Shown piece after piece: positions 1 to 64,000 of a stretch of 64,000 nucleotides of DNA. The position numbers and the translations under genes were made by a program. The stretch is from Candidatus Latescibacterota bacterium (GTDB taxonomy: Bacteria; Latescibacterota; UBA2968). How positions within the stretch are numbered: position 1 is the first letter of the stretch; every line of letters begins with the position of its first letter. Location: contig OZ242010.1 in NCBI GenBank assembly GCA_965204745.1, positions 1,088,001 through 1,152,000 of the forward strand, given 5' to 3'. The notes under the pieces are model-generated. The model did no database searches and was not told the DNA's origin. It worked only from the letters and a program-made list of their open reading frames with translations.

Positions 1-2
1 TC

Positions 3-146
3 AAAGACGATGACGCCGCTGCCCGAGCGCAATCCGAAGCGGTTCAAAATTACATCCGGAACATCCGCGAATTGGAACAGCAGTTGCAAAACCAAGAACA
101 GCAGTTCAAAGCATTGCAGGAAACGGACCAGTCGTCCACTGATTAA
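3..146 (+). CDS. 3' end of a truncated hypothetical coiled-coil protein (partial)
   Basis: Open frame from the window edge, KDDDAAARAQSEAVQNYIRNIRELEQQLQNQEQQF...STD*, ending TAA 144-146. Confidence 0.5.
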   Translation, partial: KDDDAAARAQSEAVQNYIRNIRELEQQLQNQEQQFKALQETDQSSTD

Positions 147-383
147 CGTCAAACTTCTGCGCCCCACCAGAAGTTTAGGCTCGCGCCCGCGCCGGAAAAA
201 GGGACAGGCACTGGCTGACGGGTAGAGATAGGAGGTACAGATATAATGCTCCCTTTGTCGTTTCTCGGTGGTTTTTCAAATCGGTTTTCAGACGTAGTAA
301 CTTTTTGAAATGCCACTTAGACCTTTGTCTGAATCCTTTACCTTGCAGGAAGACAACCCTGTATTTACCCGCACAAATCCCCT

Positions 384-1268
384 GTGCCAAAGGAAGGAGA
401 GGTTGACGAAGTGCCAAGACTATCAAAAAGACCTTATGCCCGCGAAGACGAATCACTGGATCAGTATCTGCAAGAAATCGGTGAAGTCGCTTTGCTCACC
501 GCAGATCAGGAAGTCATGCTGGCGAAACGGATCAAAAAGGGCGATCAAGGCGCCCTCGAGGAATTGACCACAGCCAACCTGAGATTTGTGGTAAGCGTCG
601 CCAAGCAGTATCAAAATCAGGGCCTTTCGATGGGCGACCTGATCAACGAGGGCAATCTTGGGCTCATCAAAGCCGCCAAGCGGTTTGATGAAACCAAGGG
701 TTTCAAATTTATTTCTTATGCCGTGTGGTGGATCCGCCAAGCGATTTTACAAGCGCTGGCCGAGCAGTCCCGCATTGTTCGCCTGCCCCTGAATCGCGTG
801 GGCGCGCTTCACAGAATTGGCAAAGCATCGAGTGGTCTCGAACAGGAGTATGGACGCGAACCCAGCCCGGGTGAAATCGCCGACGAGCTCGGCATGAACG
901 ATTTTGAAGTGCGCGACACGCTCAAAATTTCGAATCGCCATCTTTCATTGGACGCGCCGTTCAAAGATGGCGAGGACAACAATTTGCTCGATGTGATCGA
1001 AGACGACATGCAAACCCCACCTGATGATCCCCTTCTCGATGACGCGCTCAGTCGAGAGATCGAGAAGGCCCTCGCGACCCTCACGCCCCGAGAAGCCGAG
1101 GTCATTAGCCTTTATTTTGGCATCAACCGCGCACAGCCACTTACCCTCGAGGAAATCGGCGAGCGTTTTGGGTTGACCCGAGAGCGCGTGCGTCAGATCA
1201 AAGAGAAGGCCCTCCGGCGATTGCGCCACACCTCGCGCAGCCGCCCCCTGAAATCTTATTTGCATTGA
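384..1268 (+). CDS. rpoD: RNA polymerase sigma-70 factor, RpoD/SigA type lacking region 1.1
   Basis: Motifs [66 protein letters not shown]; GTG start. Confidence 0.9.
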
Positions 1269-1285
1269 CGCGCACGGCAATCCCG

Positions 1286-1322
1286 ATAGGCCACATCGCC
1301 CGGTGTGGCCTATTCTTTTTTG
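1286..1322 (+). terminator. Rho-independent terminator after rpoD
   Basis: ATAGGCCACA...TGTGGCCTAT hairpin followed by a T-run. Confidence 0.75.
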
Positions 1323-1391
1323 TCCGACTTTCGCGCTTCTGGCGTGTATTGTATCCGTGGTAGCCCATCCAACACGATAGGAGAAATTTTT

Positions 1392-2045
1392 ATGTCCAAC
1401 TGGCGTTTTACCCACTTGATCGCGGTTTTATCGTTGGCGTGTCTCCCCGCATTTGTCTTTGCCCAAGACGACGAAGAGATAGAACCCGCCATGATGGGTG
1501 GGAGCGGGGCGACAACTTGGATTTTGAAAGGAAATAAAATTTACTATCTCAAATGGGATCGGCAATTTGAGCAGGCGCAGATTTACGGCCCTCGTGAACT
1601 CGACAACGACGATGATGCCGCAGAGACCCTGCTCTTGCAAAGTTCGGGCAATTTTGCGTGGGTCTTGCGGGATGACGAGGTCTTTTTTGTTACTGCAAAA
1701 CGCGAAGGCTCGTTTGTCACGCTCGAGGTTGAACGCCCGGAGGAACTCCCCGATGCGGACGCATCCGGGCCGGTGATGATGGCCGGCGGTGGGTCTATGG
1801 CTTGGGTTTTGAAGGGCAACAGTCTCTTTTATCTCAAGTGGGATGCCTCGTACGGGAAGGCGCAGATTTACGGCCCGGAAGAGCTTCCCGCCAATGACTA
1901 CGGCCCTTCTGCGCCCGTGCTCATGCACGGCACGGGCAACGCGGTGTGGATTTTGCGGGGCGATGAGGTTTTTTACGTCGCGGCCAGAGTAGATGGCGCG
2001 TTTGTCGATATCGAAATTGAACGACCCGAGGAACTTCCGGACTAA
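1392..2045 (+). CDS. Secreted hypothetical protein with two internal ~85-aa repeats
   Basis: AGGAG RBS, signal peptide ending VFA, duplicated MMxGxG-WILKGN-YLKWD-AQIYGPxEL-WVLRxDEVFxV-ERPEELPD. Confidence 0.75.
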   Translation: MSNWRFTHLIAVLSLACLPAFVFAQDDEEIEPAMMGGSGATTWILKGNKIYYLKWDRQFEQAQIYGPRELDNDDDAAETLLLQSSGNFAWVLRDDEVFFVTAKREGSFVTLEVERPEELPDADASGPVMMAGGGSMAWVLKGNSLFYLKWDASYGKAQIYGPEELPANDYGPSAPVLMHGTGNAVWILRGDEVFYVAARVDGAFVDIEIERPEELPD

Positions 2046-2071
2046 GGGCCTATACTCGTGGGCAAAATTTT

Positions 2072-4417
2072 ATGAATGTCTTTGCACAGCGCAACCACCT
2101 CGTCGCGGGCCTGGTCTTTTTGATCACGACCGTGGTCTATCTTTCGACACTGGCCCCTACGGTTGCATTTTGGGACTGTGGGGAGTTCATTACCACGTCT
2201 TATACGTTGGGCGTTCCGCATCCGCCCGGCGCGCCGTTTTACACGTTGCTGGGGCGCATTTTTTCCATGTTGCCATTGGGGGAGATCGCGTTTCGCGTGA
2301 ATCTCTTGTCGGCCGCGGCGGGCATCGCCACGGTCGTCCTCATTTATTTGTGTACGGTGCGCTTGCTCTGCACCTGGCTCGACCGCGAAAATACGGCGCA
2401 ACAAATCGCCATGATGGTAGGGGGCGTGGTGGCCGCTCTCAGCACGGCGTTTTCATTTTCCTTTTGGAACAATGCCATCGAGGCCGAAGTTTACGGCTTG
2501 TCGATGTGCATTACGATGCTGGCGGTTTGGGCCGCCCTGCGCTGGGATGACGCGCACAAGGATCACAACAGCGACCGCCTGTTGATCTTTATCGCCTATC
2601 TCTTTGGCCTGGGCGCGGGGGTGCATCTGCAGTGTTTGCTCACCATTCCCGGGATTCTCATTTTGCTGTTCACGGATTTGATGGAGGACCGCGCACTCAA
2701 GCATCAGGTGCTCGTGGTCGTGGGGCTCGTCCTCTATCCCTTTTTGTCGATTGTCGCCCCGGTGATTGTCGCCGCGGGTTTGACGGTGTTCGTCATCGTC
2801 GGGTTGCTCATTCTCAGGCCCGCGTGGCGCAATCCCCAATTTTGGCTTTGGGGCATTCTCATCGGGGGGCTGGGTTTTTCCACGTATTTCGCGCTTTTTA
2901 TTCGGTCGGGGCTCGATCCCGTTATCGACATGAACGACCCCGAGACATGGGAAAATTTCAAGGCATTTCTCGCGCGGCAACAATACGGCATCCATTTTAT
3001 CGATCCGCGCCGAGGCGACTTTTGGGCGTTTCAGTTCAATATTCACCTCAAATACTTTCTCCAACAGTTTCCGTTTTTCGATGGGATTCCCGCGCTATTT
3101 CGCCGCGCCGTAAATGTTTATACCAGCCCATATCAGACCATTCACTATTCTTTGATCACGCTCGCGCTCGGCATCGGCGGGGCCGCGTATCACCTGTGTA
3201 AGGATTGGAAACGCTTCGCGTCTCTCTTTGCGATGTTTGCCCTGATGGGCATGGGGTTGGTGATCTATCTCAATATGCCGGATCCCGAACCCCGAGAGCG
3301 CGAATACATTTTTGTGGGGGCGTACACGTTTTTTGGGGTTTGGATGGGCATCGGCGCGGCGGGTCTCATCGCTTGGATGCGGACGCCACCTCTGGCGATT
3401 CCCGCGGCACTTCTCATGCTGGCCGTGCCCACGGGTATTCTGGTCAAAAATTATCACGTCCACGACCGCACGGGCGATTTTGTGCCGTATGATTATGCCC
3501 ACAATATCATGGCGACTTGTGATGAAAATGCCATTTTGTTCACCAATGGGGATAATGACACCTATCCGCTTTGGTTTTTACAGGGCGTTGCGGGCGTGCG
3601 AACGGATATTCAAGTCGTCAATCTCAGCCTGATCAAGACCAATTGGTACGTCAAGCAGATCAAGCGGCTCGGGGTTGAGGTGGGGCTTACGGATGAGCAG
3701 ATCGACAATTATCTCACGGGCGTTCCGTGGGATGAGGGCAGGAGTATGACGGTCTCGGGGCTCGCGCTCGAGGCAGGGGATATTCCCACCGCCGAGTACT
3801 ATATCGGCAGTCAGACGATTCGCGTCGTTGAACCCCACACTTGGATGATTTGGAAGCTCGTTGAAAATAATTGGCGCGACCGGCCCATCTACTTTGCCGT
3901 GACCGTGCCGAATAGCAATATGGCGGGGTTGAAGCCGTATTTGTCTATGGAGGGGATGGCTTACAAGTTGGTCGAGACCCGCGGCAACGGGCAGTTTGAC
4001 GCAGAGAAGGCCAGACGCAATTTGCTCGAGGTCTATCGCTATACCGGCGTGGCGGACAGCACGGTTCACAAAGACCCGGTCGCGCGCCGCTTGCTCAGCA
4101 ATTACCTGATTCTCTTCGATAGCCTCGTCCGCGCTTATCTGCAAACGGGCAGGTACAAAAGTGCGTATGACGTTCTCGCCGAACTCGAAAAGCGCGTGCC
4201 GCCCTACGCGCTCGATATTCCCGAAGCCTGGCAGGAACTCGGCGGCAGACACTACGGCGAGTTGGCCCAACGCTTTGCCATCGCAGGCGATTCTGCCCTC
4301 GTGATCGCCTCGCTCGAAAACCTGCTCCGCCTGGGGCCGCCAATCGAAAATCCCGAAGACATTCACGCACTCATAGACAAGTGGAAGTCAAAGATAGATG
4401 GGGATATACCTCGGTGA
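2072..4417 (+). CDS. DUF2723 (TMEM260-like, GT-C) membrane glycosyltransferase-like protein
   Basis: PTVAFWDCGEFI, GVPHPPGAPFY, AIEAEVY, EPREREY, FTNGDNDTYPLW; many TM helices. Confidence 0.88.
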   Translation: MNVFAQRNHLVAGLVFLITTVVYLSTLAPTVAFWDCGEFITTSYTLGVPHPPGAPFYTLLGRIFSMLPLGEIAFRVNLLSAAAGIATVVLIYLCTVRLLCTWLDRENTAQQIAMMVGGVVAALSTAFSFSFWNNAIEAEVYGLSMCITMLAVWAALRWDDAHKDHNSDRLLIFIAYLFGLGAGVHLQCLLTIPGILILLFTDLMEDRALKHQVLVVVGLVLYPFLSIVAPVIVAAGLTVFVIVGLLILRPAWRNPQFWLWGILIGGLGFSTYFALFIRSGLDPVIDMNDPETWENFKAFLARQQYGIHFIDPRRGDFWAFQFNIHLKYFLQQFPFFDGIPALFRRAVNVYTSPYQTIHYSLITLALGIGGAAYHLCKDWKRFASLFAMFALMGMGLVIYLNMPDPEPREREYIFVGAYTFFGVWMGIGAAGLIAWMRTPPLAIPAALLMLAVPTGILVKNYHVHDRTGDFVPYDYAHNIMATCDENAILFTNGDNDTYPLWFLQGVAGVRTDIQVVNLSLIKTNWYVKQIKRLGVEVGLTDEQIDNYLTGVPWDEGRSMTVSGLALEAGDIPTAEYYIGSQTIRVVEPHTWMIWKLVENNWRDRPIYFAVTVPNSNMAGLKPYLSMEGMAYKLVETRGNGQFDAEKARRNLLEVYRYTGVADSTVHKDPVARRLLSNYLILFDSLVRAYLQTGRYKSAYDVLAELEKRVPPYALDIPEAWQELGGRHYGELAQRFAIAGDSALVIASLENLLRLGPPIENPEDIHALIDKWKSKIDGDIPR

Positions 4418-4658
4418 CGCACTCCCCTTGCCTTAAAACAAAATGTCAACACAACCTAGGGGGTAGGTTGAATTTGCGAATGAATTTGAGCAGTGGCCTG
4501 TCCCTACGGGTGATGGGCGGAACAGATCGCTGCCCCCTTGGGACGCGGGCCGAGGTCACGCACATGGCGGGGTGAGGACGGGAAGGGAACGCACGGGTGG
4601 CGAGGGGGCGAGGGGGCGAGGTGCGGACTGACAACTGAACTGATCTCCGGAGGACTCC

Positions 4659-5702
4659 ATGTACGATGTCATAACCTTTGGCGAGGCGATGATTCGATTG
4701 TCTTCGCCCGAGTATCGCCGATTGGAAAATGCCACCAAACTCGATGTCGAGATCGGGGGCGGCGAATACAATGTCGCGGTCGGGTGCGCGCATTTGGGAT
4801 TGAACGCCGCATGGGTCTCGCGCTTGGTCGATAATTGGTCCGGGCGGCTCATTCGCAACAAGGGCCACGAGCACGGGGTGGATATGTCCAATATTTTGTG
4901 GACGGATTTCGATGGCATTGGGCTCGAGCGCAATGGGTTTTATCACATGGAAGTGGGCGTAGGCCCGCGTGCGAGTGCCGTGACGTATGACCGAGGCCAT
5001 ACCGCGATTATGAATATCAAACCCGGCATGGTGGATTGGGCATCTGTTTTTGCAGGGAGCAAGTGGTTTCACGTCAGCGGCATTACCCCCGCATTGTCCG
5101 AAGGCGCGGCAGAGACCACTGTGGAGGCATTGCAAGCGGCGTGCGACGCAGGTGTGATCACGAGTTTTGACCTCAATTTCAGGTCCAATTTGTGGAGAGC
5201 GGAAAAAGCACAGGAGACCATTGCAAAGTGCATCCCGCATGTGAAGGTGCTCATCGGCAACGAAGAAGATTTTGAAAAGACCATGGGCTTGAAGGCCGAA
5301 GGCACGTCGGGGGATTACGATGCCCTGGATCCGGAGAGCTACAAAGAAGTCGCACGCGAGGCCACAGCGCGATATCCCAATGTGACGCATGTGGGCACGA
5401 CCCTGCGCGTCGCCAAAACCGGGTTGCTGAATGACTGGCGCACCTTGCTTTGCGATGGCGATGAATTTTATTTGTCGCGCATTTACGAAAATTTGGAAAT
5501 TGTGGATCGCGTGGGCGGGGGCGATAATTTTTCCGCGGGGATTATTGCGGGCCTGCTCGCGGGCAAACCCGCTCAAGAGATCGTCGATTTCGCCGGTGCG
5601 TATTCGGCACTGGCCCATACGTTCCCCGGCGATGTGAATTGGGCAACGCGCTCAGAGGCCGAGCGCGCCATGAAGGGCGAAAGCGCACGGATCAGACGCT
5701 AA
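4659..5702 (+). CDS. kdgK: PfkB-family sugar kinase, 2-dehydro-3-deoxygluconokinase-like
   Basis: TFGEAMIRLS, GGGEYNVA, HVSGITPAL, FDLNFRSNLW, IVDRVGGGDNF; GGAGG RBS; lies near eda. Confidence 0.85.
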   Translation: MYDVITFGEAMIRLSSPEYRRLENATKLDVEIGGGEYNVAVGCAHLGLNAAWVSRLVDNWSGRLIRNKGHEHGVDMSNILWTDFDGIGLERNGFYHMEVGVGPRASAVTYDRGHTAIMNIKPGMVDWASVFAGSKWFHVSGITPALSEGAAETTVEALQAACDAGVITSFDLNFRSNLWRAEKAQETIAKCIPHVKVLIGNEEDFEKTMGLKAEGTSGDYDALDPESYKEVAREATARYPNVTHVGTTLRVAKTGLLNDWRTLLCDGDEFYLSRIYENLEIVDRVGGGDNFSAGIIAGLLAGKPAQEIVDFAGAYSALAHTFPGDVNWATRSEAERAMKGESARIRR

Positions 5703-5728
5703 CTGGCGTGGATGGCAGGGTTGCAAAA

Positions 5729-5956
5729 ATGGCAAAACTCGATAAATTAAAAGAAGAAATCGGGTGGTTGAGGATCGTATTTGGCATATTCATCGCCGCT
5801 GATATTTCCCTTGTCGCTTGGGTGGTACAAAATTACAATAAGGCTGATATATTTCTGTTGATTATTTTTATTGTTTGGGTTGGCGTAATTACAGCCATCA
5901 TTTTTTTTCTTAACAAAGCGGCGTACCGCAGGATCAATAAACTGGAGGATTTGTGA
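5729..5956 (+). CDS. Small two-TM hypothetical membrane protein (75 aa), low GC
   Basis: MAKLDKLKEEIGWLRIVFGIFIAADISLVAWVVQN...INKLEDL*; two hydrophobic helices. Confidence 0.7.
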   Translation: MAKLDKLKEEIGWLRIVFGIFIAADISLVAWVVQNYNKADIFLLIIFIVWVGVITAIIFFLNKAAYRRINKLEDL

Positions 5957-6078
5957 TGGTATGGTTTCCAATTATCGCTTTTACGATCTTCATGACGGGC
6001 CTTGTTATCGTGAGTATACAGGCTATCAGAAATGGAGAAAAAAAGGATGACAAATCCGACAAGTCAACGCGCTCATGA
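5956..6078 (+). CDS. 40-aa single-TM peptide, copy 1 of tandem array
   Basis: GGAGG RBS, TGATG overlap with upstream stop; MVWFPIIAFTIFMTGLVIVSIQAIRNGEKKDDKSDKSTRS*. Confidence 0.6.
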   Translation: MVWFPIIAFTIFMTGLVIVSIQAIRNGEKKDDKSDKSTRS

Positions 6079-6092
6079 CTGGAGGATTTGTG

Positions 6093-6215
6093 ATGGTATG
6101 GTTTCCAATTATCGCTTTTACGATCTTCATGACGGGCCTTGGCATTGTTACTGTCCATGCCATTCGACACGCCTATAAATCGGATGACAAATCCGACAAG
6201 TCAACGCGCTCATGA
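6093..6215 (+). CDS. 40-aa single-TM peptide, copy 2
   Basis: GGAGG RBS; MVWFPIIAFTIFMTGLGIVTVHAIRHAYKSDDKSDKSTRS*. Confidence 0.6.
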   Translation: MVWFPIIAFTIFMTGLGIVTVHAIRHAYKSDDKSDKSTRS

Positions 6216-6241
6216 TGGTTTGACGAATTGGAGGATTTGTG

Positions 6242-6364
6242 ATGGAATGGTGGCCTATTGCAGGTTTTTTGATTTTTTTGACGGGCCTTGTTATTGTTGG
6301 TGTCCATGCCATTAGACACGCCTATAAATCGGATGACAAATCCGACAAGTCAACGCGCTCATGA
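6242..6364 (+). CDS. 40-aa single-TM peptide, copy 3
   Basis: GGAGG RBS; MEWWPIAGFLIFLTGLVIVGVHAIRHAYKSDDKSDKSTRS*. Confidence 0.6.
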   Translation: MEWWPIAGFLIFLTGLVIVGVHAIRHAYKSDDKSDKSTRS

Positions 6365-6436
6365 TGGGCAGATCGTGGCCCGATAACCCATGCCTCTCTC
6401 CGTTTGGGGAGGGGTTTGCTTTTTGAGGGAGGAACG

Positions 6437-7078
6437 ATGGCAAGCATTGTAGATCGCATAATTGATTGCGGCGTGGTCGCTGTGTTGCGCGCGGACAATC
6501 CGTCTCAGTTGCTGGATGTGTCCAAAGCCTTGCGCGAAGGCGGGGTGGTGGCAATTGAAGTGACCATGACCGTGCCCGGCGCGCTGAAGGTCATCGAAGA
6601 GGCGGCGGCGAACATGGCAGACACGATTATCGGCGTGGGATCCGTGCTCGATCCGGAAACGGCGCGAGCAGCGATTTTGGCCGGCGCGGAATACGTGGTC
6701 AGCCCCATCCTCAATCCGGCGGTGATCGAGATGAGCAAGCGGTATGGCAAGGCCGTGATGCCCGCCGGGTTCACGCCCACGGAAATTTTGACCGCGTGGC
6801 AAGCCGGGGCCGACGTGGTCAAAGTCTTTCCCGCAGGCGTGGGTGGCCCGTCGTATTTCAAGGACATTCTGGGGCCTTTGCCCCAAGTAAAACTCATGCC
6901 CACGGGCGGGGTAGATGCCAAAACGACGCCCGAATTTATCAAAAATGGCGCCGTGGCCGTGGGCGCGGGCAGCGCGATGGTGGAGAAGACAGCCGTGGCA
7001 AATCGCGACTGGGCATCGCTGACAGCAACGGCAAAATCATTTGTCGATGCCGTGGCGAACGCACGGGCAGAACCATGA
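6437..7078 (+). CDS. eda: KHG/KDPG aldolase
   Basis: VVAVLR, IEVTMTVP, GVGSVLD, TPTEI, VKVFPA, PTGGV motifs; GGAGG RBS. Confidence 0.9.
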   Translation: MASIVDRIIDCGVVAVLRADNPSQLLDVSKALREGGVVAIEVTMTVPGALKVIEEAAANMADTIIGVGSVLDPETARAAILAGAEYVVSPILNPAVIEMSKRYGKAVMPAGFTPTEILTAWQAGADVVKVFPAGVGGPSYFKDILGPLPQVKLMPTGGVDAKTTPEFIKNGAVAVGAGSAMVEKTAVANRDWASLTATAKSFVDAVANARAEP

Positions 7079-8037
7079 GCTTGGGCATTGGCGTGGATTT
7101 GGGGGGCACCAACACGCGGGCCGGCCTCGTGACCGCATCGGGCGAAATTTTGTGCCGAGCGCGGTGCCCAACGCGCCTGCACTTGGGGGCCGAGGGCGTG
7201 ATCGATGGCATTGTGGAATGCGTGCGTGCGGTCGTCCGACAGGGTGGCGTTTCGCTTGCAGATGTGCGGGGCATCGGCGTTGGCGCGCCCGGGCCATTGG
7301 ACCCCTTTGAAGGCGTGCTCATCTCGCCCGAAAATTTGCAGTGCATGCACGGGGTTCGGCTGAAGGATCGCTTGGAGGCATTGCTCGGCTCGGGGGTGAT
7401 GGTCGATAACGATGCGAATTTGGCGGCTTATGGCGAGCAGTGGTTGGGCGCGGGACGCGGCGTGGATCACTTCTTGTGCGTGACCTTGGGCACGGGGGTC
7501 GGCGGGGGGTGGATCTGCAAGGGGCAACTGATGCACGGGTTTAATGGCAATGCCGCCGAGGTGGGGCATATCGCTGTGGATCACAAAGGGCCGCGCTGTC
7601 CGTGTGGGAATTTTGGCTGTTTGGAAATGTACGCCTCGGCCACGGCGATGGTGCGCCGCACGTTGGAATGCCTCAAACGCGACAAGCCGAAAACGCGCTT
7701 GCATGCCGAGCAGTTGACCGCGCAGATGATTTGCGATGCCGCAGAAGCCGCAGATGAATTTGCGATGCAGATGTTCGAGGAGACCGGGTTTTTCTTGGGC
7801 GTGGGATTGGTGAGTCTGGTGAATGTGCTAAATGTGAATCGCATCGCCCTCACCGGGGGATTGGCGCAGGCGGGCGATTGGATTTTTGAACCGGCAAAGC
7901 GAACTTTTTGGGAACGCGGCACCCTAGGCGTCGTGGAATATGTGGAGATCGTTCCCGCTGAATTGGGCGATGACGCGGGCATTTTGGGCGCGGCCAGATA
8001 TGGCTTTGAGCCAATTTCAGGCGGGCTGATCAAATGA
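7075..8037 (+). CDS. ROK-family sugar kinase (glucokinase-like)
   Basis: GVDLGGT, VDNDANLAA, TLGTGVGGG, EVGH, CPCGNFGCLE. Confidence 0.9.
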   Translation: MSLGIGVDLGGTNTRAGLVTASGEILCRARCPTRLHLGAEGVIDGIVECVRAVVRQGGVSLADVRGIGVGAPGPLDPFEGVLISPENLQCMHGVRLKDRLEALLGSGVMVDNDANLAAYGEQWLGAGRGVDHFLCVTLGTGVGGGWICKGQLMHGFNGNAAEVGHIAVDHKGPRCPCGNFGCLEMYASATAMVRRTLECLKRDKPKTRLHAEQLTAQMICDAAEAADEFAMQMFEETGFFLGVGLVSLVNVLNVNRIALTGGLAQAGDWIFEPAKRTFWERGTLGVVEYVEIVPAELGDDAGILGAARYGFEPISGGLIK

Positions 8038-8471
8038 AAAAACGCCGCGATCTAGCACTCGTTTTCGCGTTGTTCTTCGCCTGTTTGCAACCGTCATCAG
8101 GCGCGGAATCGCCGCCCGATACCCTGACCGCCAAACCGCAGGCGGGAAAGGGTCGCGTGCGCGGCGCGGTGTTGCGATCTGTGGTGTTGCCGGGTTGGGG
8201 GCAATTTTACAATGGCAAGCGCGTCAAGGGCGGTGTGATTGCGACCACTGAGGTGGCTTCGGCTGTTGCCTGGGTGGTGCGGCGCAAGCAAATAAAAGAT
8301 CGGGGCATTCAGGCGCGGAACATCTATCTTTTTTCCACGATTGGGATCGTGCTTTACAGCATAGCAGATGCTTATGTCGATGCCCATCTCAGCCGGGTCA
8401 ACTGGGCAGAGATCGAGGCGGGTGTCGATGAAAATGGCGCGGCGAAATTGCGCCTGAAGGTCGCGTTTTGA
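8034..8471 (+). CDS. DUF5683-like membrane/secreted protein
   Basis: Signal peptide, SVVLPGWGQFYNG and IADAYVDAHL motifs. Confidence 0.7.
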   Translation: MKKRRDLALVFALFFACLQPSSGAESPPDTLTAKPQAGKGRVRGAVLRSVVLPGWGQFYNGKRVKGGVIATTEVASAVAWVVRRKQIKDRGIQARNIYLFSTIGIVLYSIADAYVDAHLSRVNWAEIEAGVDENGAAKLRLKVAF

Positions 8472-8485
8472 TGGCAGGGATAATT

Positions 8486-9523
8486 TTATCCATCCCCCCA
8501 AGTGCCGACCGCGCTCGACGCGACCCGCAACGCTGGCTGGGCCTCCAAGATCACATCCGCCACATTCTTCACGGCTTGTTTCACACCCCACGTCGGGCGC
8601 GGTTGCCCAATAGCGGACAACTTGATCAAAATCTGATCGCGCTTGTAAAACAAAACCGAAATGCCAAAATACTGCGCGAGTTCTCCTTCGCGCACCATCA
8701 TAGAGATCAAGCCGTGCCCGTCATCGCACTGGCGGAACATTTCTATCGCCTTGATCACCACCCCCATATCCCGTTGCGATTCGCGCCACACCCGCCCTGT
8801 GATTCGCGCTGCGACCGACAAGACATCTTCGCGGTCGTATTCGCCTTCCAAAATGACATTCGGCATATCCCCTACCTTCTGAACCTGTGTTTTTACGGAC
8901 AGTGCTACATCCCGCCGCCACGCAAAATAGTGAATGGGCAGTCCCGCGTCTATGGCCCTTTGCTCGTACTTGGTGGGGATGCGCCCGGGCAATTCGTGGA
9001 CAGACGCGGTCTCATAAACGGATCGCAAGCGCGATTGCCGCGCCAGCACTTTTGCGATCCACCCTGCATAATCGGCGTGATCGGTTGCGATAGTCACCAT
9101 GCCGCCCGGCTGCAATCGCTCGGCCACGGTCGCCACAAACGCATCTTGAATCAGGCGCCGGTTGTGGTGGCGTTCTTTGGGCCAGGGATCGGAAAAATTG
9201 ATCCACACCTCGGCCAGGGATTGCGGCGCGAACACATGTTGCAACAAAAATGCCGCGTCGCCCTCGATGGCGCGCACATGCGTCAACCCTCGCGCATCGA
9301 GGCGGTTGAACAACCGGCGGACGGACCCCCACGCGCGCTCGATGCCGACAAAGCACACGTCTGAACGCGCCATTGCCAGATCCGCCAAAAAACGCCCATT
9401 GCCAAACCCGATTTCCACAATGAGATCGCTCTCCCGGCCAAAAACCCGCGCCCAATCTATGGGCCAATCCCATTGCAACCACGGCACCATGTATTTTTGA
9501 ATCGATTCGCTCAAGAGGGCCAT
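8486..9523 (-). CDS. trmB: tRNA (guanine-N7)-methyltransferase with C-terminal extension
   Basis: VEIGFGNG, NFSDPWPKERHHNRRL, ATDHADY, TKYE. Confidence 0.9.
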   Translation of the reverse strand: MALLSESIQKYMVPWLQWDWPIDWARVFGRESDLIVEIGFGNGRFLADLAMARSDVCFVGIERAWGSVRRLFNRLDARGLTHVRAIEGDAAFLLQHVFAPQSLAEVWINFSDPWPKERHHNRRLIQDAFVATVAERLQPGGMVTIATDHADYAGWIAKVLARQSRLRSVYETASVHELPGRIPTKYEQRAIDAGLPIHYFAWRRDVALSVKTQVQKVGDMPNVILEGEYDREDVLSVAARITGRVWRESQRDMGVVIKAIEMFRQCDDGHGLISMMVREGELAQYFGISVLFYKRDQILIKLSAIGQPRPTWGVKQAVKNVADVILEAQPALRVASSAVGTWGDG

Positions 9524-9532
9524 GCGTCAACC

Positions 9533-10363
9533 TCACCTGCGAATTTTTGTAAAGCGTTTGATCTGCGCGGTAATGCCCACTTCGGTGGGCAGGCGTTCCA
9601 TTGAACTCGCGCCGTAAAACCCATCCACTTCGGCAACGCGCTGCAAAATGTACGCGGCGTCTTCCGGTTCGGCGATAGGCCCGCCGTGGCAAAGCGTGAT
9701 GACGTCGCGCCGCATCTCCTTGCAGGCATTGCAGATCGCCTTCACCTCTTCCACGCAGTCGTCGAGCGTTTTTGCGGTTTTCGCCCCGATGGTGCCCTTG
9801 GTGGTCAACCCCATGTGCGCCACCACGATATCTGCCCCGGCCTGCGTCATCAACCGTCCCTCTTCGACATTAAACGCATAAGGCGTCGTCAACATGTCCA
9901 GCTCGTGTGCGGCGGCGATCATTTCCACCTCGAGATCATAGCCCATGCCGGTCTCTTCCAAATTCGCCCGAAACAAGCCGTCGATCAGGCCCACAGTGGG
10001 GAAATTCTGAACGCCAGCAAAGCCCAAGTCCCGCAAGTCCCGCAAGAAATGATCGCGCAACATAAAGGGGTCCGTCCCATTCACCCCGGCCAACACGGGG
10101 GTATGCCTCACGGCGGTGATGACTTCACGCGCCATTTCTTTGACGATCTCGTTGGCATTGCCATACGCCAACACGCCGGACAATGACCCGCGCCCGGCCA
10201 TGCGGTACCGCCCGGAATTGTAGATCACGATCAGGTCGATGCCGCCCGCTTCTTCGCACTTTGCCGAAATCCCCGTGCCCGCACCCCCGCCGATAATCGG
10301 CACGCCCGCCGCGATTTTTTTTTGCAACCGCGCCAAAATAGATGCCCTGCTCTCCGCTGCCAT
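9533..10363 (-). CDS. Phosphoenolpyruvate hydrolase family / TIM-barrel signal transduction protein
   Basis: [55 protein letters not shown]. Confidence 0.88.
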
Positions 10364-10366
10364 AAC

Positions 10367-11575
10367 TCACCCCCGTATCTCTTGAAAACTCGCCACCAGC
10401 GCGGCTGCGAACTCGGGATCGTTGATGTTATTCGCCAGCCGCTCGATCTGCCGGTCTGCTGTCTGTTCAATCCGCGCTTCCAGGGTTTCAATCAAGACCC
10501 TGTCCGCATCTGGATCGTAAAAGGGTTGGCCCTCCGCGTCGATGAGGGACACGCCGCGTTCTGGAATTAAAATGCGGATGGGCCGCGTGGATCGGTTCAA
10601 CTTGTTCGCAATCCACTCGGCGAACCGGCGGTTTTCGTCCGCTGTGGTTCGCATCAATGTCACCTGTGCATTGTGAACGTGGAGGTTGCGCCCTGCAAAT
10701 TGCGCGGGCACGGTTTCCCTCGCGCCGAAGTTCACCATGTCCAGCGCGCCCAGGCTGATGACGTAGGGGATTTCCCGGGCGAGGATGCGGTCCATCCGAT
10801 CTGCCCCGGCCGGAAACACCCCGCCCACGATCTCGTCGGCCACTTCTGTGGTGGTGATGTCCAGAACCCCGTCGATCATCCCGCTTTCGACCAGCTTTTC
10901 CATGGCTTGCCCACCCGTGCCAGTCGCGTGAAAAATTAGACAGTCGTACCCGTCCCGCTCCAGTGTTTCCCGCACCATGGTCACGCAAGGCGTTGTCACC
11001 CCGAACATGGTCATGCCGAGCGTGGGTTTGTCCGTTGCTTTTGCAACTGTGTGCCCGACCATGCCCACAATCGCATGCGCGGCATTGCCCAAGACCTGCC
11101 GGGACACGCGGTTGATGCCTGCCACATCCACCACCGAGTACAGCATCGCAATGTCGCAACACCCCACATAAGGCGCGGTATTGCCGCTGGCAACTGTGGA
11201 GACCATCACTTTGGGCACGCCAATGGGCAATGCCTGCATCGCCGGCGTGATGAGCGCGGTGCCCCCGCTACCGCCGATCCCAATGACCCCGGCCACCTCG
11301 CCCTCGGCGTATTCCATCGACAAATAGGCGCGCAGGGCTTCGCCCATCGCGGTCACGGCCTCGCCCCTATCCGCATGCCCTATCGCGGCACGCGCCCCGT
11401 CTTTGTGACACATCGCCACGGTTTCCCGCGGCACATCGGGCGATCCCTGTGCGTCGCGCTGCGTGCCTACATCCACCACTGTCACCGTTGCGCCCGCTTC
11501 CCGAATACACGCCGCAACATACCCGATCTCCTCGCCCTTTGTATCCATCGTTGCAATCGCATAAATGTTGCCCAT
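10367..11575 (-). CDS. Tm-1-like ATP-binding domain protein (UPF0261)
   Basis: TMDTKGEE, GGSGGT, TMFGVTTPCV, FHATGTGG, GALDMVNF; usual partner of the downstream TIM-barrel gene. Confidence 0.88.
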   Translation of the reverse strand: MGNIYAIATMDTKGEEIGYVAACIREAGATVTVVDVGTQRDAQGSPDVPRETVAMCHKDGARAAIGHADRGEAVTAMGEALRAYLSMEYAEGEVAGVIGIGGSGGTALITPAMQALPIGVPKVMVSTVASGNTAPYVGCCDIAMLYSVVDVAGINRVSRQVLGNAAHAIVGMVGHTVAKATDKPTLGMTMFGVTTPCVTMVRETLERDGYDCLIFHATGTGGQAMEKLVESGMIDGVLDITTTEVADEIVGGVFPAGADRMDRILAREIPYVISLGALDMVNFGARETVPAQFAGRNLHVHNAQVTLMRTTADENRRFAEWIANKLNRSTRPIRILIPERGVSLIDAEGQPFYDPDADRVLIETLEARIEQTADRQIERLANNINDPEFAAALVASFQEIRG

Positions 11576-11681
11576 TCGATTCTCCTTGCCTAAATCCCCC
11601 GCATTGTATTTCGCAGGGTGTCATACCCGTCAGCAATTCCAAAATACGATTTCGAGAAAGCGTTTGCAATATAGAAATATA

Positions 11682-11724
11682 TGTCTGAATCGCGGATTGC
11701 GCGGCTTAAGGGATTACGCGGATT
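11682..11724 (-). repeat. Nonamer-based intergenic repeat (AATCCGCG...AATCCGCGATTCAGACA family)
   Basis: Reverse-strand copy of the repeats at 40237-40283 and 44328-44373. Confidence 0.7.
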
Positions 11725-11729
11725 GGCAA

Positions 11730-12010
11730 CTAGGTCGTGTTGACATTTTATTTTTTTTATTACGCACAGATTAGCAAAGCGCGAGGGGACCTATCCCCCG
11801 GCCCCTTTCCTACGAGGAAAGGGGAGTAAAGCTCCTTTGATGGCTTTGGGCGAATGGATCACGCCATAGAACCCAAAAAACCTCTCGAGCAATCCCTCGG
11901 AAGACCCATCACCGTTCCCCCTTCCTCTTAGGAAGGGGGTTAGGGGGTAGGTCCCCCTCGCAAAACCGCTCAAGCCAGTTGCTTTGCTCGTAAATGTCAA
12001 CAGAACCTAG
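11730..12010. mobile_element. MITE-like element with terminal inverted repeats flanked by CTAG
   Basis: CTAGGTCGTGTTGACATTT...AAATGTCAACAGAACCTAG; interior is itself a long imperfect palindrome; solo end at 4441-4459. Confidence 0.65.
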
Positions 12011-12236
12011 CAAATGCGTTGCTTGCTCATTTAAGGCGTTTGGTCCTACAGCCTCGTTGGTTGCCTCCGATGCCTATCGGAGGGGGTTCTGCGAGGGCAC
12101 TTGTTGGGATGCCTTCTTTGAGCAGTTGCTTCGCTCGGCGGTGCAAGTGGCGGATATCGAGGCATTTCAGCGCGTGTTGGATGCGGAGGCGTGACGCGAT
12201 TTCCCGCTGACCGCCAACCGCTGACGACGAAACACA

Positions 12237-12272
12237 AAAGCCCGAGTTCCTCGCGAACCCGGGCTTATTTTG
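12237..12272. terminator. Probable bidirectional terminator
   Basis: AAAAGCCCGAGTTC...GAACCCGGGCTTATTTT. Confidence 0.6.
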
Positions 12273-12304
12273 TTGCGTATTCTATCGCGCTTATTTTTCC
12301 GCTT

Positions 12305-12532
12305 TTACGATCCGATGCCGCGCAAAATCAGGCCAGCCAAAACAATAAACATCGTGACCTGGATGCCGATCACCCAGCGCAATGTAGCCCGCAGGTCTTG
12401 AATGTCTGAACGCATGTCTGCGCGCAGGTCGTCAATGCGCTTGTTCACATCATCCATGCGCTTGTTCATTTGCACCATTTCACCGCGTAACTCTGCAAGT
12501 CCAATGCGCTCGTCCAAATTTTGAGTTGCCAT
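12305..12532 (-). CDS. Small coiled-coil protein with C-terminal TM anchor (DUF1640/CCDC90-like)
   Basis: GGAGG RBS; MNKRMDDVNKRIDDLRADMRSDIQDLR then WVIGIQVTMFIVLAGLIL. Confidence 0.7.
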   Translation of the reverse strand: MATQNLDERIGLAELRGEMVQMNKRMDDVNKRIDDLRADMRSDIQDLRATLRWVIGIQVTMFIVLAGLILRGIGS

Positions 12533-12566
12533 AAGTCCTCCAAATTCGACATTTGATCCCATCTCC

Positions 12567-13202
12567 TCAATGCACCAATTGGAGACCCCAATCAGCACAC
12601 CGCTCTTCAACCTGATTGAGCGGAGCCATCGTGACGATCACGCCATCCACAACTTTCTCCGGATGCAAGGTTCGCATCAACGCCACTTTATCGGCAAAGC
12701 GATCCACGTCCTCCAACTCGCACACGGACTTGACCTCAAACACCAACAAGGCGCTGTTATGCACCAAAATATCGACCTCGTAACGACGACCCGCAGGGCC
12801 GATCATGCCCTCGGCATCTTCAAGGGGCTGACGCAAGCGCACATGCTCCGAGAAAACATCGTCCCGTCCGAGTACCAGCCGCATCGTGCCGGCGACCACA
12901 TCTTCCAATTTTCTGCCGGATCGCGTTTGGAAGCGTCCCACAATCATTTCGACCCAATCTCGCAGATCGGAGAATTGTTGCCCCATCCGATCAAGCCTGT
13001 CATTGACTTCGATGCGAAACTCGTCAAATTCATCGCGCAATTCGCGCAATTCGGACAGCACTGCCGCCACTTCCTTCTTCGTGGCAAACGTCCGCATAAA
13101 CGTCGAATAGACGCGCATCTCAAATTCGGGATGCCGTTTGAGCAATGCCGGTAGTTGCGTCTCCAGCGTGTCCATCAATTCCTCATCGGTCAACAGAGCC
13201 AT
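12567..13202 (-). CDS. Coiled-coil plus PD-(D/E)XK nuclease-like domain protein
   Basis: FATKKEV coiled coil, then EVDILV...VFEVKS; GGAGG RBS. Confidence 0.7.
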   Translation of the reverse strand: MALLTDEELMDTLETQLPALLKRHPEFEMRVYSTFMRTFATKKEVAAVLSELRELRDEFDEFRIEVNDRLDRMGQQFSDLRDWVEMIVGRFQTRSGRKLEDVVAGTMRLVLGRDDVFSEHVRLRQPLEDAEGMIGPAGRRYEVDILVHNSALLVFEVKSVCELEDVDRFADKVALMRTLHPEKVVDGVIVTMAPLNQVEERCADWGLQLVH

Positions 13203-13345
13203 TGTGCCCTCCTTCAAAAAGTTTTTCATAACGCACTTCTCCATCCCATCCACCCGCGACAAATATAGCCACCTTTTGCCCGATCTGCAACCCCAAAGCG
13301 TTTCATGTCGGCATCTAAAGAGATCGAGCTACGCCATTTACGATA

Positions 13346-13374
13346 TTGACATAATCCCTTTTATGCTCTACACT
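13346..13374 (+). promoter_or_regulatory. sigma-70 promoter
   Basis: TTGACA-N17-TACACT upstream of the 13422 CDS. Confidence 0.6.
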
Positions 13375-13421
13375 TAATAGGAAACAACTTGTCGTTTCAC
13401 CTTTTTCAAGAGAGGGCGCAA

Positions 13422-14201
13422 ATGTTGAAACGTTTTTTTCGTAAAAATGCCAATGATTCGGACAATGGCGCGAGCAAGGAGCGGCAAATTTACATCGAGG
13501 GGCAAGACGATCACATTCGGGAAGCCATGGACCTCCTCGCGCAGGAAGACCAAGGCGAGTTGGACGAAACCCTGGTCGAAGTGACGGAAACCGTGCGCGA
13601 AGCCGCCCGAGCCTCCCTGCGCGACATCAAGCTCATGGAAGAAGGCCATTGTCCCTCCTGTGGGCACAAAACCCTGCGGCGATTTCTCTTTACGACCGTG
13701 TGTTCTAGTTGCGGGTGGTTTTCATTTATTTCGCCCGAAGAGGGCGAGTCGCGCATTCACTTGAAAAGCGGGCGCACCATCGAATGCGGCACCACGTTTG
13801 AAACCACGGGCGGCTTTGTCCTCGGCATCACAGATGGCGTCGTGCGCGCCAAAGTGCAAAAAGAAAATGTCGAATACGTGGAGTTTATATGGACGACCGA
13901 GGAAATCGAGCGCAAACGCGAATCGCGCGTGCGAGAAGAAGTGGGGATTTGCAGTTGGTGCGAAAAAAAGCTCGCGGATTCATCCGAGGAAAACATCATC
14001 GTGTACGCGGCCTTTGGCACCATGCAAGAGCGCTTTGTTTTTTGTTCCCAAAAATGCAACGAAGCGTTTCAAAAACAATACCCGGTTCGCATTCACAAGA
14101 ATTGCTACGAACGCTCGTGCTTGGATTGCGATTTGTGCAACAAACGCTACTTGGGCGAGGACGAGACATTCCTCAAATTGCTGGAGCAGGGGAAGGTGTG
14201 A
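13422..14201 (+). CDS. Cys-rich hypothetical protein, probable multiple zinc sites
   Basis: CPSC, CSSC, CSWC, FCSQKC, HKNC, CLDCDLC. Confidence 0.75.
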   Translation: MLKRFFRKNANDSDNGASKERQIYIEGQDDHIREAMDLLAQEDQGELDETLVEVTETVREAARASLRDIKLMEEGHCPSCGHKTLRRFLFTTVCSSCGWFSFISPEEGESRIHLKSGRTIECGTTFETTGGFVLGITDGVVRAKVQKENVEYVEFIWTTEEIERKRESRVREEVGICSWCEKKLADSSEENIIVYAAFGTMQERFVFCSQKCNEAFQKQYPVRIHKNCYERSCLDCDLCNKRYLGEDETFLKLLEQGKV

Positions 14202-14216
14202 GAGGGGAGAGGAGCG

Positions 14217-14360
14217 TTTAGCCACGAGCGGGGTACAACTGGCGACAGTCAGTTCAAAGGCACAAAAGGCACGAGCGGGGTACATGGCGACAGCTAGTTC
14301 AAAGGCACGCACGGGGTACAACTGGCAATAGCCAGCTCAAAGGCGAGCCGTGTGTAGGGA
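14217..14360 (+). repeat. Cluster of three REP-like units GGGGTACAACTGGCGAYAGCCAGTTCAAAGGC
   Basis: AACTGGC/GCCAGTT hairpin core; same family at 19402, 26788, 30443, 36268. Confidence 0.8.
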
Positions 14361-14380
14361 TACAAGAGGGCAAACAGCAG

Positions 14381-14411
14381 AAGGCGCGGAATTTATCCGC
14401 GCCTTTTTTTG
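14381..14411 (+). terminator. Rho-independent terminator
   Basis: AAGGCGCGGA-ATTTA-TCCGCGCCTT followed by a T-run. Confidence 0.75.
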
Positions 14412-14540
14412 TTCAACCAGCGGTTGGCGGTCAGCCGATTCTGTCGGGCATGCGACTGAATATTCGCGCCCGTGAACTGCTATCGCAGGTGTATCCCGAC
14501 CATGCCCTTTGTGGATCACATCTTGTAGCTTCAAGGAGCA

Positions 14541-15167
14541 TTAAAGTTCTAGCGCATCCAAGATATACCGGGCGACGGATTCGGCGAGGATGGCAGAGCC
14601 TCGTTTGCTGAAATGCACATTCGCGGGGAGTTGAATCTCGTCGAGGCGTTTTAGCGCGTGCGCGTAGAGGTCGTTTGTGGGAATGCCGTGTGCGCGCATG
14701 ACTTTTTGGGCGATGGCATTGTATTCGACTTCGTCGCCGAGCTTGCGAAAAGACGCGCCTTCGGGAACCGGGGTGGTGGCGCACCATAAGAGTTTGGCAT
14801 CGGTTTGTTTGAGGCGTTGGACGAGGGTGTTGAGATTTTGTTCGTATTGATCAGCGGGCACTTGGTGTTGCCCCTGCGGGGGATTGACGCGCTCGCCATC
14901 TGCTGTCATATACGCGATGTCGTGCAATCCCCAGTTGAAGTGAATGACGTCCCAAGGGCCATTCCCGAGCCAGTTTTCGATTTCTGCGACGCCGCGTGTC
15001 GTCGGGCCGCAGTTGGTGTGCGGGCGATGGAGATTGACTTTGCCTCGAAGCAATTCGCGCACGGCCGGGGTATAACCGATGGAGATGGAATCGCCGATGA
15101 TCAAGGCACGAGGCAAGCCGGGTTCGTCTGCGACGGGGTCAAATGCGGGATTGCGATTGGCGGGCAT
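14541..15167 (-). CDS. SGNH/GDSL hydrolase family protein
   Basis: IGDSISIGY, HFNWGLHD, NVHF; AAGGAG RBS before MPANRNP. Confidence 0.85.
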   Translation of the reverse strand: MPANRNPAFDPVADEPGLPRALIIGDSISIGYTPAVRELLRGKVNLHRPHTNCGPTTRGVAEIENWLGNGPWDVIHFNWGLHDIAYMTADGERVNPPQGQHQVPADQYEQNLNTLVQRLKQTDAKLLWCATTPVPEGASFRKLGDEVEYNAIAQKVMRAHGIPTNDLYAHALKRLDEIQLPANVHFSKRGSAILAESVARYILDALEL

Positions 15168-15205
15168 GGGCGTCTCCTTTGGTGAATGGGTTGGAAATGG
15201 CGCTC

Positions 15206-15586
15206 TCAAGCGACCTGTTGCTTCTGGGGTTGTTTTACTGTTTTGCCAAAATGTTCGGCGAAAAAACGCACGCATTCGGGCGCGAGATCGATGGCGTGTT
15301 CGTCATACGCACCGGTTTCGGGATTGGGCCAAATCAAGGCGTAGTCGCCGATCACCTGACGAAATCGCGCCTTATCGCACAACAACGCAAAAACGCCCCC
15401 CGGATTTTCTTCGACAAAGAGCGGATAAAAATCCAGATCGTAAATGGACACGTCGAGGTCTTCTTCAAACCAAAGGCGCAGGACGTAATCGGTCAGATAT
15501 TCCGCTTTGAGCAACCCCTTTTCACGGTGATTTGCCCAGCGCGTTTCATCGTCCGCTACGGTTTGCCATGCTTTCCATTTCATCAC
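15206..15586 (-). CDS. DUF2442-like protein
   Basis: DYVLRLWFE...PGGVFALL...ALIWPN...IDLAPE. Confidence 0.65.
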   Translation of the reverse strand: MMKWKAWQTVADDETRWANHREKGLLKAEYLTDYVLRLWFEEDLDVSIYDLDFYPLFVEENPGGVFALLCDKARFRQVIGDYALIWPNPETGAYDEHAIDLAPECVRFFAEHFGKTVKQPQKQQVA

Positions 15587-15935
15587 ATTATCCCACGATA
15601 GAAATTGGTTGTCCTCGTCGAGCGTTGTTCCACTGTTGATGCGAACTCGGTCACGTCTTATTGGGACCTACCCCCCTGGCCCCCCTTCCTGTGAGGAAGG
15701 GGGGAAGAACCTCTCTCCGTTACGGGAAGGAGCCGGAGGAGGGGCATCCATTGTTTGTTTTAAGACAAGTGCTAAGGGGCGATCCGATAAGGGATGAGTC
15801 GTTCATGTCTTTGGGCGATTGACCGCGGCTTGCTTCCCACTCGCTTTTTACTCTTAATTCGCATTAGTGAGAATGACCAAAGTTCCTTGGTTGAAAGGGT
15901 GGGAGACGGGTGGCATTGCGCTTGAGGTGTTCTGT

Positions 15936-16934
15936 TTAAGACAGGGCTATCGGCTGTTGGGTTCGCATGGATTCGTAGATCGCGTCCATCGTTTTCATGT
16001 TGCCGATGCTGTTTTCGGGTGGGATGCGATGGGGGTGGCCCGCGTCCAAGCAATCGCACAGGTGGTGGAGTTGGTTGACGAACTGATTCACGGGTTCAAA
16101 TTCATAGACCTCGACACCATCTCGCGTGTGAACCTCGAGGGTCGTGGGGTGGTTTTCATTGTTCCACGCGCGTTCGGTTCGCAACATGCCATCGCTGCCC
16201 GAGATTTCAAAATACTGCGACGAGGCCATTTTGAAGCTAAAGGTGAGTTGCGCGGTGACGCGATTGGGAAATTCGTACAGCGCAGCAACTGTCTCATCCA
16301 CCTCTTCGCCAAATTCGCCAGTGGCATAGACCCGGATGGGATCGGCATTGGCGATAAACCGGGCGTGATGCGTGTTGTAGCAGCCCAAATCATAGACCGC
16401 GCCGCCGCCCTTTGCCTTGTTGAAACGCCAGTTGAGCGCGGGTTTTCGGCGGTCTTTGGGAACGCCCGTGCAAAAGGTGCTGCGAATATTGCCCAGGGTT
16501 CCGATGCGCCCGGAATCCAAAATTTCTTTGGCTTTGAGATGCAGGGGATGATGGCGAAATTTGAAGGCTTCGGCGAGGAGGATGCCGTTGGCATTGGCAC
16601 ACGCGACCATGGCTTCGCACTCGGTTGCGGTTTGGGCGATGGGCTTTTCGCAGAGGACCGCGCGAACCCGTTGCGACTGTGCGATTTGGTTGCTCAGGTC
16701 CGCGTGAAAGCAACCCCAAGTGCAAATAATGGCGATGTCGAGGTCTTCGTTATCGAGCATCTGGTCGAGGTCCGCATAACCCTTTCGCACGTCAAACGCG
16801 CCGCGATACCGCGCAACCGCTTCGGGCAACACATCGCAGACCGCGACGATTTCCGTGCGATGGGACCGCGCAACGGCCCGCCCATGGGCGCGCGAAATCC
16901 CCCCCGCGCCGACAATGCCAATGCGATAAGCCAT
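15936..16934 (-). CDS. Gfo/Idh/MocA family oxidoreductase
   Basis: GIVGAGGIS, VLCEKPIA, GGGAVYDLGCY. Confidence 0.9.
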   Translation of the reverse strand: MAYRIGIVGAGGISRAHGRAVARSHRTEIVAVCDVLPEAVARYRGAFDVRKGYADLDQMLDNEDLDIAIICTWGCFHADLSNQIAQSQRVRAVLCEKPIAQTATECEAMVACANANGILLAEAFKFRHHPLHLKAKEILDSGRIGTLGNIRSTFCTGVPKDRRKPALNWRFNKAKGGGAVYDLGCYNTHHARFIANADPIRVYATGEFGEEVDETVAALYEFPNRVTAQLTFSFKMASSQYFEISGSDGMLRTERAWNNENHPTTLEVHTRDGVEVYEFEPVNQFVNQLHHLCDCLDAGHPHRIPPENSIGNMKTMDAIYESMRTQQPIALS

Positions 16935-16949
16935 GTCAAAACTCCCGAA

Positions 16950-17654
16950 TCAACGCAATGGGGATTCCCATTGCGAAATGAGTGCCACGAGCGCCGGGGC
17001 GACGATGAGTGCGGGCAAGTAGTTGGCAACGCGGATGCGGGCGAGATCGAGCAAGACAAACCCGATGCCCAAGACCATCAAACCGCCTGCGGCGACCATT
17101 TCGGCGATCATCGCCTCGGTCAATACCTGGTCGAGATGCCCTGCCATCAAGCTGATGCTGCCCTGCACGATGAGAATGGTGCATGCGGAAAACGCCACGC
17201 CCAATCCAAAGCCCGCGGCAAAGGTCAGGGCGACGAAGCCGTCGAGCAGGGATTTGATCGCCAAGAGTTGGTAATCTCCGGTCAACCCATCTTGCAACGC
17301 GCCCAAAACCGTCATCGGGCCGACGCAAAAAATCAGGCTGGTGGTGACGAACCCCTCGCTGAAGCGGTTGTTTGAAGACGCGCCAAAACGCGCTTGCAAC
17401 GCATTGCCCAAGCGGTCGAGACGCGCGTGAATATCGAGCAATTCGCCCGCGATGCCGCCAATGACCACGCTGACCAAGGTGATGATCACGCGGTCCGTCT
17501 CAAAAGCCATCTGCAATCCGACAATCAGGGTGAACAACCCCAACCCCTTCATCAGGGTTTCGCGGACGCGCTCGGGAAACCGCTTGCCCAACACAAGCCC
17601 CAAGCAACACCCGACGAGCACGGTTGCGATATTGATCCAGGTTCCGGTCATCAC
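16950..17654 (-). CDS. DUF554 (YdfK/YqgA) membrane protein
   Basis: GTWIN, FCVGPMTVLGALQDGL, KSLLDG, IRVANYLPAL. Confidence 0.88.
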   Translation of the reverse strand: MMTGTWINIATVLVGCCLGLVLGKRFPERVRETLMKGLGLFTLIVGLQMAFETDRVIITLVSVVIGGIAGELLDIHARLDRLGNALQARFGASSNNRFSEGFVTTSLIFCVGPMTVLGALQDGLTGDYQLLAIKSLLDGFVALTFAAGFGLGVAFSACTILIVQGSISLMAGHLDQVLTEAMIAEMVAAGGLMVLGIGFVLLDLARIRVANYLPALIVAPALVALISQWESPLR

Positions 17655-17675
17655 TTATACCAATTTGTTGACCTA

Positions 17676-19220
<1,545 letters not shown>

Positions 19221-19350
19221 TCAGATGGCACACACAGGGCCACACGCGCCACTTTAAGGCGTCTCGGAGGCGTCAACCATTTTTTGCGGCGACAACGCAT
19301 CTGGCGCATGGTCATACTCCAAAAAGTTATCGTGCGTGTTGGCTTTGTTC

Positions 19351-19379
19351 AATATATCGCTTCTCGTGCGTTCTGTCAA
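19351..19379 (-). promoter_or_regulatory. sigma-70 promoter for guaB
   Basis: Minus strand TTGACA-N17-TATATT. Confidence 0.6.
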
Positions 19380-19401
19380 TAGCCTTGCCCGGTGAAAGGG
19401 A

Positions 19402-19462
19402 GCCACAAAAGGCACGAGCGGGGTACAACTGGCGATAGCCAGTTCAAAGGCACAAAAGGCAC
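19402..19462 (+). repeat. REP-like unit flanked by a ~31-bp imperfect direct duplication
   Basis: Same family as 14217; GTTCTGYCAATAGYCTTGCCCGGTGAAA on both sides (19370, 19464). Confidence 0.75.
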
Positions 19463-19604
19463 GGTTCTGCCAATAGTCTTGCCCGGTGAAAAGGGGTTGA
19501 CACTTGTCTTTGCGGATTATATTTTTTGCACAACTCGTGTTAGGATATACCGGGAACTCTGCGACTGCGCGTCACGTTTAATCATGGCAGGGGCGGATTT
19601 TGGC

Positions 19605-19633
19605 TTGACAGGCTTTTTTTTCTGCGTTACATT
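19605..19633 (+). promoter_or_regulatory. sigma-70 promoter for the TPR-exbBDD-tonB operon
   Basis: TTGACA-N17-TACATT. Confidence 0.55.
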
Positions 19634-19692
19634 CTTTGCCCTTAACCCGTGAATAATGACCGCGTATCGTTTTTTTGATGGAGATTGGGACC

Positions 19693-20886
19693 ATGATGAA
19701 TTTGAAATTTCGACCCGGGTTTGCGGCTTTGCTGTGCGGCATTTTCGTTTTTGGCACGGCATCACTTGGTTTTGCCGAAGAAGAGAAAACCGAGATGACA
19801 AAGGCCGATTCTATCAGTATGGGCAATCGGCATTTGGGATGGGGCGACAGGTATCTCAAGAACGGGCAATACGAAGATGCGGAAACGCAGTTGTTGAAAT
19901 CGTGGGGGTACAATCCGACACGGGCAACCACAGCGCGGCGTTTGGGCAAATTGTACAATCAGCTCGAAAATTACGAGGACGCCATTACTTGGTATCGGAA
20001 AGCCATCGATCTCGAACCCAAGAGCAAGTACACCAAAGGCGTGTACCTCGCATTGGCCAGCATATACGTCATTCGGGAACAGCCGGAAAAAGCCATTGGA
20101 TCTTATGAAGCCTTGCTGACATTCAACCTCGAACCCGAGGAACGAGTCCAGTGTTACCACGCCTTGGTCGGCTTGAATGTCGATATTCAGAACTATGAGA
20201 CCGCGTTGGAGTACGCCAAGAAATGGGGAAAAATAAAGCCCGACGATCCCGACGTGCGGGATATGATCGGCAAGTTGCATCTGCAAACAGGCGGCGAGGA
20301 CGAGGCCCTGGCCGAAATGGAAAAAGTGCTGGAGATCGACCCCGAGGATTACGCCACGCTGGAAAAAGTGGCGGGAATGTACCAAAGAAAGGGCGATGAC
20401 GACTTGGCCTTCAATGCCTATGAAAAATTGTATCAGAACGATAACACGAGCGTTTTCTTTTTGGAAAAGACCATCGAATCGGGCAAGAAGGTGGGCAAGC
20501 CCAAGCGTTGGATCATCGCTCGGCTCGAACTATTGTACAAAAGTCAGCCCGACAATTTGGGGGTGATCGAGGAACTCGCCGATTTGACGGGCAGTCTCAA
20601 GTGGGTCAATATCGGAATAAAAAAAGATCCCCAAAATGGCATATACCCCTATATGAAGGGCAATCACTATCATAAAAGATGGGAAAACGCAGGTGCAAAA
20701 CAGGATTCTATCAATGCGTTGACATGGTATAAAAGGGCACTCAAAGACCCGCAGTGGAAGAACAATGCCAACGCGCAGATCCTAACACTCGACCCGCCCC
20801 TGACCGAAGAGGAAAAGAAGCGTCGGGAATTTTTTGGTGGCAGCAAACAGAAAAAGGAGGAGGTGAAAACAGAGGGCAAGCGGTAA
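19693..20886 (+). CDS. Secreted tetratricopeptide repeat protein
   Basis: Signal peptide; repeated LG..Y...Y..A...Y.KA..L.P TPR motifs. Confidence 0.85.
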   Translation: MMNLKFRPGFAALLCGIFVFGTASLGFAEEEKTEMTKADSISMGNRHLGWGDRYLKNGQYEDAETQLLKSWGYNPTRATTARRLGKLYNQLENYEDAITWYRKAIDLEPKSKYTKGVYLALASIYVIREQPEKAIGSYEALLTFNLEPEERVQCYHALVGLNVDIQNYETALEYAKKWGKIKPDDPDVRDMIGKLHLQTGGEDEALAEMEKVLEIDPEDYATLEKVAGMYQRKGDDDLAFNAYEKLYQNDNTSVFFLEKTIESGKKVGKPKRWIIARLELLYKSQPDNLGVIEELADLTGSLKWVNIGIKKDPQNGIYPYMKGNHYHKRWENAGAKQDSINALTWYKRALKDPQWKNNANAQILTLDPPLTEEEKKRREFFGGSKQKKEEVKTEGKR

Positions 20887-20944
20887 GCGGACTGAGTTCG
20901 TAATCCATTCTTTCTCACTATACCCCTAACTCGGGAGATGCAGC

Positions 20945-21565
20945 ATGGTCGATCTTTTTATTAAGGGCGGAAACTTTATGTATCCGCTGTTGGTGATGTT
21001 GTTTTTTGGCATCGTGGTGATTGCCGAGCGTTTTTACACCTTGTTTAAGGCGCATATCAATGCCAAAGAATTTATGGTGGAACTTCAGGATGTCCTCAAG
21101 CAGGACGGGCCGGAAGGTGCGGCTGAACTGTGTTCCAATACGCGCGGCCCGGTCGCCACGGTGTTGCACGCGGGGCTGTTGCGGTTGGATCGCGGCATCG
21201 AACACGTGGAAAAGTCGATTGAGGAATCCGGCGCGATAGAGATGGCATTTCTCGAGCGCGGGCTCGTGTGGCTGTCAACGGTTGCAAATCTGGCGCCTCT
21301 GGTCGGTTTTTTGGGCACTGTGTCGGGGATGATCCGCGCCTTTAACGATATTGCCGCCGCAGGCGATGTCGATCCCAGCGTCGTGGCCGGCGGTATTTCC
21401 GAAGCCCTGATTACAACGGCTTCGGGCTTGGTGGTCGCGATTCCGGTGCAGGCCGCGTACAACTTCTTCCTGTCGAAAATCGACAAGATCATTATCGACC
21501 TCCAAGAGAGTTCCAATCAGTTTGTCGATGACCTGATCCAGTTGGGTTACGGCAAGGAGGACTAA
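20945..21565 (+). CDS. exbB: MotA/TolQ/ExbB proton channel protein
   Basis: APLVGFLGTVSGMIRAF, GISEALITTASGL. Confidence 0.92.
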   Translation: MVDLFIKGGNFMYPLLVMLFFGIVVIAERFYTLFKAHINAKEFMVELQDVLKQDGPEGAAELCSNTRGPVATVLHAGLLRLDRGIEHVEKSIEESGAIEMAFLERGLVWLSTVANLAPLVGFLGTVSGMIRAFNDIAAAGDVDPSVVAGGISEALITTASGLVVAIPVQAAYNFFLSKIDKIIIDLQESSNQFVDDLIQLGYGKED

Positions 21566-21568
21566 ACC

Positions 21569-21973
21569 ATGGCCCTTCAGAGACGCGAAAAATCTTCCCC
21601 TGAAATCCCCACTGGGTCTATGGCGGATATCGTGTTTTTGTTGCTCGTGTTCTTTCTCGTGACCACCACGATGAACCAAGACAAGGGCATCGGCATGCAC
21701 TTGCCGCCGCCGGGCGAGCAAAAGCAGATCCAGAAGAAGAACATTTGCAACATCTGGGTCAATGCCAATGGGGAGATTCTCATCAATCTGGAACAAAGCG
21801 TACCGCTGAATCAGCTTCGGGCGGATATCGAGCAGCGATTGGTGCAAAACGATAAGTTGATCATCTCATTAAAGGCCGACGAAGAAACGCCCTACGAGCA
21901 ATTCATCGACGTGCTTGACGAGATCAAGTTGTCCGGCGCAGATAAAATTTCGCTCGCCTCGCCCAGTGAGTGA
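21569..21973 (+). CDS. exbD: Biopolymer transporter ExbD/TolR
   Basis: SMADIVFLLLVFFLVTT, LKADEETPY. Confidence 0.9.
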   Translation: MALQRREKSSPEIPTGSMADIVFLLLVFFLVTTTMNQDKGIGMHLPPPGEQKQIQKKNICNIWVNANGEILINLEQSVPLNQLRADIEQRLVQNDKLIISLKADEETPYEQFIDVLDEIKLSGADKISLASPSE

Positions 21974-22373
21974 GTTCGGGGGCGGTGTCTTGTAGGTGAT
22001 TTGTTGATTATTGTTGATTGTTGTTGCAGTTTGCAGTATCCAAATCCTGTTGTTGGCAAAAAGTCCTGACCATGTAAAACCCGAGGGTATAGCAGTCACT
22101 GTCACACGTCGACCCAGTACGAGGAATGTAGTAAGCGGGCAGTGTAAGGGTCTTTCTGGTAAGCAGTAAGCAGTTGTTTTTAAGCGTCTTCTCAACCGTT
22201 CTTTGAAGAAGTTGAGAAAGACTTTGGGGGTTCCACCCATTCTTGTATCCCGATAGGCTTGGCAACAATTTGAAACCAAGAACCAGCAGGGGGGAGTAAC
22301 GAGAATGCACTGGTTGAACCATTATTGGTTATCTGATAGTCAATAATGGTCAACAGAAAAGGAACAGGTTGTT
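21974..22373. ncRNA. Candidate structured RNA or cis-element between the exbD paralogs
   Basis: AT-richer non-coding 400 nt with several stems (22186-22222, 22238-22307, 22313-22354); no known family recognised. Confidence 0.3.
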
Positions 22374-22781
22374 ATGAATTTTAAAAAAAAAGGCAGTGTC
22401 GCACAGAGCATCCCCACCGGGTCGATGGCCGACATTACGTTTTTGTTGCTCATCTTTTTTATGGTGTCCACGGTTTTTGTTCGGTTCCGCGTGTCCGGCA
22501 TCATCATGCCCAGGGCCGAGAAAATCGAGGAGCTCAAAAAACGCCGTCACATCAACTATTTGTGGGTTTCTGCGGACCGCAAGATCTTCATCGACGACAA
22601 GCTGGCAACTATCGATCAGGTGGCGGGGATCTTCTATGACCGCCGCGTCAAAGACCCCCGCATGGTCGTGTCGCTCAAATGCGACTACCGCGCACCTTAT
22701 GGATTGATCAGCAGTGTGATGGAGGAATTGCGAAAAGCCGATGCCCTGCGGATCAACTTTGCGACCAACCGAGAGGGGTAA
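22374..22781 (+). CDS. exbD: Biopolymer transporter ExbD/TolR (second paralog)
   Basis: SMADITFLLLIFFMVST, LKCDYRAPYG. Confidence 0.9.
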   Translation: MNFKKKGSVAQSIPTGSMADITFLLLIFFMVSTVFVRFRVSGIIMPRAEKIEELKKRRHINYLWVSADRKIFIDDKLATIDQVAGIFYDRRVKDPRMVVSLKCDYRAPYGLISSVMEELRKADALRINFATNREG

Positions 22782-22784
22782 GCC

Positions 22785-23432
22785 ATGGCGATGATTCGAG
22801 GAAAAGCACCCGAAGCCGATTTGCGCCGCCGCTACAACAAGGTTTTTGGAATTTGCACGGCGATCACGTTTATCCTGCACACGGCTGTGGCCGTGATTTT
22901 TCCGACCTTTGAGGCGTCTGCGAGCAATCGCCAGAAGAAGCAACTCATCATTGAAAATGTGGACATTCCGGAAACGCGGCAGATCAAACGCCCGCCGCCG
23001 CCGCCCAGGCCCGCTGTGCCCATTGAAACCGAGAGCGACGACGTGCCCGACGATGTGACTATCGAAAGCACGGATCTCGATTTCGACGATGCCCTGGTCG
23101 ATTTGCCACCGCCACCGCCGCCGGGTTCCGAGGAAGAGGAGGAGGAAATCCTCGAGTTTTACATGGTCGAGCAAAAGCCGGAACTCGTGCATTCCGTCGC
23201 TCCCGCCTATCCGGAAATCGCCCGCAAAGCCGGGTTGACGGGCAAGGTGTTTTTGAAGTTCTTGGTCGATAAGACCGGTCGGGTCAGCAACGTGAGCGTG
23301 CTTAGGGGCCAAGAGATTTTCCGGCAAGCCGCGATCGATGCCATTTTGCAATTCAAGTTCAAGGCCGCGCAACAAAATGACAAGCCGGTTTCCGTTTGGA
23401 TGACGCAGCCGATTTCCTTCCGGCTGAATTGA
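22785..23432 (+). CDS. tonB: Energy transducer TonB
   Basis: N-terminal TM with His, Pro-rich linker, YPEIARKAGLTGKVFLKFLVDKTG. Confidence 0.9.
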   Translation: MAMIRGKAPEADLRRRYNKVFGICTAITFILHTAVAVIFPTFEASASNRQKKQLIIENVDIPETRQIKRPPPPPRPAVPIETESDDVPDDVTIESTDLDFDDALVDLPPPPPPGSEEEEEEILEFYMVEQKPELVHSVAPAYPEIARKAGLTGKVFLKFLVDKTGRVSNVSVLRGQEIFRQAAIDAILQFKFKAAQQNDKPVSVWMTQPISFRLN

Positions 23433-23448
23433 GGAGGCGGTGCGTATT

Positions 23449-23489
23449 GCAAAAGGCCATTGTGCGAGATGGGCAATGGCCTTTTTGCA
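23449..23489. terminator. Terminator hairpin after tonB
   Basis: GCAAAAGGCCATTG...CAATGGCCTTTTTGC. Confidence 0.7.
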
Positions 23490-23576
23490 TCAATGCTCGA
23501 CCCACAGGCCGAAGATGCACTATGAGGCCATCCGCGTTGTAAGTCTTTGTCAACGTTCAAAATAGGAGATTTTTCC

Positions 23577-24767
23577 ATGCGAATGCGTTCCCTTCTCGCG
23601 ATGTTTTCCCTGTCTGTGCTGATGGCGGGTTCTGCCCTTGCCGTGAGTCCAGAATCGGCTGAAAAGTACAATGCCGGGCAGGAGTTGTTCAAAAAGAGAC
23701 GCTATCAAGAAGCACTCGGCGCTTTTGAAGAGGCCGTCAAAAGCGATGGCACAAACGCGCAGGCATATCGCGCGATGGGCAAGACCTATCAAAAGTTGCG
23801 AAATTACAAAGATGCCATCGAAGCCTTCAAGATGGCGACCTCCATCAAGGCGGATTACGCCGCTGCGTATTTTGAACTGGGCCACTTGCAGTTGCAGACC
23901 AAAGACAACACGGGCGCGCAGGCCAGTTTGAAAAAGGTGCTGGAGATCGATCCCAATTTTGAAGGAGGCAAAGCGCGGGCCATATTGAAGGCGGCCTATA
24001 CGAGAGAGGGCAACGCGTTGTTCACGCGGCGCAATTACAAGGCCGCGGCAACGCAATACGAAAATGCCACGCAAGTCGATCCGTCAGACGCGGGGGTGTT
24101 TTACAATTTGGGATTGGCGCGTAAAAATGCCCGTAGCATCAATGCCGCGCGCGAAGCACTCGAGACCGCCATCGACCTCAAGCCAGACCACGGCAGAGCA
24201 CATCGCGTTTTGGGCGATATCTTCAAGGCGACCGGCAAGAATAGCAGCGCGGCCCGTGCGTACTTAAATGCCATCAAAGCCGATGCAAAAGACACGACGT
24301 CCCGGTTGAAACTGGCAACGGTCTATCAGAGCATGAAGCAAAGTACCAAGGCGATTGCCGTGCTTTCAAAAGCCGCGCAGGTCGATCCCCAAAACGCAAC
24401 GGTCCACACGGCACTGGGCAAAGCCTATTCAGATACCAAACAGTACACAAAATCAATCGCCTCCTACCGAAAAGCACTGGGCATCAAAAATACGGCCGAG
24501 GCAAATTATCGCATAGCCGTGCCCTATTTTGAACGCAAGCAATATCAAAACGCCATCACCCACGCCAAAAAGGCCGTGTCTTCGTCCAAATGGCGCGTGC
24601 CCGCCAATGTTATTTTGGGCGATTGTTACCGCGAGCTCGGGCAAAAGGAAACCGCCATCTCATACTACAAAAAAGGCGTGGGGAATCGCCAATACAAGAA
24701 ATACTGCGAAGACCAAATTGATCGCATCCTCAATCCCATGGGCAGCGGAGAAGAAGAAGCCCAATAA
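23577..24767 (+). CDS. Secreted tetratricopeptide repeat protein
   Basis: AGGAG RBS, signal peptide, about 10 TPR motifs. Confidence 0.88.
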   Translation: MRMRSLLAMFSLSVLMAGSALAVSPESAEKYNAGQELFKKRRYQEALGAFEEAVKSDGTNAQAYRAMGKTYQKLRNYKDAIEAFKMATSIKADYAAAYFELGHLQLQTKDNTGAQASLKKVLEIDPNFEGGKARAILKAAYTREGNALFTRRNYKAAATQYENATQVDPSDAGVFYNLGLARKNARSINAAREALETAIDLKPDHGRAHRVLGDIFKATGKNSSAARAYLNAIKADAKDTTSRLKLATVYQSMKQSTKAIAVLSKAAQVDPQNATVHTALGKAYSDTKQYTKSIASYRKALGIKNTAEANYRIAVPYFERKQYQNAITHAKKAVSSSKWRVPANVILGDCYRELGQKETAISYYKKGVGNRQYKKYCEDQIDRILNPMGSGEEEAQ

Positions 24768-24808
24768 TGCTCGCCCCTCGCGGCGATTCTATCCCGATAC
24801 ACAACTCC

Positions 24809-24838
24809 AAAGCGGCATGCATTCCATGCCGCTTTTTG
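24809..24838 (+). terminator. Rho-independent terminator
   Basis: AAAGCGGCATG-CATTC-CATGCCGCTTTTT. Confidence 0.75.
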
Positions 24839-24894
24839 ATTTAGAGGTCGCTATCAGCGATCAACAAAAGCTGATGGCTTTTCGGATCTGGGGC

Positions 24895-25365
24895 CAGAGG
24901 CTATCGGCGCGGTATTGGATAACGGACAACTGATTGCTTGAACGGTTGGGCGTTGCGCGGCCCTCTTGCCTCTTGCCTCTTGCCTCTTGCCTCTTGCCTC
25001 TTGCCTCTTGCCTCTTGCCTCTTGCCTCTTGCCTCTTGCCTCTTGCCTCTTGCCTCTCACGCCTTTTGGGGTTGGGTGAGGACTGAATGAATTGACGACT
25101 GACTGAGGACAGGCACAGGGGCCTGTCCCTTCGGGTGATGGGGACAGAGGCTATCGGCGCGGTATTGGATAACGGACAACTGATTGCTTGAACGGTTGGA
25201 CGTTGGGCGGCCCTCTTGCGTCTTGCGTCTTGCGTCTTGCCTCTTGCGTCTTGCCTCTTGCGTCTTGCGTCTTGCCTCTTGCGTCTTGCGTCTTGCCTCT
25301 TGCGTCTTGCGTCTTGCCTCTTGCGTCTTGCGTCTTGCCTCTTGCGTCTTGCGTCTTGCCTCTTG
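24895..25365 (+). repeat. Duplicated ~67-bp block, each copy followed by a heptamer array: (CCTCTTG)13 and (CCTCTTG/CGTCTTG)22
   Basis: Blocks at 24895 and 25145; arrays 24962-25052 and 25212-25365, counted by eye. Confidence 0.9.
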
Positions 25366-25412
25366 CGTCTCACCTTTTCCCATGCCTTTCACTCCTCGCC
25401 AAAGGAGATGCT

Positions 25413-26192
25413 TTGACCTCCCTTGAAGCCATCCTCCTGGGACTCGTCCAAGGGCTGACCGAATTTTTGCCCGTCAGCAGTTCTGGGCATCTCGCATTGG
25501 CGCAGGCCATTGGAGGCATTCAACCGGGTGACGTCACTTTTGAAGTCATCGTACACTTCGGCACCTTGTTGGCCGTAGTCACGGCATTGCGGGGGCGAAT
25601 CGCGAACTTGGCCGTCGGGTGTTTGAGACGCGACCGCGCATCGTGGCGCACCGTCTCTTTGTTGCTGGTGGGTAGCGTTCCCGCCGGCGTCGTGGGCATT
25701 GCGTTCAAAGACGCGCTCACCGCGGCTTTTGCCAATCCCATGGCCGTGTGCGGGTGCTTGATTGCAACGGGATGTATCTTGTGGAGCACGCGCTTTGCGA
25801 CAGGCCAGCGTTTGGAAATGACGTTTTTAGACGCCCTGCTCATCGGCCTTGCCCAAGCCCTCGCCGTGTTGCCTGGGATTTCTCGGTCCGGGGCGACCAT
25901 TGGCATGGGGCTGTGGCGCGGGATAGATGGCCGCGAAGCCGCGACCTTCTCTTTTCTGATGTCCATTCCCATCATCTTGGGCGCGACGGCCTTGGCAGTC
26001 GGCGATTTGTTGGCCCAAACCCCGGCAATGCACGCGCTTTGGCCCCTGCTGATCGGCGCCCTCGCCGCTTACATATCCGGCGTCTTCGCCATTCGTTGGC
26101 TCTTGGGGTTGCTCAGCGGCGGGCGTTTTGCACACTTTGCCTATTACTGCTGGCTCATCGGCCTCTTGGGCATGGCGTATTTTGGAATGTGA
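25413..26192 (+). CDS. uppP: Undecaprenyl-diphosphate phosphatase
   Basis: LGLVQGLTEFLPVSSSGHL, PGISRSGATI, FSFLMSIP; AAGGAG RBS with TTG start. Confidence 0.93.
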   Translation: MTSLEAILLGLVQGLTEFLPVSSSGHLALAQAIGGIQPGDVTFEVIVHFGTLLAVVTALRGRIANLAVGCLRRDRASWRTVSLLLVGSVPAGVVGIAFKDALTAAFANPMAVCGCLIATGCILWSTRFATGQRLEMTFLDALLIGLAQALAVLPGISRSGATIGMGLWRGIDGREAATFSFLMSIPIILGATALAVGDLLAQTPAMHALWPLLIGALAAYISGVFAIRWLLGLLSGGRFAHFAYYCWLIGLLGMAYFGM

Positions 26193-26200
26193 GCACGGTT

Positions 26201-26587
26201 ATGAAATGCCTATTTCTCTGTTGCCTCGTCTTGCTCGGTTGCGGGGGCGACCCCATCTCGCCCGAGACCGATGTGCTGTCAAATTTCATGTCCATTGCCA
26301 ACGTGCGCCGCGACCCAATTCACAATGCAGCGGGTGACATCATCGGAATCGACATCTCCGCAGAAATCATCAACACAGGCCCGGTGCCCATCATCAGCCC
26401 TGTGATTATGACGTGGAAATTGCGCGGCCCAAACAGCGAAGAAATCGCCCGTGCAACCCACCGGTTCGCCAAATTCGACGCGGGACAAGCACAGGGCATC
26501 GCGCTGACCATGACATTCGCCCCGCGTGAGAATCTATTGGGTGTGCAAGATGTGGTGACGTTTGATTTTGAAGAGAGTAGTCAGTAG
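26201..26587 (+). CDS. Hypothetical lipoprotein
   Basis: MKCLFLCCLVLLGC lipobox; beta-rich Ig-like body. Confidence 0.7.
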   Translation: MKCLFLCCLVLLGCGGDPISPETDVLSNFMSIANVRRDPIHNAAGDIIGIDISAEIINTGPVPIISPVIMTWKLRGPNSEEIARATHRFAKFDAGQAQGIALTMTFAPRENLLGVQDVVTFDFEESSQ

Positions 26588-26787
26588 TCAGTAGTCAGTT
26601 ACCCCGCCCACCCGCCGCACAAAACCACCACTCCCCAAGGCAACCGCTTCTAACCACTGTCTCTTACCTCTCCCGTCTTACCTCTCACCGAAGGGGGTTG
26701 GGTTCGGGCGGACTGACCCCTTGGGCGGTGGAGGGGTTGCTTCACCGCTCCCGTCTTGTATCTTCGGGCGAGCACAGGAGCATCGCC

Positions 26788-26893
26788 CCTACACACTGCT
26801 CGTCTTTGAACGGTCTATCGCCAGTTGTACCCCTTTTGTGCCTTTTGTGCCTTTGAACTGGCTGTCGCCAGTTGTACCCCGCTCGTGGCTAAA
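26788..26893 (-). repeat. Two REP-like units of the 14217 family, reverse orientation
   Basis: CCTTTGAACTGGCTGTCGCCAGTTGTACCCC; flanked by heptamer remnants CTCTTACCTCTCCCGTCTTACCTCTCACC. Confidence 0.8.
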
Positions 26894-26954
26894 ATCCCGT
26901 CTCCCGTCTTACCTCTCACCGAAGGGGGGCGGGGTGGGAACTGACCCCTGACTT

Positions 26955-27806
26955 TCACAACGCTTTCGCCATAGCAATGGCTTCGTGTTCGGACAGGTAG
27001 GGGATGTCTGTGCGGTCCCAGCTCCGTCTGCCGCTGACGCAGTGAATGCCCATGAGTTGTCGCTTTTGCGGGGTATCGGCCCAGGTGACGATGCTTTGCG
27101 GTGGGGTGCTGGCGATCCATTTCTTGACGAAAAAGGGCATGTACCCATAGATGACCATGCGCCGATCCCGCGCACTGGTATTGGCGCAACCCGTGTGCCA
27201 GCAGACCACGTTCCACAGCACTGCGTCGCCGGCATTGAGGGCCATTTTTTGCATGTTGGGCATGGTTTCCAAGGCGTCGCCGGAATAGGCTTCTTTGGGC
27301 GGATAGTCCGGGTTGGTGTGCGTGCCGGGCACGAGTGAAAAGCATCCCATGTCCGACGTCTGCTCGTCCAAAAAATAGAACACTTTGATTTTTAAGGTGT
27401 ATTGCGGATGCGTCCACGGGGGCCAGTCGCGGTGCCAAGCGGTGTGCGCTGCTGTGCCCGCGTGGTGGTTGTGATAGAGCATTTCCATCACTTGATAATC
27501 CGGGCCGACGATGTTTTCGACAAAGGGGATCACGCGGGGATTGTTCGCCAAGTCGAGAATGACCGCGTCCGTGTCGAAGTCTGGGCGAATGGTGTGCGCG
27601 TGCGGCCCGTTGCCGTACCCGTTTCGGAATTTGCCCAAGCGCAATTCTGCCTCGCGCTCGGGGCGGGTCTCGGCTTCGCGGCATTCAAATGCCCGGCGCA
27701 CGCGGTCAAGGCCGATGGGATCGACGGCGTTTTTGAGGACGATGTACCCGTTTTCGTCGTAAAAAGCGCGTTCTTCAGCGGTCGGCGGAGGATAGGGCGT
27801 TGCCAT
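26955..27806 (-). CDS. Phytanoyl-CoA dioxygenase (PhyH) family protein
   Basis: FYDENGYIVL, WHRD, VPGTH, AGDAVLW...WHTG. Confidence 0.85.
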   Translation of the reverse strand: MATPYPPPTAEERAFYDENGYIVLKNAVDPIGLDRVRRAFECREAETRPEREAELRLGKFRNGYGNGPHAHTIRPDFDTDAVILDLANNPRVIPFVENIVGPDYQVMEMLYHNHHAGTAAHTAWHRDWPPWTHPQYTLKIKVFYFLDEQTSDMGCFSLVPGTHTNPDYPPKEAYSGDALETMPNMQKMALNAGDAVLWNVVCWHTGCANTSARDRRMVIYGYMPFFVKKWIASTPPQSIVTWADTPQKRQLMGIHCVSGRRSWDRTDIPYLSEHEAIAMAKAL

Positions 27807-27827
27807 GTCGTTCTCCTGAGATGAAGG

Positions 27828-29069
27828 TCAATTTTGCCCCAGAGGGCGCGGGCCTAAAATGAGCACTGTGCCCGGCATTGGGGGAAAGGCATCGAGGTAT
27901 TGCGGAATTTGGTCTAAGGCGACGGCGTCGATGCGGGCGGCGAGTTCGTCAATGGTTCGCACGCGGCCTTCGAGGAAGAAGCCCTCGATGAGGCCCGCGG
28001 CCCGGCCTTCGGGCAGGTCGCCCAGGGTGAAGAGGTGGCCTTTGAGCACGGTTTTGGCGCGGGCGAGTTCTTCGGCGGTGGCGTCTTTGCCCAAGCGCGT
28101 GAGTTCGGATTGGCACACGTCGAGGGTCTCTTGGGCGCGGTCCGCTGTGGTGCCCGCATAAACGGCCATGAGCCCGCCGCCGCGATAGGCTTGATAAAAG
28201 GCCGATACGCTGTACGCCAAGCCGCGTTTTTCCCGGACTTCGGTGAACAAGCGGCTCGACCCGCCGGCCGAGAGGATGGCAATGGCGAGTCGGCCTGCGT
28301 AATAGAGGTCGTGGCCTTTGGGAACACTGCGAGCGAGCAGGCAAATATGGGCTTGTTCAGAGGGCTTGCTTTGGTGAACGTTGCGGTTTGCAACCGAGAT
28401 AGGATGTGGTGCGCGCTGATCCGAGGGCGCGCTTGCCCAGCCGCCAAAAACATCGCGGATGGCCTCGATCAAGGGCGCGGATCGAAAACCGCCCGCGACT
28501 CCGATGAGCAGGTTGGATGGCTTGCAATGCTTTGCCCAATGCCGGCGCACATCCGCAGGCGCGATGGCAGAGACCGCGTCGGGTTCGCCCATCGGGGTTC
28601 GGCCCATGGGCGCGCCAAGCCCGGCTTTGTACGCCATGTACAGGGCTTGTTGGCTCGGGTTGTCCTCGAGGCGTTTGAGTTCTTCAAGGGTGATGCTTTT
28701 GGCAATTTCGACCTCGTCGTCCGGAAAAGACGCGCTGCGAAACAGATCGGCATAGAGTTCGAGGGCGGGCCTGACTTTGTCCGGCAGGACTTGCGCGACA
28801 AAGGACGTGCATTCGACCGATGTGGATGCACTGCGCCGGATGCCCAAACCGTCAAAGTCGTCGAAGATGGCGCGTGCGTCTCGGTCGGGCGTGCCCTTAA
28901 ACAACACGTCTTCGGCAATGCGCGAGATGCCCAATCTGTCGCCGGGATCGTCTTTCGCACCAAAGGCAAAGCAAAACACCACCACGAGCGATTGCGCCCC
29001 CGGCATGGGTTCAAGGACGACGCGAATGCCATTGTCAAGGGTGTGAATTTCAGGCGTAGAGCCAGACAT
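27828..29069 (-). CDS. M16 (pitrilysin) family protein, probably non-catalytic
   Basis: LFKGT, SSRLFTEVREKRGLAYSV; HXXEH replaced by RIAED. Confidence 0.85.
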   Translation of the reverse strand: MSGSTPEIHTLDNGIRVVLEPMPGAQSLVVVFCFAFGAKDDPGDRLGISRIAEDVLFKGTPDRDARAIFDDFDGLGIRRSASTSVECTSFVAQVLPDKVRPALELYADLFRSASFPDDEVEIAKSITLEELKRLEDNPSQQALYMAYKAGLGAPMGRTPMGEPDAVSAIAPADVRRHWAKHCKPSNLLIGVAGGFRSAPLIEAIRDVFGGWASAPSDQRAPHPISVANRNVHQSKPSEQAHICLLARSVPKGHDLYYAGRLAIAILSAGGSSRLFTEVREKRGLAYSVSAFYQAYRGGGLMAVYAGTTADRAQETLDVCQSELTRLGKDATAEELARAKTVLKGHLFTLGDLPEGRAAGLIEGFFLEGRVRTIDELAARIDAVALDQIPQYLDAFPPMPGTVLILGPRPLGQN

Positions 29070-29309
29070 GAGTACCTCAAAGAAAAGTATCCGCGGATAG
29101 AAAATCACAATGTAGTGGCGACGCCTCCGTGCTCGCCTGATGGTGAAATTTACGCGATGTTGCTATTGACCGCAACGTGAAAATCAGCAATTAGCCCTCG
29201 CGTCCGCCTGATGAACTGCAAAATTCGACCTTGCTTTTCGCACGTTTTTTGAGTAATCTTAGCAGGAGAGTTGTGTCGTTCACCCCACCATCCCACGAGG
29301 AGACGTATC

Positions 29310-30239
29310 ATGACAGATGCAGAGAAGATCGCGCAACACGAACAGAAACTCGCCGATCAGGATCAGCGGCTCATCGCCATCGAGAAGAACGGGGCAGTGA
29401 TCGGCGACCAAGTCAAGCAGAACGCGAAAGAAATTCGCCGCGTAGAGGAGCAGACGATGGATCGCTTTGAGCTCCTGATGCACCAGATGAACGCAGGCTT
29501 TGCGCGCGTGGAGAACCATATTGATCGCGTGGAGACTGGTTTGAAAGAGGAAATCAACCGCGTGGAGACCGGCTTGAAGGAGGAAATTAACCGCGTGGAG
29601 ACCCGTGTTATCCATGTGGAAAAGACTTTGAAGGAGGACATCAGCCGCGTGGAGACTGGCTTGAAGAAAGAAATCAACCAGGTGGAAACTGGCTTGAAGG
29701 AAGAGATTAACCGCGTGGAGACTGGCTTGAAGGAAGAAATCAATCAGGTGGAGACTGGCTTGAAGGAAGAGATTACCCGCGTGGAGACTGGCTTGAAGGA
29801 GGACATCAACCGCGTGGAGACTGGCTTGAAAAAAGAAATCAACCAGGTGGAGACTGGCTTGAAGGAAGAAATCAACCGCGTGGAGACCCGTGTTATACAT
29901 GTGGAAAAGACTTTGAAGGAGGACATCAATCGCGTGGAGACTGGCTTGAAGGAAGAAATCAACCAGGTGGAAACTGGCTTGAAGGAGGAGATTACCCGCG
30001 TGGAGACTGGCTTGAAGGAAGAAATCAACCATGCGGAGACTGGCTTGAAGGACGAGATCAACCGCGTGGATACCCATGTTATCCAGGTGGAGGCCGGCTT
30101 GAAGAATGACATCAATCGCGTGGAGACGAATTTAAAGAATGACATCAACCGCGTGCAGGAGCAAACCATCAAATGGCTGTCATTGATCATTGCGTTTGCG
30201 GTTATCATTATCGGTGCGTTGACATACATCAAAGAATAA
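29310..30239 (+). CDS. Membrane-anchored hendecad-repeat coiled-coil protein (Bdr/DUF1640-like architecture)
   Basis: GAGGAG RBS; many INRVETGLKEE units (33-bp DNA repeat, about 29520-30150); C-terminal TM. Confidence 0.85.
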   Translation: MTDAEKIAQHEQKLADQDQRLIAIEKNGAVIGDQVKQNAKEIRRVEEQTMDRFELLMHQMNAGFARVENHIDRVETGLKEEINRVETGLKEEINRVETRVIHVEKTLKEDISRVETGLKKEINQVETGLKEEINRVETGLKEEINQVETGLKEEITRVETGLKEDINRVETGLKKEINQVETGLKEEINRVETRVIHVEKTLKEDINRVETGLKEEINQVETGLKEEITRVETGLKEEINHAETGLKDEINRVDTHVIQVEAGLKNDINRVETNLKNDINRVQEQTIKWLSLIIAFAVIIIGALTYIKE

Positions 30240-30349
30240 GCGGCTGGCCCCCGTTACTCGCTCCGCTACATGAAGGTGGAAGAACATCTTCCCGTCTCGG
30301 AGATGGGCCGAGGGTAAGCAACAGAGTGGCCCTATTCACCATCAAAACA

Positions 30350-30398
30350 CCGCCCCATCCGAGGTCGCACAAGCGATTTCAGATGGGGTGCTTTTTTG
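30350..30398 (+). terminator. Terminator hairpin; partial second copy at about 50880-50915
   Basis: CCCCATCCGAGGTCGC-ACAA-GCGATTTCAGATGGGG followed by a T-run. Confidence 0.65.
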
Positions 30399-30442
30399 TA
30401 TCTTTGAGCGCGCACGGGGACATCGCCTCTACACGCGACTCG

Positions 30443-30510
30443 CCTTTTGTGTTTTTGTGCCTTTGAACTGGCTGTCGCCAGTTGTACCCCTTTTGTGCCT
30501 TTTGTGGCTA
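30443..30510 (-). repeat. REP-like unit of the 14217 family
   Basis: GCCTTTGAACTGGCTGTCGCCAGTTGTACCCC with TTTTGTGCC nonamers. Confidence 0.8.
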
Positions 30511-30536
30511 TCCATCTCACTTCTCAGGAGATTTCC

Positions 30537-31529
30537 ATGATCATCACAGTTGAAAATTTGCGTGCGTTGTGTCAGTCTATTTTGATCGAGCGCGGGCTTG
30601 ACGCGGCAGACGCGCATGTCGTGACCGATATTTTGATCGAAGCCGAGTTGCGCGGGCGATCCACGCATGGAATGATTCGGTTGCCCGGCATTGTCGAGCG
30701 CGTTTCGCAGGGTGCTTCCGTGCCGATAGTCACGGTCGACGAGGCAGGGGCTTACGCGCTGATCGATGGGCAGGGCAATTTGGGGTATCTCGTGGCGCAT
30801 CGGTGTGCGTGCGTTGCGATTGACAAGGCCAAACAGAGCGGGGTGGGGGTCATCGGGGCGCGCAATACGAGTCACAGCGGGATGCTCGGATACTACGCGT
30901 CGATGATCGCCGATGCCGGGCTGGTGGGCTTGGTGATGTGCAACACCGGCCCGCGCATTGTCCCGTGGGGTGGGCGCGAACCGGTGCTCGGAACAAATCC
31001 CATTGCCGCGGGGTTTCCGTCCGCAGAGGGCCAGGTCTTGGTGGATTTTTCGTGCGCGGCGATTACCAATGGCGAGATTTTGATCGCGCTCAAAGATGGC
31101 AAAGCCATTCCCGCAGGGCGTGCGCTGGGGCCGGATGGCGAGCCGACAACCGATCCGGAACAAGCGCGCAGGGGCGGGGCATTGCCGTTTGGCGAACACA
31201 AGGGGTACGCACTCGGCGTGCTGATTCAGCTTTTTACCGGCGCATTGCTCGCTGCGGATCCCGTGCCCGAGATGGGCGGGAATTACGGGATTTTTGTGCT
31301 GGGCGTCGATCCGCGCATTTTCTTGGGGATCGATGCGTTTCGAGTAGGCGTGGCTGAGGTCGTGCGTGCGATTAAGAACGCGCTACCCGTGGCCGGAGTC
31401 CCCGAGGTTTTGGTGCCTGGGGAACGCGCATTCCGGGAGCGTGCGACGCGGATTCGGGCGGGTATCGCAATAGACGCCGAGCTGATGGCGGAGTTGGAAA
31501 GGCTACAACCGGCATCCGGCGATGTGTAG
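30537..31529 (+). CDS. Ldh_2 family (malate/L-lactate/sulfolactate) dehydrogenase
   Basis: RGRSTHG, RNTSHSG, LGTNPIAAGFP, GEHKGYAL, VPGE. Confidence 0.88.
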   Translation: MIITVENLRALCQSILIERGLDAADAHVVTDILIEAELRGRSTHGMIRLPGIVERVSQGASVPIVTVDEAGAYALIDGQGNLGYLVAHRCACVAIDKAKQSGVGVIGARNTSHSGMLGYYASMIADAGLVGLVMCNTGPRIVPWGGREPVLGTNPIAAGFPSAEGQVLVDFSCAAITNGEILIALKDGKAIPAGRALGPDGEPTTDPEQARRGGALPFGEHKGYALGVLIQLFTGALLAADPVPEMGGNYGIFVLGVDPRIFLGIDAFRVGVAEVVRAIKNALPVAGVPEVLVPGERAFRERATRIRAGIAIDAELMAELERLQPASGDV

Positions 31530-31540
31530 CGGATTTGGCC

Positions 31541-31569
31541 TTGACAGTCCGATTTGGGTTGGCTACTTT
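31541..31569 (+). promoter_or_regulatory. sigma-70 promoter for dapA
   Basis: TTGACA-N17-TACTTT. Confidence 0.65.
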
Positions 31570-31678
31570 GATTGCAAGGGCAGATCGATGAAACTTTCGC
31601 GGCAACGACACAGGGGGCGATAGATCGTTCCGCGCCCTTGCGATGCCAGCGTTTTTTGTTCAAAAACTGGAGGTTGCG

Positions 31679-32707
31679 ATGTTAAAAGGATGTCATACGG
31701 CGTTGATCACTCCCCTGACCGCCGATCATGCGCTGGATCATGGCGGTCTGGAACAATTGGTGGCGTTTCAGATCGCCGAAGGCATAGACGGCGTGTTGGC
31801 CTGTGGCACCACGGCGGAGAGTCCCACCCTGAGCGAAGACGAGCAGAATTTGATTACGCGCGTGGTGTGCCGCCAAGCCAAAGAACAATGTCGCGCCATT
31901 GGCGGCGCGGGCAGCAATTCGACGGCGAAGACCCTCAAAGCCGCCGAATACGCCGCGCAAGAAGGGGCAGACGCCATCTTGCTGGTGGATCCCTATTACA
32001 ATGGGCCGAGTTCGTTGGAGATTCGCAAGGAATACGTCGCGCCCGTGGCCCGCGCCTTTCCCGACTTGGACATGATCCCCTACGTCATTCCCGGCAGGTC
32101 GGGCACGAAATTGTTGCCGGAAGACCTCGGCATCTTGTTCTCCGAATACCAAAATGTGAACACCGTGAAAGAGGCCACAGGCGATTTGGACAACATGGCG
32201 CGCACCCGCGAATGCTGTGGGGAGGCGTTTTCGATCATGTCCGGGGACGACGACAAGACGTTTGAGATGATGACCCGGGATGCGATCAAGGCCGCGGGCG
32301 TGATCAGCGTGGCGTCCAATGTCGCGCCAGGCCCTGTAACGCAGATGGTACACGCCCTCCAGCGCGGCGACCTGGACGAGGCGAATCGGTTGCACGCGGC
32401 ATTAAAGCCCTTGTTTGGCATGGTGGGCGTGGTGTCTGAAGAACAGACGCCTTATGGCATCACAGAAGTCAAAGCGCGCAACCCCTTGCCGATGAAGACC
32501 TTGATGAATATTTTGGGCATGCCAGCCGGCCCGTGCCGCCAGCCCTTGGGCAAAATGAATCGGGCGGGCTTGGATATCGTGCTGGGCATTGCCCGCGAAG
32601 TCCATGCCCAAAACCCGGAGGTGTTCGCGCCCGTGGCTTCGTTTTTCAACGCGGACATCGCGCAACGCCTGAACGACCCGGCGGTGCTGGACGGATTGGC
32701 GTATTGA
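31679..32707 (+). CDS. dapA: 4-hydroxy-tetrahydrodipicolinate synthase
   Basis: ALITP, GTTAESPTL, PYYN, VKEATG, SGDD, ISVASN, NPLPMK. Confidence 0.92.
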   Translation: MLKGCHTALITPLTADHALDHGGLEQLVAFQIAEGIDGVLACGTTAESPTLSEDEQNLITRVVCRQAKEQCRAIGGAGSNSTAKTLKAAEYAAQEGADAILLVDPYYNGPSSLEIRKEYVAPVARAFPDLDMIPYVIPGRSGTKLLPEDLGILFSEYQNVNTVKEATGDLDNMARTRECCGEAFSIMSGDDDKTFEMMTRDAIKAAGVISVASNVAPGPVTQMVHALQRGDLDEANRLHAALKPLFGMVGVVSEEQTPYGITEVKARNPLPMKTLMNILGMPAGPCRQPLGKMNRAGLDIVLGIAREVHAQNPEVFAPVASFFNADIAQRLNDPAVLDGLAY

Positions 32708-32770
32708 GCATGAGCGGCTTGCGGGGGATGGGTGGACTGACGACTACTGACAACTGTTTTTGGAGCGCGT

Positions 32771-33604
32771 ATGATTGGGGTAGGAATTTGCGGTGTTGCC
32801 GGGCGGATGGGGCAGCGCATCTCCCATCTGACCTTAGAGGCGGAAAATTTGGATTTGGGCGGCGGAGTCGAGTTTGCAGGCCATCCCGCGATAGGGAAAG
32901 ACATCGGCGACGTCATTGGCGTGCCGCATCTCGGCGTGCAAGTGGTGGCTAGCGTGGAAGCGATGGTGCGCGAGGTCGATGTGGTGGTCGCATTTACTGC
33001 GCCGCCCGAGCCCACGGCTGTCGCCGCGGAAATCGCAGGGCGTGCTGGCGTGCCGATGGTGATTGGCACAACTGGGTTGTCTGCGGAACAAGTCGAGGCG
33101 ATGACGGACGCGCTGAAGGATGTGGCCTGCGTGTTTGCCCCCAATTTCAGCGTGGGGGTTACAGTGCTGACGCAGTTGGTGGAAGAGGCCGCGCGCATTT
33201 TGGGCGGTGATTACGACGTGGAAATCGTCGAGGCGCACCACAGGTTTAAGACAGACGCGCCTTCGGGAACGGCTTACGCGCTGGCCGAGGCCGCGGCGCG
33301 TGGCTTGGAGCGCGATTTGCAAGCCGTGGGCATTTATGGGCGCCATGGCGATACGGGCGCGAGAACGCGCGATGAAATTGGGGTCCACGCAGTGCGCGCG
33401 GGCGATATTGTCGGCGAACACACGGTTGTGTTTGGGGGCATTGGCGAGAGCGTGATGCTCGTCCACCGAGCGCAGAGCCGAGACACGTTTGCCTCTGGCG
33501 TGATTCGCGCCATTCCCTTTGCGGTTGACGCGGATCCAGGGATGTACGATATGCGCGATGTGTTGGGGTTGAGGGGAGAGATAAGAGGTAAGATACTCTC
33601 TTAA
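32771..33604 (+). CDS. dapB: 4-hydroxy-tetrahydrodipicolinate reductase; stop codon lies in the IS end
   Basis: GVAGRMG, VIGTTG, EAHHRFKTDAPSGTA, RAGDIVGEH. Confidence 0.95.
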   Translation: MIGVGICGVAGRMGQRISHLTLEAENLDLGGGVEFAGHPAIGKDIGDVIGVPHLGVQVVASVEAMVREVDVVVAFTAPPEPTAVAAEIAGRAGVPMVIGTTGLSAEQVEAMTDALKDVACVFAPNFSVGVTVLTQLVEEAARILGGDYDVEIVEAHHRFKTDAPSGTAYALAEAAARGLERDLQAVGIYGRHGDTGARTRDEIGVHAVRAGDIVGEHTVVFGGIGESVMLVHRAQSRDTFASGVIRAIPFAVDADPGMYDMRDVLGLRGEIRGKILS

Positions 33605-33607
33605 AGG

Positions 33608-34615
33608 TCAAGGGGATTGCGGGGCGATTCGATAGAATTTCTCGCCCTCAAAATCTTGGTCATGCCGCAACATGCCCCAGATTGAATGGAGCAACTTTCG
33701 CATCACCGCAACGATAGCCTGCAAAGGTTTCTTGCCGCGGGCAATGAGTTGGTCATAGAAGGCTTTGACATGGACTTCGTGTCTGATGGCCACCCAGGCA
33801 GGCATATAGAGGGCATGGCGGAGGTACTTATTCCCGGTTTTCGAGATGCGTCTTTGTGGGTTGGCGGTTCCGGATTGTTTGGGTTTGGGATCCAGGCCTG
33901 CATGTGCGACCCACTGGGGCGGTTGCATCTCCTCAGGCAAAAGGGTCAACTCGGCCAAGAGCCGCAAGGCGCTCGTTTGTGCGATGCCAGGCGTCGAGCA
34001 GAGGCGTTGGTAGGCGCGCTTGAGGGTCTCATCGTGCAAAACGAGATCGAGGGCTTGGTCTTCCAAGTATGCAATCCGGCGTTTGAGGTGTCGAATATTC
34101 ACCTGAATATCGCGTGCGATGCGCCGTGTGCTCAGGATGTGGTAGCTTTGCGCGTGGTTGCGGCTCTGTTCACTGATGATCACCTGCTTGAGTTGGTCAA
34201 TGCGTCTGGTGAGGGCTTGCAGTTGAAGCCGTTGCTCACTCGGCGCTTGCCAAGGCACAAACGGCATGCGCTCGGCATAATCCATGATCAACAACGCATC
34301 CTTCGCATCCGTCTTGGCTCGTTGCATGCGGGCTTGACCGTACTTGCTCATCGCTTTGGGATTGACGACCATGACCTTTGTGTGGCGATGCCGATGCAAG
34401 GCCAAGGCCACCCCCAAGCTGTAAAGCCCGGTCGCTTCGAGGCACACAGAGACCATGTGCCCGCCCTTGGTGAGCCACTTCAGCAACCGCTTATGGGCTT
34501 GGGGATCATTGGCAAAGGTCGCTTGCATGACAGCTTGTCCGGGTCTGGACAGGGCAACAGACAACGTGCGGGCACTGACATCAATGCCGGCGAAAGCGGG
34601 TTGAGATTTCGACAT
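33608..34615 (-). CDS. IS110 family transposase/recombinase
   Basis: AGIDVS, CLEATG, KTDAKDA (DEDD); GLDP..KQSGT, ISKTGNKYLR, AVMRKLL. Confidence 0.95.
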   Translation of the reverse strand: MSKSQPAFAGIDVSARTLSVALSRPGQAVMQATFANDPQAHKRLLKWLTKGGHMVSVCLEATGLYSLGVALALHRHRHTKVMVVNPKAMSKYGQARMQRAKTDAKDALLIMDYAERMPFVPWQAPSEQRLQLQALTRRIDQLKQVIISEQSRNHAQSYHILSTRRIARDIQVNIRHLKRRIAYLEDQALDLVLHDETLKRAYQRLCSTPGIAQTSALRLLAELTLLPEEMQPPQWVAHAGLDPKPKQSGTANPQRRISKTGNKYLRHALYMPAWVAIRHEVHVKAFYDQLIARGKKPLQAIVAVMRKLLHSIWGMLRHDQDFEGEKFYRIAPQSP

Positions 34616-34670
34616 GGGGGCCTCCTGTGATGAGGGGTTGTAAGGGGTCTGGTGTGCGCTCGAGTTCGAT

Positions 34671-34850
34671 CCCGACCATTGACGCCAAGTCTACCGGTCT
34701 TGTATATGCAGCCTCAAGGGACTTAGATACTCTTCGGCATAGACCCGGCGGTCGGGGGGCCTATCTTACCTACAAGGTCATCGCCTTCAAGAGGGGCCGG
34801 CCTTCCCCGAGCCGGGCATCAAGATGGCTTATCTCGATACGAGGGCGCAA
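34671..34850 (-). ncRNA. Predicted bridge RNA of IS110 copy 1
   Basis: Two stem-flanked internal loops containing AGAGUAUCU/CAAGA (donor guides) and AGGUAAGAUA (target guide); exact ends unknown. Confidence 0.75.
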
Positions 34851-34905
34851 CTCCTAATTAACCCTTACTTCCAAGATACAAGAGGTAAGATACTCTCTTA
34901 AAAGG

Positions 34906-35913
34906 TCAAGGGGTTTTCGGGGTGATTCGATAGAATTTTTCGCCCTCAAAATCTTGGTCATGGCGCAACATGCCCCAGATCGAATGGAGCAACTTTCGCA
35001 TCACCGCAACGATAGCCTGCAAAGGTTTCTTGCCGCGGGCGATGAGTTGGTCATAGAAGGCTTTGACATGGCCTTCGTGTCTGATGGCCACCCAGGCAGG
35101 CATATAGAGGGCATGGCGGAGGTACTTATTCCCGGTTTTCGAGATGCGTCTTTGTGGATTGGCGGTTCCGGATTGTTTGGGTTTGGGATCCAGGCCTGCA
35201 TGTGCGACCCACTGGGGCGGTTGCATCTCCTCTGGCAAAAGGGTCAACTCGGCCAAGAGCCGCAAGGCACTCGTTTGCGCGATGCCAGGCGTCGAGCAGA
35301 GGCGTTGGTAGGCACGCTTGAGGGGCTCATCGTGCAAAACGAGATCGAGGGCTTGGCTTTCCAAGTATGCAATCCGGCGTTTGAAGTGTCGAATATTCAC
35401 CTGAATATCGCGTGCGATGAGACGTGTGCTGCGGATGTGGTAGCTCTGCGCGTGGTTGCGGCTCTGTTCGCGGATGATCTCCTGCTTGAGTTGGTCAATG
35501 CGTCTGGTGAGGGCTTGCAGTTGAAGCCGTTGCTCGCTCGGCGCTTGCCAAGGCACAAAAGGCATGCGCTCGGCATAGTCGAGGATCAACAACGCATCCT
35601 TCGCATCCGTCTTCGCCCGTTGCATGCAGGCTTGGGCGTACTTGCTCATCGCTTTGGGATTGACGACCATGACCTTTGTGTGGCGATGCCGATGCAAGGC
35701 CAAGGCCACCCCCAAACTGTAAAGCCCGGTCGCTTCGAGGCACACAGAGACCATGTGCCCGCCCTTCGTGAGCCACTTCAGCAACCGCTTATGCGCTTGG
35801 GGATCATTGGCAAAGGTCGCTTGCATGACAGCTTGTCCGGGTCTGGACAGGGCAACGGACAACGTGCGGGCACTGACATCAATGCCGGCAAAAGCGGGGT
35901 GAGATTTCGACAT
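34906..35913 (-). CDS. IS110 family transposase/recombinase
   Basis: Close paralog of 33608-34615; AGGAGG RBS before MSKSHP. Confidence 0.95.
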   Translation of the reverse strand: MSKSHPAFAGIDVSARTLSVALSRPGQAVMQATFANDPQAHKRLLKWLTKGGHMVSVCLEATGLYSLGVALALHRHRHTKVMVVNPKAMSKYAQACMQRAKTDAKDALLILDYAERMPFVPWQAPSEQRLQLQALTRRIDQLKQEIIREQSRNHAQSYHIRSTRLIARDIQVNIRHFKRRIAYLESQALDLVLHDEPLKRAYQRLCSTPGIAQTSALRLLAELTLLPEEMQPPQWVAHAGLDPKPKQSGTANPQRRISKTGNKYLRHALYMPAWVAIRHEGHVKAFYDQLIARGKKPLQAIVAVMRKLLHSIWGMLRHDQDFEGEKFYRITPKTP

Positions 35914-35970
35914 GGGGGCCTCCTGTGATGAGGGGGTTGTAAGGGATCTGGTGCGCGCTCGGGGTCGCGT

Positions 35971-36150
35971 CCCGACCATTGACGCCAAGTCTACCGGTCT
36001 TGTATATGCAGCCTCAAGGGGCTTAGATACTCTTCGGCATAGACCCGGCGGTCGGGGGGCCTATCTTACCTACAAGGTCATCGCCTTCAAGAGGGGCCGG
36101 CCTTCCCCGAGCCGGGCATCAAGATGGCTTATCTCGATACGAGGGCGCAA
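35971..36150 (-). ncRNA. Predicted bridge RNA of IS110 copy 2
   Basis: Identical to copy 1 except one substitution (36021) that turns a G-U pair into G-C. Confidence 0.75.
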
Positions 36151-36267
36151 CTCCTAATTAACCCTTACTTCCAAGATACAAGAGGGGTGGTCTTCTCACG
36201 TCTTGCCTCTCACCTTTTTGCGCGATGCCCCCGTGCTCGCCCGAAGATACAAGAGGTAAGATGGAAG

Positions 36268-36327
36268 TTTAGCCACGAGCGGGATACAACTGGCGATAGC
36301 CCGTTCAAAGGCGAGCAGTGTGTGTAG
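36268..36327 (+). repeat. REP-like unit of the 14217 family
   Basis: TTTAGCCACGAGCGGGATACAACTGGCGATAGCCCGTTCAAAGGCGAGCAGTGTGT. Confidence 0.8.
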
Positions 36328-36382
36328 CCGTGCAGTGGGCGGGTTCGGATTTTGATGGATACAACAATTGGAGGAGGCAGTT

Positions 36383-38290
36383 ATGAGTGCGGATGTACAG
36401 GCGGCCTTTGATGCCGGGCAAACGCTCGCGGTGGCTGACCGGGTTTTGATCGCGCCCGAGGTGGGGACGTTGCAGGGCCGCGTGGATGATCTGTTGGGGG
36501 CCATTCAAAACAGCGGGGCGTCGGGCGAGTTGATGTGCAAGACCCTGATTCAGTTGGGCATGAATTTTGTGGGGCGCGATGCCGAGATCGTCGGCTATGG
36601 CGCGGATGAGATCGCCGCCGCGCTCGACCGCGTGTTGGGCGCGCTTGACGCGGTGGAGGGCGCGGTGGCAACGCGCGTGGTGGCTGGCTTTTTGGCGGAT
36701 ATGAAATCCGTGAACTTGTCCGATAGCCTTTCCGGGTTGCTGGCCGAACGCATTGAGATGGGTTTGGACGCGGGCAATCCCGGCAGGTCGTTTTTGACCT
36801 TGCTCAAAGCCGAGATGCGCGGCGGCGTGTATTGGCAGATGATCGGGGAGAATGTCTGTAAGTTCGGCAATGATTTTGCGCGCGGGCTGGAGTATTTGCG
36901 GCACTACGGATTTTGTCAGGTCTCGACGAATCCGGTCTTGGCGGCCAAGGCGTTTGACGAAGATCCGTCGCTGGATGACGATCTCAAGGCCGAGATCGCC
37001 AAGCGCGACGCGTGGAAAGCCGAGCCGGAAAAGCATGCCGATGAAATCGTCATGGCGGCCACGTTGATCGCGCTGTGGCCGAATCTGTCCATTTTCCGGC
37101 CCTTGGCCCTGCACACGGAGTTGAAGGACTACATGGTGAGTTTTCAACTCAACCCCAATATCGCGGACCAGGCCGATGCCAGCATTGAAGATGCGCGCAA
37201 CGCCTACGGGATTGCCGATGCGTATTTGAGGGATTACGACGAGTTGCTGGGCGCGGGCGAGATCGCGCTGGATCCCAATATCGTTTTTAAGGTGGGCGGC
37301 GGGCACGAGGCCGCGCGAAAAATTACGACCGTGCTCAACAGCGAGGGTATTGGCACGAATAACACGGTGGTCTATACCGTGGCGCAAGAGGTGCAACTGG
37401 TCATCGACGCGTTTGGGGGCAAGGCGCGGGCCGCGCAGGCGGGCAAGCCCGTGGTGCGGACTTATGAGACGAACATGGGCGGGCGTTTTGTCAGCCATTT
37501 GCGCGAGGTGGAAGCCGAGAAGTTGTTTGGCGCGTTGATAGAAGATCGCGCCGGCGAATGGCTCGCGGAACTCGCTGCGGATTTGGGCGTGGAGATGCCC
37601 GATGGCACACTGGCCGAGCGTGCGGCTCATGTCTGTTCTTACGCCCATTTGAAGTCGCTGGATCACCCGATTGTCTTAAAAGTTGCCGAGGCCGTGGGGC
37701 AGTCTTCAGAGGCGATGGTGCAACTCGAAGCGGATTTGAAGAAGGCGGGGACCCTGGTCGCTCGGCGCGTGCATTGGATTTTTTACGCGCCTGAAAATAG
37801 GCCCAAGTGGGTGGCCTACTTGTCCAAGACCTACGGGTTGACGGAAGATCGCGCACACTGGATTTTGGCGTCGATGGACGTGTTGCCCGCGTCCAAGCGC
37901 GTTCCCGACGATACGCTTCACGCCTTGGGCAAAAACATGTGCCACACGGAATTTCCCAATCACCAACGCGCGGTGCAACTCGTGTCCGAAGCACCGGATT
38001 TTGATCTGGACGAACTCCGGGGATCCATCGGCGATGAATACGATCCCGGCGTGGCGCAACGGCTTTACGAATTGCCCGATTTTCAAAAGGGCTACGACTT
38101 GACACCCGCGCTGAAGGCGTTTCTCGAGCGCGAGGTCAAAATCGATCTGAGCGGCTGGCAGACGCGGGGCATCGAACCCGGCGATTGGCCCAATTTTGGA
38201 TCGGTGCAAAAAACCAGCAACGAGTTCAAGGCGGCGTACGACGCATTTTTGATCCGCTGCGTCAACTTGGCGAAAGAAGTTGCGGGATAG
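36383..38290 (+). CDS. Large transaldolase-family protein
   Basis: VSTNPVL, VSFQLNP, NIVFKV, GTNNTVVYTVAQ, MGGR; GGAGG RBS. Confidence 0.75.
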   Translation: MSADVQAAFDAGQTLAVADRVLIAPEVGTLQGRVDDLLGAIQNSGASGELMCKTLIQLGMNFVGRDAEIVGYGADEIAAALDRVLGALDAVEGAVATRVVAGFLADMKSVNLSDSLSGLLAERIEMGLDAGNPGRSFLTLLKAEMRGGVYWQMIGENVCKFGNDFARGLEYLRHYGFCQVSTNPVLAAKAFDEDPSLDDDLKAEIAKRDAWKAEPEKHADEIVMAATLIALWPNLSIFRPLALHTELKDYMVSFQLNPNIADQADASIEDARNAYGIADAYLRDYDELLGAGEIALDPNIVFKVGGGHEAARKITTVLNSEGIGTNNTVVYTVAQEVQLVIDAFGGKARAAQAGKPVVRTYETNMGGRFVSHLREVEAEKLFGALIEDRAGEWLAELAADLGVEMPDGTLAERAAHVCSYAHLKSLDHPIVLKVAEAVGQSSEAMVQLEADLKKAGTLVARRVHWIFYAPENRPKWVAYLSKTYGLTEDRAHWILASMDVLPASKRVPDDTLHALGKNMCHTEFPNHQRAVQLVSEAPDFDLDELRGSIGDEYDPGVAQRLYELPDFQKGYDLTPALKAFLEREVKIDLSGWQTRGIEPGDWPNFGSVQKTSNEFKAAYDAFLIRCVNLAKEVAG

Positions 38291-38358
38291 CAGGGCGCAG
38301 GCGAAGGTCGCGAGTTGATCGCCGGGTCGGTTGAGCGTTTCTCACGGTGGATAACCGA

Positions 38359-38736
38359 ATGTCCAATCGCGCGACAGATTGGTTGGCGCAAGCGCGGCGC
38401 GACCTGGAACAGGCTACGGATTCCCGGCGGGCGGGTCGGCACGAGTGGGCGTGTTTCGCCGCGCAACAAGCCGCGGAAAACGCGGTTAAAGCATTGCATC
38501 TGTCTTTGGGGCAGGAGGCCTGGGGCCATGTGGTGGCGCGCCTGCTGAGGGATTTGCCCGAAGGCATCGAGGTGGGAGACGATCTGGTGGATAAGGGGCG
38601 GGTGTTGGACGGGTTTTACATTCCAGCGCGATATCCCAATGGGTTTCCAGAGGGCGCGCCTTTTGAACATTTCGGCCAGTTGCAAAGCGATGAGGCGGTG
38701 CGTTATGCCCGAACGGATATTGCACGGGCGGTGTAG
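38359..38736 (+). CDS. HEPN domain protein with chimeric (VapC-derived) C-terminus; no MNT partner
   Basis: ACFAAQQAAENAVKA, WGH, YIPARYPN; ends ARTDIARAV identical to the VapC end. Confidence 0.8.
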   Translation: MSNRATDWLAQARRDLEQATDSRRAGRHEWACFAAQQAAENAVKALHLSLGQEAWGHVVARLLRDLPEGIEVGDDLVDKGRVLDGFYIPARYPNGFPEGAPFEHFGQLQSDEAVRYARTDIARAV

Positions 38737-38766
38737 GTGCTGACGTTTTGGATCGGCGGATCGAAT
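38706..38766 (+). repeat. 61-bp direct repeat, copy 1 (copy 2 at 40168-40228)
   Basis: TGCCCGAACGGATATTGCRCGGGCGGTGTAGGTGCTGACGTTTTGGATCGGCGGATCGAAT, one mismatch. Confidence 0.9.
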
Positions 38767-38822
38767 GGAACCACTTTCGAGGCTGGGGCAATGGTGCTGT
38801 GCTGGTGGTCACAAAAAATGGT

Positions 38823-39146
38823 ATGATGGGTATTCTTGAAGGCATCCGCGAAAAGATCCGAAACGGTCAGTTTGAGTTCTCTCAGCATGCCACTGACCAA
38901 AGTATTATGCGTCATATTCGCGTCAGAGAACTGCGTGAAGCGATTGAAAATGGTGAACGGATCGCAGACTATCCCAACGACAAATACGGCCCGAGTTGCC
39001 TGATTCTCGGTTTCACGAAATCTAAGAGACCGCTACATATTCATTGTAGTTATCCATCGAGACCTTTAGTCAAAATCATAACCCTGTACGAACCCGATCC
39101 CGCACGATGGATCAATTTCAAAATAAGGAAAAAACAAAATGTCTGA
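38823..39146 (+). CDS. DUF4258 domain protein (putative toxin)
   Basis: FEFSQHA, DYPNDKYGPSCLILG, RPLHI, IITLYEPD. Confidence 0.85.
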   Translation: MMGILEGIREKIRNGQFEFSQHATDQSIMRHIRVRELREAIENGERIADYPNDKYGPSCLILGFTKSKRPLHIHCSYPSRPLVKIITLYEPDPARWINFKIRKKQNV

Positions 39147-39369
39147 CCTGTGGCGTGAAACATTCGTTGAGAAGCGCGTTCTGTATAGCCTTGAAGTACA
39201 AGGGCGGGTCGTTATCATTGAAGATGTCCCTGCGCGAGTCAATGTCGAGACGGGAGAAAAATTCTTTTCTCCAGAAACTACCGAGCGTTTGCAACAAGCG
39301 GTTTGGAACGAGTGTCAACCCGTTCGCACTATCGAGACCCCTGTGTATGAGTACGCCGAATTAGCCTAA
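39139..39369 (+). CDS. YgiT-type/MqsA-like zinc-finger family antitoxin, Cys-less variant
   Basis: VVIIEDVPARVNVETGEKFFSPET; overlaps the DUF4258 stop. Confidence 0.8.
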   Translation: MSDLWRETFVEKRVLYSLEVQGRVVIIEDVPARVNVETGEKFFSPETTERLQQAVWNECQPVRTIETPVYEYAELA

Positions 39370-39371
39370 CA

Positions 39372-39458
39372 GCACAACTCGGATCGCGTCAAGGCGACGC
39401 GGGGTTTGACACGCGGTTCGATTTGAATGGCGAGATTGGGTTCGCCGATTTTCTGATC
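39372..39458 (+). pseudogene. Remnant of an EF-hand/dockerin-like C-terminal domain
   Basis: Translates AQLGSRQGDAGFDTRFDLNGEIGFADFLI; homologous to 43819-43908. Confidence 0.65.
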
Positions 39459-39523
39459 GGCCGTGCCTTTGGCAACGAGGGATCGTAACCGCGCCGCTGT
39501 CTAACCCCAAAAAGGAGCGCGAC

Positions 39524-39817
39524 ATGGCACTGACACTCAAACCGCAAACAGAAGCTCGCATCGCCGATTTAGCCAAGCGGTTGGGCTTTGCCGGTCAGAA
39601 TGCGACGGATCAGGTGCTGAAAATGGCACTGGACGACTTGGACGCCAAGACGCCGCCAGCACGCCGCAAGATGACGCCCGAAGAGATGGAGGCGGAAGTG
39701 GCGTATTGGCGGAAAGTGGCGAAACGAAACCGCATGTTGCATCCCTTTGATGACGAGAACCCACCATCCAAAGTCTGGCAGGAGGAATTGTACGACGAGC
39801 GGGGGCTTCCGAGATGA
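39524..39817 (+). CDS. VapB-family antitoxin (Rv0623-like)
   Basis: MALTLKPQTEARIADLA...LYDERGLPR; AAGGAG RBS; ATGA overlap with vapC. Confidence 0.8.
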   Translation: MALTLKPQTEARIADLAKRLGFAGQNATDQVLKMALDDLDAKTPPARRKMTPEEMEAEVAYWRKVAKRNRMLHPFDDENPPSKVWQEELYDERGLPR

Positions 39818-40198
39818 TAGTCGCCGACACGTCAGCAATCATGGCGGTACTGACCAACGAACAGGAAGGCCCGGGGTTTTTAGATACAATGGTCAACGAC
39901 GGAGGGGTGCTGATCTCTACCGCTAGTGCGGTTGAACTCATGATTGTTGCGATGGGCAGAGGCGATGATGTCTATCAATCTGCCATCCGGTTTTTCGATA
40001 GTCCTTTTGATTCCATTAGACGAGGAGCAGATGTGGGCCGCTGTTGATGCTTACGAGCGATATGGCAAGGGTCGCGGGCATCCCGCTGGGCTCAATTTTG
40101 GCGATACATTTGCCTACTCACTGGCGGTTGTGCGGCGGTTGCCGTTGCTGTTCAAGGGCGATGATTTTGCCCGAACGGATATTGCGCGGGCGGTGTAG
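39814..40198 (+). pseudogene. vapC: VapC/PIN toxin, frameshifted near 40005
   Basis: MIVADTSAIMAVL in one frame; YGKGRGHPAGLNFGDTFAY...LLFKGDDF in another. Confidence 0.85.
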
Positions 40199-40236
40199 GT
40201 GCTGACGTTTTGGATCGGCGGATCGAATCTGGTGGG

Positions 40237-40283
40237 TAATCCGCGCAATCCTTTAATCCACTTAATCCGCGATTCAGACAAAT
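40237..40283 (+). repeat. Nonamer-based intergenic repeat
   Basis: TAATCCGCGCAATCCTTTAATCCACTTAATCCGCGATTCAGACAAAT; near-identical at 44328-44373. Confidence 0.8.
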
Positions 40284-40334
40284 GTAGGGGCGCGGTCCCG
40301 TACCCACCGAAAATAGAAGATAGGCGAGGGGTGA

Positions 40335-43300
40335 ATGGTGTCACAAAAAGCACATAAGCTACAAAATGCGATAAGACAACCACATCTTTCAGATATTGCA
40401 CCGCTAGAAAATGGTATCGCTCTGCGCGAGTGGATCGAAAAAGCGGTTCAGGAGATGTCCTTCAAGACGATCCGTTGTGCGACTTACGCGATCAGCACGC
40501 CAGGCCTTCAGTGGCTCCGCCGCCTGACTCGTGATCGCCAAGCCCACATAAGGTTGCTGTCGGATGGCGAGCAGACCGATCCTCAACTCGTGCGTTCAAT
40601 TACGGCGACAATGGTTGCCAGCGGTGAAATTGAGTGTCGAATCGCACCAGCACGCCCAGGGCCAGTACTAAATGAGAAGGGGCTATTTCATCCGAAGATC
40701 CTTATTTTGGATGAAACAGTAGCAGTTGTCGGATCGGTGAACCTGACCGGCAAAGGGCTAGGATTGGGGATTCCTCCGCACAACATCGAGATGTCGATAG
40801 GACTGTCAGGAACAGCATTGCAACCGACTATCAGGCAACTAGTTGAGATTTTTGACCGCTGGTGGAAAGACAGCCAGTTATTGTGGTCACACCTTGACCA
40901 TGAAAACAAAAAGGAGAGTCAACACATGGCACAGCCAGAATATGTAGTCTTTCGAGACCGACCTATGTGGGGAATAGCCCAAGTGCAGACTGAGGGTAGC
41001 GGCCTCTTTGGACAGGAGCAATGGCTTGCGGTTTCGGATATATCGCCGGTTGATCCAGAGCATCGTCCGGCACGCATCCGGATACCGGATCAGTCTGTCA
41101 ATGCAGTCGAGCCAGAACCATGGGACACCCCTGCCGTTCAGTTTGCCCGTGAGGGCGTTGACGCAGGCTCCAACTCCAAGGAGCACTTTCGTCGCTTGGC
41201 GGCTTACTGGCTTCAAGCTGAGAACCGTCAGGGCCAACTCGATAGCTTGCCCGTTCTCCAACTCCGGCACCAGACAAGTCTCGTTGAGTATCTCAGTGGG
41301 ATTGACGCCCCGCGGCAGATGCTCATTGCAGACGAGGTCGGTCTCGGCAAGACGGTCGAGATGGGGCTACTCTTGGAACGCTTGAAAGCCGCAAAGCCGG
41401 ACTTGCGCGTTCTTTACGTCACTCCGGGGAGTTTGGTCACCAACGTAATAGACGAGTTCAAGAACATGGGCTTGCCGGAGTTCTATGTCTTTGCCAACCG
41501 TTCGTTGGATGAGGAGAAATACCCGCAAGCCAGACTCAGACGAGAGGAGCAGGATCCCCGTGTTGTTGCGTCGCTCCATAGACTCGGATATGGCTCAAAT
41601 TCAGAAAATTACCTTGATAACACTCAATGGGATGTTGTCATCGCTGACGAGTGTCACAGACTCAGGATGTACGGTGCCGGTGATAATCAAAAAGCGCAGA
41701 AATGGTACCGGATAGTTGAACGGATCATCGAAAACCGTCTTGCTAAGGATGGGCGCGTTTACTTTTTATCGGGTACGCCGCATCAAGGTAATAGCGAAGT
41801 ATTTCTAAACTTAATTTCTCTTATGTGCGGTCTTGGACGCAGGGCTTCTCAACAGGAGAAGCAAAAAGCATTGGCTAGGCGAGTTATCTACCGAATCAAG
41901 GAGGATGTGCATGATTGGGACGATCTTCCCGTTTTTCCCAAAAGGAATATCCGAGATCCCAACTTAGCAGACAATCCTCCCGAATACAACACTCTGTTGT
42001 CTGAGATTGCCGAATTTTTTGATTGGGTCCAGTACAATGCCCTTCTTGCCAGTAACAAGAAGCGAGCGATTGGATTTGTGAAGAGCCACGCCCTTCAATA
42101 TGCAGCCAGTTCCCCCAAGGCTGGATTCGCCTTTCTGTTGCGCCGCTACTTGCGCTATTTTGCCGCCGAGACGAAGGAAGAAACACTACTGAAGTGGGTT
42201 TCGTTGCTGATTCCATATCGACAGCGATCTAGAAAGCAAAAACCTGAACAACTTTTAAAAGAACTGTGCAAACCAGTGAAAGAAGCCGAATCTGATTACG
42301 ATGAAGATGATGATCTCGGTGATTCGGTTGGACCTGCCGGCATTGATGAAATGCAACGAGAAGAGAGACAAAGACTATCGCAACTCCTCAGAAAGTATGC
42401 TTCATTTATGCCATTACCGCAGGCGAAGGCAAAATTTGAGGTTCTCACAGAACTTTTGGATGAGGCGGATGAACCTTTTGTCGTCTTTGCTCAGAGTTTG
42501 GACACCGTGTACGAAATAAAACGCCATGTGGAGCAACTCGGTATTCCGTGTTGCTTAATCGTTGGTGGACAAGATCCATCAGAGCGCAGAAAGGCGATAG
42601 ACGATTTCACAAAACCTGGTCGACTTGGTCGCCGAGTTCTCGTGTCGAGTGCTGCTGGCGGCGAGGGGATCAACCTGCAAATTGCGCGACGCCTGATCCA
42701 TTTCGATCTTCCGTGGAACCCAATGGTACTAGAACAACGCATAGGGCGCGTGCATCGTATCGGCACAATCGACACCATCATTGTGGATACAATTTTATTG
42801 GAAGGCTCCCGTGAAGCCGATATATACTGGCGTCTAATGCAACGTCTTTTGACTATTGTTAATGACCTTACGGAGAGCAAAATAAAGAGAGCTGAGTACT
42901 TTCGCCGCATCATAGCGGGCATTCCTTTAGAGATATTGAGGAATCTATTCAGCGGTCAGGTTGATGATGATGAGGCTATTGGGGCAGCCGTTGACGAAGG
43001 CAAGCAACGTGTGGATCAGGTGGACGCAGAACTGCGCCGCCACAGCGTTACCGAACTTCCCGATGAAAAGGGCAGGGCTTCAATGGAACTTCTGGTTGAG
43101 TTGCTCAAAGAGTCGGGCAAGATTTCAAAGCTTAACGCATCAGTGGACTACAACAAGGTAAGATATGATTCCGCCACTGACAGCTTTCGATCCCAAAAAG
43201 GGTATGCCTCTCGCTATCGGATCGATGATGGGCAAAGGAAGGAGAAGTATCCTTGGGTCGTCTTTGACCGCGAGGCGGCTGCGCTATCTCCCGATGTGGA

Positions 43301-43799
43301 TCGAGACAAAAGTGGTGGGATCAACCATCCACTAATCGCCATCGCGCTACAGACGCTACGGACTGCTCGGGATATTGACGACATGCCGAGACTCGCTCTC
43401 GGTCTAGGGACATACGACGACAAGGAATTTTTTGCCTGTTTCTCAGACAAGGCAGACGAACCTGTGGTATTACTCAGCTATCTCGTTGCCCACCTGAGAG
43501 ACGAGCACTTTTTCAATCACGAACTTCGCCTGTTTGCCCTCTCGCCCTCCAATCCGAAACCGGAAGAGCTCAAAAGAACAGAAGATGGAGAACTAGTTGA
43601 AGACATCATCTGGACAAATCTTCGCAAGGACAGTGCGAAACGCTCCTGTCCTGACTTGGATCAGAACTTCCTTAAGGAGATTTCATCTCAAGATGTGCGT
43701 ATCCGAGAAGACCTCGGCAGTGAAGTTAGAGACGAGGATGGCCGTTGGCGAGGAGCAGTATGGCCCTTGGCTGCAACCGTTCTGCTACCTTCGGCATAA
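40335..43799 (+). CDS. PLD-like nuclease fused to SNF2-family helicase; putative defence protein
   Basis: FHPKILILD...GSVNLT (HKD); IADEVGLGKT, DECH, SGTP, GGEGINLQ, WNPMVLEQRIGRVHRIG. Confidence 0.88.
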   Translation: MVSQKAHKLQNAIRQPHLSDIAPLENGIALREWIEKAVQEMSFKTIRCATYAISTPGLQWLRRLTRDRQAHIRLLSDGEQTDPQLVRSITATMVASGEIECRIAPARPGPVLNEKGLFHPKILILDETVAVVGSVNLTGKGLGLGIPPHNIEMSIGLSGTALQPTIRQLVEIFDRWWKDSQLLWSHLDHENKKESQHMAQPEYVVFRDRPMWGIAQVQTEGSGLFGQEQWLAVSDISPVDPEHRPARIRIPDQSVNAVEPEPWDTPAVQFAREGVDAGSNSKEHFRRLAAYWLQAENRQGQLDSLPVLQLRHQTSLVEYLSGIDAPRQMLIADEVGLGKTVEMGLLLERLKAAKPDLRVLYVTPGSLVTNVIDEFKNMGLPEFYVFANRSLDEEKYPQARLRREEQDPRVVASLHRLGYGSNSENYLDNTQWDVVIADECHRLRMYGAGDNQKAQKWYRIVERIIENRLAKDGRVYFLSGTPHQGNSEVFLNLISLMCGLGRRASQQEKQKALARRVIYRIKEDVHDWDDLPVFPKRNIRDPNLADNPPEYNTLLSEIAEFFDWVQYNALLASNKKRAIGFVKSHALQYAASSPKAGFAFLLRRYLRYFAAETKEETLLKWVSLLIPYRQRSRKQKPEQLLKELCKPVKEAESDYDEDDDLGDSVGPAGIDEMQREERQRLSQLLRKYASFMPLPQAKAKFEVLTELLDEADEPFVVFAQSLDTVYEIKRHVEQLGIPCCLIVGGQDPSERRKAIDDFTKPGRLGRRVLVSSAAGGEGINLQIARRLIHFDLPWNPMVLEQRIGRVHRIGTIDTIIVDTILLEGSREADIYWRLMQRLLTIVNDLTESKIKRAEYFRRIIAGIPLEILRNLFSGQVDDDEAIGAAVDEGKQRVDQVDAELRRHSVTELPDEKGRASMELLVELLKESGKISKLNASVDYNKVRYDSATDSFRSQKGYASRYRIDDGQRKEKYPWVVFDREAAALSPDVDRDKSGGINHPLIAIALQTLRTARDIDDMPRLALGLGTYDDKEFFACFSDKADEPVVLLSYLVAHLRDEHFFNHELRLFALSPSNPKPEELKRTEDGELVEDIIWTNLRKDSAKRSCPDLDQNFLKEISSQDVRIREDLGSEVRDEDGRWRGAVWPLAATVLLPSA

Positions 43800-43818
43800 T
43801 TTGGAGTGATCCTTCTGT

Positions 43819-43908
43819 AACGGAATTGACACGCGGTTCAATTTGGATGGCGATGGCGCAATTGGGTTCGCCGATTTTCTGATCTTTGCCAATAGCTTTG
43901 GCGCTTAG
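43819..43908 (+). pseudogene. Remnant of an EF-hand/dockerin-like C-terminal domain
   Basis: Translates NGIDTRFNLDGDGAIGFADFLIFANSFGA* with no start codon. Confidence 0.7.
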
Positions 43909-43967
43909 ATACATCTAAAATTTTTCACGCTGTTGGTACGAGAAATGATTACATGGGAGCAGTCAAC

Positions 43968-44189
43968 ATGGCACTGACCGCACGAGAAGTCTTCGCAGAA
44001 ACCGTTCGCACTTTATCACCTAATGAGCAGTTTCGCCTTGTAGCACTGATTTTACGGGAACTGTCGCAGGCTGAGGTCGCTGTTGTGGACCGGCGTGATG
44101 CTTGGAGCGAAGAAGACAAAAAAGACTTGACGGCCGCCTCCTTGCAGTACGCCGAGGCACGCTATCCAGAGGAGAAAGCCCTTGTTTAA
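43968..44189 (+). CDS. Small putative antitoxin
   Basis: GGAG RBS; VRTLSPNEQFRLVALIL...DAWSEEDKKDL; overlaps the downstream toxin fragment. Confidence 0.7.
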   Translation: MALTAREVFAETVRTLSPNEQFRLVALILRELSQAEVAVVDRRDAWSEEDKKDLTAASLQYAEARYPEEKALV

Positions 44190-44310
44190 TTCAGGCGATG
44201 TGTCGGTGCTCGACTTCCCCGGTGTGACGGGTGTCAAACGCCGGCCAGTAGCGGTTATTTCCTCTGCAGTTTCGGCCCGATGTGGTCGTCGATCTCATTA
44301 CAAGCCAAGC
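44182..44310 (+). pseudogene. Truncated PemK/MazF-family toxin
   Basis: GDVSVLDFPGVTGVKRRPVAVISS, then degenerate and cut by the repeat at 44328. Confidence 0.7.
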
Positions 44311-44327
44311 GGGTGCGGAGGAGGGGG

Positions 44328-44373
44328 TAATCCGCGCAATCCTTTAATCCGTTTAATCCGCGATTCAGACAAA
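44328..44373 (+). repeat. Nonamer-based intergenic repeat
   Basis: TAATCCGCGCAATCCTTTAATCCGTTTAATCCGCGATTCAGACAAA. Confidence 0.8.
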
Positions 44374-44386
44374 TGAGCGTTGATCC

Positions 44387-44974
44387 ATGAAATTCCGTTC
44401 CGCTGAATTTGCAATGAGCGTTGGGTTTGTGCGGCAACTGCCACGCGATGGGATGGCTGAAATCGCGTTTGCGGGGCGTTCCAATGTGGGCAAATCGTCG
44501 CTGATCAACCGGTTGTTTAACCGAAAAAATTTGGCGAAGACCAGCAACTCGCCCGGCAAGACGCGCACCCTGAATTTTTACGCGGTGAATCGCAGGTACT
44601 ATTTTGTGGATTTGCCCGGCTATGGGTACGCAAAGCGTAGCCAACGCGAGCGGCAGGCGTGGGGAAAGTTGATCGAGAACTACGTGCGGGATCGCCCCTC
44701 GCTGAAGGGATTTGTGCAACTCATCGACGCGAGGCACGATCCGAGCCGCGAGGATTTGCAGATGATCGACTGGCTGATGAGCGGCGAGAAGCCGTTTTTG
44801 GTGGTCGCCACGAAGGCCGACAAGTTGTCGGGCAACAAACTCAGAAACCGATTGGATCAAACCCGGCGCATACTCGCGTTACGTGGAAATTTTGATCTGC
44901 TGCCGTTTTCCGCCGCGACGGGGCGCGGCAAAGACGCGGTTTGGCACTGGATTGGAGAGGTATTGGATGCGTAA
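44387..44974 (+). CDS. engB: Ribosome biogenesis GTPase YihA/YsxC
   Basis: AGRSNVGKSSLIN, PGKT, VDLPGYGYA, TKADK. Confidence 0.95.
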   Translation: MKFRSAEFAMSVGFVRQLPRDGMAEIAFAGRSNVGKSSLINRLFNRKNLAKTSNSPGKTRTLNFYAVNRRYYFVDLPGYGYAKRSQRERQAWGKLIENYVRDRPSLKGFVQLIDARHDPSREDLQMIDWLMSGEKPFLVVATKADKLSGNKLRNRLDQTRRILALRGNFDLLPFSAATGRGKDAVWHWIGEVLDA

Positions 44975-46067
44975 ATATCACGTTAAAAACGCCCGCGAGA
45001 TTCCCACGCCTGCCCTGTTGATCTACAAGGCGGCGGTGGCGCACAACATTCGGGCGATAGGCGAGATGATGGGCGGGTACGCGCGGTTGCGCCCGCATAT
45101 CAAGACGCACAAGATGTCGCAGGTCGCGCGCATGGAACTCGATGCGGGGATCGACAAGTTTAAGTGTGCAACGACGAAAGAGGCGGCACTGCTCGCGGCG
45201 ATAGGCGCGACAGATATTTTGATCTCCTATCACATGGTGGGGGCGAATATCGACCGCGTGGTCGGTTTGAAGCGGCTATATCCCGCTGTGGATCTCAAAA
45301 TCATTGCGGATGATGCCGATAATATCCGAGCACTGTCCAATGCCTGTGCAGCGGCCGAGGTGCGCTTGGGCGCGATGGTGGATGTCAACACCGGGATGAA
45401 TCGCACGGGGGCGTTGCCCGGCGCGGCGTCATTGGCACTGGCACGGCAGATCGCACAATCGCCGGGGTTGCAGTTTGCGGGCTTGCACGCGTACGATGGG
45501 CACGTGGGCGGGGATGATCCGGATGTGCGGCAAAAGACCGCGGTTGAAGCGATAGAAAAGGCGGTTGATACCCGCCGCCTGATCGAGCGGTCCGGGCTTG
45601 AGGTCGAGAAATTGGTCGCCTCTGGATCGCCGGGCTTTGTACATACGCAAGCGGTGGATGAAGTGGATGAGGTGTCGCCCGGGACGTGGATTTTTTGGGA
45701 TACCGGATACGGCGACCTGATGGAGACGCCCTTTCAGTGGGCCGCCTTGGTTTTGTCCAGCGTGATCAGCGCGACGCAGGCGGATTTGATCACCTTGGAC
45801 GCGGGCAGCAAGGCCATTGCCCCGGATACGCCAGAACCCCATTTTCGCGCCTTGGGCTTGCCAGACGAGATTGCGTTTGTGCGGCGCAATGAGGAACACC
45901 AGTTGTTGCAACTGCCCAAGGGCACGCCGCGTCCCCAGGTGGGCGATCAGTTTTACTTGGTGCCGCGCCATGTGTGTACGACCGTGAATTTGTGGGATGA
46001 GGTGTGCGTGATCGATGAGAACGGGATGTTTGCCGAGACCTGGGCCGTAGATGCGAGAGGGCATTGA
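44967..46067 (+). CDS. D-threonine aldolase/DSD1-like PLP-dependent enzyme
   Basis: TPALL, RPHIKTHK, YDGH, NEEH, PRHVCTTVNL. Confidence 0.88.
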   Translation: MRKYHVKNAREIPTPALLIYKAAVAHNIRAIGEMMGGYARLRPHIKTHKMSQVARMELDAGIDKFKCATTKEAALLAAIGATDILISYHMVGANIDRVVGLKRLYPAVDLKIIADDADNIRALSNACAAAEVRLGAMVDVNTGMNRTGALPGAASLALARQIAQSPGLQFAGLHAYDGHVGGDDPDVRQKTAVEAIEKAVDTRRLIERSGLEVEKLVASGSPGFVHTQAVDEVDEVSPGTWIFWDTGYGDLMETPFQWAALVLSSVISATQADLITLDAGSKAIAPDTPEPHFRALGLPDEIAFVRRNEEHQLLQLPKGTPRPQVGDQFYLVPRHVCTTVNLWDEVCVIDENGMFAETWAVDARGH

Positions 46068-46068
46068 A

Positions 46069-47649
46069 TTGGAAAGGGTTCTAATCGGCGATTCCCTGGC
46101 CGATGGCTGGCAGGGTGTTTTCGCTGCGTCAGATCTAGAAGCCGATGTGAACGCGGGCTTGTCCGAAGACGAATTGTGTCGCGTGATTGGCGATTACGCC
46201 GGGCTGATCGTGCGGAGCGCAACGCGGGTGACGCAACGGGTGATCGAGGCGGGTGTGAAGCTGCGCGCGATAGGTCGAGCGGGCGCGGGCGTGGATAATA
46301 TCGACTTGGACGCGGCCACGCAGCGGGGGATTGTGGTGATGAACGCGCCGGGCGGCAATACGATTTCTGCCGCCGAATACGCGATGGCGATGATGATGGC
46401 GCTGTCTCGCAATATCCCCCAGGCGACCGCGGCTCTCAAAGCGGGCGAGTGGGCGCGCGGCAAATACACGGGTGTGGAGTTGTACGGCAAGGTGCTGGGC
46501 ATTATTGGCGTGGGCCGCGTGGGGCAACAGGTGGCGCGGCGCGCCCATGCGTTTGGGATGAAGTTGTTGGGTGCAGACCCGTTTTTGTCGGACAACCTGG
46601 CGCATCAGTTGCACATCCGGCAGGCTTCGCACGATGAGATCTTCGCCAAAGCGGATTATATCACCCTGCACGCGGCGCTGACCGATCAAACCCACCATCT
46701 CATTGCCGCGCCCTCGCTTGCAAAGTGCAAAGATGGGGTGCGCCTTATCAACTGCGCGCGGGGTGAACTCGTGGATGAACGCGCCCTCGCCGATGCGATT
46801 GACGCGGGCAAGGTCGCAGGTGTTGCGCTAGATGTGTTTGTCGAAGAACCGCCCGCGGTGGATCATCCATTGCTCGACAAGGCCGAGGTGATCGCCACGC
46901 CGCATCTGGGGGCTTCCACCTTTGAGGCGCAGGAGAAGGTGGCGCGGCAAATTGCTTTGGATTTGCGCGATGCCCTGCACGGCAAACCCGTTCAAAGTGG
47001 CATCAATTTGCCGCCGATAGATCCGGAATATCGCGACGCGATCAGCCCCTATTTGTCGCTGGCCGAAAAGGTGGGGTCCCTGCACGCCCAACTGATGGGC
47101 GGGCATTTGCACAAGGTCATCAACCGATACCAAGGCGTGATTCGGGAATATGCCACGGCGCCGCTTTCGGCCGCGGTGTTGAAAGGCATTTTTGGGCACC
47201 AGTCCGAGGAGCCGGTGACATTGGTCAACGCGCCACTGTGGGCCAAGGCCCGCGGCATTCAAGTTGAAGAATCCAAGAGCAGCCACGAGGATTACAACAA
47301 TTTGATCAGCATCGAGGTCGAGACTTCAGAGGAGCGCACGTCGATTTCCGCGACGGTTTTTGGGCGGCGCGATTTGCGATTGGTTCGCATGGACGATATC
47401 GAAGTGAAGGCCAAACTCGAGGGCAATATGATCGTGTTGGGCAACCGAGACGTGCCCGGCGTGGTGGGTCACATGGGCAATTTGTTCGCTACAAACGGGA
47501 TCAATATTTCCGATATGGCGCTGGGGCGCCGGAGCCCGGGCGGCGAGGCGATTATGGTGTTTAATATCGACGCGCCAGTGTCCGATGTGGTGCTGACCGA
47601 TATCGTGTCTCAAGAATTTGTGAACTGGGTCAAACAAGTGGTGCTCTAA
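46069..47649 (+). CDS. serA: D-3-phosphoglycerate dehydrogenase with ASB and ACT domains
   Basis: IVRSAT, GRAGAGVDNID, INCARG, TPHLGASTFEAQ, NRDVPG; start uncertain (46051 or 46069). Confidence 0.93.
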   Translation: MERVLIGDSLADGWQGVFAASDLEADVNAGLSEDELCRVIGDYAGLIVRSATRVTQRVIEAGVKLRAIGRAGAGVDNIDLDAATQRGIVVMNAPGGNTISAAEYAMAMMMALSRNIPQATAALKAGEWARGKYTGVELYGKVLGIIGVGRVGQQVARRAHAFGMKLLGADPFLSDNLAHQLHIRQASHDEIFAKADYITLHAALTDQTHHLIAAPSLAKCKDGVRLINCARGELVDERALADAIDAGKVAGVALDVFVEEPPAVDHPLLDKAEVIATPHLGASTFEAQEKVARQIALDLRDALHGKPVQSGINLPPIDPEYRDAISPYLSLAEKVGSLHAQLMGGHLHKVINRYQGVIREYATAPLSAAVLKGIFGHQSEEPVTLVNAPLWAKARGIQVEESKSSHEDYNNLISIEVETSEERTSISATVFGRRDLRLVRMDDIEVKAKLEGNMIVLGNRDVPGVVGHMGNLFATNGINISDMALGRRSPGGEAIMVFNIDAPVSDVVLTDIVSQEFVNWVKQVVL

Positions 47650-47818
47650 GCGATCCGCCCACCGGGCGAATACTCTGCGGCCTAGGGTACAATTGCATAG
47701 CCCTTCATCAAAGCGGTAGATGGGTGGTTGAGTGGCCCTCTTACGTCTCACTTCTTCCCTCTTGCGTCTTGCCTCTTACCTCTCCCGTCTCACCTCTTAC
47801 CTTAAAGGATGTCAAGAT

Positions 47819-49099
47819 ATGCCTGTTTCAGCAATTGTAGGCGCGAATTGGGGTGACGAGGGCAAGGGCAAGATGACGGATGTTCTCGCGCAGCACTCGG
47901 ACTTTGTCATTCGGTATCAGGGCGGCAACAATGCCGGGCATACCATTATCAATGCGTATGGCAAATTTGCCCTTCACCTCTTGCCATCGGGCGTGTTTTA
48001 CCCGCATACGACCAATATTCTCGGCCCGGGCATCGCGCTGAATATCTCCTCATTTTTGAGCGAATTGGACGAACTCATCGCCCGCGGCGTGCCAAAGCCA
48101 TCCCTGTACATTTCCGAGCGCGCGCAAGTGGTGCTCCCCTATCACCTGCTTTTGGATGAATACGAGGAGGAGCGGTTGGGGGATCGCAAATACGGTTCGA
48201 CCAAGTCGGGCATCGCGCCGTTTTATTCGGATAAGCATTTGAAAATCGGGGTTCAGGTGGCCGATCTGTTCGACGAGGGCCGGTTGCGCGACCGCGTGGA
48301 ACGCTCGCTGACCGTGAAGAACCTGCTTTTCGAGCATTTGTACCAAAAGCCGATCATGTCTTTGGAACAAATCGTGCCGGCTTTGATGGCGGCGGGGGAT
48401 AAAATCAAACCCTATGTCTGCGACACGTCGACCTTGTTGCACGATGCCCTGAAAGACCAAAAGAAAATTCTCGTCGAGGGACAACTGGGTGCTCTGCGCG
48501 ATCCGGATCACGGCATTTATCCCTATCCCACATCTTCTTCTACGCTGGCCGGGTTTGCAGCCGTGGGCGCGGGCATTCCGCCCCATGCGATTACGCAGGT
48601 CGTCGCGGTGACAAAGGCGTATTCCTCATGCGTGGGTGCCGGGCCTTTTGTTTCCGAGATTTTTGACCGCGAGGCCGAGAATCTCCGCGAGCGCGGGGGC
48701 GATGCCGGGGAGTACGGCGCGACAACGGGGCGGCCGCGCAGGATGGGCTGGTTTGACGCTGTGGCTACGCGCTATGGCTGCCGCATGCAAGGGGCGACCG
48801 CCGTCGCGCTGACCGTGCTCGACGTGTTGGGCTATCTCGACGAGATTCCGGTCTGCACGGCTTACGAGATCGATGGCGAGAAAACCCATCGGTTTCCGGT
48901 GCCCGCGCTTTTGGATAGGGCGACGCCGGTTTTGGAAATGATGCCGGGCTGGCGACGAGATATTTCATCGGTCCGCCGGTTTTCGGATTTGCCGACAAAT
49001 GCACAAAATTACGTCATGCAGATCGAAGCCTGGCTCGAAGTGCCCGTGAAATGGGTTTCCGTTGGCCCGAGACGGGAAGATATTATCGCGTTGCCATGA
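47819..49099 (+). CDS. purA: Adenylosuccinate synthetase
   Basis: GANWGDEGKGK, QGGNNAGHT, EYGATTGRPRR. Confidence 0.96.
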   Translation: MPVSAIVGANWGDEGKGKMTDVLAQHSDFVIRYQGGNNAGHTIINAYGKFALHLLPSGVFYPHTTNILGPGIALNISSFLSELDELIARGVPKPSLYISERAQVVLPYHLLLDEYEEERLGDRKYGSTKSGIAPFYSDKHLKIGVQVADLFDEGRLRDRVERSLTVKNLLFEHLYQKPIMSLEQIVPALMAAGDKIKPYVCDTSTLLHDALKDQKKILVEGQLGALRDPDHGIYPYPTSSSTLAGFAAVGAGIPPHAITQVVAVTKAYSSCVGAGPFVSEIFDREAENLRERGGDAGEYGATTGRPRRMGWFDAVATRYGCRMQGATAVALTVLDVLGYLDEIPVCTAYEIDGEKTHRFPVPALLDRATPVLEMMPGWRRDISSVRRFSDLPTNAQNYVMQIEAWLEVPVKWVSVGPRREDIIALP

Positions 49100-49198
49100 C
49101 CTGCGACCATCGGATTATGCCACACAAAAACCCCAGACGAAAATCGCCTGGGGTTTGGTTTTGAGAACGGCGTCAATAAAATACAAAAGGAGGCCGCC

Positions 49199-49957
49199 AT
49201 GTCCCTCGCTGCATGTATATGGGCACTGACTTGCCCGCAGGAAATCGCGTTGACGCAACTTGCCGATGCGGGATTTACCCAGATCGACATTCGCCCGAGT
49301 GGGTTGCAAACCCCGGATCTGCAACAACGGGCCAAAGACCTCGGCCTCGGTATCTCGTGCATGGCGGCCTCTGCGGAGATGCCCGCGGGCGCGTCTCTTG
49401 CCGGGGATGATCCACAGGTCGCACGCGATCACGTCTGTCGCGCATTTGAACACGCGGCTTTGCTCGGCGCGACGACCGCGTACCTCGTACCCCAGGGCGA
49501 TGACCCCGACCGCTTTGCCGAATCCATGATCCCGCTCGCGGACAGCGCGCAAGATGCGGGGCTCAAACTCGCTATCGAACACTTTCCCGGCACCTTTTTG
49601 CCCACCGTGCCATTCGCGCTCCACTATGTCGAAAAAATCGGTCACCCCAACTTGTACTTGCTTTTTGACCTCGGCCACGCACAAATCGCCGATGAAAATC
49701 CCGCGGAGATGATCGCCCTTGCAGGCGACCGCCTCGCTTATGTCCACCTCGACGACAACGATGGCAAAAGCGATTTGCACTTGGGCCTGTGCGATGGCGT
49801 GCTGACCCCGAATGTGCTACGCGCCACCTTTGCCGCGCTCCAATCCATTCGCTATACCGGCAACATGAGCCTCGAACTCAAATCGGACATTCCCAACCCC
49901 CTCGCCGCGCTGACAAGAAGCCGTCGCCTTGTGATCGAAAATCAGGGTAGTCAGTAG
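49199..49957 (+). CDS. Sugar phosphate isomerase/epimerase (TIM barrel) family protein
   Basis: LAIEH, FDLGH, VHLDDN...DLHL, SLE; AGGAGG RBS. Confidence 0.82.
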   Translation: MSLAACIWALTCPQEIALTQLADAGFTQIDIRPSGLQTPDLQQRAKDLGLGISCMAASAEMPAGASLAGDDPQVARDHVCRAFEHAALLGATTAYLVPQGDDPDRFAESMIPLADSAQDAGLKLAIEHFPGTFLPTVPFALHYVEKIGHPNLYLLFDLGHAQIADENPAEMIALAGDRLAYVHLDDNDGKSDLHLGLCDGVLTPNVLRATFAALQSIRYTGNMSLELKSDIPNPLAALTRSRRLVIENQGSQ

Positions 49958-50102
49958 TCAGCGGTCAGTGGTCAGTGGTCAGTCCCCGCTCCGCCCTTCC
50001 GCAAGTGAGAAGTAAGATAAGCCCACACCAAGCCCCAAGTGGTCAGCAGTCAGCCATCGGCTTCTCTCATCTCGCCCCTCACGTCTCCCATCTTTCCCTC
50101 CT

Positions 50103-50846
50103 TCAAATAGCTGCGACATCGCCGGCCCAAATCTCACGCACCCGACCATCTGTGCCGCGCAACAACAATTGCCCGTGGTCGCCAAAGCCATCGAGTGTTC
50201 CGGTTTTTACATCTGCGCCTTCCCCCACTGAAATCCGTTCGCCCAGATAGACGCAACGGCGTTCCCAAGTTGCGCGGAGGGCAACAAAGCCCGCGTTTTC
50301 CCAGCGGTCGATCCACGGGGCGATAGTCGAGAGGAGTTGCGCGAGTGCGGTTTCGAGCTCGCATTCGCGTCCGGTTTCAAGGCGCATTGAGGTCACGGGG
50401 CGGTCGATGAGGGCCGCGGTGGTCGCATCCATGTTGACGTTGAGGCCAATGCCGATGACGATAGCCGCGCCATCGGGATGTTTCTGATCGCTGCGCTCGA
50501 GGAGCATGCCGCAGATTTTGGCGTCGTTGACCAAGACGTCGTTGGGCCACTTGGTTTGCGCGTTGATGCCATGGATGTCCAGCATATCGGCAACGCCCAG
50601 GGCAATGGCGATGGGTAGCGAGGCCAGTTGGGGAAACGCGGCTTTTGTGATGAGGAGAAAGGAAAACGTGAGGTTCTCATCGGCTCGTGCGATCCATTGA
50701 CGCTGATAACGCCCGCGCCCGGCCATTTGCTCCCGCGCTGCGAGGACATAGCCAGCAGGAATCGCATCGCCGTTGGAGAGGCGTTGGAGAAGGCAGGTGT
50801 TGGTGGAAGGAACTCTGTCGCGCCATTCGGGGGGTAGAAAGGTCAT
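50103..50846 (-). CDS. birA: Biotin-[acetyl-CoA-carboxylase] ligase, no HTH
   Basis: STN, QMAGRGR, KWPNDVLV...KICGML, GIGLNV. Confidence 0.92.
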   Translation of the reverse strand: MTFLPPEWRDRVPSTNTCLLQRLSNGDAIPAGYVLAAREQMAGRGRYQRQWIARADENLTFSFLLITKAAFPQLASLPIAIALGVADMLDIHGINAQTKWPNDVLVNDAKICGMLLERSDQKHPDGAAIVIGIGLNVNMDATTAALIDRPVTSMRLETGRECELETALAQLLSTIAPWIDRWENAGFVALRATWERRCVYLGERISVGEGADVKTGTLDGFGDHGQLLLRGTDGRVREIWAGDVAAI

Positions 50847-51034
50847 GGGAAAGCTATCGCCAAAGGCGGGAGAGGCAAGGAGGTCACACAAGCGATTTCA
50901 GATGGGGTCTTTTTCAGCTTTCAGCCCTCTGTACATCTACCCCACTGGGTGACTGGTGGTTTGTTTCGCCCTGAATACGAGGACAGGCACGGGGGCCTGT
51001 CCCTACGGCTAACTGATGGGGCCGGGGAGACTAC

Positions 51035-51240
51035 CCGCTTTCAGGCCAATTGATCAACGAAGTGCATCGGGTTTTGGGGGTGTTGGGGTGGCCTTCTCCC
51101 CTCTTGCCTCTTACCTCTTACTTGTGGATGGGGTGTTGGGCGGGGACTGACCGCTTTCAGGCCAATTCATCAACGAAGTGCATCGGGTTTTGGGGATGTT
51201 GGGGTGGCCTTCTCCCGTCTCCCCTCTTGCCTCTTACTTG
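51035..51240 (+). repeat. Duplicated 66-bp block, each copy followed by short heptamer runs
   Basis: Blocks 51035-51100 and 51151-51216, two mismatches, followed by CCTCTTG/CCTCTTA. Confidence 0.85.
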
Positions 51241-51244
51241 ACGC

Positions 51245-52729
51245 CTATCTCCCCAACCACGCTTCGATTTGTTGCTCGTTCTCGTCTGTCCACGGCGCGA
51301 TGTCTTCGATGCAAACGCGGTCGTAGCCGCTGTACACACGCGCCATCGCGTCTGCGTAAATGCCTTCTTTTCGCGCTTGCTCGCGCCAGGTGACAAAGTG
51401 TTCCCGGTCGTATTGCTTTGCCCGTGCGTCAATGCCTTCGCAGTCAAAATGCTCGCCGAGTAGGCGATCCAATTTCCGGGCGATTTCCGGTTTGTCGTGG
51501 ATGAGGTCAGTCGTTTCGTCGGGATCGTCTTTCAGGTTGAAAAGTTCGGATTCAAATCCCACATGCTCGACGTATTTCCAATCGCCCCGGCGCAACATAA
51601 ACGTGCCCGTGGCACAGCGGTCGCCGTGGTACTCGCACATGGCCCAATCGCGTTTGCGCGGGGCAGACGCGGTCAGTTGGGGCAAGAGGGATTCGCCGTC
51701 GAGGGTGTCGGGATAGGCCGCGTTGCCCGCGTAATCGGCGTAGCGGATGCGCGCCATGTCCATAAATGTGGGGTAGAGATCGACGAGGGAAACGGGCGTA
51801 TCGACCACGCCGCCGCGTTGGACATCGGGGCCGCGGATGATCAGGGGAACGTGGGCAGAGGCTTCGTACATCGTGCGTTTGAGCACTTGGTTTTGATCGC
51901 CGGCCATTTCGCCATGGTCGCTGGAGAAAATGACGTACGTGTCGTCGCGCAATCCCAAGTCGTCAATCGCTTGCAATACCCGCCCGACCATCTCATCTAG
52001 GGCCGCGATCATGGCAAAGTACACATGGCGAATTTCGCGGACCAGGTTCTCGGAGAATTGTTTGTCGCAATTTTTGGTCACGCGCTGATAGGCGATGGCC
52101 GGGTTGTGCGTGGCGTCGAGTGGCATCAGGGTCGGTGGGATGTCGATTTTGTCCGCATCGATCAACGGCATGTGGCGTTTTTCAGCGGTGAATGCGGGAT
52201 GTACCAGGCCCGTGGTGAGATAGAGCCAGAAGGGGCGATCAGTCGCGGCGCAGCGATGAAGCTGATCCATGGCCTGATACGTGCGGTCCCAATCGCGGGC
52301 ATTGGCGTCATCGACGACTTGCGGCAGGGGCGTGCGCGAAATGGGGCGCAGGATATGGGCAGCGCGCGTCCACGAGCCGATGCGGTCGCGGATGGAGTGT
52401 TTGCCATAAGCGTAGTCGACCGGCCCGATGGCAGATGTTTGATAGCCCGCGCTTTCCAAGGCGTCTCGCCATGTGGGCACCTGGTCGCGCAGCCCTTCGT
52501 GGTTGTTCCAGCAGTCGTAATAATGGGGGTATTTGCCGCTCCACATGCTCGCGCGAGACGGGTTGCACACCGGGCTGTTGGTGTACGCGTTGGTGAACAG
52601 GACGCCTTCGCTGGCGAGGCGATCCATGTGCGGCGTGGCGCGTTGCATGGCCGGATGGCCCATACAACCCATTTTGCGCCCGTCCATGCTCTCGGCGTGG
52701 ATGAAGACGATGTTTGGTGGCATTTTCAT
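51245..52729 (-). CDS. Sulfatase (choline-sulfatase/arylsulfatase K-like)
   Basis: PVCNPSRAS (CxPxR), SSDHGEM, HVPLI, SLVDLYPT, ELFNLKDDPDE. Confidence 0.9.
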   Translation of the reverse strand: MKMPPNIVFIHAESMDGRKMGCMGHPAMQRATPHMDRLASEGVLFTNAYTNSPVCNPSRASMWSGKYPHYYDCWNNHEGLRDQVPTWRDALESAGYQTSAIGPVDYAYGKHSIRDRIGSWTRAAHILRPISRTPLPQVVDDANARDWDRTYQAMDQLHRCAATDRPFWLYLTTGLVHPAFTAEKRHMPLIDADKIDIPPTLMPLDATHNPAIAYQRVTKNCDKQFSENLVREIRHVYFAMIAALDEMVGRVLQAIDDLGLRDDTYVIFSSDHGEMAGDQNQVLKRTMYEASAHVPLIIRGPDVQRGGVVDTPVSLVDLYPTFMDMARIRYADYAGNAAYPDTLDGESLLPQLTASAPRKRDWAMCEYHGDRCATGTFMLRRGDWKYVEHVGFESELFNLKDDPDETTDLIHDKPEIARKLDRLLGEHFDCEGIDARAKQYDREHFVTWREQARKEGIYADAMARVYSGYDRVCIEDIAPWTDENEQQIEAWLGR

Positions 52730-52737
52730 TCCTCAAA

Positions 52738-53709
52738 TTAACGCGGCACCTCCACCGCGCTTCCGGTTTGTGCGGCTTTGTGCATGGCGAAGACCACGCG
52801 CAGTGCTTGCAGGCCGTCTTCGCTGTGCGGATCGGCGAAGGGCGCGTCGGGCGCGGGGGTGTGGCCCTTGATGGCTTCGATGAAGTGGTCGGATGAATTG
52901 CCGTATTCGGGCGGGGTTGTCATGCGTTGCCAACCGTCTCGCCGCGTGATCGCGTAGAGCCGGTCGCGCTCGAGGCGATAACTCTGTTTGTCCGCGTACA
53001 CCGAGACCTCGTCTTGGTATTCGTCACACGTCTTGATGCACAGCAGGCTGGCGGACAACCCGCCTTCGAGTTCGAGGCGCGTATCCACGAGGGCTTCCTC
53101 GATGTGCTCGGCCTCATTTTCGTACTGAATTTTGCCTTCCACTCGCACGATGCGCCGGCCCGTGATCCACGGCAAAACATCGGTGATGTGAATGGTGCGC
53201 CGATGCAACATGCCCCCGTCTTCTATCCCGCGTTTGACCGGGCTTCGCCGCTGGATGGCGGTGAGCATCTGCGGCGCGACAGCACCCGATGCGATTTGCC
53301 GGCGCACGTATTCGGTGCTCGGCATAAAGTGGCGCGTGAACGCGGTCATGAGGATGCAATTTCGCGCTTTGCTCAACCCCACGAGTTCCTCAGCATCGGC
53401 CACGGTAACGGTGATCGGCTTATCGACAATGGTCGGTATGCCGCGCTCGAGGGCCAGCTTACAGGGGGCGAAATGCGCCCGATTGGGCGTGCTGACAAAC
53501 GCGCCGTCGATCAAATCCGGATCGAGCATGTCGCCATAGTCGGTAAATGGCTGGCTAGCGGCAAGGCGTTTGTCGCGCTTGTCCAGGCAGTCTTGAGAAA
53601 TGTCGCAAACCGCCGCGATTTCCACATCTGGGCGGTTGAGCAAATTGGGGATGTGGTAGCTCGAACAAAACGAGCCGAGGCCGATGATGCCAATTCTCAC
53701 TTTTTCCAT
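52738..53709 (-). CDS. Gfo/Idh/MocA family oxidoreductase
   Basis: IGIIGLG, STPNRAH, VDKP. Confidence 0.85.
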   Translation of the reverse strand: MEKVRIGIIGLGSFCSSYHIPNLLNRPDVEIAAVCDISQDCLDKRDKRLAASQPFTDYGDMLDPDLIDGAFVSTPNRAHFAPCKLALERGIPTIVDKPITVTVADAEELVGLSKARNCILMTAFTRHFMPSTEYVRRQIASGAVAPQMLTAIQRRSPVKRGIEDGGMLHRRTIHITDVLPWITGRRIVRVEGKIQYENEAEHIEEALVDTRLELEGGLSASLLCIKTCDEYQDEVSVYADKQSYRLERDRLYAITRRDGWQRMTTPPEYGNSSDHFIEAIKGHTPAPDAPFADPHSEDGLQALRVVFAMHKAAQTGSAVEVPR

Positions 53710-53710
53710 C

Positions 53711-54775
53711 TCACTCCTTTCCCAGGCGCAACCAACCATCGACATCGGGCGCGAGTGCTCGCCAGTGCCGGGTGATGGCCCGCGCTTCTTCGACGCCCAT
53801 TTTGCTCACGCCCTCGTAAGACGTAGGCGCGCCCGTTTTTTTGAGATAGTCCAAGCAACGCGCCCACATCGCGCTCCACAAATAGGCGTTGTGCAATTCG
53901 GTTTCCGGCGCGGACCGGTTGCGCGCAACAAAGCCCGGAATAAACGGGCGGCCAGAGGGTTGACCCATGGGCAGGTACCGAAAATTATACGCCCAGCGAT
54001 AATCCTCGCGGCTCGTATTGGGCACGGAACTGTGCATGACTTTGTTGTCCAAAAAAACGAGGTCCCCGGGCGCGACGGGCAGCGCGACGCCCTGCGCGTC
54101 GAGGTCTTCTGGATAGGGGCGATATTGCACGCCGTGGTTGTGGCTTTTGGGAATGACCACCAAACAGCCGTTTTCCTCGGTGGCATGCGTAATCGGAATC
54201 CACGCATTGACGATCTGGCTCTCGTGCGAATCCCGCAACCCGGAGATGGCGTCCATGTGCCACCCGGTTCTGCCGACCTGAAATGCGTAAAACCCTTCCT
54301 CCGAGAGATCTGCGCCGACGGACTCGGCCACCTCGTCAGCCAACCCGAGATGATCGGGCGCGAGTTTGAGGTTGAAGTGGTAGATCGGGGACGCGGCGAT
54401 TTCCGGCCCGATGAGGGCTTCCAAGATATCCAAGACTTTTGGATGGCGCATCAGCGCGAACATTTCCGGGATGCGCGCATCGGGCAGGTCTTCGCGCCAT
54501 TGAAAGGTGGGAACAAAGAGATTGAGCACGGGATCGAGATGGTGCAAGACCGTCCCCCTGCTGGCGCCGAGGGACACGGCAAACCGCTCGGGCAAAGACA
54601 TCGCATCGAATCGGCCCAGCGCGTCAGCGGCCCCGGTTTCAACGAGGTAAATGCGCGCCAACGCATCCAAGAGCGCGGTATAGGCTCGTTGCAAGGGATA
54701 AATGTCCCGCTCGGGATCGAGCGCGTTTTTGACGACGACATATCCCTCTCGGTGGAATTGTTCGGCTAGTGACAT
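53711..54775 (-). CDS. Phytanoyl-CoA dioxygenase (PhyH) family protein
   Basis: FHREGYVVV, WHMD, ENGCLVVIPKSH, PGDLVF...HSS. Confidence 0.85.
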   Translation of the reverse strand: MSLAEQFHREGYVVVKNALDPERDIYPLQRAYTALLDALARIYLVETGAADALGRFDAMSLPERFAVSLGASRGTVLHHLDPVLNLFVPTFQWREDLPDARIPEMFALMRHPKVLDILEALIGPEIAASPIYHFNLKLAPDHLGLADEVAESVGADLSEEGFYAFQVGRTGWHMDAISGLRDSHESQIVNAWIPITHATEENGCLVVIPKSHNHGVQYRPYPEDLDAQGVALPVAPGDLVFLDNKVMHSSVPNTSREDYRWAYNFRYLPMGQPSGRPFIPGFVARNRSAPETELHNAYLWSAMWARCLDYLKKTGAPTSYEGVSKMGVEEARAITRHWRALAPDVDGWLRLGKE

Positions 54776-55343
54776 GGGGGTCTCCTGTTGTTCAAGGCGT
54801 GCGGCGTAGAGCCTATCGCGTGTCCTGTGGCGCGATTCGCCCACGTTCAGATTAAACGCCTGTTAAGGGACGGATACTGCATGTATTTTCGGCTTTTTTG
54901 CCAACTCGGTACGCAATGCACGGGACTGGTAGAACGCCAACCGCTCTTCTATCGTTCTGTCCTTCAACCCGTTTTGGTATTCGGGTTGGGGGATTTTTAT
55001 CGGTGCCCAAAAAGTAACCTACACACCTAAGATACACAAACACACAAGGCAACACGGCTTGCCGGCTTGCCTTGCGATACCGCTGAAGCCTTGTCTTGCT
55101 TGCCTATCGACATATCGAGAGACACGCCATAGCCTTGCTACAAGGCTTCTAAGGCGTCATCTGGTATGGTGGTGCTCCTGTGGATAACCTTCTGTCACCG
55201 GCAAGGGTCAGCACAACCGCTTCGAGACAGGCCTTCTGTTCCTCTTCGGTGGCAACACTGATTTTCCCAGAATTGGTAAATCGCATCAGAAAGTTGACCA
55301 TGAGGGCATTCCTTTTTAGGGGACAGTAAGAGGTCTTTTGTAA

Positions 55344-55371
55344 GTAGGGGCGAATAATTATTCTCCCCTAC
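55344..55371. repeat. GTAG-type REP palindrome
   Basis: GTAGGGGCGAATAATTATTCTCCCCTAC. Confidence 0.75.
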
Positions 55372-55515
55372 TCAATGTGAAGCATGACCACACAGAGAGC
55401 GGTTGATCATATCCTGCGTGAACCTGTCGCTATGATCTGCGAAATGAGTCAGGGTATCGTTGAGCGGACTGCTAAGCAAATACTGGCAGTAATCTAGGCG
55501 CGTTGGTTTCTCCAT
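55372..55515 (-). pseudogene. N-terminal remnant of an IS701-family transposase
   Basis: GGAGG RBS then MEKPTRLDYCQYLLSSPLNDTLTHFADHSDRFTQDMINR; recognised by eye. Confidence 0.6.
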
Positions 55516-55672
55516 ACAGACCTCCAAAGTGAGGATTGGTTTTCGATCCAGTTCTTTTTTCTGTAAGTCCTACTATGAAAAAGGTTGGGGGCGCAAGCGA
55601 ATCCCGCGCCTGTGTGGTTTGCTAATCGGTGCAAAGGTCAATCTCTATCCCAAACACATTCAATGTCTCTCT

Positions 55673-56752
55673 TCATTTGCTATTATTGGGATTGTGAATG
55701 ATTAGGTCGAGATGCCACAACATAAACGCAACTTTGAGAGCACCTTGATCTTTCTTTGCGGGTTCTTCACATAGTTCACAGCGAATGCGTTCTTGTATCT
55801 TAGACCACAACTCGGATCGAAGAATATCGGGCTTTTTTTTTAAGTATTCCAATGCCAGAATCGCATAGGTTCCATTCTTTGAATAGTCCCATATATCTCT
55901 CAATCCTGGATTTCGAAAGGGAAGCCCACTGCCCTTAATTCTTCCCAATCGATATAGAACCTCTGTGCCCTTCATAGGACAATTCTTTGTTCCGCTGTCT
56001 TTACTTTTACCTCCTAGACTACGATATGTCTCATACCAAGCGGAGTGCCAATCGGCACCGCCTTCTACTTTCTTGATAGTCCCTAGTACCCAGTCTTTCA
56101 AGTTAATTTTGTATAAATTTCTAAGCATAATTTGATTGTCAACGACCCTCTTAACATCTTTAAACACATCCTTGATAGACCGCGTGCCATCCACCCGAAA
56201 AATGCGATTGGGTTCCGATTCATACACCTCTGCAAAACCCTTTTGAACTCGAAAAAAAAAATCTTTATCTGCTTTATCTTTTGACTCGATGCGATCTGAG
56301 AAAAGTGGCAGATCTCGTTTTTGGATCGCCTGCGAATCGACATCCAACCAGACGGTGATAGCTGGCTTCAAACCATCCGTGACCATATCTTGAATCTTTT
56401 TTATTTTTTTCAGATCCGATTCGCGACCATAGCCCTGATAGGCCAGTGTAGAATCAATATAACGATCCGAAATCACCACTTTGCCCTTATCCAGAGCTGG
56501 TCGAATCAATTCGTTGACATGCTGTGCGCGATCCGCGGCAAACAAAAACATCTCGGCAACTACACAGATCTCCTCTTTGGTTTTCGTGTTGAGCACTAAG
56601 GGCCGAATTTTCTTCCCGAGTTCTGTACCGCCCGGCTCATAAGTAGCCACAACATCATACCCGAGCCTCTGTAGATACTCAACCAGCAACTTGGCCTGGG
56701 TGCTTTTCCCGCTTTTATCAATGCCTTCAAATGATATGAAAAGACCAGCCAT
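55673..56752 (-). CDS. tmk: Thymidylate kinase with an extra ~145-aa C-terminal domain
   Basis: FISFEGIDKSGKSTQ, EPGGT, LFAADRAQH, SDRYIDSTLAYQG; frame continues past the normal Tmk end. Confidence 0.88.
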   Translation of the reverse strand: MAGLFISFEGIDKSGKSTQAKLLVEYLQRLGYDVVATYEPGGTELGKKIRPLVLNTKTKEEICVVAEMFLFAADRAQHVNELIRPALDKGKVVISDRYIDSTLAYQGYGRESDLKKIKKIQDMVTDGLKPAITVWLDVDSQAIQKRDLPLFSDRIESKDKADKDFFFRVQKGFAEVYESEPNRIFRVDGTRSIKDVFKDVKRVVDNQIMLRNLYKINLKDWVLGTIKKVEGGADWHSAWYETYRSLGGKSKDSGTKNCPMKGTEVLYRLGRIKGSGLPFRNPGLRDIWDYSKNGTYAILALEYLKKKPDILRSELWSKIQERIRCELCEEPAKKDQGALKVAFMLWHLDLIIHNPNNSK

Positions 56753-56832
56753 TTTGTTCCCAATTTTCGACAATAAAAAAAAGAACCCGGCGATACCCCC
56801 GGGTTTTGTCATCCTGTACTCGACAAACAGGC

Positions 56833-57426
56833 TTATGATTTTGTCAGCTTTCGAAAGTGAATGACGCGCTCCATCGCGGTAAAATTTCCCAACAGAGCAA
56901 TTGCCCACACCACCACGATCAAACCAATATCCCCGATCAAGGGCACGATCAGCCCACCGACGCCAATGGCGATAATGCGCTCGGGCCGCTGCATAAACCC
57001 CACCTTGCACTCGGCCCCAAGACCCTCGACGCGCGCACGCACATAACTCACCATGAGAGACCCTGCCAGTGCAAAAAAGACCGCCGAACTCGTCCAGAGA
57101 TCATCAGCCCGTATAAAACTGATCGCAATGCCAAACCAAATCAAAATTTCGGAATATCGATCAACAGTCGAATCGAGAAGCGCGCCAAATTTGGATTCCG
57201 TATTGCCCTTGCGCGCCACCTGTCCGTCGAGCAAATCAAAAACACCCGCGACGAGCACTGTCAATCCGGCCCAAAGATACAATCCAAAGCCGAAGAGCAC
57301 AGCCGCACCCACATTGAAAACAAACCCGATCATGGTCAACAAATCGGGCGTAAAGCGCTTTTCGACGAGATATTCCGTAGAGGGGGCCAAAATCTCGGCG
57401 ACATCATCTTTGACTTTTTCGATCAC
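56833..57426 (-). CDS. CDP-alcohol phosphatidyltransferase (PgsA/PIP synthase-like)
   Basis: DLLDGQVAR...FGALLDSTVDRYSE, VSYVRAR, RPER; start uncertain. Confidence 0.9.
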   Translation of the reverse strand: MIEKVKDDVAEILAPSTEYLVEKRFTPDLLTMIGFVFNVGAAVLFGFGLYLWAGLTVLVAGVFDLLDGQVARKGNTESKFGALLDSTVDRYSEILIWFGIAISFIRADDLWTSSAVFFALAGSLMVSYVRARVEGLGAECKVGFMQRPERIIAIGVGGLIVPLIGDIGLIVVVWAIALLGNFTAMERVIHFRKLTKS

Positions 57427-57583
57427 GGTTGAAACCCCACAGAAGAGTGAAGTTTGCATTCTCTAACCAAATTCAAATATAGACCAATTTTAGAGGTGTT
57501 GCAAGCGAAATTTCCCATAGACGCGGGCTAAAAAAACAGCGTGAAAAGCCCGAATCTCATGGTGCAAAACGCGAGTGACTAAA

Positions 57584-57713
57584 TGTGGAAAACCTGTTGA
57601 TAACTCTCATAATGTCACGCTACTTATTGTCCATACTCCTTAAAAAATCAACTACTTAATGATGTTGATAACGTCATCCACTTTTCCACAATCACTGTTG
57701 AAAACTATTCACT
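57584..57713. promoter_or_regulatory. DnaA-box cluster, candidate oriC
   Basis: TGTGGAAAA 57584, TGTTGATAA 57595 and 57663, TTTTCCACA 57682, TGTTGAAAA 57696 in an AT-rich intergenic region. Confidence 0.6.
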
Positions 57714-58402
57714 TAGCGAAACACATCTATTCGCTCAATCACCACCGGTTTTACTGGTTGATCTCTGAGGGCGGTTTCAACTGTTGCAATTCTGTTGACC
57801 ACGTCCATCCCGCTCGTCACTTCGCCAAAAGCAGTATATTGATTGTCTAAACGAGGCGAGGTTCCATGCATAATGAAAAATTGCGACCCAGCACCAGCCG
57901 ACACATCTGAAATGCGTGCCGTAGAAAGAATCCCCGGCACATGTTTTATTTCATTAAATTCATGAGGGATATGCACGAGTGGTCCCCCCATCCCATCATC
58001 AGACGGGTCGGCGTCCTTTGAATTGGGATCGCCGCCCTGAATCATGAAATTTTTAATGACGCGATGGAACTTGGTATTGTTGTAAAACCCGCTCTCTGCT
58101 CTGATGATAAAAGTCAGACAGTGAATGGGGGCCTTTTCAGGATGGAACTTCAATTCAATAGTGCCCATATTCGTCACGATACGCGCCTTCACATTCCGAA
58201 TCTGATCGACCAGAAACACCATTCGGTTGCCGACCTCGCCGGCTCGCTTGACCTGATTTTGTGCCTTGCTCAAAGAGCTTTTCAACGACCGATTCTCATT
58301 GTTCAACTTCTCATTGGCTTGTTTCAACTCTTCTACCGCGCTACCACCACATCCCGCCATCAAAAGGCACAGACTCCAAAAAACAAATCGTTTCATCGAC
58401 AT
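57713..58402 (-). CDS. Cyclophilin-type peptidyl-prolyl isomerase, lipoprotein with N-terminal coiled coil
   Basis: LMAGC lipobox; FHRVIKNFMIQGGDP, AGSQFFI, YTAFGEV. Confidence 0.92.
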   Translation of the reverse strand: MSMKRFVFWSLCLLMAGCGGSAVEELKQANEKLNNENRSLKSSLSKAQNQVKRAGEVGNRMVFLVDQIRNVKARIVTNMGTIELKFHPEKAPIHCLTFIIRAESGFYNNTKFHRVIKNFMIQGGDPNSKDADPSDDGMGGPLVHIPHEFNEIKHVPGILSTARISDVSAGAGSQFFIMHGTSPRLDNQYTAFGEVTSGMDVVNRIATVETALRDQPVKPVVIERIDVFR

Positions 58403-58545
58403 TTCCTCCTCAATGCGATACATGAAATCTACCACAACAGGAAAAAACAACACCATTCAAATCTCCCTTGACAGTGGTTCTTATCCAGACTTTATTGCTA
58501 CTAAGCAGAACAACACAAACCCTCACACCCAAGGACAACATCGTT

Positions 58546-59406
58546 ATGCGACTCGTAACATTTACACACCAAGGCCAGCGGCGGCTCGGTGCTCGATCAG
58601 GCAATTCGATCATTGACCTCAATGCTACTGATCCGTCAATTCCCTCCACCATGAGGGAATTTCTTGAAGCGGGTGGTGACGCCCTTTCCAAGGCCCACGC
58701 GGCGATTGATAAAGGGGCACAGGCCATTCCCGCAACAGATGTCACCATTCAGGCTCCCATTGACGATCCAGAAAAAATTATTTGCATAGGTCTCAACTAT
58801 GCCGACCATGCGGCCGAAAGCGGTATGCCCATTCCCGACGAACCCATTGTCTTTTCCAAATATGCTTCATCCATCATCGGCCCCAATGCAAATATTGTGT
58901 CTCCCAGCGCGAGTTCCCAAGTTGACTACGAAGTCGAACTTGTGGTCGTTATTGGCAAACGTGGTCGCAACATCTCTGAAGAGGACGCCCTCAACTACGT
59001 TGCAGGCTACATGGTTGGTCACGATGTGAGTGCTCGCGATTACCAACTTGAAAAACCAGGCGCGCAATGGATGATGGGCAAAACCTTTGACACATTCGCC
59101 CCAATCGGACCGGATCTGGTCACAACTGACGACGTTTCCGATCCTCACAATTTGGGCATTCGTTGTATTCTCAATGGCGAGACTGTACAGGATTCCAACA
59201 CGTCTCAACTGATTTTTGGCGTACCCCAACTCATTGCGTATCTCACCCATGTATTCACGATCACTCCCGGAGACTTGATTTTTACCGGCACACCGCCCGG
59301 TGTGGGCATGGGGCGTAATCCTCAACTTTGGCTCAAACACGGCGATCATGTGATCTGTGAAATTGATGGCTTGGGACGACTTGAGAATCCTGTTATTTCG
59401 GATTGA
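58546..59406 (+). CDS. Fumarylacetoacetate hydrolase family protein
   Basis: KIICIGLNY, DYEVEL, DVSARD, GKTFDTF, TGTPPGVG. Confidence 0.92.
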   Translation: MRLVTFTHQGQRRLGARSGNSIIDLNATDPSIPSTMREFLEAGGDALSKAHAAIDKGAQAIPATDVTIQAPIDDPEKIICIGLNYADHAAESGMPIPDEPIVFSKYASSIIGPNANIVSPSASSQVDYEVELVVVIGKRGRNISEEDALNYVAGYMVGHDVSARDYQLEKPGAQWMMGKTFDTFAPIGPDLVTTDDVSDPHNLGIRCILNGETVQDSNTSQLIFGVPQLIAYLTHVFTITPGDLIFTGTPPGVGMGRNPQLWLKHGDHVICEIDGLGRLENPVISD

Positions 59407-59479
59407 TACATGAATATAAACCCCCTGGAAAGCTACTTCCAAGGGGGTTTATGTTGAGTAACCAGTCGGGAATATCAAA

Positions 59480-59830
59480 CTAAGCTGCGGGCAAACGGCT
59501 CCGCAATTCTGCCAACTCGCGTTCAAGATGATCCAGTCTGATCGAAACTTCACGCTCGTGCAACAACCGATCAGCAGTGTCCATACCATCGTGAATGATA
59601 GAAAGCCTACGCTTGAGCTGTTCGCAGATATGACTGATTTCTGATAAATCAGCCTCAACCTGAGCTTGGCGTGTGCTTACTTTGCGAATCGCATCTTGCA
59701 CATTTTGAATATCAGATCGGATTTCGACAAACTGCCTTGCGACCATTTGAGCGAAATTTTCTTGTGAAGTCTCAATGGCATCGCGAATGGTTTCTCGAAT
59801 GAGATCCAGTTCACCAGTTTCAAGGGCCAT
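59480..59830 (-). CDS. Small coiled-coil hypothetical protein
   Basis: Heptad-rich helical sequence; AGGA RBS. Confidence 0.6.
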   Translation of the reverse strand: MALETGELDLIRETIRDAIETSQENFAQMVARQFVEIRSDIQNVQDAIRKVSTRQAQVEADLSEISHICEQLKRRLSIIHDGMDTADRLLHEREVSIRLDHLERELAELRSRLPAA

Positions 59831-60031
59831 GGACAAATTCCTGTGAAAGACAATAGGGAAGAAAAAAAGAAAGAGGAAATGGGGAAGATAAACCTGACGA
59901 TCAGGGGAGAAAGGGGAATCAGAGCCAAGATCGGTTTATCCTCCCCATCCGATAAAGAGAGACTTAAATTCAGAAAAAATAAAATTCAACTGAATATCGT
60001 TTCCCTTTATTTTTTAGGACTTTACGTCCTG

Positions 60032-60125
60032 CATATACACAAACAAGTGTGTATGTGTTGCTCTCTGTGTGGGGAGTAACAGATTGCAACTGCCAAAATA
60101 TACGCTGTCAAGTGTGTATTGTCAA
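60032..60125. promoter_or_regulatory. Two imperfect palindromic operators overlapping leftward -35 boxes
   Basis: ATATACRC-N6-GTGTGTAT at 60032-60055 and 60097-60120; TGTCAA at 60106 and 60120. Confidence 0.5.
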
Positions 60126-60286
60126 GGGGAAATATATTACAGGATGATTGTTTTGTTTGCTCAAACTTCTATGCAAAGGTCTCTCTGCTTCTAAAGAATT
60201 TAACTTGCCACGCGGCACATTTCCGTTCATATTGTGCCCTCAAATCCTCAAAATTCTAAACGCGACTGATCTTTTGGGAGGGGTGT

Positions 60287-60790
60287 ATGAGGTTTGGTAA
60301 AATAATTAAACATGCTCGCAATGGACGATTTAGCCAGAGGGCTTTGGGTAAAAGTATTGGCGTATGGGATACTTACATTGGGCAAATAGAAAAAGGTGAA
60401 CGCATACCTTCTGATGACCGGTGCCAACTCCTTGCAAAAGCACTTGACCTTGACCCCCAAAGGCTTCTCTTTTCGGCTTACAAAGAACGCGCTCAGAAAA
60501 CCCCCGAAGGCCGTAAACTTTTTACACAGATGGAAAAACTGATGACGGATCCTGTTATCAGCCAAGTGATTGCCAATCCCCGAATGCTCAACGCAGGCAT
60601 TGTCAAGGCACTCCAGAGTCCTGATATTCGCAAGGTGCTTAAGAACAAGCAATGGTGTGAAGCCCTAAAAGCGAGTGCTTCAACTACGGATCGAGATATT
60701 CCAGAACTCATTAAGATCATTACCCATATCCCTCCCCAGCAATGGCAAGCATTGCTCGGCACGGCAAAAGCTTTTGCTGGAATAACCTGA
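60287..60790 (+). CDS. XRE-family HTH transcriptional regulator
   Basis: SQRALGKSIGVWDTYIGQIEKGERIPS; GGAGG RBS. Confidence 0.85.
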   Translation: MRFGKIIKHARNGRFSQRALGKSIGVWDTYIGQIEKGERIPSDDRCQLLAKALDLDPQRLLFSAYKERAQKTPEGRKLFTQMEKLMTDPVISQVIANPRMLNAGIVKALQSPDIRKVLKNKQWCEALKASASTTDRDIPELIKIITHIPPQQWQALLGTAKAFAGIT

Positions 60791-60816
60791 TCTATTCTTA
60801 ATTCGCCTTAAATTAG

Positions 60817-60862
60817 AAAATCCCCTTTCTCTTAGTGAGAAAGGGGATTTCTTATTTTTTTC
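60817..60862. terminator. Bidirectional terminator
   Basis: AAATCCCCTTTTCTC-TTAGT-GAGAAAGGGGATTT between convergent genes. Confidence 0.75.
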
Positions 60863-60973
60863 TTTGTGTGACCTTTAACAAGAACGAATCAATCTCAAAC
60901 TACATAAAAACAATATGTTAAACAAATCAAGTTCCCGATTACGATGTGACGAATTCCGTCTGATAGTCCACAA

Positions 60974-60989
60974 TGTTTCATGTGAAACA
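60974..60989. promoter_or_regulatory. parS site
   Basis: TGTTTCATGTGAAACA, one mismatch to the parS consensus; overlaps the rsmG stop. Confidence 0.8.
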
Positions 60990-61622
60990 TCTTTGAAGAA
61001 AGACAAATGATCGTATTCGTCGGGTAAATGGCATCGTCAAAGTGGTTTCTGTGGCGCAAAGGTAATCGGGAACTCCATGCACAAATTCGTTTAGGGCGTT
61101 TGGGCCTTTCATTGAAATAAGCACACCGTTAGACGCAAGAAGGGGTTCAATCCAATCCCAAACCTGGGGAAGCCGCGCAACAGCACGGGCTGTACCAATC
61201 TGAAATTTCCCTGATAAGGAAGAATTGCCAGCAAGCGTTTCAGCACGGGCCCTAATAGCGAAAGTGTTTGCAAGACCGAGCACTGTAATAGTTTCAGAAA
61301 GAAAGAGACTTTTCATACGGGCAGGTTCAAGGAGATAAACTTCAAGGTCGGGCCTCATAATTTTGATAATAATACCCGGCAGGCCAGCACCTGAACCCAA
61401 ATCAAGGAGAGGGCCATCTTTAGGAAGATACGGCACAAACGAAAGGCAATCGAGAACGTGACGCTCCCAAATGAAATCGCGGTCATTGCGAGAGATCAAT
61501 CGAACACGCGCCGACCAATCGGTAAGCAAATTGACGTATTGCTTGAGCAAAGAGACCTGTTCATCCAAAAAAGAAAGCCTAAAGGATTTCTCCGCAATAC
61601 TGATGACTTCATTGGGTAACAT
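60978..61622 (-). CDS. rsmG: 16S rRNA (guanine(527)-N7)-methyltransferase
   Basis: RHVLDCL, LDLGSGAGLPGI, RAE, ARAVA, MKG. Confidence 0.93.
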   Translation of the reverse strand: MLPNEVISIAEKSFRLSFLDEQVSLLKQYVNLLTDWSARVRLISRNDRDFIWERHVLDCLSFVPYLPKDGPLLDLGSGAGLPGIIIKIMRPDLEVYLLEPARMKSLFLSETITVLGLANTFAIRARAETLAGNSSLSGKFQIGTARAVARLPQVWDWIEPLLASNGVLISMKGPNALNEFVHGVPDYLCATETTLTMPFTRRIRSFVFLQRCFT

Positions 61623-61708
61623 AAGGGAGACCTGCAGATTTGTAAGACTTGATGTTCAACGGCGGGATCACTAGCAAACGAAAAAGCGAAAATATGATGC
61701 ACCTCAAC

Positions 61709-61724
61709 TGTTTCACGTGAAACA
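61709..61724. promoter_or_regulatory. parS site
   Basis: Perfect TGTTTCACGTGAAACA palindrome abutting the mnmE stop. Confidence 0.9.
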
Positions 61725-63071
61725 CTATTTGCCAATACAGAAAGTTTTGAAAATTTGATCAAGAATATCATCTGAGGTGGTCTGTCCAATAATGGAGGCA
61801 AGCGCGTCAAGTGCGAGTCGAAGATCCATGGCAATAATTTCACCCGGATTACCCAATTCAAGACTTTGGAGAGCTTGGAACAATCCCGATGCGGCCTGTT
61901 GAAGTGCGAGAAGGTGCCGTTCTTTAGTAATCATTTCGGTAGGCAGGCCACTCTTTCCAAGGAGAGTTTCACGGAGGTAGTCACGCAGGGAGGAAATGCC
62001 ATCGCCTGTTTTGGCCGAAAGCGCGATCTGGGGCTGACAGGATTGAACAGATTGCCATTCCTTACAAAGCCCCAAGTCGCTCTTATTGAGAATTAGAAAA
62101 GCGCGATCAACGAGACGAATATTATCCAACTCTTGGGAAGAGGGTGGAAGGGATCCATCTACAACATAGAGAACAATGGCGGCGCGGTCTATGAATTGTT
62201 GAGACCGACGATTCCCTTCTCTTTCCACAGGGTCATCGGTTTCTCGGATGCCAGCGGTATCAACCAATGTAACCGCAATCCCATTGAGATCGATCTGCTC
62301 TTCTATCGTATCTCTGGTTGTACCTGGTATATCTGTAACAATCGCACGATCTTCTTCAAGAAGCCGGTTAAGCAGGCTGGATTTTCCCACATTGGGTTGT
62401 CCGGCTATGGTGACAACAGCACCTTCATGAATAATTTTCCCGCGTTCATAAGAAAAAATGAGGGATTCAACGTCCTCTAAAGCCTGAGATATGGATGATT
62501 TCACCATCCCGAAGTCAATTTCTACATCCTCAGAAAAGTCCAAACCTGCCTCAAGAAGCACGACAGCCTGCCGAATAGATTTAGCTATCTTTTTGAAACG
62601 GCGATGAAGTCCACCTCGAAGTTGAAAAAAAGCAGATTGGAGACTCAGGTCAGTTTTGGCAGTGATCATATCGGCAACTGCTTCGGCCTGTGAGAGGTCT
62701 ATTTTACCGTTGAGAAAAGCCCGCTTGGTAAACTCACCGGGAGCGGCTGGTCGAGCACCTTCTTGAAAAATCGCTTCCAAGATCCGTCTGAGTAGGAACG
62801 GCCCTCCATGACAGTTAAACTCCACCGTATCTTCGCCGGTAAAGGAATTGGGCGCACGCATGACAGAGACCAGAACTTTGTCAAAATCCCGGCCGTGAAT
62901 GCAGAGATGACCAAAAAAAAGTTGTCGTGGGGAAAGGTGACGGAGAGGAATTTTACCTCTGAAGAAATGCTCGCCAATTGAGATCGCCTGTGGTCCGCTG
63001 AGCCTGATGATGCCAATTGCACCTTCACCGGGGGCAGTGGCGATTGCGGCTATGGTGTCTTGGTCGGACAT
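61725..63071 (-). CDS. mnmE: tRNA modification GTPase MnmE
   Basis: DTIAAIATA, SFTGEDTVE, GQPNVGKSSL, GTTRD, DTAG, NKSD, FCIGK. Confidence 0.96.
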   Translation of the reverse strand: MSDQDTIAAIATAPGEGAIGIIRLSGPQAISIGEHFFRGKIPLRHLSPRQLFFGHLCIHGRDFDKVLVSVMRAPNSFTGEDTVEFNCHGGPFLLRRILEAIFQEGARPAAPGEFTKRAFLNGKIDLSQAEAVADMITAKTDLSLQSAFFQLRGGLHRRFKKIAKSIRQAVVLLEAGLDFSEDVEIDFGMVKSSISQALEDVESLIFSYERGKIIHEGAVVTIAGQPNVGKSSLLNRLLEEDRAIVTDIPGTTRDTIEEQIDLNGIAVTLVDTAGIRETDDPVEREGNRRSQQFIDRAAIVLYVVDGSLPPSSQELDNIRLVDRAFLILNKSDLGLCKEWQSVQSCQPQIALSAKTGDGISSLRDYLRETLLGKSGLPTEMITKERHLLALQQAASGLFQALQSLELGNPGEIIAMDLRLALDALASIIGQTTSDDILDQIFKTFCIGK

Positions 63072-63084
63072 ACGAGCAAACTCG

Positions 63085-64000
63085 TCAGGAGGTGCCCAGT
63101 ATGGATTTGGTTTTTTCCATAATAATCTGCTGGGCGAGAGTCAGGACATTGTAGAGTGTGTAATAAAAGACGAGGCCAGAGGACATATCCCAAAAAATAT
63201 AGGTGAGAAAAACGGGCATGATGTACACGAGAACAGCCTGTTTGGGATCCTTCATCATCATCTTTTGCTGAATAAACATCGACACGCCCATCAAAAGAGG
63301 CAAGATGTGCAGACCAAAATCACCAATGAAAATGGTGTCGGGTTTGGAAAGATCGTCAATCCAAAAAGCGAATCCAGCCTGTCGAAGTTCAATGGTACCT
63401 CGAAACAGAGAAAAGAGGGAAAAGAGAATGGGCATCTGCAAGAGCATGGGTAAACATCCACCGATGGGGTTGATCTTTTCCTCTCGGTAGAGTTTCATCA
63501 TCGCCTCGTTCATTTTTTGCTGATCTTTGGAATAACGCTCGCGGATTTCGGCAATTTTAGGCTGGAGAGTCTGCATCTTTGCTGTGGATTCCAGACTCTT
63601 GTGTGTGAGTGGAAAAACAACGACCTTGACGAGAATGGAAAACAGGATGATGACGACGCCATAATTTGGAACCAGAGCATGCATGGCGAGAAAGGCTTTG
63701 AGAATTAAAATTGTCACCGGCTTGAGAATAGAGCGAACAAAATAAGGGCCGTAATCGACAAATTCGTCGAGATTCAACTCGCGTTCAAATCCATTGAGAT
63801 CGCGGTTTTGAGCACGCAAAATGTCATAAGAAATTGGTCCGATGTAAGCGGTGTAATTGATGGCGTTGAGACCAGAATCAGCACGCATCTCAAAAGCAAA
63901 ATCACGGTAGGAAAAGCCAAGTGCATCGATCTTGGTATCGCCGTAAAGGGCAAGGTCGTAGCGACCATCGTCGGGAATGAGCGCGGCGAGAAAGTATTTA
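63085..64000 (-). CDS. yidC: Membrane protein insertase YidC (5' part outside the window)
   Basis: NYGVVIIL, INPIGGCLPMLLQMP, WIDDLSKPD, SGLVFYY. Confidence 0.95.
   Translation of the reverse strand, partial: KYFLAALIPDDGRYDLALYGDTKIDALGFSYRDFAFEMRADSGLNAINYTAYIGPISYDILRAQNRDLNGFERELNLDEFVDYGPYFVRSILKPVTILILKAFLAMHALVPNYGVVIILFSILVKVVVFPLTHKSLESTAKMQTLQPKIAEIRERYSKDQQKMNEAMMKLYREEKINPIGGCLPMLLQMPILFSLFSLFRGTIELRQAGFAFWIDDLSKPDTIFIGDFGLHILPLLMGVSMFIQQKMMMKDPKQAVLVYIMPVFLTYIFWDMSSGLVFYYTLYNVLTLAQQIIMEKTKSILGTS

Follow-up and report, generated by a model that had tools for sequence, protein, structure and literature searches.

Downstream of dapB, in the 64,000-nucleotide stretch of DNA analysed here (the window), the assembled contig carries two intact IS110-family elements head to tail, both on the minus strand, and the locus raises the question of how two such elements came to lie side by side and what directed them to this place. 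The initial annotation had proposed two IS110 copies, and both code for a minus-strand recombinase of 335 aa with the Pfam domains PF01548 and PF02371. The copies (A and B, Table 1) are also diverged, as it had stated, with 96.1% identity over 1,288 columns, and 321 of the 336 translated positions (stop counted) are alike in the recombinases. The dapB frame crosses a heptamer remnant and reaches a TAA stop inside the right end of copy A; in relatives, the TGA or TAA stop of this gene comes directly after a conserved TTGAGG, and the downstream gene follows 40-390 bp after dapB.

Table 1. Features of the tandem locus, with their positions in the window
Feature	Position	Strand	Details
dapB (dihydrodipicolinate reductase)	32771..33604	+	Pfam DapB_N and DapB_C; ORF list
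Host heptamer remnant, right target (RT) of copy A	33573..33590	-	TACCTCTTATCTCTCCCC in transposase-gene sense; fits the right-flank consensus TCTT[A/G]CCTCT of 47 A/B copies
Core dinucleotide, copy A right end	33591..33592	-	CT in transposase sense; CT at both junctions in all copies
IS110-family element copy A (type A)	33593..34880	-	1,288 bp without cores; ends in transposase sense: left TGTATCTTGG, right ...AAGAGAGTAT
Recombinase gene, copy A	33608..34615	-	335 aa; PF01548 E 4.6e-23; PF02371 E 6.6e-20
Predicted bridge RNA, copy A	34658..34812	-	RNAalifold; coordinates derived by hand from the leader alignment
Left target guide, copy A	34789..34796	-	CCCCUCUU; same sense as left target plus core
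Right target guide and handshake bases, copy A	34762..34773	-	GUAGGUAAGAUA; reverse complement TATCTTACCTAC
Left donor guide side of donor loop, copy A	34724..34734	-	AAGAGUAUCUA; matches right end AGAGTAT plus core CT
Right donor guide side of donor loop, copy A	34698..34709	-	GCAUAUACAAGA; reverse complement TCTTGTATATGC; matches core plus left end TGTAT
9 bp between the elements	34881..34889	-	Core AG 34881-82, host AGGTA 34883-87, core AG 34888-89
IS110-family element copy B (type B)	34890..36180	-	1,291 bp without cores
Recombinase gene, copy B	34906..35913	-	335 aa from ATG; PF01548 E 1.2e-24; PF02371 E 4.8e-20
Predicted bridge RNA, copy B	35957..36112	-	Guide letters same as copy A
Target guides, copy B	36089-36096 and 36062-36073	-	
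Donor-loop sides, copy B	36024-36034 and 35998-36009	-	
Core dinucleotide, copy B left end	36181..36182	-	
Copy B left target, loop and complementary heptamer run	36183..36214	unassigned	Left target CCCCT in transposase sense; loop GGTGGTC
GTAG-type REP-like hairpin, then (in transposase sense, preceded by) CTTGTATCTT	36220..36253	-	
Downstream gene, weak transaldolase-like domain	36383..38290	+	Pfam TAL_FSA E 3.5e-11; ATG picked by comparison with relatives

The PF01548 match of the recombinases was above the curated cut-off, and the protein of copy A could be aligned over its full length with those of ISCro4 (9t56, E 7.9e-41) and IS621 (8wt6, E 1.9e-36), with which it shares the same two-domain organization although the matches are distant (phmmer bit scores 129-144). 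The motifs GIDVS (10), LEATG (59), KTDAKDA (101) and QSGT (247) were found in it; GIDVS and KTDAKDA align to the equivalent residues of ISCro4 (GIDVS, KTDA-DA), LEATG to CMEAT, and the SG of QSGT with an SG in ISCro4. The catalytic roles assigned to the motifs and to the serine are those reported for IS621 (PMC11208158). Judged from these alignments, the protein has an N-terminal DEDD (RuvC-like) domain and a C-terminal Tnp domain with a putative catalytic serine, which places the elements in the IS110 group of the IS110 family, with bridge-RNA recombinases of the IS621 type.

There are 52 full-length copies of the element in the 5.48-Mb genome, with 14 distinct sequences that fall into three subfamilies, A (8 copies, all identical), B (39, of which 31 are identical) and C (5), types A and B being 3.9% apart. 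All 52 are located within (TCTYRCC)n heptamer arrays, which make up 0.52% of the genome and were absent from a shuffled 1 Mb control. At least two strict heptamer units were found on a flank in 49 of the copies, the other three having imperfect or short units, and this exceeds chance. The left flank reads CCTCTT in all 46 of the scored A/B copies (8 of type A and 38 of type B, leaving aside a type-B copy that was offset by one base), with at most three exceptions at the next upstream position. The right flanks of the 47 A/B copies begin with TCT in every case, followed by T (43) or C (4), A or G (45) and CC (44). When the sites were reconstructed without the element, 38 of the 47 were perfect matches to CCCCTCTT[AG]CC, a sequence found empty at 84 further sites, and the other nine had 1-3 mismatches to the guide described below.

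The dinucleotide CT was found as the core at both junctions of these 52 copies and of 25 from relatives. Only CT is common to both ends, because in the second sister genome (G028) all 18 elements have different bases after the left and right cores (T and C, respectively); in variant B6 the same T/C difference accompanies a changed guide. The ends TGTATCTTGG... and ...AAGAGAGTAT have no terminal inverted repeats, and the junction sequences indicate no target-site duplication beyond the CT core. With these borders, the spacer between copies A and B, previously given as 12-14 bp of host repeat, is actually 9 bp long and amounts to one heptamer unit between two crossovers, with the cores exactly 7 bp apart.

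It is very unlikely that this arrangement is an assembly artefact in which two multi-copy repeats were misjoined in a metagenome-assembled chromosome. The 52 near-identical copies in a single-contig genome, present in sponge metagenome runs, would favour such an error; furthermore, none of the Logan contigs listed bridges positions 34860-34910, and a search of JGI metagenome contigs for the 46-nt junction gave no match. However, a 1.3-kb repeat is too long to be bridged by short-read unitigs, so their silence is uninformative, and the 9-bp spacer is what would be predicted for two guide-directed insertions into neighbouring units. The outer flanks also continue one and the same array, and relatives preserve the synteny of dapB with the downstream gene.

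The heptamer context and the complementary run that follows it (36190-36214) had been described correctly in the initial annotation, but not the element borders, since the AAGATAC units taken there as host DNA are the first bases of the element left end plus the core. It is also very unlikely that those borders were right after all, with GTATCTT units belonging to the host, insertion at (or duplication of) a 7-bp unit and an incidental match to the guide. Actually, GTATCTT starts the left end and recurs across the right end and its flank in every A/B copy, and the 10-mer CTTGTATCTT is very common (212 in the genome), as this explanation would have it. Yet the empty site that it implies, CCCCTCTT-GTATCTT-RCC, occurs 0 times in the genome versus 84 for the empty site with a CT core, and the repeat is reduced to GTATCT in B6 and the G028 elements, since the base following the right core depends on the target. 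Moreover, the sequence that pairs with the predicted donor loop is ...GTAT-CT-TGTAT..., and this calls for a GTA at each end of the element.

Together with the array on the other side, the region at 36183..36214 forms a heptamer palindrome, a layout that recurs at other copies such as 778458 and 2600962 (left flanks). A complementary heptamer run within 35-70 nt upstream was found at 2-7 of 47 occupied and at 9-15 of 84 empty sites (Fisher p 0.33-0.81). The target is a unit junction of a tandem heptamer array and not a REP hairpin, and these counts give no sign that a stem-loop beside it is needed. The motif CTTACCT was located at 26663, 26677, 26908, 47775, 47796 and 51110, most of them within one base of the positions given before, and on the other strand ending at 36260, where ~36252 had been indicated. 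Among the sites listed as unoccupied, only 51098 and 51221 match the guide in full, over 11 nt.

The leader 5' of the recombinase gene is predicted to fold as an outer stem enclosing two modules, each made of a stem and an internal loop. With 20 leaders as input, RNAalifold predicted 53 pairs, of which 19 show compensatory changes on both sides, and 95.4% of the cells were paired compared with 30-47% when the partners were slid, while none of 500 shuffles attained the observed values. Since 18 of the 20 leaders come from three closely related genomes, the shuffle control overstates the support and the slid-partner control is the fairer one. No matching family for the leader was found in Rfam, so the predicted RNA rests on the comparative folding of these 20 related leaders. 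One loop holds CCCCUCUU and the reverse complement of CTTACC, that is, the target; the presence of CCCCTCTT in the same internal loop as the reverse complement of TATCTTACCTAC is close to the target loop as it had been spelled in the initial annotation. The left guide has the letters of the left target on the top strand, and the right guide is the complement of the right target on that strand, with the core included in both; the handshake positions were assigned by analogy with those reported for IS621 (PMC11208158). In the donor loop, AAGAGUAUCU matches the right end AGAGTAT-CT and AUACAAGA is the complement of TCTTGTAT (core plus left end). Because the letters of the donor loop are nearly constant, they offer little covariation for a test. 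Comparative prediction points to a two-loop ncRNA in the left end, upstream of the gene, with a donor loop complementary to the joined ends.

We compared the letters of the target loop with the flanks in 52 copies of this genome (51 parsed) and 26 from relatives, distributed in seven guide classes, and the guide letters were found to covary with the flanks (four variants in the genome, two sister genomes and a more distant relative). Type C elements have the guide CGCCUCUU and a right guide with reverse complement TATCTTACTTAC, and their flanks are TCTCGCCT-CT and CT-TACTTCT, the left one in 3 of 4 and the right CT-TACTT also in 3 of 4 copies with that guide. Variant B6, with UCCCUCUC and the reverse complement TATCTCACCTAC, is flanked by TCTTCCCT-CT-CACCTCT. 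The 18 G028 elements carry CUCGCCUCU (reverse complement of the right guide, TATCTCCCTAC) and flanks TC(G/A)CCT-CT-CCCGTCT, 17 of them in arrays. The seven elements designated G024 have AUCC(U/C)CCUU, reverse complement TATCTTTTCTAC and flanks ...CCCC-CT-TTTCT, and none of the seven is in an array. Finally, L025 combines AAAUAGUCU with the flank AAATAGT-CT. The tolerated A/G and G/A positions appear to be the ones at which G-T or U-G wobble would allow pairing. When guides were scored against flanks in a matrix, the cognate guide came out best for six of the seven flank classes; in the remaining class (n=2) a non-cognate guide scores higher, and this class includes the chimeric copy 602784, whose C-like guides are at odds with its own flanks. 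The proposal of an RNA guide aimed at heptamer arrays is supported both by the matching flanks of 52 of 52 copies and by the association of variant guides with variant flanks.

We give scarcely any credence to a preference for arrays due to a property of the DNA (its structure, or an absence of selection against insertion) or to protein-DNA recognition in place of an RNA guide. Such a preference would leave unexplained the one fixed phase and unit junction shared by all 52 copies, the changes in the flanks that track the loop letters in six guide variants other than the main A/B type, and the G024 elements, which have other loop letters and avoid arrays (0/7); in addition, the upstream hairpin context is no commoner at occupied than at empty sites. 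Very probably we are dealing with an IS110-group element of ~1.29 kb, with a DEDD/serine recombinase and an upstream bridge RNA directed at the heptamer-array junction.

Copy A is the same letter for letter as seven dispersed copies and copy B as 30, indicating that the ~50 differences between them are subfamily differences and not local divergence. Each copy, moreover, sits at a proper target unit with a full set of junctions of its own. By these sequence comparisons A and B are independent insertions one repeat unit apart, as had been suspected; membership in sets of 8 and 31 identical copies, respectively, does not fit adjacent copies descended from one another at the locus. A local tandem duplication of one element with 9-14 bp of flank, followed by divergence, deserves equally little credence in spite of the head-to-tail order on one strand, the identity of about 96% and the tandem duplication of whole IS110 modules reported elsewhere (n = 437; 10.64898/2026.08.14.744561), being already contradicted by the exact dispersed matches and the complete junctions of both copies at proper units, and to revive it the dispersed identical copies would have to be assembly copies of this locus.

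Under the guided-insertion model, and as extrapolated from IS621, the element would be excised as a circle, and its joined ends ...AGAGAGTAT-CT-TGTATCTTGG... could form a TTGACC-N17/18-TATCTT promoter (computed spacing 17 in A and 18 in B), which would exist only on the joined ends because the -35 box lies in the right end. The donor loop would pair with the joined-end junction, the bridge RNA and the recombinase are predicted to recombine the CCCCTCTTACC target with this end-junction donor, and strands would be exchanged at the CT core. The target is one junction, TCTCCCC then TCTTRCC, in the host (TCTYRCC)n arrays, which are mostly intergenic and unreadable in one frame; they offer more than 120 near-identical landing sites, with about a third of the perfect ones occupied. 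An insertion destroys only the unit junction that it hits, and since the next unit is still usable, a type-A and a type-B copy could land 7 bp apart. The circle, the junction promoter, the expression of the RNA and current activity would all be expected by analogy with IS621.

The elements are a clear natural example of the bridge-RNA mechanism known since 2024 (PMC11208160) and not a new kind of system. The view that such targeting had not been described stands for the target class (a single phase within an array of tandem heptamers), of which we found no description in the literature searched, but not for the mechanism itself, which is published (PMC11208160). As reported for IS621, the guide RNA is (here by prediction) encoded upstream of the gene with the target loop before the donor loop, the left guide has the sense of the top strand, the right guide is its complement and the CT core is in both (PMC11208160). 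The A-U following the right target guide agrees with the final two bases of the right end and in this resembles the IS621 handshake guides A81/U82 (PMC11208158). The -35 box in RE-LE and a multi-copy intergenic repeat as target are likewise shared with the published account (PMC11208160). Unlike IS621, whose wild-type target is given as ATCAGGCCTAC (PMC11208160), the element described here uses the unit junction of a tandem 7-bp array instead of a REP hairpin, has what is probably a far higher copy number (52 here) and comprises three co-resident subfamilies with different guides, and it is described from sequence data. ISPpu9 and ISPpu10 of Pseudomonas putida, along with other IS110-family elements directed at REPs, likewise insert into identical copies of one intergenic repeat (PMC12288879; 10.64898/2026.03.19.712850). 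ISPpu10 is reported to depend on a stem-loop at the target, which acts as a second gate, whereas here the upstream hairpin context is the same at 47 occupied and 84 empty sites and the target is a microsatellite-like tandem array. The tandem IS110 modules of 10.64898/2026.08.14.744561 resemble our locus in being two complete adjacent modules on one strand; in contrast to what is reported for them, the pair downstream of dapB represents two insertions of different subfamilies, the intact second target being supplied by the next array unit.

The 10-mer CTTGTATCTT consists of the CT core and the first eight bases of the element left end. Beside the tandem pair, at 36220..36253, it borders a REP-like hairpin and has the look of a left junction whose element is missing. 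The three genomes that carry this IS clade contain it 212, 242 and 294 times, and the range over 18 other genomes of the genus is 6-56. Of the 212 occurrences in this genome, 166 lie away from any full-length element; a GTAG-type REP-like hairpin comes next in 103 of these, and a second repeat family in 17. In the latter family, 16 of 151 copies have a clean 7-bp GTATCTT insert, at the type of site used by the elements of the sister genome. These repeats might indicate that the bridge recombinase shapes the repeat landscape of its host besides using it, loss of elements between their 7-bp direct repeats leaving a heptamer-sized scar and 'half-match' recombination with the donor half moving REP-like modules that begin with the right-donor sequence, a double scenario that we consider unlikely on present evidence. 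If true, short repeats seeded and dispersed by an RNA-guided IS would later become its own landing pads.

Two ORFs of 335 amino acids each lie on the - strand between dapB and a downstream gene with a weak transaldolase-like domain. Both carry the IS110-family transposase domains PF01548 and PF02371 (Pfam) and align over their full length to ISCro4 (9t56, E 7.9e-41) and IS621 (8wt6, E 1.9e-36), the two bridge recombinases with solved structures. The recombinase motifs were found as GIDVS at residue 10, LEATG at 59, KTDAKDA at 101 and QSGT at 247, and catalytic roles for the corresponding residues of IS621 are given in PMC11208158. Judged from sequence, both elements (copy A, next to dapB, and copy B) belong to the IS110 group with a bridge RNA, i.e. 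a guide RNA with a target loop and a donor loop, and all the defining features that sequence can address are present.

The genome holding the window (G000) is a single contig (C1) of 5.48 Mb with a G+C content of 56.5%. With copy A as query, blastn recovered 52 full-length copies with 14 distinct sequences: type A (8 identical copies, including copy A of the window), type B (39 copies, 31 of them identical and copy B in the identical set) and type C (5 copies, ~88% identity to A). Copies A and B share 96.1% DNA identity. Each neighbour has many exact matches elsewhere in the genome, which excludes a local duplication with later divergence; the independent insertions proposed by the initial annotation are borne out, with two subfamilies inserted separately. 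All five type C copies (G000:C1:216678, 288681, 1307068, 2197891 and 3989018) border a short repeated module (TCTTACTTCTTGCCTCTTACTTGGGGATAGGGCTTGCGG...) that is the same in every case and has many further occurrences without an element.

Table. Features of the element pair and its neighbours (positions in the window, + strand coordinates).
Feature	Position	Strand	Remark
dapB	32771-33604	+	upstream neighbour of the element pair
Core, right end of copy A	33591-92		
Copy A	33593-34880		
Core, left of copy A	34881-82		
Host AGGTA between the elements	34883-87		
Core, right of copy B	34888-89		
Copy B	34890-36180		
Core, left of copy B	36181-82		
Gene with weak transaldolase-like domain	from ~36383	+	downstream neighbour of the element pair

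In the sense of the transposase gene, used here for all element sequences, every A/B copy reads ...TCTCCCCT-CT-[TGTATCTTGGAAG ... AAGAGAGTAT-CT]-T(A/G)CCTCTT.... We read the core shared by element and target at the crossover as CT, as in IS621, on three lines of evidence. Firstly, the empty site expected under the boundaries initially annotated, CCCCTCTT-GTATCTT-RCC, occurs 0 times in the genome, versus 84 occurrences of CCCCTCTT[AG]CC. Secondly, 18 related elements of one sister genome (G028) have a T contributed by the element after the left core and a C contributed by the target after the right core, so that CT alone is common to both junctions; the same pattern was found in G000 in B6, a guide variant, where again only CT is common to both. 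Thirdly, the predicted donor loop pairs with ...GTAT-CT-TGTAT..., and GTA is needed at both element ends. When both elements are excised at the cores the remaining sequence is ACCACC-CCTCTTA-CCTCTTA-CCTCTTA-TCTCTCC, three ordinary repeat units, and the two crossovers are exactly one unit (7 bp) apart. The spacer is thus 9 bp with the cores included, not the 12-14 bp first annotated, and the AAGATAC units previously taken for host sequence belong to the left end of the element plus the core.

The A/B target is one junction between two units of a host tandem repeat, (TCTYRCC)n. Period 7 is the commonest array period in this genome (1,119 of 3,579 arrays detected by Tandem Repeats Finder). Strict arrays, defined by at least 3 units of T[CT]T[CT]N[CT][CGT], number 698 and total 28.3 kb, 0.52% of the genome, and none appeared in a shuffled 1 Mb control. 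At least 2 strict units were found on a flank of 49 of the 52 copies, so the enrichment of heptamer context that had been suggested as a check holds genome-wide; the other three have short or imperfect units, among them copy B, which has its right flank interrupted by copy A. The reconstructed target is a perfect CCCCTCTT[AG]CC at 38 of 47 A/B copies and has 1-3 mismatches at the other 9. Perfect sites are filled in about a third of cases (~31%) and the 84 empty ones include two in the window, at 51098 and 51221. The CTTACCT heptamers first listed as unoccupied sites are real, although most of them lack the CCCCT half. A structural gate at the target is reported for ISPpu10; here a hairpin upstream of the target is no commoner at occupied than at empty sites (47 and 84, respectively), leaving a gate of that type unsupported. 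Another heptamer family, (CTGACNA)n, is unrelated to this one and even more abundant: G000 has 922 runs of >3 units, and none of the 20 other genomes of the genus has more than 45.

The leaders, from the left end to the ATG (263-267 nt), were aligned as 20 distinct sequences, 7 from this genome, 11 from two sister genomes (G024 and G028), one from a more distant Latescibacterota MAG and one from a gammaproteobacterial MAG. RNAalifold predicted an outer stem around two stem/internal-loop/stem modules, with 53 pairs of which 19 show compensatory changes. On the - strand the predicted RNA spans 34658-34812 in copy A and 35957-36112 in copy B. Paired cells amount to 95.4%, versus 30-47% on sliding the partners by 1-3 columns within the same alignment, and pairs with double changes to 19 versus 5-10. 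None of 500 shuffles reached the observed values, but the leaders are related, so the slid-partner control is the fairer one. In the first (target) loop, CCCCUCUU lies on the 5' and GUAGGUAAGAUA on the 3' side, the reverse complement of the latter being TATCTTACCTAC; the second (donor) loop has AAGAGUAUCUA and GCAUAUACAAGA, the reverse complement of GCAUAUACAAGA being TCTTGTATATGC. The loop layout is that of IS621, where left guides pair with the bottom strand and right guides with the top strand, both covering the core (PMC11208160). Furthermore, the right target guide is followed by an A-U that matches the final two bases of the right end, like the handshake guides A81/U82 of IS621 (PMC11208158). 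An Rfam scan of 33400-36400 with E up to 1 matched no family. Computed joining of the ends places TTGACC of the right end 17 (A) or 18 (B) bases from TATCTT of the left end, a pair that would form a promoter only on the circle, whose junction would read ...AGAGAGTAT-CT-TGTATCTTGG...; the -35 box of IS621 is likewise in its right end (PMC11208160).

The strongest evidence for guidance by the predicted RNA is the covariation of guides and flanks.

Table. Predicted target guides and observed flanks by class of element (number of elements in brackets).
Class	Left guide	Reverse complement of right guide	Flanks
Type A/B (44 parsed)	CCCCUCU	CT-TACCT	TCTCCCCT-CT and CT-T(A/G)CCT
Type C (4)	CGCCUCU	CT-TACTT	TCTC(G/A)CCT-CT (G in 3, A in 1), CT-TACTT (3/4)
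Variant B6 (1)	UCCCUCUC	CT-CACCT	TCTTCCCT-CT-CACCT
Sister genome G028 (18)	CUCGCCUCU	CT-CCCTA	TC(G/A)CCT-CT-CCCGT
Sister genome G024 (7)	AUCC(U/C)CCUU	CT-TTTCT	CCCC-CT-TTTCT
L025, element of a more distant relative (59% aa identity)	AAAUAGUCU	left out of comparison	AAATAGT-CT

Comparing guide classes with flank classes in a 7x7 matrix, the cognate guide gave the best strict score for 6 of the 7 classes; the only exception is a class of n=2 that contains a chimeric copy. At the variable flank positions a guide G or a guide U stands opposite A/G on the top strand, from which we infer that mismatches are tolerated at occupied sites mainly where G-T or U-G wobble pairing is possible. The proposal that an RNA guide is aimed at the heptamer repeats finds support in this covariation, at the level of sequence. 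The target sequences CCCCTCTTACC, CCCCTCTTGCC, TACCTCTTACC, CGCCTCTTACTT and TCCCTCTCACC are proposed for the recombinase together with its leader RNA. The sole element of 18 outside an array in G028 (L018) has flanks, GTTGCCT-CT / CT-CCACTC, that match the guide only partly, and it may be a natural off-target insertion. A chimeric copy (G000:C1:602784-604071) has flanks that do not fit its own guides. It is C-like over the initial ~190 nt, where both target guides lie, and A/B-like over the remainder, a pattern pointing to recombination or gene conversion among subfamilies that followed its insertion.

The possibility that the tandem is an assembly artefact was considered using public reads. 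Part of the window is contained in 17 public runs, mainly labelled as sponge metagenomes. The contigs of four of them are short unitigs that break at repeats, with no listed piece bridging the A-B junction, and the exact 46-nt junction had no match in JGI metagenome contigs. Two features count in favour of a real tandem: a 9-bp spacer is expected from two guided insertions into neighbouring units, and on the outer sides the flanks run on into a single array and into syntenic genes. A contig of run X5, of depth 5.5 and with 29 letters on its short side, leaves out copy B by connecting 34890 to 36181. It is longer than a clean empty site by 3 letters and may come from another locus or strain.

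With a cut-off of E up to 1e-60, this IS clade was found in 3 of 21 genomes of the genus: G000 (56 matches including fragments), G024 (7) and G028 (18), the matches in the last two being the loci of the elements already counted and no extra evidence. In the genes beside dapB these two sister genomes are also the closest to G000 (87-92% nucleotide identity), followed by G001 (77-84%) and G006 (76-79%). Runs of three TCTYRCC units number 522 in G000, 228 in G028 and 0-2 in each of the other 19 genomes, G024 included, and elements lie in arrays in 17 of 18 cases in G028 and 0 of 7 in G024. The guides thus point at arrays only where arrays exist and elsewhere at another repeat. This fits guides that adapt to whichever abundant host repeat is available, as an observation on three related genomes and not a test. 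At six loci of the same genus dapB is followed after 40-170 bp by the same downstream gene, and in G024, G028 and G001 the two genes are 190-390 bp apart, with other repeats between them. All nine loci lack an element after dapB, and a singly occupied allele, one of the checks initially suggested, was not found among them; the spacers are too diverged to provide the exact pre-insertion allele. The dapB of G000 is without the stop of its relatives (TGA or TAA after TTGAGG; window 33560-33604): its frame crosses an array remnant and ends at the TAA at 33602-33604, inside the right end of copy A, giving the product a short altered C-terminal tail.

The motif CTTGTATCTT, formed by the CT core and the first 8 bases of the left end, occurs 212 times in G000 versus ~6 expected from composition (window instance 36244-36253, - strand), 166 of them away from full copies. 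These stray motifs are followed by a GTAG-type REP-like hairpin (103), a second repeat family (17), left-end fragments (11) or other sequence (35). The two sister genomes with the IS clade have 242 and 294 occurrences and the 18 other genomes of the genus 6-56; the three rich genomes (212-294) are one another's closest relatives. REP-like hairpins with the GTAG head on the other strand (GTAGGGGCGATGCCCCCGTGCTCGCCC) are found at 36220-36243 in the window and at ~268 places in the genome. A GTAG-headed hairpin is the architecture of the REPs moved by RAYT transposases. The second repeat family, beginning CCTCGTAGGCACAGGCG, has 151 copies (e.g. G000 C1:415939, 1294348 and 2613388); a clean 7-bp GTATCTT insert at CCCC-CT-T is found in 16 of the 151 and absent from most others, and may be the scar of an IS110-type element. 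The repeats bearing CTTGTATCTT are not two-ended miniature copies (MITEs), given that the right-end motif GAGTATCT is not enriched outside elements (81 sites, nearly all with unrelated flanks that by eye look unique and coding-like) and that AGAGAGTATCT occurs only 6 times outside full copies. The stray motifs may be scars from loss between the 7-bp direct repeats of the element, repeats mobilised by donor-half recombination, with CT-TGTATCTT beside the REP-like module as donor half, or a repeat specific to this lineage that simply has the motif in common.

The elements described here target tandem 7-bp arrays at one fixed phase, whereas IS621 and ISPpu9/ISPpu10 target a REP hairpin. A 2026 preprint (10.64898/2026.08.14.744561) describes tandem duplications of IS110 modules and states that IS110 insertion does not regenerate a target. 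In contrast to those tandems, the pair found here is not a duplication and the array supplies the next target. A literature search found no paper on heptamer arrays as IS110 targets, though natural targets may be listed in supplements. A tandem array would lift the usual self-limitation of IS110, in which insertion destroys the target, and the next unit as a fresh site explains back-to-back copies without duplication. Bridge-RNA programming is seen here in a natural experiment: the three co-resident subfamilies have guides that differ by 1-2 letters, and the heptamer junctions they occupy differ accordingly. The two sister species have further reprogrammed guides, which still point to arrays in one of them and to an unrelated repeat in the other. 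For engineering, these elements would offer a distant set of bridge recombinase/RNA pairs with known natural targets. For genome biology, RNA-guided elements would join the mobile DNA for which heptamer arrays serve as a harmless place to land, here in a repeat-rich, sponge-associated lineage of Latescibacterota.

Follow-up and report, generated by a model that had tools for sequence, protein, structure and literature searches.

The non-coding stretch upstream of the recombinase gene in the window (the whole 64,000 nucleotides of DNA that were analysed) forms, on the evidence of its sequence, the non-coding left end of an IS110-group element, in which a complete bridge RNA of the IS621 type is encoded. 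The account as a whole comprises an IS110 left end with a corrected boundary, a bridge RNA of about 185 nt built on the IS621 design, a target within host heptamer arrays and two separate insertions lying side by side, and it is very probably right. A complete bridge RNA in an IS110 left end, with a target loop followed by a donor loop and a CT core, had already been proposed in the first-pass annotation of this DNA, and that central reading was confirmed. The left boundary drawn there was not retained, and its correction changed the assignment of the DNA partners of the guides.

The minus strand of the window carries two adjoining IS110-group elements, each with an open reading frame of 335 aa that is preceded by about 265 nt of non-coding sequence. 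The ends of the element were fixed from 57 left ends and 51 full-length copies obtained in a scan of the one-contig genome of 5.48 Mb, where an earlier listing had given at least 41 element matches. The positions obtained were as follows.

33593-34880, minus strand: IS110-group element copy 1, 1288 nt, one of 8 identical copies in the genome
34881-34882 and 33591-33592, minus strand: CT cores on both sides of copy 1
34890-36180, minus strand: IS110-group element copy 2, 1291 nt, one of 30 identical copies in the genome
36181-36182 and 34888-34889, minus strand: CT cores on both sides of copy 2
34883-34889, minus strand: host heptamer CT-TACCT between the copies, serving copy 2 as right target and copy 1 (in the reading CTTACCT) as left target
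34874-34875, minus strand: second CT, 5 nt inside the element, the core supposed in the first-pass annotation

The start of the left end was found to be TGTATCT in 57 of 57 ends of the genome and in 27 ends from five other records (once as TGTACCT). Upstream of this heptamer the sequence diverges at once, from C-rich heptamers to AAATAGT and ATGCAGC, and TGTATCT at 34874-34880 is element DNA of copy 1. Relatives whose left ends have the same start came from a gammaproteobacterial MAG and, within the Latescibacterota, from two chromosomes and one MAG contig. A further relative lies on a Gemmatimonadota MAG contig; that contig begins inside the left end, so its left terminus is not readable. The CT core was observed at all 57 left junctions in the genome and also at the right junctions listed. 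The long left end has 265 nt ahead of the ATG and the short right end extends about 15 nt past the stop codon; the terminal inverted repeat is only 3 bp (AAG...CTT, around the 14-nt donor). An inverted repeat of 3 bp beside the donor has been reported for IS110-group elements (PMC11208160). The corrected left end lies 7 nt further out than that of the first-pass annotation. The corrected donor reads AGAGTAT-CT-TGTAT, and the consensus target, within the host heptamer arrays, is CTCCCCT-CT-TACCT.

The alignment of copies 1 and 2 revealed 50 differences, of which one falls within the first 204 nt (34721/36021, U to C) and 49 lie downstream; the single, pair-improving difference in about 200 nt had been correctly noticed before. 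Origin of the pair as a tandem duplication, by unequal exchange at the short homology CCTCTT, is very unlikely. The spacer TACCT-CT-T and the left junction can be derived on paper from an exchange of CCCCTCTT (left) with TACCTCTT (right), but the copies differ at 50 sites, they are identical to different genome-wide subfamilies (8 against 30 members), and the site CTTACCT-CT-TACCT is used by three other copies too. As the copies match different subfamilies they are two different elements, and their spacing of one heptamer together with the 50 differences argues for two insertions into neighbouring array units. The 335-aa recombinase frame is intact in 50 of the 51 full-length copies, and these intact frames, with the groups of 30 and 8 identical copies, indicate that both subfamilies spread recently.

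The pair is flanked upstream by dapB and downstream by a gene with a transaldolase-like domain. The dapB gene reads through nine extra codons to a stop inside the element, whereas dapB of the relatives stops directly after ..TTGAGG. At the orthologous dapB/transaldolase-like locus of nine relatives the element was present in none. The spacer of this locus is rearranged (61-281 nt at seven loci, about 380 and about 190 nt at the two closest), so these loci give no clean pair of before and after states.

The recombinase genes of the two copies were located and their products compared with protein families and solved structures.

33608-34615, minus strand: recombinase gene of copy 1, 335 aa, with Pfam matches PF01548 and PF02371 and PDB matches
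34906-35913, minus strand: recombinase gene of copy 2, the counterpart of the copy 1 gene

The Pfam matches were PF01548 (DEDD_Tnp_IS110) at E 4.6e-23 and 1.2e-24 and PF02371 (Transposase_20) at E 6.6e-20. The best solved relative is the ISCro4 transposase (PDB 9t56; E 8e-41, residues 7-332), which has the same two-domain layout and was compared by protein sequence alone; IS621 matched at E 2e-36. The residues D12, E60, D103 and D106 align with D11, E60, D102 and D105 of IS621, and S248-G249 aligns with S241-G242, which holds the catalytic serine. The protein thus combines a DEDD domain with four acidic residues and a Tnp domain with serine-glycine. The ends agree with the IS110 group in being long on the left and short on the right, lacking long terminal inverted repeats and being flanked by the same dinucleotide core. 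The predicted left-end RNA has 5' stem-loops and then two stem-loops with large internal loops. The first of these loops matches the insertion site, in the same sense on the left and complementary on the right, includes the core and covaries with the site; the second matches the joined corrected ends with 9/9 and 7/7. Every feature that defines an IS110-group bridge system at the level of sequence is present. Membership of the IS1111 group was rejected on the right end of about 15 nt and the inverted repeat of only 3 bp; in that group, as described, the RNA sits in a long right end and the sub-terminal inverted repeats measure 7-17 bp (PMC11208160). By analogy with the studied systems, the element would produce its bridge RNA, the recombinase would bind it and the loops would set the choice of target and donor.

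The fold of the predicted RNA was then laid out on copy 1, the parts of copy 2 lying at the same coordinates plus 1300 nt.

34684-34865, minus strand: predicted bridge RNA body of copy 1, with two 5' hairpins, the target-binding loop and then the donor-binding loop
34753-34809, minus strand: target-binding loop module, stems CGGGG/CCCCG and GGCC/GGCC, inner hairpin at 34774-34787
34684-34749, minus strand: donor-binding loop module, outer stem CGCCGGGUC/GACUUGGCG, inner stem UGCCG/CGGUA, inner hairpin at 34710-34723

The consensus fold was calculated from 24 aligned left ends, of which this genome supplied 11 and five other records 13. It consists of two modules, in each of which a stem leads through a large internal loop to an inner hairpin. 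Its 30 pairs, which include 8 of the 9 possible pairs of the donor-loop outer stem, are paired in 95.7% of cells, and 14 of the 30 have changed on both sides in a compensatory manner. None of 500 structure shuffles reached any of the five measures; this count overstates the case since the aligned sequences are related, and the slid controls, which pair at only 30-51%, are the safer comparison. The minimum free energy fold of the single sequence (element positions 15-205) recovered 29 of the 30 consensus pairs together with the two 5' hairpins, which are predicted for this element only, the 5' hairpin being absent from the consensus fold. The folding energy of the 260 nt is ordinary (z -0.95), and an Rfam scan of 33000-37000 with E up to 1 gave no family match. 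The difference between the copies at 34721/36021 lies in the inner hairpin of the donor loop, where it turns a U-G pair into C-G and improves the pairing. Across the 24 rows it is the target loop that varies, the donor loop being conserved, and the same pattern was described for the relatives of IS621 by Durrant et al (PMC11208160). The enclosing stems and the central hairpin of each loop had been recognised in the first-pass annotation. Its donor-loop stem exists as well, in another register: GUCUA/UAGAC was not upheld, and the pairing UGCCG/CGGUA with GUC/GAC and a 2-nt bulge is the one that survives in the variants.

The guides within the two loops and their DNA partners were assigned from the corrected ends.

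34790-34798, minus strand: left target guide (LTG) GGCCCCU-CU, same sense as left target plus core
34765-34771, minus strand: right target guide (RTG) AGGUA-AG, complement of CT-TACCT, 7/7
34763-34764, minus strand: handshake AU after the RTG, pairing with donor positions 6-7 (AT)
34725-34733, minus strand: left donor guide (LDG) AGAGUAU-CU, 9/9 to right end plus core AGAGTAT-CT at 33591-33599
34699-34705, minus strand: right donor guide (RDG) AUACA-AG, complement (7/7) of CT-TGTAT at 34876-34882
34697-34698, minus strand: handshake AC, directly following the RDG

Against the consensus CCCCT-CT the LTG matches at 7 of 9 positions, its first two bases GG being mismatched with CT of the flank. 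Both donor and donor loop are conserved among the relatives, and the donor match is therefore to be read as agreement, not as covariation. The base that comes next to the RDG core, on its far side, changes in step with target position 7: the combination is Watson-Crick in 17 of 24 rows (A with T, G with C), a wobble in 6 (G with T) and a mismatch in 1, as counted by eye. Such a relation between an RNA base and target position 7 is known from IS621 (PMC11208158). The A after the RDG core is also able to pair with the element's own donor T7, as T at position 7 is, unlike in IS621, common to target and donor and the handshake base can pair with both. In IS621 cognate pairing between handshake and donor blocked recombination (PMC11208158); given the T7 shared by target and donor, the handshake may behave differently here.

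The first-pass annotation had quoted AGAGUAUCU at 34725-34733 and CAAGA at 34698-34702 for the donor loop, and GGCCCCUCU at 34790-34798 and AGGUAAGAUA at 34762-34771 for the target loop, all read on the minus strand. The strings are present at these places and the four loop segments were rightly chosen, while two of the four DNA partners had been mis-assigned. The right donor, given as TGGAA, is TGTAT, and the 3' donor-loop segment that pairs with it is AUACA-AG (7/7), not CAAGA alone. The left target, given as CTTGTAT, is CTCCCCT, with CACCCCT at copy 2 and CTTACCT at copy 1. AGGUAAGAUA had been taken as a full complement of the target; the AU of its AUA tail is not paired with the target and holds the handshake position. 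A poor match of the left target guide to the occupied flank had been offered as a caveat. It arose because the boundary was misplaced, and it is gone with the corrected boundary.

A start of the element at TGGAAG (34873), with a donor AGAGTAT-CT-TGGAA and insertion into a pre-existing CTTGTAT-CT-TACCT, is accordingly given a very low probability. These strings do exist, AGGUAAGAUA complements TATCTTACCT at 10 of 10 positions, and 174 element-free occurrences of CT-TGTAT-CT in the genome mean that such sites exist as DNA. However, the TGTATCT of the supposed target belongs to the element, and neither CTTGTAT nor TGGAA is matched by any loop segment. The bases that follow TGTATCT vary among the relatives (TGGAA, TGTCA, TGCGA, TTCGA, TGCCG, TTCAA), whereas the 3' donor-loop segment is constant there, as AUACAAG or AGACAAG. 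The LTG covaries with the 5-7 nt just upstream of CT-TGTAT, which are 7 nt off the crossover that this start would imply. It yields neither a junction promoter nor a 3-bp inverted repeat, and TGTAT is absent from the heptamers that make up the right flanks of the 51 copies.

With the left end placed at TGTATCT, guides and flanking sites were compared across the copies. The left targets of the 45 main-class copies are CTCCCCT (33), TTCCCCT (4), CTTACCT (4), CACCCCT (3) and ATCCCCT (1), and the last 5 nt of the LTG plus the core equal the flank in 41 of these 45. The right flanks of 44 copies are TACCT (24), TGCCT (16), CCCGT (2), TGCCC (1) and TACTT (1). The copies with the left target CTTACCT and those with the right target CCCGT, TGCCC or TACTT occupy imperfect sites. 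Variant loops in the genome lie in variant sites: CGCCU/AAGUA in CTCGCCT-CT-TACTT (3 of 4 on each side), the single UCCCU/AGGUG copy in CTTCCCT-CT-CACCT, and a GUUCCCC copy preceded by GTTCCCC. The relatives gave the guide and flank combinations AGAAA/TTTCT (4/5), AAAUAGU/AAATAGT, GCGUU/AACGT and CCGUU/AACGG, and the guide CUCGCCU was found with the flank CTCGCCT and with A and T variants of it. A class-level permutation was carried out with one consensus flank per guide class, the classes being few and partly related to each other. On the left (11 classes) 48 of 55 positions matched against a shuffled mean of 30.3, and 48 was reached in 0 of 100000 shuffles; on the right 31 of 35 matched against 18.8, and 31 was reached in 40 of 100000. 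Covariation between guides and flanks had been suggested in the first-pass annotation as a check on the bridge RNA, and both the guide-flank and the stem covariation exceeded chance.

Weak left matches were seen in one related chromosome (3-4/5) and in one further left end (L057, 3/5), and in the other related chromosome the RTG matched at only 3/5. The variant v7 and two main-class copies occupy sites that fit the guides of another variant; such mismatched sites could result from RNA acting in trans or from later exchange between copies. The occupancy of candidate sites was also compared. Perfect sites, CCCCT-CT-TACCT, are occupied in 20 of 25 cases (80%), against 16 of 81 (20%) for the G-U wobble sites CCCCT-CT-TGCCT (Fisher p 7e-8). 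This preference for A-U over G-U is a functional hint.

These observations also bear on whether the left end lacks a guide role and serves only as a leader or promoter of the recombinase mRNA, such as a structure for translational control. The left end does stand directly upstream of the gene, and its folding energy is not exceptional, but a leader would not account for the way in which loop bases and flanking insertion sites vary in concert, for the 9/9 and 7/7 matches to the element's own ends or for the difference in occupancy between A-U and G-U sites. In addition, solved structures show the homologous RNAs from IS621 and from ISCro4, each together with its recombinase (PMC11208158 for IS621), and the leader explanation is regarded as highly improbable. 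A small protein encoded by the plus-strand frames 34627-34857 (76 aa) and 35912-36157 (81 aa), both among the listed open reading frames, has practically no chance of explaining the conservation, as single-base indels separate the copies here and the ORF starts differ, relatives have indels of 1-2 nt inside the loops, and conservation tracks base pairs and not codons.

The guide-bearing left end was further examined for signals by which a bridge RNA could be transcribed, and two promoter-like hexamers were found at the element ends.

34873-34878, minus strand: -10-like hexamer TATCTT, left-end positions 3-8, present in all but one (L055, with TACCTT) of 11 related left ends
33606-33611, minus strand: -35-like hexamer TTGACC, which overlaps the stop codon of the recombinase gene in the right end

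The motif TTGA(C/A/T) lies 13-14 nt from the tip in 12 of the 12 right ends examined (13 in copy 1, 14 in copy 2). With TTGACC in the right end and TATCTT in the left end, the corrected circle junction would give TTGACC-N17-TATCTT (N18 in copy 2), a promoter-like spacing that arises only across this junction; the left ends in their integrated state showed no sigma-70-like site. The contigs of four sequencing runs that cover 33200-36600 are short and break at repeats, and none joins across the element. The same contigs contained no circle junction and no empty site, and the joints in the repeat 36187-36327 have short sides.

A working scheme can be drawn from IS621. After excision the ends would join as ...AGAGTAT-CT-TGTATCTTGG..., and the joined ends would create the promoter TTGACC-N17-TATCTT, from which the left end would be transcribed. 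The resulting bridge RNA of about 185 nt would carry 5' hairpins and two modules of stem, internal loop and hairpin, as the comparison of left ends indicates. In module 1 GGCCCCU-CU, being in the sense of the left target, would pair with the target's bottom strand; in module 2 AGAGUAU-CU and AUACA-AG would serve the element's own right and left ends likewise. The DEDD/serine recombinase would then exchange strands at the CT cores. The natural target is the junction of two units of a heptamer array, CTCCCCT/CTTACCT. The location of this target in the host heptamer arrays accounts for the 51 full-length copies.

The element was compared with IS621 of Escherichia coli as described in two reports (Durrant et al. 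2024, PMC11208160; Hiraizumi et al. 2024, PMC11208158). Both have a DEDD and serine recombinase, with all five catalytic residues aligned, a long left and a short right end, a CT core and a left-end RNA in which the 5' hairpin is followed by the target loop and then the donor loop. In both the left guides are in the sense of the DNA top strand, the right guides are complementary and the core is part of all four guide pairings, as stated for IS621-type bridge RNAs (PMC11208160). The handshake bases after the right guides, the junction promoter (here predicted), the tolerance of rG:dT-type wobbles, the 3-bp inverted repeat around the donor and the insertion into repeated host sequence are further points in common. 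Unlike IS621, the element has a distantly related protein (phmmer E 2e-36, residues 8-327), a right target guide that reaches 5 nt beyond the core instead of 2, a heptamer-unit junction as target instead of a REP hairpin, and a second CT 5 nt inside the left end. These differences are of degree. The IS621 donor string to which the first-pass annotation likened this donor does not occur in the main text of PMC11208160. The first-pass proposal of a new programmable recombinase and RNA pair with its own specificity holds only in the sense of a new orthologue, the protein having matches in ISCro4 and IS621. ISPpu10 of Pseudomonas putida is described (bioRxiv 10.64898/2026.03.19.712850) as an IS110 element with a bridge RNA that targets identical intergenic repeats present in many copies, in another host and another repeat than the element studied here. 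A search for literature on IS110 in Latescibacter found none, and the literature found on IS110 or bridge RNA together with repeats or scars held nothing on this element; the supplementary tables of PMC11208160 may list it.

The genome also contains sites that carry the terminal heptamer of the element without the element itself. CT-TGTAT-CT has 174 element-free instances, and 88 of the TGTATCT sites without an element precede a REP-like hairpin module. The module occurs throughout the genus, while its TGTATCT cap is limited to three element-bearing, closely kin genomes. The element was found in 3 of the 21 genomes of the genus searched; the motif CT-TGTATCTT-REP numbers 93, 105 and 202 in these three and 0-2 in the other 18, and all 21 have the bare REP hairpin. 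The co-occurrence of element and motif was rejected as independent evidence, the three genomes being mutually closest at the locus (87-92% against 75-84% identity), and it may represent a single shared event. The TGTATCT-capped modules were also considered as simple MITEs, and this was rejected: of 184 occurrences of GAGTATCT, 110 belong to element right ends or to copies of the donor guide, and any other context is seen at most 4 times. In a further family of repeats the site ..TTCCCC-CT-TCCTC.. (..CCCC-CT-TCCTCG) is intact in 160 copies; TGTATCT lies exactly at the core in 11 sites of this family by a strict pattern or 15 by a looser one, and 3 sites hold remnants of element left ends. The decayed variants v8, v9 and v11 have guides that agree with the site of this family.

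The second CT of the left end has the context TGTAT-CT-TGG, and GTAT-CT is shared with the right end. An alternative exchange through this inner CT, which is not scarless and would leave a 7-bp TGTATCT scar, is conceivable though rather unlikely, and a recombinase-free deletion or slippage between the 6-7-bp GTATCT direct repeats would give the same scar. If true, the scars would be a fossil record of insertions guided by bridge RNA. The recombinase might likewise have shaped the heptamer arrays, whose unit is CT plus 5 nt, and the REP-like modules with a TGTATCT cap.

Bridge recombinases are under development as programmable tools for DNA insertion. For this field the element is a further natural orthologue, from an uncultured Latescibacterota lineage, and as such a modest addition; the known mechanism of bridge RNAs is unchanged by these results. 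A lesson for annotation is that a repeated core-like motif at the end of an element can shift the apparent boundary by a few bases and mask a perfect guide match. Of use are the preference for A-U over G-U at one guide position and the naturally long right target guide. The genome of this bacterium constitutes a natural experiment in one genome, in which 57 left ends with several guide variants are found, each in matching sites.

Tandem arrays of 7-nt units, each consisting of CT and five further nucleotides, were observed at many places in the host genome (G000). The arrays border both window copies of the IS110-group element and are also found in the flanks of all the copies of this genome, and the insertion point of the element falls between heptamer units. 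The 5-nt parts include TACCT, TGCCT, CCCCT, CACCT, CCCGT and others. Inverted pairs are a frequent arrangement, and other modular repeats, for example GTGGCTAAAATCCCAT, runs of the 9-nt CCTTTTGTG and runs of CTGACCA, are joined to the arrays. The related features are listed below (window positions unless labelled G000).

33560-33592 and 36183-36240: heptamer arrays beside the window copies
32771-33604, plus strand: dapB ORF with Pfam domains DapB_N and DapB_C
G000:C1:602782-604072: L011, a variant copy of the element with loops UGCCU / AAGUA
36245-36262, minus strand: AT-CT-TACCT-CT-TGTAT-CT-T, example of an element-free CT-TGTAT-CT site, read from the sequence

The dapB ORF continues across the heptamers and ends at a TAA within the right end of the element, nine codons later than in relatives, where the stop directly follows ..TTGAGG.

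The match between guides and flanks was not uniform among the copies. The insertion site of L011, CTTCCCT-CT-CACCT, agrees with the guides UCCCU / AGGUG, which belong to a different variant. The right flank CCCGT of two main-class copies (G000 1927370 and 5150718) fits an ACGGG guide, which is present only in two fragments. Both cases suggest either that bridge RNAs act in trans or that copies have undergone exchange with one another.

A TGTATCT-TGTATCT doublet was also noted at minus-strand scan position 2459526 of contig C1 in G000. After it come the initial ~15 left-end bases, fused directly to ..TAT-CT, and the arrangement resembles the outcome of a deletion inside an element, with short GTA repeats of its two ends as the endpoints.

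The genome-wide scan of G000 revealed 174 CT-TGTAT-CT sites without the element. At 88 of the element-free TGTATCT sites, the next sequence is T[TC]GGGC, with which a REP-like hairpin module begins. In a TCCTCG repeat family of this genome, 15 members contain an element-free site with TGTATCT at the predicted core, and exactly those 7 bases are missing there in 160 other members; the 7 extra bases may be an excision scar.

Within the genus, the element was found in three (G000, G024 and G028) of 21 genomes. CTTGTATCTTNGGNC occurs 93, 105 and 202 times in the element-bearing genomes and 0-2 times in the other 18, while the bare REP hairpin is present in all 21. Judged by the dapB locus (87-92% identity), the three element-bearing genomes are nearest kin, and the co-occurrence of the element and CTTGTATCTTNGGNC may therefore reflect one shared event.
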